Assembly: GCA_003056265.1 (NCBI GenBank)
Contig: NBVN01000004.1
Location: 240,001-272,000, forward strand
Direction: 5' to 3'
Length of the DNA stretch: 32,000 bases
Source of the DNA: Zestosphaera tikiterensis
GTDB lineage: Archaea; Thermoproteota; Thermoprotei_A; Sulfolobales; NBVN01
The notes under the pieces: generated by a model
Database searches by the model: none
Told to the model about the DNA's origin: nothing
Seen by the model: the letters and a program-made list of their open reading frames with translations, nothing else
Shown here: piece after piece, positions 1 to 32,000 of the stretch
How positions within the stretch are numbered: the first letter of the stretch is position 1
Layout of the letters: each line of letters opens with the position of its first letter
Program-made: the position numbers and the translations under genes

Positions 1-170
1 CTAGAGAGAGGCTTGCTTCAATAATGACGAAGAACTTTAAGAGAACCGCTGATAGGTGGGAGCAACTAAAGAGCGATAGGAAGGATAGATTAGTAACCAT
101 GCGTGACGCAGCGTTCGTGTTAGCTGTGGAGAGAGTATATAAGGCAATGAAGGTTAGGGGTTGGATTTAA
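1..170 (+). CDS. gdhA: glutamate dehydrogenase, C-terminal fragment (5' part outside window)
   Basis: Frame open from the window edge (codons from nt 3) to TAA 168-170. Translation ends ...[24 protein letters not shown], which resembles the typical Glu/Leu/Phe/Val dehydrogenase C-terminus (AA-x-x-A-x-x-RV-x-x-AM-x-x-RGW). Confidence 0.65.
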
Positions 171-267
171 AACCAAACATATTTTCAGATATGGGTAGGG
201 TATCGTTTAAGGACTGATGATGTAAAGCTTTTTCCCTTCAACATAACATAATTTTTCGGGTGTGTAA

Positions 268-1072
268 ATGTTAGCTAAGCTCGCTAGGCTTATCGCCGAA
301 TACTGCGTTAATGTAAAGCAGGGGATGAGGTTCTCATCAACGCTTCCTTAGAGGCTTACAACCGAAAGCCTCGCCTCTTTAGGGTGGGGATGAAGGTTTA
401 TAAGCTGTTGTTTCTAGTTCATTTTTGGTGATGATGTTTAATGTGTGTGGGAGGCAAACCTCAAACAAATCAATCAAAGCATACACGTAACCCATACCAT
501 GCCCTCCCACATGAAGTTTTGAGGCCTTCAGAGGTCGATGATTGATGAAGGTATTCCATAACCCCAAGTCCCCGAGGGGGGATAGGGGTAATGGGCTGGA
601 GGCCCGGCCCGGAGGTGAATGAAGAAAGATGTACCTCCAAACCAATGAACCGCCCGAAGAGGGACCCCGCCCTTCAGGACGGGGAGGAGGTCAGCCAGCC
701 ATATGGCGTGGTGTGGAGGTTAGGAACGTTAGGTTAGTCTTTAAGAAGGGTGTGGTTGTTGAAGCTAAAGCTGAAAGCGGTGAGGATTACTTAAGGAAAA
801 TGCTTGAGACTGATGAAGGTGCTAGGAGGGTTGGTGAGGTTGCTTTCGGTCTGAATTACGACATAACTAAGCAAACTAGGGAGATTTTATTCGATGAGAA
901 GATAGGCGGTACAATACATATAGCTTTAGGCTCCTCCTACGTTAAAACCGGCGGTAAGAACGTTTCAGCCATTCACTGGGACTTAGTGAAGGGTATGAAG
1001 AACGGTAGGGTTTTCGCGGATGGTGATCTAATATATGAGAACGGCAAGTTCTTAGATGAGGTGTTTAAATGA
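268..1072 (+). pseudogene. M29 (AmpS/aminopeptidase T-like) aminopeptidase, disrupted by element insertion, internal loss and frameshift
   Basis: N-terminal piece: ATG 268 MLAKLARLIAEYCVNVKQG, then after a 1-nt frame slip at the G-run 321-324, DEVLINASLEAY ending at 359. C-terminal piece 692-1072: [55 protein letters not shown]...IHIALG. Both pieces look like M29 aminopeptidase termini. About 200 central codons expected for the family are missing, and a 332-nt non-coding element lies between the pieces. Confidence 0.7.
360..691 (+). mobile_element. hairpin-ended non-coding repeat element, copy A (MITE-like, IS200/IS605-like ends)
   Basis: Reverse-complement homologue of 10215-10484, with a 42-nt perfect match (423-464 vs 10379-10420) and a 24-nt perfect match (531-554 vs 10290-10313). 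Subterminal GC hairpins at 369-389 (cctcgcc/ggtgggg) and 665-684 (ccccg..cgggg). Preceded by gcTTAC (354-359). Carries roughly 60 extra GC-rich nt (about 561-655) relative to copy B. Confidence 0.6.
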
Positions 1073-1545
1073 GTATTAAAGTAGGTATTGTTGACACGAC
1101 GTTCGCGAGGGTTGATATGGGTTCCGTAGCTGAGAAAACTCTTAAAGAGATCGCTCCCAACGCCTTAATCTATAGATATACAGTACCTGGGATTAAAGAC
1201 ATACCGGTGGCTGCCAAGAAGCTAATCGAGGAGAAAGGTTGCGACGGTGTTATAACTCTTGGTTGGGTTGGTTCAACACTTACGGACAAACTCTCCTACG
1301 TTGTAGCCAGCCTAGCACTGCAGTTAGTACAGCTTAAGACGAATAAACACATAATAGACGTTACGGTTCATGAAGATGAAGCGGAAAAACCTGAAGAGTT
1401 GGTTAAGATAGCTTTAGATAGGACGGTAAAGCACTGTAGGAACTTAGTAACGCTCGTAACTCAAGGAGGGGAGGGTCTTAGGAGATACGCTGGTAAGGGA
1501 TTAAGGCAGGGTAGGGAGGACGTAGGTCCTTTAACGAAGACGTAA
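1069..1545 (+). CDS. ribC: archaeal-type riboflavin synthase
   Basis: 158-aa ORF. The N-terminus [19 protein letters not shown] closely matches the conserved N-terminus of archaeal riboflavin synthases ([13 protein letters not shown]). The ATG overlaps the upstream stop (ATGA). Confidence 0.85.
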
Positions 1546-1580
1546 TTTAAAAAGAGTGTAAAGACGTAGTTAACAAAGCT

Positions 1581-1640
1581 GTTTCACGCCGTTTCACGGC
1601 GTTTCTACGTGGATTTCACGGTATTGTTAATTAAATATAG
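1581..1640 (+). promoter_or_regulatory. four phased TTTCACG-like repeats followed by a TATA-like box
   Basis: gtttcacgcc / gtttcacggc / gtttctacgtg / gatttcacgg at 1581-1620, with a period of about 10-11 nt. The repeats are followed by ttaaatata at 1631-1639, about 27 nt upstream of GTG 1662 (ATG at 1671). Confidence 0.4.
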
Positions 1641-1661
1641 CGTTGAGTTTGTAAGTGAGGT

Positions 1662-3116
1662 GTGTTAAAGATGGCCGTGTTAGGGAGTAAACTTGGTAAA
1701 GGTGTTGCGTTGGCTTTACTAGCTTTGTTGCTAGCTTCAATAACCCCAACAACTAGCTTAACGGCCTTAGCCCAGCAACAGACAACCACTTCAACACGAC
1801 CTTCAACGCCGGCAAACACTTCAGTCCCTGTAAGGAGAGGTCCGGAACACGCGGTTCAAGTGCTTATTGATAGGACGGAGTTACTGATTGCTAGGATTAA
1901 AGACTTCACAAAGAAGTATAACATAACGTTACCTGAAAATTTAAGTACCTTATTAAGTACGGCTGAGGAGTTGGTGAATGAGGCGAAGAACTTACTGCCT
2001 ACAGACGTTAAAACAGCTTTAAACAAAACCTTAGAGGCTATGCATGCTGTTACGCCGATCTACGTTTACGTTATTCAGAACCTACCGCCGCAGGTTAAGG
2101 ATGAATTCGCCGTAAGGAAAACTGAAGCTCAATTTGAGGTAAGGCAGAGGACTTTAGAAGGTTTGAATAAGACCGTCGCTTGGCTTGAAGAAAGAGGTGT
2201 TGAAATACCTGACTGGGTTAAAGCAAACTTAAGCAGAGGGTTTGAGTTAATTCAGGAAGGGAAAACCGCTGTAGCGGAGGGCAACTTAACTAGAGCTAAG
2301 GAGTTAATGAAGGAGATAGATGAGATAATTAAAGACGTTAATAAAGCTTTATGCCTTAACTTAAGGCTTAAGTGGAGGAAAGCTGTCGCGTCTGAAAAAG
2401 CTCTGAAGTCCTTAATAGGTAACACACAAGCTTTAGTAGCTTTAGTCAACAAATCCGCTGAGATGCTTGCCGACGGTAATGTAGAGCAGGCTAAGGTAAC
2501 GCTTAAAATAGCTTTAAGAAACGCTGACAACATCCTCAACTTAATAAACTTAGTAGGTGTTTTACCGCTAGGGGAGGACAACTACAGTAAGGTAATAGAG
2601 TTATGTAATGATATAGCGTCAAAGCTTAAGGAAGCTATAGAAAGCGCTTTAGGTATAATAGATAAAGAAGACCAAGGTACAGCCTTATCAATCTTAAGTA
2701 GCGCTTTAGACAGCGTTGAACCTGAGGTTAACAAGCTTAAAACCTTATGTAGGTGGGCTTGGAGGGAGTTAGAAGAGGTTAGGATAGGTATAGTTAAAGT
2801 TAGAGACATGATTAAAAACGTACATATGCCTAAGTTGATAAGGGTTGTAGTGATACCTAAGATCGTCGGCTTAGGTTCGACAATGCAGATAAAGGCTTCA
2901 TACACATATGTAAAGAACCTCTACGAAAGAGGAGTGATCTCGTGCGGAACTTACAAGTCATTACTAACGTCGTTAAGCAACTTCATAAAACAGTTGATTG
3001 AGGGACTGCAGCAAACTACAGGCCACGGTCCTGGATCTAAGATAGACCTCCTGAAGCAAGAACTTCAGAAATTACTTGATGAAATAAATAACGAATTAAG
3101 CCAGTTGAAGTGCTAG
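1662..3116 (+). CDS. secreted alpha-helical protein of unknown function (signal peptide plus Thr/Ser/Pro-rich linker)
   Basis: 484-aa ORF. The N-terminal hydrophobic segment ALALLALLLASITPTTSLTALAQQ is followed by QTTTSTRPSTPANTS. The remainder is rich in K/E/L/A/N with heptad-like character and has no further TM segment. The start may be ATG 1671. Confidence 0.55.
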   Translation: MLKMAVLGSKLGKGVALALLALLLASITPTTSLTALAQQQTTTSTRPSTPANTSVPVRRGPEHAVQVLIDRTELLIARIKDFTKKYNITLPENLSTLLSTAEELVNEAKNLLPTDVKTALNKTLEAMHAVTPIYVYVIQNLPPQVKDEFAVRKTEAQFEVRQRTLEGLNKTVAWLEERGVEIPDWVKANLSRGFELIQEGKTAVAEGNLTRAKELMKEIDEIIKDVNKALCLNLRLKWRKAVASEKALKSLIGNTQALVALVNKSAEMLADGNVEQAKVTLKIALRNADNILNLINLVGVLPLGEDNYSKVIELCNDIASKLKEAIESALGIIDKEDQGTALSILSSALDSVEPEVNKLKTLCRWAWRELEEVRIGIVKVRDMIKNVHMPKLIRVVVIPKIVGLGSTMQIKASYTYVKNLYERGVISCGTYKSLLTSLSNFIKQLIEGLQQTTGHGPGSKIDLLKQELQKLLDEINNELSQLKC

Positions 3117-3132
3117 TTTAAATCAATCATTA

Positions 3133-3157
3133 AAGGTTTTTAGATAAAAACTTTTTG
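3133..3157 (+). terminator. putative terminator (imperfect hairpin plus oligo-T runs)
   Basis: aggttttt agat aaaaactttttg lies directly after the stop at 3116. T5 runs are the usual archaeal termination signal. Confidence 0.3.
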
Positions 3158-3244
3158 AATTAAAACACCTTTTGCAATCATCAAGAACGGTTTTTAGCTC
3201 AACCCTTTTAATGTTTTTAAATTAGATCTTCTTAGGGTTTAACG

Positions 3245-3700
3245 TTGAATTGGAGGGGGCATTTAGGCTTTAACATGTTCATTACTTCATCCATAGCTTA
3301 CTTCTTAGGCTTTACAGGTTCTTTAGTGAATCAAGTAATAATAATCTCGTCCGTCTTATCGTCTATTCCAGACATTGATTTAAGGATTGAATTATCACAT
3401 CGTGGATTAACTCATAACGTCTTTTTCAGTTTCTTCGCGTCTTTACTAGGTGGTTACGTAACTAACGTTTTAGGCTTAGGCTATACTTTAGGGTTTGCTT
3501 CAGTTTTAACGGCTTTTTTAACACATTTAGTAGCTGATTTACTTACGTATATGCCTTTCAACCCTCTCTACCCTTTAGTGGAGGGTAAATACTCCCTCAA
3601 GTTGTTTAAGTCTGATAACGCCTTAGTGAATAACCTAATGTTGGTTTTAGGTGTATTCACTTACTACGTTTACATAAGGTCTTACGGTTTCTCAATTTAG
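3245..3700 (+). CDS. small multi-pass membrane protein, DUF457/YdjM-like putative metal-dependent hydrolase
   Basis: 151-aa ORF with a TTG start and four to five hydrophobic segments. Conserved-looking His residues (WRGHLG, HRGLTHN, THLVAD) fit the membrane-bound metal-dependent hydrolase family. Confidence 0.5.
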   Translation: MNWRGHLGFNMFITSSIAYFLGFTGSLVNQVIIISSVLSSIPDIDLRIELSHRGLTHNVFFSFFASLLGGYVTNVLGLGYTLGFASVLTAFLTHLVADLLTYMPFNPLYPLVEGKYSLKLFKSDNALVNNLMLVLGVFTYYVYIRSYGFSI

Positions 3701-3798
3701 GAATTATTTCAACGCAGCGTTAAGACATTCTATCTTTAAGTTTAGCGAGGGTAGTACAGCTTTTAGGTAACGCTTCTTAAAAAGTAAGGGAGTGGCGG

Positions 3799-6453
3799 GT
3801 GGTCTGGCATTCAATGTCCATTGATGACGTGCTTAAAGCACTTAACACTAGCGAGCACGGTCTCAAAGAAGCTGAAGCTACTGAAAGACTTTCTAAATAT
3901 GGACTTAACGAGTTAGTATCTAAGAAGAGGTCTGTTATTGACTTATTCGTGAGGCAGTTTACGAATTTTCTAGTGTTGATTTTAATAGTTGCTACTGTGA
4001 TAGCTGCTTTGTTAGGTGAGTTAGTGGATTCTATAGCTATCTTAACTATAGTGTTGATTATGGGTGTTTCAGGATTTCTACAAGAATATAGGGCTGAAAG
4101 AGCTATAGAAGCTTTAAAGAAGTTAACAACGCCTGAAGTTAAGGTAGTTAGGGAAGGTAGGGTAGTCGTCATACCCTCCACGCATTTAGTTCCTGGAGAT
4201 ATAGTTCTATTAAGTGAAGGCGATAAAGTCCCAGCCGACATAAGGCTTATAGAATCTCAAGACTTACGAGTTGATGAATCACCACTTACGGGAGAGTCTG
4301 AAGCAGTTTTTAAAGACCATAGTAAAGTCCTTCCAGTAGATACGGAGTTGCATTCACGTGTTAATATGGTCTTCATGGGTACCTACGTATACTCAGGTAA
4401 GGGTAAAGGAGTTGTAGTAGCTACTGGGATGAAGACAGAATTGGGTAGGATAGCTGAGAAGTTAACTGAAGTTAAGGAGAAAAGAACGTTGCTTGAGGAG
4501 GAGTTGGATAGGTTTGGAAGGAAGTTAGGGCTCGTTATAATAGGGATAAGTGCTGTGGTCTTCGTAACTTCATTAACTCAAGCCCATATGTCTGTAATAG
4601 ATGCTTTCCTTCTGTCTATAGCGTTGGCTGTAGCAGCCATCCCCGAAGGGCTTCCAGCAATAGTTACTTCAGTCTTAGCTATCGGTGCGTATAGAATGTC
4701 TAAAAAGAACGTTATAGTGAGGGAGTTAGGAGCTATAGAGACTTTAGGCGCATGTGACGTAATAGCGTCAGATAAAACAGGCACCATAACTAAAGGTGAG
4801 ATGACCGTTAAGAAAGTTTGGATAGGGTTTAAAGAGTTTGAGGTGAGCGGCCAAGGCTACGAACCTAAAGGGGAGGTGATCCTAAATAATGAGTTAACTT
4901 ACGTCAACGAAGTTAAAACCTTAAGTGAGTTTCTAGCTTTACATGTTAAGAAAGACGTTGAGCTAATGTTTAAGGACGGCTTATGGCAAGTTAGAGGCTC
5001 ACCTACGGAGGGATCTGCGTTAGTTTTAACGTATAAGGTTTTAGGCAGAGATTACATAGATAAGATGGACGTAAGGCTTGTTAAGGTCTATCCATTCGAT
5101 AGGTTTAGAAAAAGGAAAACTACGGTTCATTCTCTAGGAAGTCAATACCTCGTAATATCCTCTGGAGCGCCTGAGTTATTGCTTGACATATCGAGTAAGT
5201 TACGTATCAACGGCGTTGAAGTTCCTTTAAGCGAGAACCTGAAAGAGAGGGTTAGGAATTACGTTGATAGCATAGCTTCGCAAGGCTTCAGAACGTATGG
5301 AGTAGCTTATAAGGTAGTGGAGGACTTTAACGAGTCCTCTGAAGTTGAGGATGTGGAGAAGGACTTCACGTTCTTCGCGGTGTTAGGCATTATAGACCCG
5401 CCTAGGGAGGGTGTGCGAGAAGCTGTTGAAGAGTTGAAGAGGGCTGGAATTAAAGTAATTATGATTACAGGAGATCATAGACTTACTGCTGAAGCCGTAG
5501 GTAGGATGATAGGTCTTGATGAAGGTGAGGTTCTCGAAGGTACCGCCCTAGATAGGATGAGTGATGAAGAGTTAATATCAGTTGTTGAGAAGGTCACTAT
5601 ATACGCTCGAGTCACGCCGGAACATAAGAGGAGGATCGTTAAAGCTCTGCAGTCAAGAGGGCATGTAGTCGCTATGACTGGTGACGGCGTTAACGATGCT
5701 TTAGCTCTTAAGGAAGCAGATTTAGGCGTTGCGATGGGTATTAGAGGAACTGAGGTGGCTAAGGAAGTCTCTAAGTTAGTTATTAAAGACGATAACTTCG
5801 TAACCATAGCTACCGCGGTTAAGGAAGGTAGGATAGTCTTCGAAAATTTAAAGAAGCCGATAAATTACCTAATCCCCGCAAACCTAGGTGAGGTCTCTAC
5901 AATACTCTTCACGGAGCTGGCGGGCTTCCCAACCCCTCTAACGCCAATACAACTGCTATGGATTAACGTAACTACGGATGCTTTACCTGCTCTAGCTTTA
6001 AGTGTGGAACCCCCCGAACCAGACATTATGTTAAGACCGCCGAGGGAGAGAAGCGCTTCATTCTTAACTACGCGGAAGTTAATCTTCTTTACTTCGTTGG
6101 GTGCTTTAATAGGGATTACAAACCTAGCTATATTCAGTTGGGGTTTGAAAGCGTTGAATGAAAGCATCGCTAGAACTTTAGTCTATATGGCTATAGGTAC
6201 GAGTGAATTCGGTAGGGCTCTTTCAGCTAGGTCGGAAGTTAGGAGCTTCCTCTACAGACCGTTTAACCTTTGGTTGTTGCCGGCTATAGCAGCATCTCTG
6301 ACCCTTTTGCTAGCGACGATATATGTAGAACCTCTTCAAGCTATATTTCAAACGTCGTCGGTTGCTGTGGAGTTGCTTTACATACCTTTAATCACGTCCT
6401 TACCTGTATTGCTAGCAGACGAAATTAGGAAGAGGTTGAAGATTAAACTCTAG
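3799..6453 (+). CDS. P-type cation-transporting ATPase (P2-like, Ca2+/Na+/K+ class)
   Basis: 884-aa ORF with TGES (LTGESEAV), the phosphorylation motif DKTGTIT, the hinge TGDGVNDALALKEADLGVAMG, PEGLPA in M4, and about 10 TM segments. The start may be ATG 3814 (MSIDDVLKAL). Confidence 0.9.
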   Translation: MVWHSMSIDDVLKALNTSEHGLKEAEATERLSKYGLNELVSKKRSVIDLFVRQFTNFLVLILIVATVIAALLGELVDSIAILTIVLIMGVSGFLQEYRAERAIEALKKLTTPEVKVVREGRVVVIPSTHLVPGDIVLLSEGDKVPADIRLIESQDLRVDESPLTGESEAVFKDHSKVLPVDTELHSRVNMVFMGTYVYSGKGKGVVVATGMKTELGRIAEKLTEVKEKRTLLEEELDRFGRKLGLVIIGISAVVFVTSLTQAHMSVIDAFLLSIALAVAAIPEGLPAIVTSVLAIGAYRMSKKNVIVRELGAIETLGACDVIASDKTGTITKGEMTVKKVWIGFKEFEVSGQGYEPKGEVILNNELTYVNEVKTLSEFLALHVKKDVELMFKDGLWQVRGSPTEGSALVLTYKVLGRDYIDKMDVRLVKVYPFDRFRKRKTTVHSLGSQYLVISSGAPELLLDISSKLRINGVEVPLSENLKERVRNYVDSIASQGFRTYGVAYKVVEDFNESSEVEDVEKDFTFFAVLGIIDPPREGVREAVEELKRAGIKVIMITGDHRLTAEAVGRMIGLDEGEVLEGTALDRMSDEELISVVEKVTIYARVTPEHKRRIVKALQSRGHVVAMTGDGVNDALALKEADLGVAMGIRGTEVAKEVSKLVIKDDNFVTIATAVKEGRIVFENLKKPINYLIPANLGEVSTILFTELAGFPTPLTPIQLLWINVTTDALPALALSVEPPEPDIMLRPPRERSASFLTTRKLIFFTSLGALIGITNLAIFSWGLKALNESIARTLVYMAIGTSEFGRALSARSEVRSFLYRPFNLWLLPAIAASLTLLLATIYVEPLQAIFQTSSVAVELLYIPLITSLPVLLADEIRKRLKIKL

Positions 6454-6531
6454 CTTCCCTACGTGTTTGAAGCGTGGATGTTATCGTTTAGCTTTATTTA
6501 CCTATTCTTCACGTAATTTTGCGGTGGTTTA

Positions 6532-7917
6532 ATGTTAGAGTTGATTAACAAAGCTTTAAAGAAGGCTGAAATTCTAGGCTGTAGCTATGCTGAGGTAAGG
6601 TTTCAGAGATATAGTTATGAACTGTTGATGGCTGATAATAAGATCTTGAAGGAGCATTCCAGGACGTTTAGAGCCGGCGTAGGGGTTAGAGTTCTGTATA
6701 ACGGAAGATTAGGTTTCGCCTCAACCAACGACTTAACGCTGGAATCCCTTGAAAGAGCTGTTTCGCAAGCTATATCATCAGCTAAGGCTTCCAAGGAGGT
6801 TGTGGAACTTAACATTTTAAACGGGCGTAAGGGTAGGTTCCACGCTCAGTTTAAGATAGACGTAGACGATGTTTCCGAAGAGGATAAGGTTTCAGTGGTT
6901 TTAGAAGCTAACAAAGCGGGGCTTGAGGTGGAGGGGGTTAAATCAAGCGTTACTAGATTAGGTATTCAGAAAGACTTCAGGTATGTGGCTACTTCAGACG
7001 GTAGTGAGTTGGAATATACGTCCACGTTGTTGGGGTTAAGTCAGTTAAGCATTGCTTACGAAGCGGGTAGGATGGAGAGGGTTTCAAATCAGGAATCTTA
7101 CGTAGCTGGGTGGGAGTTTATAAAGAATAGAAACTGGAGTGAGTTCGCTTCCGAGGTAAGTAAACTCGCTAGAGAAACTGTTAAAGCGCATCTCCCACCG
7201 TCTGGAAGGCTTACCGCTGTTGCGGATCCTGAGATGGTCGGCTTAATACTGCATGAAGCGTTCGGACACGCTTCAGAAGGTGATTTAGTTGCTTCAGGTG
7301 CCTCCATACTTAAAGGCAGGTTAGGTGAGACGATAGCGTCACATCAAGTTAGCATTGTTGACGACGGACTTGTTGAAGGGGGTTATTACGTGCCTTTCGA
7401 TGATGAAGGCAACATAAAAGAGAAAACTGTAGTCGTGGATAAAGGAGTTCTTAAAGGCTTCCTCACAAATAAGGAAACTGCGAAGAAGTTAAACCTTCCA
7501 GTGTCTGGAAACGGGAGAGCTCAAGACTTCGTTAACCCACCTATAGTTAGGCAGACGAACTTCTATATGTTACCAGGTGATTGGGGTGTGGAGGAGTTAA
7601 TACGTGAAGTTAAGTTCGGTATTTACCTTGTAGGTAGGGGAAGCTTCGGAGGTCAGGTACATACAGGGGCAGGTACCTTCACCTTCTCAGCAGGTCCTTC
7701 AAGACTTATTAGAAACGGTGAATTAGCTGAAGTCGTTAGAGGTGTGGTGGTCTCAGGATCGATTTTAGAAACTTTAAAGAATGTTATGGGCGTTGGTAAA
7801 GACCTCAGGGTAAGGACGTCGGTTTTTGGAAGATGTGGTAAGGACGGTCAGATGGTGAGGGTAGGTGATGGAGGACCTCACGTACTTATTAAAGACGTTA
7901 TAATAGGTGGTGGTTAA
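6532..7917 (+). CDS. tldD: TldD-family metalloprotease
   Basis: 461-aa ORF with an HExxxH motif (HEAFGHASEGD) and the C-terminal glycine-rich TldD/PmbA fold signature (GDGGPHVLI). Confidence 0.85.
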   Translation: MLELINKALKKAEILGCSYAEVRFQRYSYELLMADNKILKEHSRTFRAGVGVRVLYNGRLGFASTNDLTLESLERAVSQAISSAKASKEVVELNILNGRKGRFHAQFKIDVDDVSEEDKVSVVLEANKAGLEVEGVKSSVTRLGIQKDFRYVATSDGSELEYTSTLLGLSQLSIAYEAGRMERVSNQESYVAGWEFIKNRNWSEFASEVSKLARETVKAHLPPSGRLTAVADPEMVGLILHEAFGHASEGDLVASGASILKGRLGETIASHQVSIVDDGLVEGGYYVPFDDEGNIKEKTVVVDKGVLKGFLTNKETAKKLNLPVSGNGRAQDFVNPPIVRQTNFYMLPGDWGVEELIREVKFGIYLVGRGSFGGQVHTGAGTFTFSAGPSRLIRNGELAEVVRGVVVSGSILETLKNVMGVGKDLRVRTSVFGRCGKDGQMVRVGDGGPHVLIKDVIIGGG

Positions 7918-9248
7918 TGATGGATCTTGAAAAGATTTTAAATAAGTTACTAAGCTTAGGTGCTTCAGAGGCTGAGCTATACTTAGTTAAGAGTAGGGAA
8001 GTATCTCTAGACCTTACTCAAGTTATAAGTAAAGCTAGAACCTCCGAAGTCACTTCGTTAGGTATTAGAGTCGCTATAGGTAAGTCCGTAGCTACTGTGG
8101 GGACGCAGGACTTAAGCGAGAAAGGCGTTGAAGAAGCGTTAAGTAAAGCTATAGCAATAGCTAAAACCACACCACCGGACGAGCATTGGGTAAGCTTCAA
8201 TAAAGAGATAGGGTTTAAACCTCTAAACGGAGTCTACGATAAAGGCACGGCTGAAGCAAGTGCTGAGGATTTAGTCGGCGTTGCTGAAGAGTTACTTAAC
8301 TCGGTTAAGGAAGGCTTTAAAGAAGCCATCCCCGTTAGAGGTGCTGTAACTACCTCAACTCATGAGGTCATATACTTAAGTAGTTATGACGGACCCCTTA
8401 AAAGAGCTGAGACCGCGGCCGGTCTTTACATCATGGCTAAAGTGGAGGAGGCAGGTAAAGTAGGTACGTATGGTGAGAGGGATGTTAAGAGAAGTTTTAA
8501 AGATCTTGAGCCTAGGAAAGTAGGTGTTGAAGTAGGTTCACGGGCTAAAGACTTCGTTGACGCGACTTCCTTAGAAACAGGCGATTATGATGTCATACTT
8601 CATAATGATGTCGTCATTGCCATACTTCCTGTGATGTTGGGGCCCGCTGTTTCAGCGTTAAACATTCAGCAAGGTAGGTCTCCACTCATAGGTAAGAAAA
8701 ACGTTAAAATTCTCTCAGATCTAATCACCGTTGTTGATGGAGGAGCTGACTCCAGCCTACTAGGGTCTAAGGAATTTGATGATGAAGGATGCGCTACTAA
8801 TAACACAGTAATCGTGGATAAGGGAGTTCTTAAAACATATCTTTACGATTCATATACAGCCTATAGGGAAGGAGTTAAATCAACTGGAAATGCCGTGAGA
8901 ACCTACTCAGCTTCACCAACCCCGCAACCTAACCACCTACATTTAAGACCTGGAGACTCCTCACTAGAAGAAATGATTAAAGAAAGTAGGAAAGGGCTCT
9001 TAGTAATGTCAACTATAGGTGAGTGGCTTTCAAACTCGATTAGCGGACATTTAAACGCTACGATAACGCATGCTTACGTAATTAAAGAAGGTGAGGTTGT
9101 AGGCACAGTTAAAAACGGCGTTATCTCAGGTAACTTCTACGAACTACTTAACGTTAAGTTAGCTATGGTCGGTAAAGACTTAAGGATCCTCTATAGAGCG
9201 TCAGCCCCCTCTTTAATGATGCGTGAAGTGAGAGTTGCTGGAAAATAA
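7917..9248 (+). CDS. pmbA: PmbA/TldE-family protein (TldD partner)
   Basis: 443-aa paralogue of the preceding ORF that lacks HExxxH. Its start overlaps the tldD stop (TAATG), the typical tldD-pmbA pairing. Confidence 0.8.
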   Translation: MMDLEKILNKLLSLGASEAELYLVKSREVSLDLTQVISKARTSEVTSLGIRVAIGKSVATVGTQDLSEKGVEEALSKAIAIAKTTPPDEHWVSFNKEIGFKPLNGVYDKGTAEASAEDLVGVAEELLNSVKEGFKEAIPVRGAVTTSTHEVIYLSSYDGPLKRAETAAGLYIMAKVEEAGKVGTYGERDVKRSFKDLEPRKVGVEVGSRAKDFVDATSLETGDYDVILHNDVVIAILPVMLGPAVSALNIQQGRSPLIGKKNVKILSDLITVVDGGADSSLLGSKEFDDEGCATNNTVIVDKGVLKTYLYDSYTAYREGVKSTGNAVRTYSASPTPQPNHLHLRPGDSSLEEMIKESRKGLLVMSTIGEWLSNSISGHLNATITHAYVIKEGEVVGTVKNGVISGNFYELLNVKLAMVGKDLRILYRASAPSLMMREVRVAGK

Positions 9249-9431
9249 CCCTCACATTTTGACTTTTTAAATAGTTCCCTAACATATCAAAGACTTAAAC
9301 CATCTACTCATTCTCATCTTAATGCGTCGTTCCTTAGCCTCGGGAGATCTCGAGAACTTCCGTTCGTAGTTTCGCATAAAGCCAACAAAACATCATTTTA
9401 GTTGTCAACGCTCTAAAGCAGTAAGTTTAAC

Positions 9432-10910
9432 TTGTTCTTAGATGTTGCGTTAATTACCTTTGAGTGTAAGTTTTGTAGGGTTTTGAGCGTGGGCGTATGT
9501 AGTTTATGTGGTAGGGCTTCAAAGATTGTGAGTAGGTCTGTAGGTGTTTGTTATGAGTGTTTAACGAAGCGTGCGGGTGCTTTGACATTCAGTAGAACTA
9601 CCCATGCTTCATATAGGGGTAGCTTAGGACTGCCTGAAGCAGTTCCTGAGGAAGGGGGTAGACGTTGTGTTTTGTGTGTTAACGAATGTTCTATAGGCGA
9701 TGGTCGAGTAGGTTACTGCGGTCTTTGGAGGAATGAAGGAGGTTTACTGAAGCATGTAGCTGGTTTAAATAAGTTTTTAGGTCTTTGGTATCTTGATCCA
9801 CACCCCACGAATTGTGTTGCAGGGCCTGTATGCCCTGCGAACACGGGTAGGGGCTATCCTAAATATACGTTAACAGAGGGTGTTGAGGTAGGGTATTCAA
9901 ACCTAGCGGTGTTTTTCGGTGGGTGTATGCTTAACTGCCTCTTCTGCCAGAATTTCGAGCATAAAGAGATGGTTGCTAAAGCTTTGAAAGGGGGTTTTAA
10001 AACTTTAGTAAGTGTTGATGAAGTTGTTGAGGTCGGCTTAAGCGATAAGGTATCTTGCGTGTGTTTCTTTGGCGGTGATCCAGGGCCTCACGCACCTCAA
10101 GCATTAGCAATAGCGAGGAAACTACTTACGTTAAGTAGTGGTAAAGTTAAGAGGGTGTGTTGGGAGACTAACGGTTTGGAGAATCCTTCAGTAATGAGTG
10201 AGATGGCTAAAATGACCCTCTCCCCGCTTTTAAAGGCGGGGTTTCACTGCTGGGTCTTGAGCGATACCCCTCCTTAAGGGGGTTACGGGATACCTTCATC
10301 AATCATCGACCTCAGAGGGCCTCAAGCATTCATGTGGGAGGCATAGTATGGGTTGTGTGTATGCTTTAATCGATTTGCTTGAGGTTTGCCTCCCACACAC
10401 ATTAAACATCATCACCAAAATAAATTAGAAGAAACAGCAACTTATAAGCTTTTCATCCCCGCCTTAAAAGGCAGGCTTTCAGTTGTAAGCTTAACTTCAG
10501 GCGGTATAGTTAAAATTGATTGGAAGGCTTGGACTCCTCAAGTATATGAAGCTTTAACAGGTGTTAACGGAGTTAAAGCGGTTGAAAGAGTTAAGGAGAA
10601 CGTCAAACTAGTTAATGAGTTAAGCACCTCAAGACCTGAACCACCACTACTTGTCGTAAGCACTCTTTTAGTGCCTGGCTACGTTACGATTGAGGAAGTT
10701 GAACACATAGCTGAATTCCTAGCTAATGTGAACCCGAACATCCCATACGTCTTGCTGGCTTTCTACCCTAAACATCTTATGAGCGATTTACCTACGACGA
10801 GCCGTGAACACGCCTTTAAAGCTTATGAGGTAGCGCGAAATGCTGGGTTAAAGGAAGTATTCATAGGCAATGTATGGCTTCTTTCAAACTCCTACACCGT
10901 CAAAACTTAA
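9432..10910 (+). pseudogene. radical SAM protein (PflA/COG1180-like with N-terminal Cys-rich ribbon), interrupted by a 270-nt element
   Basis: Two ORFs in the same frame (9432-10277 and 10386-10910). The first has CSLC..CYEC and the radical-SAM cluster motif GGCMLNCLFCQNFEH. The second resumes with SLTSGGIVKIDWKAW. An in-frame TAA at 10275-10277 lies inside the insertion. The N-terminal start is uncertain (TTG 9432, TTG 9483 or GTG 9489). Confidence 0.75.
10215..10484 (-). mobile_element. hairpin-ended non-coding repeat element, copy B
   Basis: Reverse-complement homologue of 360-691. Subterminal hairpins at 10222-10241 (ccccgc ttttaaag gcgggg) and about 10459-10476 (cccgcctt aa aaggcagg). 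In element orientation it is preceded by gcTTAC (revcomp of 10485-10490). The inferred length of 270 nt keeps the two gene halves in frame. Confidence 0.65.
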
Positions 10911-10932
10911 AACCCTTTAAAGCTTTAATTCC

Positions 10933-11007
10933 TTGGATGATGTCAAGAACTCCTATGATTGATGATTAAGGACTCGAGCTCTGACAAAACGCTCTTTTAA
11001 AAAGGCG
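10933..11007 (+). repeat. possible degenerate, internally deleted third copy of the element
   Basis: ttggatgatgt (10933-10943, cf. ttggtgatgatgt in A 425-437), atgattgatga (10955-10965, identical 11-mer to A 538-548), then the hairpin cgctcttttaaaaaggcg (10990-11007, cf. the element-end hairpin ccccgcttttaaaggcgggg). Order and orientation match copy A. Confidence 0.25.
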
Positions 11008-11049
11008 ATTATCGACTTAGCTAAGATATTAACTCACAGCTCTTGAGTT

Positions 11050-11346
11050 TTAACCTCCTTCGTAGAGGGTAGGCATTAAAACTACTTCATCACCTTCTTT
11101 TAAAGGAGTTGTAGGTAAGGCTTCAACTCCGTTAATGAAGACCTGTATTAACGGTATCCTTTCTTCAACCTCCCTTAACTCAGGCCTTAACTCAAACAAA
11201 CGCTTCAGTAGGTTCTTAACGTAGGCATCACTTCTAGGTAAGGATATGTAATCAAACCTAACGCTTAATATATCTGCTAAACTACCTAAGTAAACAACCC
11301 TTACCTTCACTACCTCACTATTAAGTTCCTCCTCACTTACTAACAT
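11050..11346 (-). CDS. MoaD/ThiS-family ubiquitin-like small protein with C-terminal Gly-Gly
   Basis: 98-aa ORF ending ...EGDEVVLMPTLYEGG*. The size, the FINGV motif and the terminal diglycine fit beta-grasp sulfur carriers / SAMP-Urm1-like modifiers. Confidence 0.7.
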   Translation of the reverse strand: MLVSEEELNSEVVKVRVVYLGSLADILSVRFDYISLPRSDAYVKNLLKRLFELRPELREVEERIPLIQVFINGVEALPTTPLKEGDEVVLMPTLYEGG

Positions 11347-11371
11347 AGTCGTTACCGTAACCCTACCCTAC

Positions 11372-13132
11372 TTATTGAGTACCTACCTTAGCTTTTAAGA
11401 CCTCCAGAGCTTTCTGCGTTACTGCTCTCTCACGTATTTCATTCTTTAACTCATTGACGAATAACTCTAGAGGGACGTTACTTACCTGTATGTTACCCCT
11501 GCCCCTTACGGAGACTGTCCTATTCTCTGCTTCCTTCCTACCTACGATTACAATGTATGGTATGGCCTGATCATATGCTTTTCTAACCTTCTTCTGAAGG
11601 GTTTCATCTTCATAGTCTTTAATTACTCTAACACCCTCTTCATCAAGTACTCTATAAACCTCATCTGCGTATTGCTGGACCTCTTTAGTTATAGGTATCA
11701 CAACAACTTGAACTGGGCTTAACCACGTGGGTAGCTTACCTTCAAATTCTTCAATCATTATAGCCATAAACCTTTCTATACTTCCTAAGATAGCTCTATG
11801 TATAACTACGGGTCTCTTCCTACTGTTGTCTTTATCGATGTATTCAAGTCCGAACCTTTCAGGCAATGCGAAATCCACTTGAATAGTACTGCATTGCCAC
11901 CACCTACCTATGGAGTCTTTAAAGTGGACGTCTATCTTAGGCCCGTAGAAAGCCCCCTCACCTTCTTTAACGCTATACGGAATTCCCAACTCTTCCAAAG
12001 CATTTCTTAAAGCTTCAGTAGCTTTCCCCCACATCTCTTCCGTCCCTATGTATTTCTCAGGCCTTGTCGATAGGTAAACCCTAATGTCGTTTGCTTTAAT
12101 GCCGAAGATTGAAAGTACGTACATGATCTCAGATAGAATGGCTTTAATCTCTTCTTTAACCTGCTCTTCAGTTAGGAAAGCATGCCCGTCGTCTTGAGTG
12201 AAGCCTCTAACCCTTAACAGCCCGTAGAGCTCGCCCCTCTTTTCCCATCTATAAACGGTGCCGAACTCCGCGAACTTAATGGGTAGGTCTTTATAACTTC
12301 TCATTCTAGTCTTGTATATTAATATATGTCCTGGGCAATTCATGGGTTTAATGCCGTATTCCTCCCCTTCAACTTCAGCTAAGACCATCTTATCCCTGTA
12401 TAGAGTGTAATGACCGCTTATCCTCCATAGTATTGACTTATACACATGCGGTGTATATACCTCTTCATAACCTAACCTCTTGTTAACCTCACGCATTAAC
12501 TTTATGAGTTCCTCCCTAATGACCTGCCCTTTAGGATGGTAGATAACTAATCCGGAGCCTGCTTCGTCGTGAAAACTAAAGAGATCTAACTTCTGACCAA
12601 GTAACCTATGATCTCTTTTAACGGCTTCATTATACCACTCAATCCACGCATTCAGTTCCTCCCTACTTCTGAAAGCTACGCCGACAAGCCTTACCAAGCT
12701 TAGGTCAGGTAATGGGTTATGCGATGATACGTTCTTAATTAACACAGCACCTATAGGATCTCCTGAAGGCTTTACCTCAGGCTCTAAATACAGGCTAACG
12801 CCGTTAACCCTATAGACGCCGGTATGGTCTAAAAGCTTTAGAAGCTCATTAGTTGAGAACCCCTCGAAAACTATCTCGACGCCTTCAGCATCTGCTTTAA
12901 CGGCAAGCTCTTCAAGCCTCCTAACTAAACGCTCGTCAGGCCACTCACCGCTTAACGACTTAAAATCGCATTTAAATCCGTACTCATCAACGCTACAGCC
13001 AAGAGGTTCAAGCCACTCAACGTTCTTAGAAACTACATACTGAAGTATTAATGAAGCCCTAGCCAATACCTCAGGACTTAAACCAACTTCGGTGTTTGGC
13101 GTGACATCACCACCAAACCTCACTACAACCAA
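11372..13132 (-). CDS. thrS: threonyl-tRNA synthetase (catalytic form)
   Basis: 586-aa ORF with a class II core and ThrRS-specific motifs ([41 protein letters not shown]) plus a C-terminal anticodon-binding domain. TTG start at 13132. Confidence 0.9.
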
Positions 13133-13361
13133 ACATTATTAAGCATAATACCTTAATAAGCGCGTCAGTAATTGAAGTAATTGAAGGTTTAAACATATGG
13201 AAACATCATGCATTTAAAGCGTGTGGTTAGCGACGCACATAGCTAGTTAGTTACGGTTGGGGATTACATGCTCTAACATGGGAAGCGCTTAAACCACGTT
13301 AATGAACCACCTCCAAAGCGATTTATTATGTGGAGTTAACTAATGGTTTGTTAGGGTAGAG

Positions 13362-14714
13362 GTGGTGAAAGAACCTTACGCTATAGAGTGGGTTGACGTC
13401 GCTGCGTTGATTGAAGCTGTTAAACTTTCTGAAGCTATAAAGCCTTCTCAACAAGCTAAAAGGGATGCTTTCCGTAAATACGGTGTTTTGGGTGGTAGGA
13501 AGGATCCTCCGTTAACCGCCATCTTCTACGATATAATGCTTAGGTTAGGTCTTTTAGATAAGGCAGTAGTTAAATTAACTGGTGTTTCAAACCCGTTATT
13601 GCTGGATCCCTACTTAAGAGCTGCTTTAAGGGTTTTCATAGAGCTTAAGGTCTTCAGCAAAGGTAAGATAGTCTTTAAAGATTTAGATAAGATTAAGAGT
13701 AAAGTTTCTTCATACCTGTCTAAACATTCCCACCCATACGTAGGGATGTGGTTGTGGGACGCCATAGATAAGCTAGATAACTTTAGCTTAACCCCTGAAA
13801 ACGAAGAGGAAAGCCTTATGTTTAAGTATTTACTTCCTCCCTGGTATATAAGGAGGGTTAAGGAACTCCTAGGCGGGGAGGAAGCGGAAAAATACTTCAA
13901 CTCTCTACTAGCTAAGCCTAAAATCAGTGTAAGGGTTAACACGTTAAAAAGCACTGTTGAGGAAGTCATTAAAGAACTTGAAGGTAGGGTTAAAGGACTT
14001 GAAGTCTCTGATAAGGTCCCTAACGTAATTAAGTTCTACGGACCGTTTAACTTCGACAGATCCCCTCTTCACCTCAGCGGTAGAATCGTAATTCAGGAGG
14101 AGGCAGCGGCTTTAGCGCCGCTCTTACTGAATCCCAAGCCTGGTGAGGTTGTCGTAGACCTTGCTGCCGCTCCAGGAGGTAAGACAGAGTTGATGGGTGA
14201 GTTAATGCTTAATCAAGGCAGAATATACGCTTTCGACGTCGATGAAGCACGAATTAAAAGAATGCGTAAACTCCTAGAAAGGGCTGGAGTCAATATAGTT
14301 AACATATATAAACGCGATGGTAGGGAAGCACCTAAGGTCTTAGGGACTGAAGTAGCTGATAAAGTCCTTATAGACGCTCCATGCAGTTCAGACGGGACTT
14401 TAATGAAGAACCCTGATCTTCGATGGCGTCTCTCCGAGGAGGAAGTAGGTAAGCTTAGTCAACTTCAGTATGAGCTCATCTTAGCAGGTCTTAAACTACT
14501 TAAGCCTGGAGGCCACCTGCTTTACTGCACGTGCTCAGCACTTAAAGAGCAGAACGAGGATGTCATAGCTAAGGTCTTGAGGAAGAGGAAGGATGTGGAG
14601 TTAATACCTCTTAAAGGTCCTTACGACAGCGGATATATAGAGGGGACCATGAGGGCCTGGCCTCATAAACATAACACTATAGGTTTCTTCTACGCCCTAC
14701 TTAAGAAGAGGTAG
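13362..14714 (+). CDS. NOL1/NOP2/Sun-family RNA cytosine-C5 methyltransferase
   Basis: 450-aa ORF with the SAM-binding DLAAAPGGKT and the catalytic Cys motifs DAPCSSDG and YCTCS. Confidence 0.85.
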   Translation: MVKEPYAIEWVDVAALIEAVKLSEAIKPSQQAKRDAFRKYGVLGGRKDPPLTAIFYDIMLRLGLLDKAVVKLTGVSNPLLLDPYLRAALRVFIELKVFSKGKIVFKDLDKIKSKVSSYLSKHSHPYVGMWLWDAIDKLDNFSLTPENEEESLMFKYLLPPWYIRRVKELLGGEEAEKYFNSLLAKPKISVRVNTLKSTVEEVIKELEGRVKGLEVSDKVPNVIKFYGPFNFDRSPLHLSGRIVIQEEAAALAPLLLNPKPGEVVVDLAAAPGGKTELMGELMLNQGRIYAFDVDEARIKRMRKLLERAGVNIVNIYKRDGREAPKVLGTEVADKVLIDAPCSSDGTLMKNPDLRWRLSEEEVGKLSQLQYELILAGLKLLKPGGHLLYCTCSALKEQNEDVIAKVLRKRKDVELIPLKGPYDSGYIEGTMRAWPHKHNTIGFFYALLKKR

Positions 14715-15430
14715 TGATGTTGTCAACACCCAGACATAAGGTAAGTAGAGTTCCTGAGTTTAAGGAGGTAGTTTACGATTATAAGGTATGGAGAACTTTA
14801 GAGGTTCTTAGGGGTAGAGCCCTTAACATCATGTTAAAGCTTAGGGAATGTGGTTTTGAGCCAATAGCTCACGGTTCCGTAGCTAGAGGTGACGTAACAC
14901 CTAAAAGCGATGTAGATGTCGTGATAACATACTCCATACAGCCTTATAAGGTGGAGGTCTGTCTTGAGCGTAGCGGATTAAAACCTTTTAAGAAGTACTT
15001 AGTTCAAGCTACGCCGTCCTCAACCCCTAAAGCTTACGTGGAGTTGGATGCCGAGGGGTTAACAACGGTTTCTTTCCCTATTTTAAACCTTTCACAACGT
15101 GAGCTAGAGTTCTATAGGTTCGGAGGTTTAGTAGATGTTAACGACTTAATTAAAGGTGTTAGAAAGCCTGGAGTGAATAAAAACTTAATTTTAATCGTAC
15201 CTACAGACTCAGGCCATAGGGAAGCTCCAGTCGTAGGGTATGAACCCTACGTAGCTAACGTACTTAACATATCGTTAGAAACTGTCTTAGAGCGCGTTAG
15301 GGTTTTAACAAGGAGGGATGACGTAGGTAGAACTGGAACATTCCTTAACTACGTCTTAAACGTTGATGAAAGTTTTGAAGAAGCTTTAGCAAAGCTTGTA
15401 AAGTCAGGTAGGTTAAAGCTAATGCGGTGA
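14714..15430 (+). CDS. nucleotidyltransferase-domain protein (Pol beta superfamily)
   Basis: 238-aa ORF with the GS-x10-DxD signature (HGSVARGDVTPKSDVDVVI). Its start overlaps the upstream stop (TAGTGATG). Confidence 0.6.
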   Translation: MMLSTPRHKVSRVPEFKEVVYDYKVWRTLEVLRGRALNIMLKLRECGFEPIAHGSVARGDVTPKSDVDVVITYSIQPYKVEVCLERSGLKPFKKYLVQATPSSTPKAYVELDAEGLTTVSFPILNLSQRELEFYRFGGLVDVNDLIKGVRKPGVNKNLILIVPTDSGHREAPVVGYEPYVANVLNISLETVLERVRVLTRRDDVGRTGTFLNYVLNVDESFEEALAKLVKSGRLKLMR

Positions 15431-15538
15431 ACACAACGCTTAACAACATGCACTTCAACGCCCTCCTCAATCCTTAAAATTTCCTATGCTTATACTTTTT
15501 AAGCAAGTAACGCTTATTAATAACCTCCCTAAATTTCT

Positions 15539-15835
15539 ATGGTTGAGGTTATGGATCTAGAGTGGTGGGTAATAACATACCTTACTGCCCTCATGATTCC
15601 CTACGTTATTTCGTTCTTCTTATACACTATAAGGATGTTTAAAGGCCCTACACTCCCCGATAGGGTTATCGCCGTTGACGCTCTCGGTTATGACTTAGCG
15701 GCTTTCTTAACCATACTTACTATACTTCTTAAATCCCCTATAATGATCGTATGTAGCGTAGTTTTAATCCTCTGGATCTACTCCCTCGATATATACGTAG
15801 CTAAGTACTTAGAATCTAAAGAGTTAGGTGGTTAG
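15539..15835 (+). CDS. mrpF: Mrp/Mnh antiporter subunit F-like membrane protein
   Basis: 98 aa with 3 TM segments. The motif FKGPTLPDRVIAVDALG is typical of MrpF/PhaF. Confidence 0.75.
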   Translation: MVEVMDLEWWVITYLTALMIPYVISFFLYTIRMFKGPTLPDRVIAVDALGYDLAAFLTILTILLKSPIMIVCSVVLILWIYSLDIYVAKYLESKELGG

Positions 15836-16211
15836 GATGGCTACGTTATTGGATTGGGCTTTAGTTATAATCGGGCAAGCCTTAATAACCATAGGCGTTT
15901 TCTGCGATTTAGCGGCTGCCATATCTATGTTGAGATTCCCTAACTTCTACACTAGGTTACATGCTTTAACCGTTGGTAGTGTGGGTGGAGCTTTCGTACC
16001 GATAGTAGGCGTTGCCTTCATAGCAGCTGGGTCGGAGTTCTTAGGCGTTTACAGGTGGTTTTTAGCTGGTTCATCATTAGTTATAGCTGTTGTGGAGTTG
16101 CTCCTCGCTGGGTCCGGTAGTCATGCGATAGCTAGAGCTACGCATAGAGCTAAAGCAGCTCCAACACAGCCTATAATAGTCGATAAGCTTGAGGAGGAGA
16201 GAGGGGGTTAA
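15828..16211 (+). CDS. mrpG: Mrp/Mnh antiporter subunit G-like membrane protein
   Basis: The motif RFPNFYTRLHALTVGS is typical of MrpG/PhaG. The likely true start is ATG 15837, after the AGGTGG RBS. Confidence 0.75.
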   Translation: MVRMATLLDWALVIIGQALITIGVFCDLAAAISMLRFPNFYTRLHALTVGSVGGAFVPIVGVAFIAAGSEFLGVYRWFLAGSSLVIAVVELLLAGSGSHAIARATHRAKAAPTQPIIVDKLEEERGG

Positions 16212-16506
16212 GATGGATTACGTAGATTTAATATTCGCTATGATGGGTTTATCCGCTCTCCTATCGGTTGTAGCTACGGCTTTAGCTATTAGAAGTAAAG
16301 ACCTACTAAACGCGGTGATATTCTCCTCGGTTCAGAGCGTCGCATACGCTTTAATATACTTCCTACTTCTAGCGCCTGACATAGTCTTAGTTTACGTTGC
16401 TGTCTCCGTCGGCATATATCCTTTAATACTTATTCTACTTATTAAGAAGGTAGGTAGGTACGAAACGAAGCAAAATTGGGAGCAGTTGAAGGGAGGTGAT
16501 GTTTAA
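16189..16506 (+). CDS. DUF4040 / MbhD-like membrane subunit (MrpB N-terminal-like)
   Basis: Small 3-TM protein with NAVIFSSVQSVAYALIYFLLLAPDIVLVYVAV, cf. the APDVALTEA motif of DUF4040. The likely start is ATG 16213 (MDYVDLIF). Confidence 0.6.
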   Translation: MRRREGVKMDYVDLIFAMMGLSALLSVVATALAIRSKDLLNAVIFSSVQSVAYALIYFLLLAPDIVLVYVAVSVGIYPLILILLIKKVGRYETKQNWEQLKGGDV

Positions 16507-16532
16507 CGCTTAGGGACTTAGCCTTCATAGCT

Positions 16533-17318
16533 TTGATACTTATCCTAGTGCTTTCCTTAACCTACTTAACCTACTTAGGCGGTTTAGGTGAGTTACCTCC
16601 CAACGACGTTAGGTTAATAGCTAAGAACTACTTAAACCTAACCTACAATCCATACGTTAAAAGCCTATGGGCTTCCTCACCTGAAGCTGTTACAGCGATA
16701 GTTTGGGATTATAGGGGTTTAGACACACTCTTCGAAACAGTTGTTTTCTATGGTGCGGTGTTAGCGGCTATAACCTTATTTAGGAAGGTAGCTAAAGAGA
16801 AAGACATGCTTCAATCTAAAGGGATGTCCGTAGTGGTTAAGAGAGCTACAGCCATAGTTACTGTAGCTATGTTAACCGTAGCTTTCTCCACAGCTCTTCA
16901 CGGGCACTTAACCCCTGGCGGCGGGTTCCAAGCAGGTGCTATAGGTGCTGTAGCACCGTTAGTTATGATCGTAGTGTTCGGTAAGAGGTATTTAGAGGAT
17001 AGAGGGCTTAGCTACGGAAGGCTTTTAAGCTTAAGGAACTTAGCCTTAACCGGTATTGGAGTAACGAGCATAGCTTTATTCACTTACGCCTTAATTCAAG
17101 GGGGGTTCAGCTTCATATTCCAGAACCAAGGTAAGTCACTATCTCCTTATTCATTCCCATCATATACGTTGGATGTACCTTCGGGAGGTATTCTGCTGTT
17201 CTTCAACGTGTTTGAGTTTCTAGCTGTTTTAGCTGGGTTTACGTTGGTTTTCCTGATTCTACTTGGTAGCGATGAACTCCTTTCTAAGGAGTTCGAAGGT
17301 GGTGAAAATGGATATTGA
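16533..17318 (+). CDS. mrpB: MnhB/MrpB-like membrane subunit (MbhE/F-like)
   Basis: 261 aa. AIVWDYRGLDTLFETVVF and LTPGGGFQAGAI are hallmark MnhB-domain motifs. TTG is the first canonical start in the frame. Confidence 0.75.
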   Translation: MILILVLSLTYLTYLGGLGELPPNDVRLIAKNYLNLTYNPYVKSLWASSPEAVTAIVWDYRGLDTLFETVVFYGAVLAAITLFRKVAKEKDMLQSKGMSVVVKRATAIVTVAMLTVAFSTALHGHLTPGGGFQAGAIGAVAPLVMIVVFGKRYLEDRGLSYGRLLSLRNLALTGIGVTSIALFTYALIQGGFSFIFQNQGKSLSPYSFPSYTLDVPSGGILLFFNVFEFLAVLAGFTLVFLILLGSDELLSKEFEGGENGY

Positions 17319-17739
17319 GTTAGTGAGGTTTATGTTCTTACTTACGGTTGTTTCATTCTATGTGAACCTAGCTTTATCTATTTACGGTGTTATAGCTAAG
17401 CCAAACCTAGTTAAGAAGATCATAGCTTTAACCATACTTCAGGACTCCGCCAGCATATTCGCCGTACTGGTTGGGTATAAGTTATGGAGGCCTGGCCTAA
17501 CCCTCCAACCCCCCGTGCTTACCGACCTCACGCCAACCTCCGAAACCCTTAAAGAATTCGTGCTGAGGTCTGTAGATCCACTACCTCAAGCTTTAGTCTT
17601 AACCGCGATAGTCATAGGGTTGGCTGTCACGGTTTTTCTAACTACCATAACCCTCCACATTCAGAAACACTTCGGTACGGTTAACGTAGACGTTATAGGA
17701 AGGCTTAAGAGGGAGGAGGTCTATGAGGAAGTTATTTAA
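17308..17739 (+). CDS. mrpC: MrpC / NuoK-like membrane subunit (MbhG-like)
   Basis: A 3-TM NuoK-like protein. ATG 17308 is preceded by AAGGTGGTGA. The track ORF begins at 17263 but overlaps the previous gene. Confidence 0.7.
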   Translation: MDIELVRFMFLLTVVSFYVNLALSIYGVIAKPNLVKKIIALTILQDSASIFAVLVGYKLWRPGLTLQPPVLTDLTPTSETLKEFVLRSVDPLPQALVLTAIVIGLAVTVFLTTITLHIQKHFGTVNVDVIGRLKREEVYEEVI

Positions 17740-18229
17740 AGTTTTAATTCTGTCTTTAGGCGTTTTTACCGTGTACATCATATATACAGGGTCTGTAAAG
17801 CTATACGACATAGCAACCGGCGTTATAGTGTCTTTAATTGTTAGTTACTTAACAGCTAATATAGTCATTGAGGATTGGAGGAAGGCTTTAGACTTACGTA
17901 GGGTTGCTACGTTCATTAAATTTGCTTTTAGGTATCTGCTCATTGATGAAGTTAAAGCTCACGCTTTAGTGATTAGGTTGGGGTTAAGCCCTAGGTTGAG
18001 TTTAAAGCCGGCTATAGTTAAGATACCTATTAACTCCAGGTCTGACTACGCAGTAACTATGACATCGTTAGCAATAACTAACACGCCAGGCACCGTAGTT
18101 GTTGACTTAACTGAAGACAATAGTGTCCTATATGTTCACTGGATATACGCTACGAAGATAGAACCTCAAGAAGCCTATAAGGAGGTGTGTGAAGTTTTTG
18201 ATTCCTACGCCCGTAAAGTTTTTGATTAG
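17723..18229 (+). CDS. mrpE: MrpE-like membrane subunit
   Basis: 168 aa. ITNTPGTVVVDL...LYVHWI matches the MrpE motif ITLTPGT...H. A GGAGGAGG RBS lies upstream. Confidence 0.7.
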   Translation: MRKLFKVLILSLGVFTVYIIYTGSVKLYDIATGVIVSLIVSYLTANIVIEDWRKALDLRRVATFIKFAFRYLLIDEVKAHALVIRLGLSPRLSLKPAIVKIPINSRSDYAVTMTSLAITNTPGTVVVDLTEDNSVLYVHWIYATKIEPQEAYKEVCEVFDSYARKVFD

Positions 18230-18238
18230 GTGGTTTAG

Positions 18239-19906
18239 ATGATCGTCCCCACAGCTGGTTTACCAACGATTTTACCTGCTTTAATCGGTTTTATATTACC
18301 TATAGCTTCACTTAAGATTAAATCAAGGCATTTCTACGCTTTAACGACGTTTTTAATTAGCGTGGCTGTTTTATTAATGACTGGTTACAACCTAGCCTTA
18401 ATTATGGGGACTCCGGGTACTGTCCTTACATACGCGTTTGGCGGTTGGCCACCTCCTTTAGGCATAGCTTACACTATTGACTTCATAAACGCTGTCTTAG
18501 GGTTTTTAACCGCCACCCTCTTTACTTTGGTTTCCGCCTACCTCTTCTGGTATTTCGGGAGGATAGAAAGCGGGTATGAATGGATGTCCACACTTACTTT
18601 ACTACTGCTTTCCGGCGTCTTAGGCTGTTTATATACTGGAGACATCTTCAACTTCTTCGTTATGTTGGAGGTTTTATGTATTTCCTCATACGCTTTAGTC
18701 GCGTTCTTTAGACGTAGGAAGTGGGCTGTAGAGGCTTCTATGGCGTACGCATTCATAGGTGCTTTAGCCACAACCCTCTTCTTCTTCGGCGTGGTTGTGT
18801 TGTACGGGTCTTTCGGGACTGTAAACATAGCTGACTTAGTCGTTAAAGTGCATGGCGTCCCTACTCAAGCCCAATACTTAAGTGGTTGGTCGGGTTCCTG
18901 CGAGAGTTTCGAGTGGTGTTATGGTAACGCCTTCGTCAGCTCGGCTTTAGCTGTGGCTTTAATGCTTTGGGCGCTTAACTTTGAAGCCGGCATATTCCCC
19001 AACAACTACTGGATACCTAGTGCCTACACTGAAGCACCAACTCCCGCTTCAGCTTTATTCGCAGGGATCGTCGATAAGGTAGGGAGCTACGGCGTAGTGA
19101 GGGTTTTCTTCACTTTATTCACGGGTTTTGGCTCGACACTGATGTTTACCTTCGGCAACTTACCGTTTAGAGACGTTGTGTTGATTGTGCTGGGGTTGCT
19201 GGGGTTGGCGACGGGCTATATAGGCGCTTTCTTAATGATAGCTCAGAGGGATGTTAAGAGGCTACTCTCCTACTCGACGATAAGCCATATAGGGATAATA
19301 TTCACTGCCTTGGCGGCGGGCTTATCACGTTACGACATTCACGTGATTTCATTAAGTGTTGCAGGCATTTTACTACATATGGTCACACACGCTTTAGGCG
19401 AGTCCCTACTCTTCCTTGGTTTAGGTACTTTAGCTACAGTTAAAGGAAGTAGAGACTTAAACGACTTAACTGGTTTAGGACGTAGGTATCCCGTGTTAAG
19501 CGCTTCCATAGTTTTAGGTTTTCTAAGCCTGCTTGGTGTAGTGCCTTTAGCAGGGTTCTTCAGTAAATACCTCCTCTTCATGTCGTTGATAGAAGCTAAC
19601 CTCACCCTACACGCAGTCTCCATAGTTTTAATATCGGGTATTTCAGCCATCGGGTATTTCCGAGTTATCTATACGTTATGGATTAAACAAGCATCAGGCT
19701 CTAACGGCTTAAGCGGTAAGGAAGTTACGTTACCTTCAATTATCCTACCCCTCATGGCCTTAATGCTGCTTGGGTTGGGGCTAACCCTCGTTTACGGGAA
19801 CGTATTGAATACCTATGTAGAGTACGTTAGAAACGCCGTTTCCCTGGAGGGGGTTTTAAACTACGTGAAAGCTGTTGAGGAGGCGTCTAAAATCTTGGGT
19901 GGCTGA
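18239..19906 (+). CDS. mrpD: MrpD / NuoN-NuoM-like antiporter subunit (MbhH-like)
   Basis: 555 aa with about 14 TM segments and a proton-conducting antiporter fold (WIPSAYTEAPTPASALFAGIVDKVGSYG, LLSYSTISHIG). Confidence 0.85.
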   Translation: MIVPTAGLPTILPALIGFILPIASLKIKSRHFYALTTFLISVAVLLMTGYNLALIMGTPGTVLTYAFGGWPPPLGIAYTIDFINAVLGFLTATLFTLVSAYLFWYFGRIESGYEWMSTLTLLLLSGVLGCLYTGDIFNFFVMLEVLCISSYALVAFFRRRKWAVEASMAYAFIGALATTLFFFGVVVLYGSFGTVNIADLVVKVHGVPTQAQYLSGWSGSCESFEWCYGNAFVSSALAVALMLWALNFEAGIFPNNYWIPSAYTEAPTPASALFAGIVDKVGSYGVVRVFFTLFTGFGSTLMFTFGNLPFRDVVLIVLGLLGLATGYIGAFLMIAQRDVKRLLSYSTISHIGIIFTALAAGLSRYDIHVISLSVAGILLHMVTHALGESLLFLGLGTLATVKGSRDLNDLTGLGRRYPVLSASIVLGFLSLLGVVPLAGFFSKYLLFMSLIEANLTLHAVSIVLISGISAIGYFRVIYTLWIKQASGSNGLSGKEVTLPSIILPLMALMLLGLGLTLVYGNVLNTYVEYVRNAVSLEGVLNYVKAVEEASKILGG

Positions 19907-20054
19907 CGGCCCATGCCATTCACGGCGATGGGTTCTCCCCCTAGGGCTTTCATCACCTCTCTGAAGCCCCTCACAGGGAGTGCATCATCTATCAGTTCCC
20001 GCCGTCAGCTTCGGGAAGGTGTGGGTCTCATCCCAAGCTACGGTTGCCCACACC
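19903..20054. ncRNA. GC-rich structured island, candidate non-coding RNA or RNA processing/termination structure (class unknown)
   Basis: Nested helices are visible by eye: ctgacggc 19903-19910 / gccgtcag 20001-20008 (8 bp perfect) enclose ccatgcc/ggc(g)atgg (19911-19931) and ctccc[agggctt..aagccc]gggag (19935-19980). A further helix follows: ggtgtggg 20018-20025 / cccacacc 20047-20054 (8 bp perfect). The island is clearly more GC-rich than its flanks. Strand is undetermined. Confidence 0.35.
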
Positions 20055-20079
20055 CAACTCAATACATATTCAATTGCAA

Positions 20080-20202
20080 AAAGTTTATAAACATTACCCT
20101 ACATTTAAAAACAAGGCCTCCAGCTGTGGGTGAGTATAAACATGCTTATACATGTTTTTAAATGTAAAAACATTGACTCAAGTGTTTTAACGTTTTTAAA
20201 GT
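20080..20202 (+). promoter_or_regulatory. internal promoter region with AACATG/CATGTT palindromes
   Basis: A/T-rich with TATA-like boxes (tttataaa 20084-20091, tttttaaatg about 20155-20164). Inverted repeat aaacatg(20138-20144)-cttata-catgttt(20151-20157), plus aatgt-aaaa-acatt (20161-20174). It lies upstream of TTG 20203. Confidence 0.3.
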
Positions 20203-21756
20203 TTGAAGACAGAATATAGCGAGGGAAGCGGGTTGGCAGATTCACTACCTTGGCTTGTTAATTATGCGGTGGGTTCCGTAGCCTTCATCTTAATCTTAGC
20301 AGGTAGTTACTTAAGGCTTAAAAAACCTAAAGTCTCTGAAGCGGTTAGGCTTACGTCTTTCGCTCTGTTATTCGCTTACTCCGCTTTTTTAATCACTTAC
20401 GACTTCGTTAGGGGTTCTTTAGCTCTCTTAACTGCTGTGGTTGGTATCTTCTTAAGTTCTTATACGTCAGCTTACGAGAGAGCTAAATACCCTAATAGAA
20501 ACTTAACCATGCTTATAGACGTCTTCGTTCTCGCGGTGTTTTTAGTCTTCGCCTCTGAAAACCTACTTTCATTCATTACGTTTTGGTTGTTTGCTGAGAT
20601 TATAGGCTTCTTCGCAATAGTTTTTGAGATGGAGAGGAGGACACTCATAGCTGGTTTAAGGTATCTACTCATCTCTATGGTTCCAGCCGATGTAGCTTTA
20701 CTTACTGTTTTAGGTGTTTCCTCGATTAAGTTAGGCTTTACAGAAGCTCTCCTACTCCCCATGTCTGACTTAAGTAACGTATTGGCTGGTGCCGAACCGC
20801 TACTGCTTTTGCTGGTTTTACTTGGTTTTATGGCTAAAGCTGCTGTCGCTCCGTTTCATTTCTGGCTTCCAGACGCTCACTCACTAGCTCCAGCACCGGC
20901 TTCAGCTGTTTTATCAGGTGTTATGGTTAAGATGGGCATCTATGGAGTCATGGTCGCTGTTCCAGCTGTAGACGCGCCATACGTTTTATACGCTGTCTTG
21001 ATTTTCTCTTCACTAACCGTTATCTACGGAGGTCTTCAAGCGTTAGTTCAGACGGATTTAAAGAGGTTGCTTGCTTACAGCACCATAGAGAACACCAGCT
21101 TAATAACCTTAGCTGTGGTTTCATATAAAGCGTTCGGCGTGGATATACTCCTTACGGCGGGCGTGGTTTACTCCATAGCCCACGGAATATTTAAAGCTTC
21201 CCTATTCATGAACTCCGGAACTATCGAGATATTAACGCATACTAGGGAATTACCTAAGTTAGGCTACCTATCTAAGGTTGTGGTTAGACCTACCTTCACA
21301 GCCCTCCTATCCACGCTTTCATTGATTGGAATACCGCCAACAGCAGGCTTTCTCGGTAAGGTACTCCTCCTAGCGGGTCTCGTAAGCGTTGTCTACGTAA
21401 ACCCCTCAGCAGGTATAGCGTTGGTCGTTGTGGCTGCGTTAGGTGCTGCTTTAGCTATAGCGTATGGGGTTAGGTACATGACTGCGTATTGGGGTTCCCC
21501 AACACTACCTAAGGAGGTAAGTCACGTAAACGCTGAAACAGAGTCTTCAGAGCTTATGCTTTCCTTAATGAACGTATTTATAGCTATACCGACGTATTTA
21601 TCGGTGGCTTTAGTGAACGTTCAACTACTGGATTTAATCTACGTAATACCTTTAGGTCTTTTAACGGCTATGTTCTTAGCTTTAATGTATTACGTCTACA
21701 CATTCATTAAGAGGATGGCTAGAGAAACTCCTTGGTTGGGAGGTGCTGTTGCCTGA
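20203..21756 (+). CDS. second MrpD/NuoL/HyfB-like antiporter subunit
   Basis: 517 aa, multi-TM. FHFWLPDAHSLAPAPASAVLSGVMVKMGIYG and LLAYSTIEN are typical of NuoL/M/N-MrpD family proteins. TTG start. Confidence 0.8.
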   Translation: MKTEYSEGSGLADSLPWLVNYAVGSVAFILILAGSYLRLKKPKVSEAVRLTSFALLFAYSAFLITYDFVRGSLALLTAVVGIFLSSYTSAYERAKYPNRNLTMLIDVFVLAVFLVFASENLLSFITFWLFAEIIGFFAIVFEMERRTLIAGLRYLLISMVPADVALLTVLGVSSIKLGFTEALLLPMSDLSNVLAGAEPLLLLLVLLGFMAKAAVAPFHFWLPDAHSLAPAPASAVLSGVMVKMGIYGVMVAVPAVDAPYVLYAVLIFSSLTVIYGGLQALVQTDLKRLLAYSTIENTSLITLAVVSYKAFGVDILLTAGVVYSIAHGIFKASLFMNSGTIEILTHTRELPKLGYLSKVVVRPTFTALLSTLSLIGIPPTAGFLGKVLLLAGLVSVVYVNPSAGIALVVVAALGAALAIAYGVRYMTAYWGSPTLPKEVSHVNAETESSELMLSLMNVFIAIPTYLSVALVNVQLLDLIYVIPLGLLTAMFLALMYYVYTFIKRMARETPWLGGAVA

Positions 21757-21776
21757 GCTCTGAAGCGGCTTCAATA

Positions 21777-22169
21777 ATGACTAGGTTTGAAGACTTAATG
21801 CGTAAGTACTTAAGGAAGTTAGCACCTCTAATGAGTAAAGTCGGGCTGTCTTACGACGTCGGTCAAAGCTTTGAAAGAACTGAAAGGGGTTTTGCATCCA
21901 GGCTTCTTAACTTCGTGGGCAAGCTCAACGCTAAGTTCTACTTCGGGGAGAGAGATCTTTACAGATATTATTTATATATTTTTCAAGCATTTTACACATT
22001 CTTTATGAAGGGGGAGAGGGGTCTTTACAGATGTTATAGGTCCTTAGTTAGGAGTTTATTAAGCCTTCAAGTAGAGCTTGAGGATGCGTTATCGTTCTCA
22101 TCCCTATATATGAACCTACTGCTGGTTTTCGCATTGGTTTTAATGGTGGTGTGGGCTTGGACTTCATAA
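21777..22169 (+). CDS. hypothetical protein with internal GER(D/G)LYR(Y/C)Y repeat and C-terminal TM helix
   Basis: ORF in the hydrogenase operon with no family recognised. ATG 21777 is preferred over the track start 21732. It has a C-terminal hydrophobic segment (LLLVFALVLMVVWAW). Confidence 0.4.
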   Translation: MTRFEDLMRKYLRKLAPLMSKVGLSYDVGQSFERTERGFASRLLNFVGKLNAKFYFGERDLYRYYLYIFQAFYTFFMKGERGLYRCYRSLVRSLLSLQVELEDALSFSSLYMNLLLVFALVLMVVWAWTS

Positions 22170-23053
22170 CCATATCCTTAATTTCCTTCTTTGCCGTGGT
22201 TTCCGCGTTCCTCCCACCTCTGCTTGACGGGGTTGAGAGGAAGGTAAGGGCTAAAATCCAGAGTAGGATCGGACCCCCTACGGTAATGCAGACTTGGTAT
22301 GACTTAAGGAAGTTAGCGGTTAAGGAGCTTAAGATGCCTTTAGGTGGTGAGTTAGCCGTCTTAACCGTTTTCTTAAGTTTGATCACCTCAGTTTCCAGCA
22401 TCGCATACCTTACGTATGTTTTAATCACCTCAACCCTCAACCCGTTAAGCATCGCTACATTGATAGTTTTAATTACCGCCTCACATAACCTAACGCTGCT
22501 TTCCTCCGTGTCGACTTCAAACCCCTTCTCTATAGTTGGGTCTTACAGGAACGTAACGCTGTTGTTAGTTAATGAGTTCGGCTTTATGGCTGGTTTTATA
22601 GCGACGCTCTACGCCTTAGTTAGGTTGTCAACGAATCCAACGCCGTTAAGCTTTCTAGCCTACGCGTTAGGCCTCGCAGCTTTAATCGTATCTACCTACG
22701 TAGGGTGTGGTAGGCTACCTTACGACATACATGAAGCAGAGCCTGAACTAGCTTCAGGAGCTTTAATCGAGTTTAGCGGGGTTGCTTTAGGGACGTACCT
22801 ATACACGCATTTAATGATGCGTTACGTGTTTTCGCTGCTGGTTGCTTACGCTATTTCAACGCTTATCATAGGCTTTACAAACGCTTTAGTCGTTATCGCG
22901 GTTTTAGCTTTACTTACTTCAATTATCTACATACTCTACGGGGTTGTGGCTGCGATGTTGGGGAGGACTAGAGTCGATTTAGGTGTTCGAACGCTTTTTA
23001 CGTTATACGTTAGCTTAACTCTCTGTTTGGTGGTAGCATGGTTGTTCGCTTAA
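22151..23053 (+). CDS. NuoH/HycD/MbhM-like membrane subunit
   Basis: 300 aa with about 8 TM segments. The N-terminal motif DGVERKVRAKIQSRIGPP matches the NuoH-family signature (ER-x-x-A-x-x-Q-x-R-x-GP). Confidence 0.8.
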   Translation: MGLDFITISLISFFAVVSAFLPPLLDGVERKVRAKIQSRIGPPTVMQTWYDLRKLAVKELKMPLGGELAVLTVFLSLITSVSSIAYLTYVLITSTLNPLSIATLIVLITASHNLTLLSSVSTSNPFSIVGSYRNVTLLLVNEFGFMAGFIATLYALVRLSTNPTPLSFLAYALGLAALIVSTYVGCGRLPYDIHEAEPELASGALIEFSGVALGTYLYTHLMMRYVFSLLVAYAISTLIIGFTNALVVIAVLALLTSIIYILYGVVAAMLGRTRVDLGVRTLFTLYVSLTLCLVVAWLFA

Positions 23054-23102
23054 ATAAAACATTTATTAAGGTGTTTGTAGATTATTTTAACGGTGTTAAA
23101 GT

Positions 23103-24806
23103 ATGGTAAGCGACATCATAGAAACCTTAGCGAGTGTAGCTAGAGGTAGCAGAAGTAAGTCCATACTAACTAAAGTGGGTGAGGTATGCGGTGATAAGCT
23201 ACTGAAGGTTGAGCGCGTGAGTCCATCAACGATTAAAGTGTTGATTAAGGCTGACTGCCTTCATGAAGTGGCTGAGGTTCTCTCCGCAGAACGTGACGTA
23301 TACTTTAGAACTATGGCCGCTTCCGACGAAAGACCTGCTGAAAACCTCTTTAAGCTATACTACGTGTTCGGAATAGATAGCGAAGGAACTAACATAGTAG
23401 TTGAAGTCCCGACGGACGGCGAGCGGGAAGTCCCCTCCATTTCCGATGTTGTTAAGGCTTGTGATTGGTATGAGCTTGAAGCTCATGATTTAATGGGTGT
23501 TAAGTTTAGTGGTAGGTTTCTTAAAAGGCTTGTATTACCTGATGATTGGCCTGAAGAAATACACCCACTAAGAAAAGACATAACAACAGAAGAAATAAAA
23601 AAACTATATCAACCACAAGTAGTTAAGAGAGCTGTGGAGTTAGGCGTTGAGGAGATTGTTAAGATTCCAATAGGTCCTTACCACCCAGCACTTCACGAAC
23701 CGGAGTATTTCGAGCTATACGTTCGTGGGGAGAAGGTCGTTGACGCTAGATATGTTGGTTTTATGGTTCATAGAGGTATTGAGAAGTTAGCTGAATCTAT
23801 GAAGTACGATCAAGTTCCTTTTCTTGCTGAGAGGATTTGCGGTATTTGTGGTTTTGTTCATTCTGTTTCATATACTCAAGCTGTTGAAGAAGCTTTAAAC
23901 ATTGAAGTACCTGAAAAAACACAATACATAAGAACAATAATACTAGAGCTGGAAAGAATACATAGCCACCTACTATGGATAGGTGTGGCTTTACACTTAC
24001 TGGGTTATGACACGGGTTTCATGCACGCTTGGAGGATTAGGGAGAAGGTTATGGTTTTATCTGAGTTATTAACAGGTAGTAGGAAAACATACGGAATAAA
24101 CTTAGTAGGTGGGGTAAGAAAAGACATAAACAAAGAAAAAATAGAAAAAACAAAACAAACACTAAAGCAGGTGTTAAACGAATATAAGGAATTCGTAGAT
24201 GTTGCCACAAGCGTACCTCAAGTTAGGAGGAGGTTATCGGGTACTGGTGTTTTACCTGGTGGTGAGGCTAGAGCTTATTCGTTGGTAGGGCCTACGGCTA
24301 GAGGTTCAGGACTTAGTAGGGATGTTAGGAAGGACTACACCTACGGCGCCTACCACTTCGTAAGTTTTTCAATACCAACGTATAGTGAAGGCGATAACCT
24401 AGCTAGAACGTTAGTAAGAATAGATGAGGTATACGAATCAATAAACATAATAGAACAACTACTCGACACAATACCATCGAGTAGCGAAATCAAAGTTGAT
24501 TCATGGGAACCACAACCAATGAAGTTAGGACTAGGAAACGTTGAAGCACCAAGAGGTGAAGTAATACACGTGGTAATCACGGGTAAATACGGTCCTTACA
24601 GATGGAGGGTTAGAGCACCAACATACCAGAACCTACAGGCAGTACCCACGATGTTAAGAGGTGTTGACTTAGCTGACGCACCAATAACAATAGCAAGCAT
24701 AGACCCATGCTTCTCATGCACAGACAGAGCAATAAAAATAAACATAAAAACAGGCAAGGTTGAATTCATACCTTTAGAGGTTTTGTCCAGAGGTGGTGTT
24801 AGATAG
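23103..24806 (+). CDS. group 4 [NiFe]-hydrogenase large subunit, fused NuoC-like plus NuoD-like domains (HycE/MbhK-L-like)
   Basis: 567 aa. The N-terminal ~150 aa is NuoC-like. The NiFe ligand motifs are RICGICGFVHS (N-terminal CxxC) and DPCFSCTDR (C-terminal CxxC). A 25-residue tail follows the last motif. Confidence 0.9.
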   Translation: MVSDIIETLASVARGSRSKSILTKVGEVCGDKLLKVERVSPSTIKVLIKADCLHEVAEVLSAERDVYFRTMAASDERPAENLFKLYYVFGIDSEGTNIVVEVPTDGEREVPSISDVVKACDWYELEAHDLMGVKFSGRFLKRLVLPDDWPEEIHPLRKDITTEEIKKLYQPQVVKRAVELGVEEIVKIPIGPYHPALHEPEYFELYVRGEKVVDARYVGFMVHRGIEKLAESMKYDQVPFLAERICGICGFVHSVSYTQAVEEALNIEVPEKTQYIRTIILELERIHSHLLWIGVALHLLGYDTGFMHAWRIREKVMVLSELLTGSRKTYGINLVGGVRKDINKEKIEKTKQTLKQVLNEYKEFVDVATSVPQVRRRLSGTGVLPGGEARAYSLVGPTARGSGLSRDVRKDYTYGAYHFVSFSIPTYSEGDNLARTLVRIDEVYESINIIEQLLDTIPSSSEIKVDSWEPQPMKLGLGNVEAPRGEVIHVVITGKYGPYRWRVRAPTYQNLQAVPTMLRGVDLADAPITIASIDPCFSCTDRAIKINIKTGKVEFIPLEVLSRGGVR

Positions 24807-25315
24807 TTAAGTTCGTTAAGATTTTAGGTATTGCGTCTAAATCCGGTACTGTTACTAGGAGGTATCCTTTTGAGTCTTCTTTAGTTACTTCTGAGTTTAG
24901 AGGTTTGATTGAGATCGATCCTGTTAAATGTGTTGGTTGTGGTGCGTGCGTTAGGATATGCCCGCCAAAAGCATTAACAATAGAAGTAAACGAAAAAGAA
25001 ACAATACTAAAATACTTCATAGGTAGATGTATATTCTGCTGGATGTGCGTACAAACATGCCCACAAAAAGCAATAAAAACAACAAACAAATTCGAACTAA
25101 GCGCAGTAGACGTTCATGAACTTCAGATGGAGTTAGTTCATAACACTGTTAAATGCCGTGTGTGCGGTAAGCCATTCATAACCAGTAAGTTTGTTAAGGA
25201 GGTTGGGAGGAGGTTAAACGGAGGCTTTAAGGATGACCTACTCTACGTATGCCCTACCTGCAGGAGGAAGTTAACTGCTAAGAAGATAGCTACGAAAGTT
25301 ACGGGTGTTGAGTGA
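24803..25315 (+). CDS. 2x[4Fe-4S] ferredoxin subunit, NuoI/HycF/MbhN-like
   Basis: CVGCGACVRICP and CIFCWMCVQTCP motifs. The frame is open from 24803, and the upstream part (VKFVKILGIASKSGTVTRRYPFE..FRG) looks like the conserved NuoI/MbhN N-terminus, but the first ATG/GTG/TTG is TTG 24905. The 5' boundary is therefore uncertain. Confidence 0.75.
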   Translation: MVKFVKILGIASKSGTVTRRYPFESSLVTSEFRGLIEIDPVKCVGCGACVRICPPKALTIEVNEKETILKYFIGRCIFCWMCVQTCPQKAIKTTNKFELSAVDVHELQMELVHNTVKCRVCGKPFITSKFVKEVGRRLNGGFKDDLLYVCPTCRRKLTAKKIATKVTGVE

Positions 25316-25836
25316 TGGTTGAAGCACTCCCTAGAAACGGTTCTGTAGACTTAGCTAAGGCTTTCGACAAGCTTAAAAGGAGTATTTGGGTTTTCCACTT
25401 AAACACAGGTAGTTGCAACGGATGCGATATTGAAGTGTTGGACGTGCTGACCCCGTACTTCGACGTTGAGAGGTTTGGGATAAAGCTGGTTGGCTCGCCC
25501 AGACACGCTGATTTAATACTTCTTACAGGCCCTATAACCATAAAAACCTTAGATAAAGTCGTTAGAGCTATTGACGCGATGCCTAGGCCTAGGCTAGTCC
25601 TAGCCTTAGGTTCCTGCGGTGTTGGCGGAGGCATATGGTTTAACACGTACTCAACCCTCGGCGGCTACCCGAAGCTTCAGGAGTTGCTTAAGAGCTTAGG
25701 CGTTGAAGTGGATAAGGTTGTTTACGTCCCTGGATGTCCCGTAAGGCCTGAAGCCATAATATACGGCGTTGCTTTACTTTTAGGTCTTGCAGAACCTAAG
25801 GTAAGGTATGAAAGGGTGGAGGCGGTTGAGGGTTAA
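25312..25836 (+). CDS. [NiFe]-hydrogenase small subunit, NuoB/HycG/MbhJ-like
   Basis: 174 aa with the proximal-cluster Cys pattern GSCNGCD ... GSCGVGGG ... GCPVRPE. The start overlaps the upstream stop (GTGATG). Confidence 0.9.
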   Translation: MMVEALPRNGSVDLAKAFDKLKRSIWVFHLNTGSCNGCDIEVLDVLTPYFDVERFGIKLVGSPRHADLILLTGPITIKTLDKVVRAIDAMPRPRLVLALGSCGVGGGIWFNTYSTLGGYPKLQELLKSLGVEVDKVVYVPGCPVRPEAIIYGVALLLGLAEPKVRYERVEAVEG

Positions 25837-26086
25837 AGCGTATCTCTGCTTAGAACGTGAGGCTGAGTCCATAGTCTCCAGGCATCACGTAGCTCCATAC
25901 GCGATATGTGAGGAGAGGAGTGAGTTAAGCGTTGAGGAGGTTAAAGCTAGGTTAGGTGAGGAAGCCTTCAAAAAGCTAATGAAGTACGGTGAGGTTGTGG
26001 TTTCAGACTACGAATCTATGAGGAAGTTCTTCGAAGTTAAGGATGAGGTTTCGTACGTTAAACTAATTTTAACGCCGAAAACATAA
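25808..26086 (+). CDS. hypothetical small protein
   Basis: 92-aa ORF overlapping the end of the small-subunit gene, on the same strand and within the operon. No recognisable motif. Confidence 0.35.
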   Translation: MKGWRRLRVKAYLCLEREAESIVSRHHVAPYAICEERSELSVEEVKARLGEEAFKKLMKYGEVVVSDYESMRKFFEVKDEVSYVKLILTPKT

Positions 26087-26103
26087 GTTAGGAGGGATGG
26101 GAT

Positions 26104-27159
26104 GTGAAGTTCGCGTTTATGTGTAGGGAGAGTAGAGGCGGTGGTCGAGGGAAGGTTGCCGTAGTTGGTGGTGGGCCGGCAGGGCTTGCCGCCGCAGGAT
26201 ATTTAGTTTGCTACGGCTATGAAGTAGACGTTTACGAGAAACTACCCTACGCAGGGGGCTTAATGACTTTCGCCATACCCCCGTATAGAATACCTAGGGA
26301 GAACATTATAGAGGGTGTTGAAGACCTGGAGAAGAACTTCAGCGTTAAATTCAACTACAGAACTAAGGTTTTCTGCGGTGATAAGGTTCGTCACGACGAA
26401 GGGGATGAATTCGTTCAGAATGTGTTAGACTTAACGAAGTTGGTTAACGAGTATGACGCGGTCTTAATAACGACTGGTATATGGTCGTCGAGGAAGTTGG
26501 GAGTTCCGGGTGAGGAAGCTCAAGGAGTTCTTACAGCGCTTGAATATACGTACGGTTGGTGGATTTACGACTCGGGGTTAAGCACTCATAAACCGCCCGT
26601 GGGTAAGAGGGTGGTTGTCGTTGGCGGTGGTTTCAGCGCTGTTGACGCAGCTGAAGTTTCCCATATGAAGGGTTCTAAGGAGGTTATACTAGCGTATAGG
26701 AGGACTATTAAGGAAGCCCCCGCTGGCGAGTATGAAATACGTAGGTTAATAGCTGAGGGGATTAAATGGATGGATTTAGTGCAGCCTACGAAGATAGTCG
26801 TTGAGAACGGTAGGGTTTCAGGCGTTGAGTTCGTTAAGATGAGGTTAGGCGCTCCAGACGAGTCTGGAAGGCCGAGACCCGAACCTATACCAGGATCTGA
26901 ATTCGTGCTTGAAGCAGACTTAGTTTTAGTTGCTGCTGGTGAGATACCCACACCACCCCTTGAAGGTGAGTGCGGAGGCATTAAAGTAGATAGGGGTAGG
27001 AGGGTAGTAGTTAATAGTAGGATGCAGACCAACGTTGAGAAGGTGTTCGCGGCTGGCGACGTAGTTACAGGGCCTTCGATGGTTGGTAAAGCCATAGGCA
27101 GCGGTCTTAAAGCAGCTACGAACATAGACATGTACCTCAGGTCTAAGAAGCTTGTTTAG
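26104..27159 (+). CDS. GltD/SudA-like FAD/NAD(P)-dependent oxidoreductase lacking the N-terminal Fe-S domain
   Basis: 351 aa with two dinucleotide folds (KVAVVGGGPAGLAAAGYL; RVVVVGGGFSAVDAA) and the C-terminal FAAGDVVTGPSMVGKAIGSG typical of glutamate synthase small-chain homologues. GTG start 8 nt after GGAGGG. Confidence 0.8.
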   Translation: MKFAFMCRESRGGGRGKVAVVGGGPAGLAAAGYLVCYGYEVDVYEKLPYAGGLMTFAIPPYRIPRENIIEGVEDLEKNFSVKFNYRTKVFCGDKVRHDEGDEFVQNVLDLTKLVNEYDAVLITTGIWSSRKLGVPGEEAQGVLTALEYTYGWWIYDSGLSTHKPPVGKRVVVVGGGFSAVDAAEVSHMKGSKEVILAYRRTIKEAPAGEYEIRRLIAEGIKWMDLVQPTKIVVENGRVSGVEFVKMRLGAPDESGRPRPEPIPGSEFVLEADLVLVAAGEIPTPPLEGECGGIKVDRGRRVVVNSRMQTNVEKVFAAGDVVTGPSMVGKAIGSGLKAATNIDMYLRSKKLV

Positions 27160-27180
27160 TTTTATCCGAGGTGAGTTGAG

Positions 27181-27672
27181 GTGGAGTCCATAAGTAGGAT
27201 GTACGGCGGTATGAACCGCGTGATTAACTACGAAGCATGTATAGGGTGCTTCACATGCGAGGAGGTATGTAAGTTCCTACATAACGGTGAGGCATACATA
27301 ACGCTCTACGAGGTTGGGGGAGGCCTTAACAAACCTATATCGTGCTTCCACTGCGCTAAAGCACCATGCGTTACCGCATGTCCCACAGGAGCGATGCATA
27401 GAGGGTCTGACGGGGCGGTAACCGTAGACATATCTAGATGTATAGGTTGTGGCGCATGCGTTGCCGCCTGCCCCTTCGGAATACCTACGATCGTACCGCC
27501 TGGTTACGCAAGCAAATGCGATTTATGCGAGCCTTTAAGGAAGGAAGGCCTTAACCCAGGTTGCGTGGCTATGTGCCCAACTAAAGCGATAGTTTGGGGG
27601 GACTACACAACCATAGCTAAGGAGTTAAGAGTTAGGGCTTTAAAGAAGTTGATCTACACGTCAGCACCTTAA
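27181..27672 (+). CDS. four-cluster [4Fe-4S] ferredoxin (CooF/HycB/DmsB-like)
   Basis: 163 aa with four Cys groups: CIGCFTCEEVC, CFHCAKAPCVTACP, CIGCGACVAACP, and CDLC...CVAMCP. Confidence 0.8.
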   Translation: MESISRMYGGMNRVINYEACIGCFTCEEVCKFLHNGEAYITLYEVGGGLNKPISCFHCAKAPCVTACPTGAMHRGSDGAVTVDISRCIGCGACVAACPFGIPTIVPPGYASKCDLCEPLRKEGLNPGCVAMCPTKAIVWGDYTTIAKELRVRALKKLIYTSAP

Positions 27673-27709
27673 GCTTACGTTCCCCCTGAAAATCAATTAT
27701 TTGAATACC

Positions 27710-28519
27710 TTAACTACGGTATGCTTCAATCAACTTACTGAGTATTGCGTCGTCGTAACCCACTAGAAGGCATTCAACCTTACTTATGTTTGTTAACGGT
27801 ATGTTATTTACGGGCGTTCCATCGCAAAGCGTTGCTTTAGCGTTTAAAGCCTCAGCTATCTTAAGTGCTGCCGCAACGTCAACGTTCCTTAACTTAGCTC
27901 TTATGTCTACGAACGCTTCAGCCCTACCTAAGCCTACGTAGATAATATCTAAAGCCGCACTACCTAGAGAACGTAGCGCCGCCCTACCCCCTCTAAACCT
28001 CCAGTACTTAGGCACTATGCTGTAAGCCTCGGGAGTTTCGAAATACCCTAAAAGCACGTTCGGAGGTTTAACCCTCCTCTCGGGCTTAACCCCATCGATT
28101 AAAACCCCCTCACCCTTAACGTATTCGTATGTGGTTTTCCTAAACACGTCTACAACTACGGCGTAGGTTACGTCGTTAAGCGTTACACCCTCCTCATACG
28201 GTGCTACAGCTATAGACACGGAAACCCAAGGAATTGAAGCTTCATAATTTACCGAACCGTCAACGGGGTCAACAACGAAAACCCACCTCCAACCCTCACC
28301 ACATGTTTTAACAACGCCTGACTCCTCACTAACTATAAGTAAGCACTCCCCCAACCCCCTCAAAACACCGAATATTATGTCCTCAGCCTCCTTATCGAAA
28401 GCCTTAGTGAAATCTCCTGAAGCGTTAGGTTTAAACACAGCTGAAGACCTAACACCACTCGTTAAATAATCTGAAACCTTCAAAGCAGCCTCCCTAACAA
28501 CCGACCACACCTTAAACAC
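27710..28519 (-). CDS. suhB: inositol monophosphatase / fructose-1,6-bisphosphatase family protein
   Basis: 269 aa with the metal-binding motifs SEESG and VVDPVDGSVNY plus the C-terminal GSAALD signature. GTG start. Confidence 0.85.
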   Translation of the reverse strand: MFKVWSVVREAALKVSDYLTSGVRSSAVFKPNASGDFTKAFDKEAEDIIFGVLRGLGECLLIVSEESGVVKTCGEGWRWVFVVDPVDGSVNYEASIPWVSVSIAVAPYEEGVTLNDVTYAVVVDVFRKTTYEYVKGEGVLIDGVKPERRVKPPNVLLGYFETPEAYSIVPKYWRFRGGRAALRSLGSAALDIIYVGLGRAEAFVDIRAKLRNVDVAAALKIAEALNAKATLCDGTPVNNIPLTNISKVECLLVGYDDAILSKLIEAYRS

Positions 28520-28692
28520 CGTTTAAAGAACGTATTGAGGCGATATTAACTTAACCACCTCGTCAACCGCTTGAATAGCCTTAGCAGTAACTCCTAAGCA
28601 ACTTAAGGTAGACTTAAACCTACCGCTGACTTAAGACTTTAGACTTTAAATAGTTAACGTCTTACGTAAGTGTCTAAACACATACATAGTTG

Positions 28693-28700
28693 TTTATAAG
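28693..28700 (+). promoter_or_regulatory. TATA-like box for the secretion ATPase operon (leaderless arrangement)
   Basis: tttataag is centred about 29 nt upstream of GTG 28725, with no Shine-Dalgarno sequence in between. Confidence 0.35.
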
Positions 28701-28724
28701 TCTTCTCGACGATGTTAATAGTAG

Positions 28725-30362
28725 GTGCATGTTTTGAGTTTTAAAGTTAGGTTGAAGTCCCTCTTTAGAAGAAGTGAGGATAAGGGTTTAAAGGGGGGTT
28801 TAGAGGGTTCCTCTGAAGTTGCTGTTGTGATGCCTGAGGTTAGACCTGCTCACGAACTCTTAAGTGTTAAGAGAGGTTTTAAAGTTGTTGAGTCTTACCC
28901 GATTCACGAACCCTTCGCATATATAAACATCGTTGAGGAGGAAGCAACCGGCAAGCTGTTTTACGAGGTTTACGAGATTTCATTAACTGAGGAGGAGAGG
29001 AGGATCTACGAGTCTTTAAAGGAGCACATCATATGGGAGTTGAAGCCCGTAGCTTCTTTAAACGTTGACGCAAGGAATGAAATCTTAAAAACAGCTAGGA
29101 ATGTGATGAGGGAGTTTCAACTTCGCTTCACTAGAACTCCATCGCTTTCGTGGAGTAAGCTAGCTTACTACATAGAGAAGGATCTACTCGGCTACGGAGT
29201 TCTTGAGCCTGTATTTAGGGATAGGCATATAGAAGACATCTCGTGTAATGGGCCTGGAAAGCCTGTCTACGTATGGCATAGGAAGTACGAGTCCCTACCC
29301 ACCAACATAGTGTTTAAAAACGAGTTGGAGCTCGATGAATACGTGCTTAAGTTAGCTCATATGGCAGGTAAACACATATCCGTTGCCTACCCAGTTCTCG
29401 ACGCCATACTTCCGGGAGGGCATCGAGTAGCCGCGACATTCACTAAGGAAGTCTCCACCTCAGGCTCTACATTCACCATAAGGAAGTTCAGCGAGTCCCC
29501 AATAACCATAGCCGACATGATAAGCTACGGAACTATATCCTCAGACTTAGCGGCTTACTTCTGGTTGGCTATGGATTATAAGATGACGGGCCTCATACTC
29601 GGCGTGACGGGCGCTGGTAAGACATCAACGTTAAACGCCTTAGCCACTTTATTAAGGCCCACATATAAAGTCGTAACTATTGAGGACACGCCTGAGTTGA
29701 GGCTACCCCTCGAGAATTGGGTGCAGTTGGTTTCCAGGCCTTCATACCTAGCCGGAGGTGTTGGTGAGGTCTCCCTATACCACTTAGTTAGGGTGTCGCT
29801 TAGGTATAGACCGGACGTAATCGTAGTCGGTGAGGTTAGGGGTGAGGAGGCTTACGTACTATTTCAAGCTATAGCTACAGGGCATTCAGGACTCACTACC
29901 TTACACGCGGAGAGCATTGACGCAGCTGTGAAGAGGCTTACCTCAAAACCTATGGATATTCCGGAGTCCTACATACCTTTAATTAACTTCGCCTTAGTGA
30001 TTAAGAGAGTATCCCTCGTTGATGAGAGGGGTAGGGTCAGACCCGCTAGAAAAATAACTAACGTTTGGGAGATCAGAGACTTCGGGGAGTATGAGGAGGT
30101 TGCTAGGTGGGACCCCGCTAGGAATAGGTTCGAGCTTAAGTTAGGGAGGAGTTTAGTCCTTCAGAAGATTTCAGACTTGACTGGAAAGCCTGTCGAGGCT
30201 TTAATGGATGAGTTAGCTTTAAGGAAAGCAGTTCTTGAGTGGTTAGTGGCTTCTAAGAAGACTGCCTATAGGGATGTAGCGACTTACATTCAGAAGTACT
30301 ACCTAAACCCGAAGAAGACTTTAGAGGAGTTGGGTGTGGCTCATGCCTTCACTACGGCGTAG
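28725..30362 (+). CDS. type II/IV secretion-family ATPase (FlaI/ArlI- or type IV pilus assembly ATPase-like)
   Basis: 545 aa with Walker A GVTGAGKTST, Walker B/Asp box DVIVVGEVRGEEA, and the His box TGHSGLTTLHA. Confidence 0.85.
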   Translation: MHVLSFKVRLKSLFRRSEDKGLKGGLEGSSEVAVVMPEVRPAHELLSVKRGFKVVESYPIHEPFAYINIVEEEATGKLFYEVYEISLTEEERRIYESLKEHIIWELKPVASLNVDARNEILKTARNVMREFQLRFTRTPSLSWSKLAYYIEKDLLGYGVLEPVFRDRHIEDISCNGPGKPVYVWHRKYESLPTNIVFKNELELDEYVLKLAHMAGKHISVAYPVLDAILPGGHRVAATFTKEVSTSGSTFTIRKFSESPITIADMISYGTISSDLAAYFWLAMDYKMTGLILGVTGAGKTSTLNALATLLRPTYKVVTIEDTPELRLPLENWVQLVSRPSYLAGGVGEVSLYHLVRVSLRYRPDVIVVGEVRGEEAYVLFQAIATGHSGLTTLHAESIDAAVKRLTSKPMDIPESYIPLINFALVIKRVSLVDERGRVRPARKITNVWEIRDFGEYEEVARWDPARNRFELKLGRSLVLQKISDLTGKPVEALMDELALRKAVLEWLVASKKTAYRDVATYIQKYYLNPKKTLEELGVAHAFTTA

Positions 30363-32000
30363 GAAGAAGGGTAAGGAACCTAAAGCTGGTGAAGTTAGGG
30401 AAGACCTTAAGAAGGTTGCGAAGCCTTGGGTTAAAGGACCTACGTTAGACGAGATCTTCACAGCTTTATCTCTAACGTTGTTTGAATCCTTAGGTAGGTC
30501 TTTAGCTAAGACTTTCGAGTTGGATAAAGCATTACTTAAAGCTGGTTTAAACGTCCACCCAACTATATACGCGGCTAAGACTTTAACGTTTACTGTTTTA
30601 GCCGCTATACTGTCGTTACTTCCAACAGCTGCGTTCATAGTTTTGATTCCAGCTAACATCATAGTTAAGGTTGTGTTGGTGGTTTTCGCGGCTGTAGTTC
30701 CTATCATGGTTTTTGCTTTAAGGCTTTCCTACCCGGCTTTAATAGCTTCAGATAGGAAGTCTGGGGTTGAGAACGAGCTCCCGTTCTTCATGGCTTACGC
30801 GTCAACCATGGTTAAAGCCGGTGTTAGCTTAGATAAGATTATTGAGAGGGTTGCCGAGCTTAAGGTGTTTAAAGCTTTAAGGGATGAGGCTAGGAGGGTA
30901 GTCACTAGGGTTAGGATGTTTGGCGACGACCCTGTCTCGGCGTTGGAGTACGTGGCTTCAAACCACCCAAGCACTAAGTTTAGGGACGTTATGTTGGGTT
31001 ACACAACGACTTTAAGGAGTGGTGGTGACGTAGTCCACTATATGGAGGTTAGGACTAGGGAGTTGTTTGAGGCTAGGATGGTTGAGACTAGGTTAATTAC
31101 TGAAAGGCTTGCTTCATTTCTAGAGCTTTACATAGTTTTAGGCGTGATTATGTCCGTAACGGTCTTCGTGTTCTTCGCTGTTTCCGGAACGCTTTCGGCG
31201 GTGTCCGCCGGGAGGACTACGGGTGTTGTTAGGGTTGATATAACTATGCCTTCACTATATAACTTCCTAGTCCTGCCTACCCTAGGGTTGGCGGTCTTAC
31301 TAATGATTCACTACTCCCAACCTAAAACCCCCGTTAAGGTTATGGAGCCTTACTACACTTTAATACCTTTAATACCTGTTGCTGTGTTAGCTTTCTACAT
31401 AACTTTAGCGATTACCGGAGGGTTAGGTGTGTTCAGAGGTGTTTTAGGTATTTCTGAGGTTAGGTCTTTAATAATAGCTAGTACCGTAGCTACATTACTT
31501 ACTTCAGTGCCTCCATGGCTTGTCTATAGGGGAGTTATGAAAGGGCATAAGGGGTTGATTAGCTCTACAGCTGATTTCCTAAGGGACTTAAGCGAGGTTA
31601 GGAAGACTGGATTAAGCCCTGAGAAATGTTTGATATCCCTATCTACGAGAGACTATAGGAACTTAACGCCTATAGTTAGTAAGGCTGGAGCTGCTTTATC
31701 GATAGGCTTAAGCCTTGAGGAATCCTTAAGGAGGGTTATTAAAGGCGTTAAAGAATGGTTCGTCATAGCTATCTTCAGATTCTTAACGGACTCCATAGTG
31801 GTTGGCGGCGGATCCCCCGAAATAGTTGATGCTTTAGCTAGATTCACTCAAAGCTTAAGCGAGTTGGAGGAGGAGATGAGGAGGAGGTTAAAAGCTTACG
31901 TATTCCTACCGTACTTCGGCACGGTAATGCTCGCATCAACACCTATAATGATTATAAACTTACTAGCCACGGCAGGCGGCGCAAACCCCGAAGCCTTAGC
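30343..32000 (+). CDS. FlaJ/ArlJ/TadC-like polytopic membrane platform protein (3' end outside window)
   Basis: ATG 30343 overlaps the ATPase gene end. The frame is open to the window edge (not in the ORF track because there is no stop). Translated by hand: MPSLRRRKKGKEPK..., with two T2SF-like repeats (ELPFFMAYASTMVKAGVSLDKII...; FLRDLSEVRKTGLSPEKCL...) separated by TM segments. Confidence 0.8.
   Translation, partial: MPSLRRRKKGKEPKAGEVREDLKKVAKPWVKGPTLDEIFTALSLTLFESLGRSLAKTFELDKALLKAGLNVHPTIYAAKTLTFTVLAAILSLLPTAAFIVLIPANIIVKVVLVVFAAVVPIMVFALRLSYPALIASDRKSGVENELPFFMAYASTMVKAGVSLDKIIERVAELKVFKALRDEARRVVTRVRMFGDDPVSALEYVASNHPSTKFRDVMLGYTTTLRSGGDVVHYMEVRTRELFEARMVETRLITERLASFLELYIVLGVIMSVTVFVFFAVSGTLSAVSAGRTTGVVRVDITMPSLYNFLVLPTLGLAVLLMIHYSQPKTPVKVMEPYYTLIPLIPVAVLAFYITLAITGGLGVFRGVLGISEVRSLIIASTVATLLTSVPPWLVYRGVMKGHKGLISSTADFLRDLSEVRKTGLSPEKCLISLSTRDYRNLTPIVSKAGAALSIGLSLEESLRRVIKGVKEWFVIAIFRFLTDSIVVGGGSPEIVDALARFTQSLSELEEEMRRRLKAYVFLPYFGTVMLASTPIMIINLLATAGGANPEAL

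Follow-up and report, generated by a model that had tools for sequence, protein, structure and literature searches.

Two Inverted Copies of a Gene-less Element

A radical-SAM gene in the 32,000-nt stretch of Zestosphaera tikiterensis DNA analysed here (the window) is split by a segment of about 270 nt, and an inverted copy of this segment lies elsewhere in the window. What kind of element is it, and how did it come to interrupt the gene? A repeat search of the window gave two pairs of inverted repeats, 423–503 against 10340–10420 (81 nt, 93%) and 503–565 against 10279–10341 (63 nt, 89%). The earlier note had described the segment in the radical-SAM gene (copy B) as the reverse complement of the other one (copy A); this relation is borne out, and the perfect runs of 42 and 24 nt are exact. 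Copies of the element diverge from each other by 10–17%. Both were also said to lie within unrelated protein genes, and the hosts are indeed a radical-SAM gene (copy B) and an M29 aminopeptidase gene (copy A).

The limits of copy B were determined by comparison with an empty-site allele. Contig L001, obtained from another sample and 98% identical, carries an intact radical-SAM gene. It matches window positions 6523–10211 and 10485–11330 at 98%, and the sole difference is a 273-nt insert at 10212–10484, with no duplicated base and no ambiguity at the junctions. At the empty site L001 reads GCTAAA/GTAAGC (the slash marks the position of the insert), which in the orientation of the element is ...AAGCTTAC/TTTAGCC.... 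Copy B is placed on the minus strand with its left end (LE) at 10484 and its right end (RE) at 10212, antisense to the gene; the previously proposed limit at 10484 is retained and the one at 10215 is moved to 10212. The 5′ part of the radical-SAM gene (9489–10211, plus strand, GTG start) shares 97% identity with P0001, which is intact at 382 aa, and the 3′ part occupies 10485–10910 on the plus strand. The two halves are in one frame, as had been noticed, but solely by virtue of the insert length, 273 being divisible by 3; the insert contains in-frame stops.

In regards to copy A, contigs L004 and L005 carry the empty alleles, in which a 366-aa M29 aminopeptidase gene is intact. Window positions 360–694 stand in place of L004 positions 1710–2339, which are 630 bp of this gene, and neither junction has a duplicated or ambiguous base. 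Copy A (335 nt, plus strand, LE at 360, RE at 694) is sense to the gene. Its start agrees with the earlier assignment, and its end is shifted from 691 to 694. Independent assemblies from other samples (L003 and L006) match the RE junctions with 100% and 99.9% identity, on the RE side only. The event at copy A was more than a simple insertion, and the M29 gene in the window also has a 1-nt deletion in a G-run.

These comparisons show a discrete element, 273 or 335 nt long, that some strains carry and near-identical ones lack. Its insertion point is exactly 3′ of TTAC, without target duplication: the TTAC lies at 10485–10488 (minus strand) directly 5′ of the copy B LE, as seen in the L001 empty site, and at 356–359 (plus strand) directly 5′ of the copy A LE. 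The wider motif is GCTTAC in both cases, in element orientation, as the earlier note had pointed out. The TTAC is also the left cleavage site and the predicted TnpB TAM. The insertions are recent, and two genes are knocked out.

Structure of the Element Ends

We confirmed for both copies the subterminal hairpins that had been reported at each end, as well as the lack of terminal inverted repeats and of target-site duplications; LE and RE are related directly, not inversely. The left end consists of a hairpin preceded by a 9-nt tip whose last bases are AAAG, and the right end of a similar hairpin followed by a 10-nt tail, so that the hairpin feet are 9 nt (LE) and 10 nt (RE) from the tips. The left end of copy B (10458–10484, minus strand) comprises the tip AACTGAAAG and the hairpin CCTGCCT-TTTA-AGGCGGG, assigned by DNA folding and the family alignment. 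The last 4 nt of this tip, AAAG, are identical to the left guide of IS608. The right end of copy B (10212–10279, minus strand) contains a truncated scaffold, the hairpin CCCCGC-CTTTAAAA-GCGGGG at 10222–10241, and the tail AGAGGGTCAT. In copy A, the left end (360–389, plus strand) has the tip AACCGAAAG and the degraded hairpin CCTCGCC-TCTTTAG-GGTGGGG with two G.T pairs, and the RE hairpin CCCCGCCC-TTCA-GGACGGGG (665–684, plus strand) is followed by the tail AGGAGGTCAG at 685–694. The tails end in TCAG or TCAT. Both hairpins of copy B and the RE hairpin of copy A fold as single-stranded DNA. Copy A may be immobile now, because its LE hairpin is degraded.

A TTATAAG-type box is found next to the left end of each copy. 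In copy B it lies at 10441–10447 (minus strand), follows a purine-rich, BRE-like AAAAG, and points towards the RE; in copy A a motif match lies at 398–404 (plus strand).

Distribution of the Family and Relatives with tnpA and tnpB

Contigs from samples that contain this strain, or a close relative of it, gave further copies; samples SRR17771679 and JGI 3300005800 hold the strain itself. L171 carries a 335-nt copy that is 90% identical to copy A, and L172/L173 carry a 273-nt copy that is 87% identical to copy B; each is at another site and directly 3′ of TTAC. TTAC thus directly precedes the LE at all four subfamily sites (copies A and B, L171, and L172). Across the wider family, 42 of the 65 distinct LE-like sites have TTAC directly before them and about 10 more have it 1–4 nt further upstream; its background frequency is 0.0028 per position. 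An exact 20-mer of the central module, TGCCTCCCACACACATTAAA, had no match in the genome or metagenome contig collections. The subfamily relatives were reached indirectly, via an ORF translated from the element.

The ends were found in more than 160 archaeal contigs, with the LE in the form TTAC/AACYGAAAG-hairpin and the RE in the form hairpin-AGGAGGTCAG, the slash and the last base marking the boundaries. Pairs of these ends enclose three size classes, of 211–349, 1305–1397, and 1788 bp. The smallest class is gene-less, the 1.3-kb class contains tnpB only, and the 1788-bp class encodes Y1 TnpA and TnpB. The 1788-bp elements (L130, L167, and L023) occur in Desulfurococcales genomes and are bounded by TTAC/AACYGAAAGCC... 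and ...GGAGGAGGTCAG. Each encodes a 142-aa Y1_Tnp protein (PF01797, E 1.4e-37) and a 425-aa TnpB with the OrfB_IS605 (PF01385) and Cas12f1-like_TNB (PF07282) domains, and the tnpA and tnpB genes in these relatives are bounded by hairpins matching those of the window elements. The LE of copy B is alike in the tnpA/tnpB elements according to the family alignment. The TTATAAG-type box is conserved 35–43 nt from the LE tip in all size classes, and in the full-length elements it is located upstream of tnpA or tnpB. Family members are also present in intergenic DNA. The window itself was said to lack a transposase or TnpB gene, and a tblastn search of its 32 kb with TnpA and TnpB indeed gave only short C-terminal TnpB remnants, which are inside copy A.

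Protein-less derivatives of IS200/IS605 elements are called palindrome-associated transposable elements (PATEs). The TTAC target, the empty sites, and the Y1 TnpA/TnpB relatives support the earlier reading of a non-autonomous, IS200/IS605-like family, and we consider it very probable that both repeats are PATEs derived from archaeal IS200/IS605-family insertion sequences.

Alternative Explanations

Small size, lack of coding capacity, and several copies within genes, all typical features of MITEs, would fit an element mobilised by a DDE transposase and bearing terminal inverted repeats and target-site duplications, the GC hairpins being near the ends by chance. The empty-site alleles refute this explanation, since comparison with them reveals neither duplicated bases nor ambiguous junctions. 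Moreover, the ends are directly rather than inversely related, insertion is confined to one strand, always 3′ of TTAC, and matching ends enclose Y1 TnpA/TnpB elements, which leaves a DDE-type MITE with practically no chance. The alternative that an archaeal bulge-helix-bulge or group I/II intron-like element is spliced from the radical-SAM mRNA, leaving a functional gene, would account for the structured insert, its length in multiples of 3, and the otherwise intact gene halves. It is very improbable, because the LE-to-RE and scaffold orientation is antisense in the radical-SAM gene and sense in the M29 gene, no Rfam intron family matched at E values up to 10, intergenic and longer tnpA/tnpB-bearing members exist, and the boundaries are the transposon cleavage sites TTAC and TCAK.

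Both copies match the Rfam family HgcC, a listed gene whose function is unknown, and could be read as a resident, non-mobile small-RNA gene that was duplicated and whose position in genes is incidental. We regard this as similarly improbable: the empty sites contradict it, strains that are 98% identical differ, with base-pair precision, in whether they carry the element, the HgcC-like part makes up the RE-proximal segment of elements with tnpB, and HgcC has already been linked to the RE tetraloop of IS1341-type elements (PMC4615843). Slightly more room, though still little, is left for dead relics, that is, fragments of once-mobile IS200/IS605 elements whose transposition and transcription have ceased in this lineage, with no present action of TnpA or TnpB. 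The missing transposase in the window, the degraded LE hairpin of copy A, the truncated scaffold of copy B, and the 10–17% divergence between the copies are in line with this explanation; against it, insertions are polymorphic among strains with 97–100% identical flanks, which argues for recent activity, and the truncated B-type is present at two different sites, so that it must have moved after truncation.

RNA Scaffold and Central Module

We compared both PATEs with a covariance model (R1) built only from five tnpB 3′ ends, in which compensatory changes were observed in 7 of 41 pairs, a number reached by none of 500 shuffles. Positions 548–694 of copy A (147 nt, plus strand) matched model positions 1–150 with a score of 95.9 bits (E ~1e-31), ending exactly at the RE tip. 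Copy A also matched the Rfam families sot0042 (38 bits, E 1.7e-8, against a gathering score of 88) and HgcC (31 bits, E 1.9e-5, against a gathering score of 50), and the same region is 75% identical to L167 over 146 nt (blastn). On the R1 score and the sub-threshold sot0042 and HgcC matches, together with the blastn and tblastn results, we assign the RE-proximal region of copy A as a complete TnpB-type guide-RNA (omega/reRNA, sotRNA/HgcC-like) scaffold. At the gathering thresholds, Rfam gave no match anywhere in the window.

In regards to copy B, the R1 score was only 16.4 bits, which does not indicate a complete scaffold, and that of the B-type copy in L172 was 17.8 bits; copy B lacks about 60 nt of the scaffold core of the family (helices 3–5). 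Its HgcC match was 24.7 bits (E 9e-4, gathering score 50). The earlier suggestion that the element possibly carries a structured RNA therefore holds for copy A and not for copy B. Having lost most of the scaffold, copy B probably depends on its ends alone.

The 140-nt central module (10280–10419, minus strand, in copy B) is the best conserved part between copies A and B. In copy B it contains an 11-bp stem, TGTGGGAGGCA/TGCCTCCCACA, with GATGA-rich motifs on its flanks. No homologue of the module was found in the tnpB-bearing loci compared, and its only relatives are in other PATEs. Its folding energy was not better than that of shuffled sequences (z = −0.5 for copy A and +0.5 for copy B). The z-scores of the whole elements (−1.6 and −2.6) are not convincing alone, and the support comes from the comparative data.

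A C/D-box sRNA or k-turn was also considered on account of GUGAUGA and CUGA motifs. This candidate was dropped; CUGA occurs in copy B only and is absent from copy A, L171, and L172. A candidate pseudoknot pairs a hairpin loop (CCTCAAGC in copy B, CCTCAAAC in copy A) with the downstream GCTTGAGG / GTTTTGAGG; it shows one compensatory change, yet is weakened by L171 and L172 and is a hint only. A 317-nt indel of L172 had no Rfam match.

Proposed Mode of Transposition and Guide-RNA Function

We propose that Y1 TnpA supplied in trans would bind both hairpins on the single-stranded top strand and, like the TnpA of IS608, use the 4 nt located 5′ of each hairpin foot to find the cleavage sites. The enzyme would then excise a single-stranded circle and paste it 3′ of another TTAC. 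The AAAG directly 5′ of the LE hairpin and the cleavage site TTAC are as in IS608, and the register between guide and cleavage site at the RE is ambiguous.

The PATEs appear to retain the LE-adjacent BRE/TATA-like promoter of the parent insertion sequence, and copy A also retains the whole RNA scaffold, which usually shares sequence with the 3′ end of tnpB. We infer both the promoter role of the box and the transcript from the sequence motifs. Given the promoter and, in copy A, the complete scaffold, a transcript leaving through the RE would be an omega/reRNA, with the neighbouring flank as its guide. The would-be guides are TTTAGCCATCTCACTCATTA for copy B (10192–10211, minus strand) and CCAGCCATATGGCGTGGTGT for copy A (695–714, plus strand). 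In the empty alleles, TTAC is followed by a 20/20 match to these guides, namely to TTTAGCCATCTCACTCATTA in L001 and, in the intact M29 allele L004, as GATTAC directly followed by CCAGCCATATGGCGTGGTGT. With such an RNA, a TnpB made elsewhere could cut empty sites, in which TTAC is followed by the flank sequence, and thereby help the element to be retained. The guide role of the flank is predicted from the TnpB literature (PMC8612924, PMC10055086). It is a further, doubtful idea that, with a PATE-specific central module and their own promoter, these PATEs would be self-contained mobile guide-RNA genes.

Three events can be reconstructed, and in two of them the interval between two same-strand TTAC sites has been exactly replaced by the element. 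The replaced intervals are the 630 bp of the M29 gene (copy A) and 52 bp at window positions 11238–11289 (L172/L173). A mundane explanation is that two insertions in direct orientation were followed by recombination between them. We tentatively put forward, as a doubtful though not negligible idea, that Y1 TnpA couples RE cleavage with cleavage at a downstream same-strand TTAC, giving a site-specific flanking deletion. The RE would be joined to the DNA beyond the downstream TTAC, and the interval would be set free as a circle. Our literature search found no description of TnpA-mediated adjacent deletion in IS200/IS605 elements.

Comparison with Known Systems

The window elements resemble IS608 of Helicobacter pylori, which is moved by Y1 TnpA in a "peel and paste" manner: both are inserted 3′ of TTAC, lack target-site duplications and terminal inverted repeats, and have subterminal hairpins at both ends with AAAG directly 5′ of the LE hairpin foot. 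In IS608, the left cleavage site is TTAC, the left guide is AAAG, and the right cleavage site lies 10 nt 3′ of the hairpin (PMC3201880). The latter distance is the same in both, with TCAA in IS608 and TCAG or TCAT here (PMC3201880). In contrast, the distance from the left cleavage site to the hairpin foot is 9 nt here and 19 nt in IS608, and the window elements have unrelated GC-rich 8-bp stems with TTYA loops, an archaeal host, and no genes. An IS608-like TTAC/AAAG targeting code is probably present in archaea.

The work on haloarchaeal PATEs preceded the discovery of TnpB guide RNAs. It described PATEs, the PATE-derived RNA VNG_R0052, and the sotRNAs of IS1341-type tnpB genes (Gomes-Filho et al. 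2015, PMC4615843). Haloarchaeal PATEs and sotRNAs (Rfam RF02656, sot0042) share the gene-less combination of IS200/IS605-type LE and RE and the UUCA-type RE tetraloop with the window elements. The former are transcribed (PMC4615843), whereas a transcript is predicted in the window. The window elements further differ in their sub-gathering Rfam scores, thermophilic crenarchaeal host, extra 140-nt central module, and TATA-like box. HgcC has been tied to the RE tetraloop of IS1341-type elements (PMC4615843). The 3′ half of HgcC (Rfam RF00062), a hairpin CCCCGCCC-UUNA-GGGCGGGG followed by AGGAGGUCAG, corresponds to the RE of the present family; both window copies and L172 match it at 24.7–31 bits against a gathering score of 50. 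In the catalogue, HgcC is a gene whose function is unknown, not a transposon end. The "unknown function" RNAs HgcC and sot0042 are thereby connected to TnpA/TnpB elements that target TTAC, namely to their right ends.

The PATE-like mini elements of ISGst in Geobacillus stearothermophilus encode omega RNAs that are used in trans by TnpB (Meers et al. 2023, PMC10055086). Like the window elements, they have the ends of tnpA/tnpB elements, no protein gene, an RE omega-RNA scaffold, and the flank as the guide, and their TAM is the TnpA target motif, the same concept as here. They differ in their bacterial host, end sequences, and TAM, and their function is established experimentally, whereas that of the window elements is predicted.

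The element is of a known kind and leaves the understanding of the IS200/IS605 family unchanged, save possibly for the recurrent TTAC-to-TTAC replacement. In an uncultured crenarchaeon from a hot spring, it provides a clean natural case of IS200/IS605 mobility, with filled and empty alleles at base-pair resolution, in which spread can continue after most of the guide-RNA scaffold has been lost. In annotation, these elements account for two pseudogenes and for assembly breaks at repeats.

Copies and boundaries

The element interrupting the two genes is an archaeal palindrome-associated transposable element (PATE) of a TTAC-targeting IS200/IS605 family, and it carries the scaffold of a TnpB guide RNA. 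A repeat search of the window paired 423–503 with 10340–10420 (81 nt, 93% identity) and 503–565 with 10279–10341 (63 nt, 89% identity), both inverted, which bears out the claim of the earlier note that the two stretches are inverted repeats; the perfect runs of 42 and 24 nt described there were both exact. The next longest repeat pair in the window was 36 nt at 81% identity, and none came near the pair formed by copies A and B. In the pairwise alignment, the copies had one end in common (GGCTTTCRGTTGTAAGC, plus strand of copy B) and a well-conserved centre, and the second end was alignable at the hairpin only.

The joined radical-SAM protein has an uninterrupted homologue of 382 aa (P0001, 97% identical), with many further homologues being more distant. 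The contig encoding P0001 (L001; Logan, SRR14702244) was 98% identical to window 6523–10211 and 10485–11330. The empty site in L001 reads GAGATGGCTAAA directly followed by GTAAGCTTAACT, and the filled site in the window reads GAGATGGCTAAA, the element (ATGACCCTCT...GGCTTTCAGTT), and GTAAGCTTAACT. These junctions indicate that copy B spans 10212–10484 (273 nt), inserted with zero duplicated bases and zero positional ambiguity relative to L001. On the minus strand, ...AAGCTTAC precedes the element (AACTGAAAGCC...GAGGGTCAT) and TTTAGCC follows it.

An intact 366-aa M29 aminopeptidase gene is present in contigs L004 and L005, to which window 1–359 and 695 onward align. Copy A (360–694, 335 nt) occupies the place of L004 1710–2339. 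Its left end (LE) directly follows GCTTAC, as does that of copy B, and the 630 bp replaced end in GATTAC; both copy A junctions therefore immediately follow a TTAC that the intact gene contains. The observation of two elements in the earlier note thus stood, and the empty sites shifted its limits slightly to 360–694 and 10212–10484. In the 5' part of the M29 gene (window about 296–303), GGGG replaces the GGGGG of L004 and L005, causing a frameshift that reflects either further pseudogene decay or a homopolymer sequencing error. An ATG within copy A starts a 147-aa ORF (629–1072, plus strand) that continues in the same frame through what is left of the M29 gene, its C-terminal third; in L006 this ORF is annotated as a gene with PF02073, and the putative promoter of the element might drive production of a truncated M29 protein.

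Short-read assemblies made independently for the window's strain reproduced the right end (RE) junctions, in contigs L003 (100% identical to window 665–10250) and L006 (99.9% to window 598–4586). Both contigs break within the element, as a repeat would predict. The breaks at the L003 ends (window 665 and 10250) and the L006 start (window 598) fall in the RE-proximal part of both copies, which is consistent with more copies elsewhere in the genome.

Family and target specificity

At least 120 metagenome contigs and at least 44 genome contigs contained the copy A RE hairpin with its tail (CCCGCCCTTYAGGRCGGGGAGGAGGTCA); the hosts were mostly Desulfurococcales, Acidilobus, Caldisphaera, Thermococci, and other archaea, plus a few bacteria. 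Pairing of RE sites with the LE motif AAYYGAAAGCC identified 18 elements with two genuine ends, which fall into three size classes: 211–349 bp without genes; 1305–1397 bp with mostly tnpB only, some frameshifted; and 1788 bp with two genes (L130, from a Desulfurococcales MAG; L167, from a Desulfurococcaceae MAG; and L023). This gene pair encodes a 142-aa Y1 transposase (PF01797, E = 1.4e-37) and a 425-aa TnpB (PF01385 and PF07282). TTAC stood directly 5' of 42 of the 65 distinct LE-like sites and 1–4 nt further upstream in about 10 more, against a background frequency of 0.0028 per position.

When a translated ORF of copy A was used as a protein query, further subfamily copies were detected in JGI samples 3300005800, in which the window's strain is present, and 3300005801. 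L171 (335 nt, 90% identical, 5' flank GTCGTTAC) belongs to the A-type, and L172 and L173 (273 nt, 87% identical, 5' flank GTTTAC) belong to the B-type. Together with copies A and B, all four subfamily insertion sites follow TTAC. Minimal 39-nt elements, AACTGAAAGCCCCGCCCTTCAGGGCGGGGAGGAGGTCAG directly after TTAC, were also observed (L013, L016, L024, L034, L043, L056, L093, L094, L097, L098, L106, and L145); they carry the LE tip with its putative AAAG guide and the RE tail on a single hairpin, which indicates that the two ends are fused.

Comparison with IS608

IS608 is cleaved on the left 3' of TTAC, 19 nt 5' of the LE hairpin, and on the right at TCAA, 10 nt 3' of the RE hairpin; the 4 nt 5' of each hairpin foot (AAAG on the left) are guides reading both cleavage sites (PMC3201880). 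The window family shares the TTAC left cleavage site, the AAAG before the LE hairpin, and an RE tail of exactly 10 nt, and the sole difference in this comparison is the LE spacing of 9 nt instead of 19 nt. The tail ends in TCAG in the A-type and most of the family and in TCAT in the B-type (two independent copies). Both copy B hairpins and the RE hairpin of copy A are foldable as single-stranded DNA. The LE hairpin of copy A, which contains two G.T pairs, was not the fold predicted for this end, and copy A may thus be immobile.

Replacement of TTAC-to-TTAC intervals

In L172 and L173, from a related strain, a B-type copy stands in place of 52 bp downstream of the radical-SAM gene (window 11238–11289 versus L172 608–881), which in element orientation begin directly after TTAC and end in TTAC. 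With the 630 bp of the M29 gene (window 356–694 versus L004 1706–2339), exactly one same-strand TTAC-to-TTAC interval was replaced in each of two of the three reconstructable events. Since TTAC accounts for no more than a few per cent of positions in either interval, two such coincidences are unlikely by chance. The replacements fit two insertions at neighbouring TTACs followed by recombination; they also fit a flanking deletion in which TnpA joins the RE to DNA beyond a downstream TTAC, a side reaction that would share the chemistry of integration. A literature search found no description of such TnpA-catalysed joining.

RNA scaffold and internal modules

Copy A matched the Rfam families sot0042 (38 bits, E = 1.7e-8), a transcript that overlaps the 3' end of IS1341-type tnpB, and HgcC (31 bits), and copy B matched HgcC (24.7 bits), all at permissive thresholds and below the gathering scores. 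We trained a covariance model (41 pairs) on five sequences from the 3' ends of tnpB genes; compensatory changes were present in 7 of the 41 pairs, a number reached in 0 of 500 shuffles. Copy A (548–694) scored 95.9 bits (E about 1e-31), with a match spanning the full model and terminating at the RE tip. The scores were 81 bits (E = 1.6e-26) for L171, 120–124 bits (E about 1e-40) for other 330-nt PATEs, and 57.4 bits (E = 2.5e-18) for L164, a more divergent 349-nt PATE; copy B and L172 gave 16.4 bits (E = 3.6e-4) and 17.8 bits (E = 1.2e-4), respectively. The alignment shows that about 60 nt are missing from the core of the scaffold in the B-type. Short remnants of the TnpB C-terminus are still readable in copy A. 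The RE tetraloop already links sotRNAs, a PATE-derived RNA, and HgcC (PMC4615843).

PATEs and full-length elements have a TATA-like box (TTTATAAG or CTTATAAG) after AAAAG, 35–43 nt from the LE tip, which lies upstream of tnpA or tnpB in full-length elements and is directed into the RNA module in PATEs. This box and the scaffold are separated by a central module of 140 nt, which contains an 11-bp stem and is more conserved between copies A and B than any other part. No counterpart was detectable in any of the tnpB-bearing elements retrieved, and in other PATE subfamilies this position is occupied by a long hairpin whose sequence differs (z-scores −2.2 to −3.6).

Mechanism and alternatives

These results show a discrete mobile element of the IS200/IS605 type. 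The earlier reading, a non-autonomous IS200/IS605-like element possibly with a structured RNA, is supported by the empty sites, TTAC flanks, relatives encoding Y1 TnpA and TnpB, and the scaffold match. The empty sites contradict and exclude a MITE of the DDE type, and the insertion polymorphism likewise excludes a static HgcC gene, despite the HgcC matches. The insert is unlikely to be an intron: its orientation differs between the host genes (antisense in one, sense in the other), its tips are transposon cleavage sites, and no intron model matches it. That the copies are recent relics without an active partner is the one live alternative left.

The established biochemistry of the IS200/IS605 family suggests that Y1 TnpA would act in trans on the single-stranded top strand, with excision and then re-insertion 3' of TTAC. 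From the TnpB literature, an RNA started at the putative internal promoter and extending past the RE would have the flank as its guide (PMC8612924; PMC10055086), and omega RNAs that are used in trans are frequently encoded by PATEs (PMC10055086). The empty alleles L001 and L004 have TTAC followed by a 20/20 match to the would-be guide flank, and TnpB made elsewhere could thus cut them. The B-type, which is present at two sites yet lacks most of the scaffold, shows that the scaffold is dispensable for transposition.

Other observations

Related strains have a 317-nt insertion at window 11120/11121 (L172 173–489; also L173); G(G/C)TTC borders it on each side, and it has no TTAC-type junction and no Rfam match. 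Within it are a TATATAAG motif and a hairpin, GGATCCACCTA...TAGGTGGAT. At window 23569–24462, three copies of a 48-nt A-rich unit, with 79% and 63% identity to the reference copy, lie within a 567-aa ORF (23103–24806), which probably encodes an internally repetitive protein.
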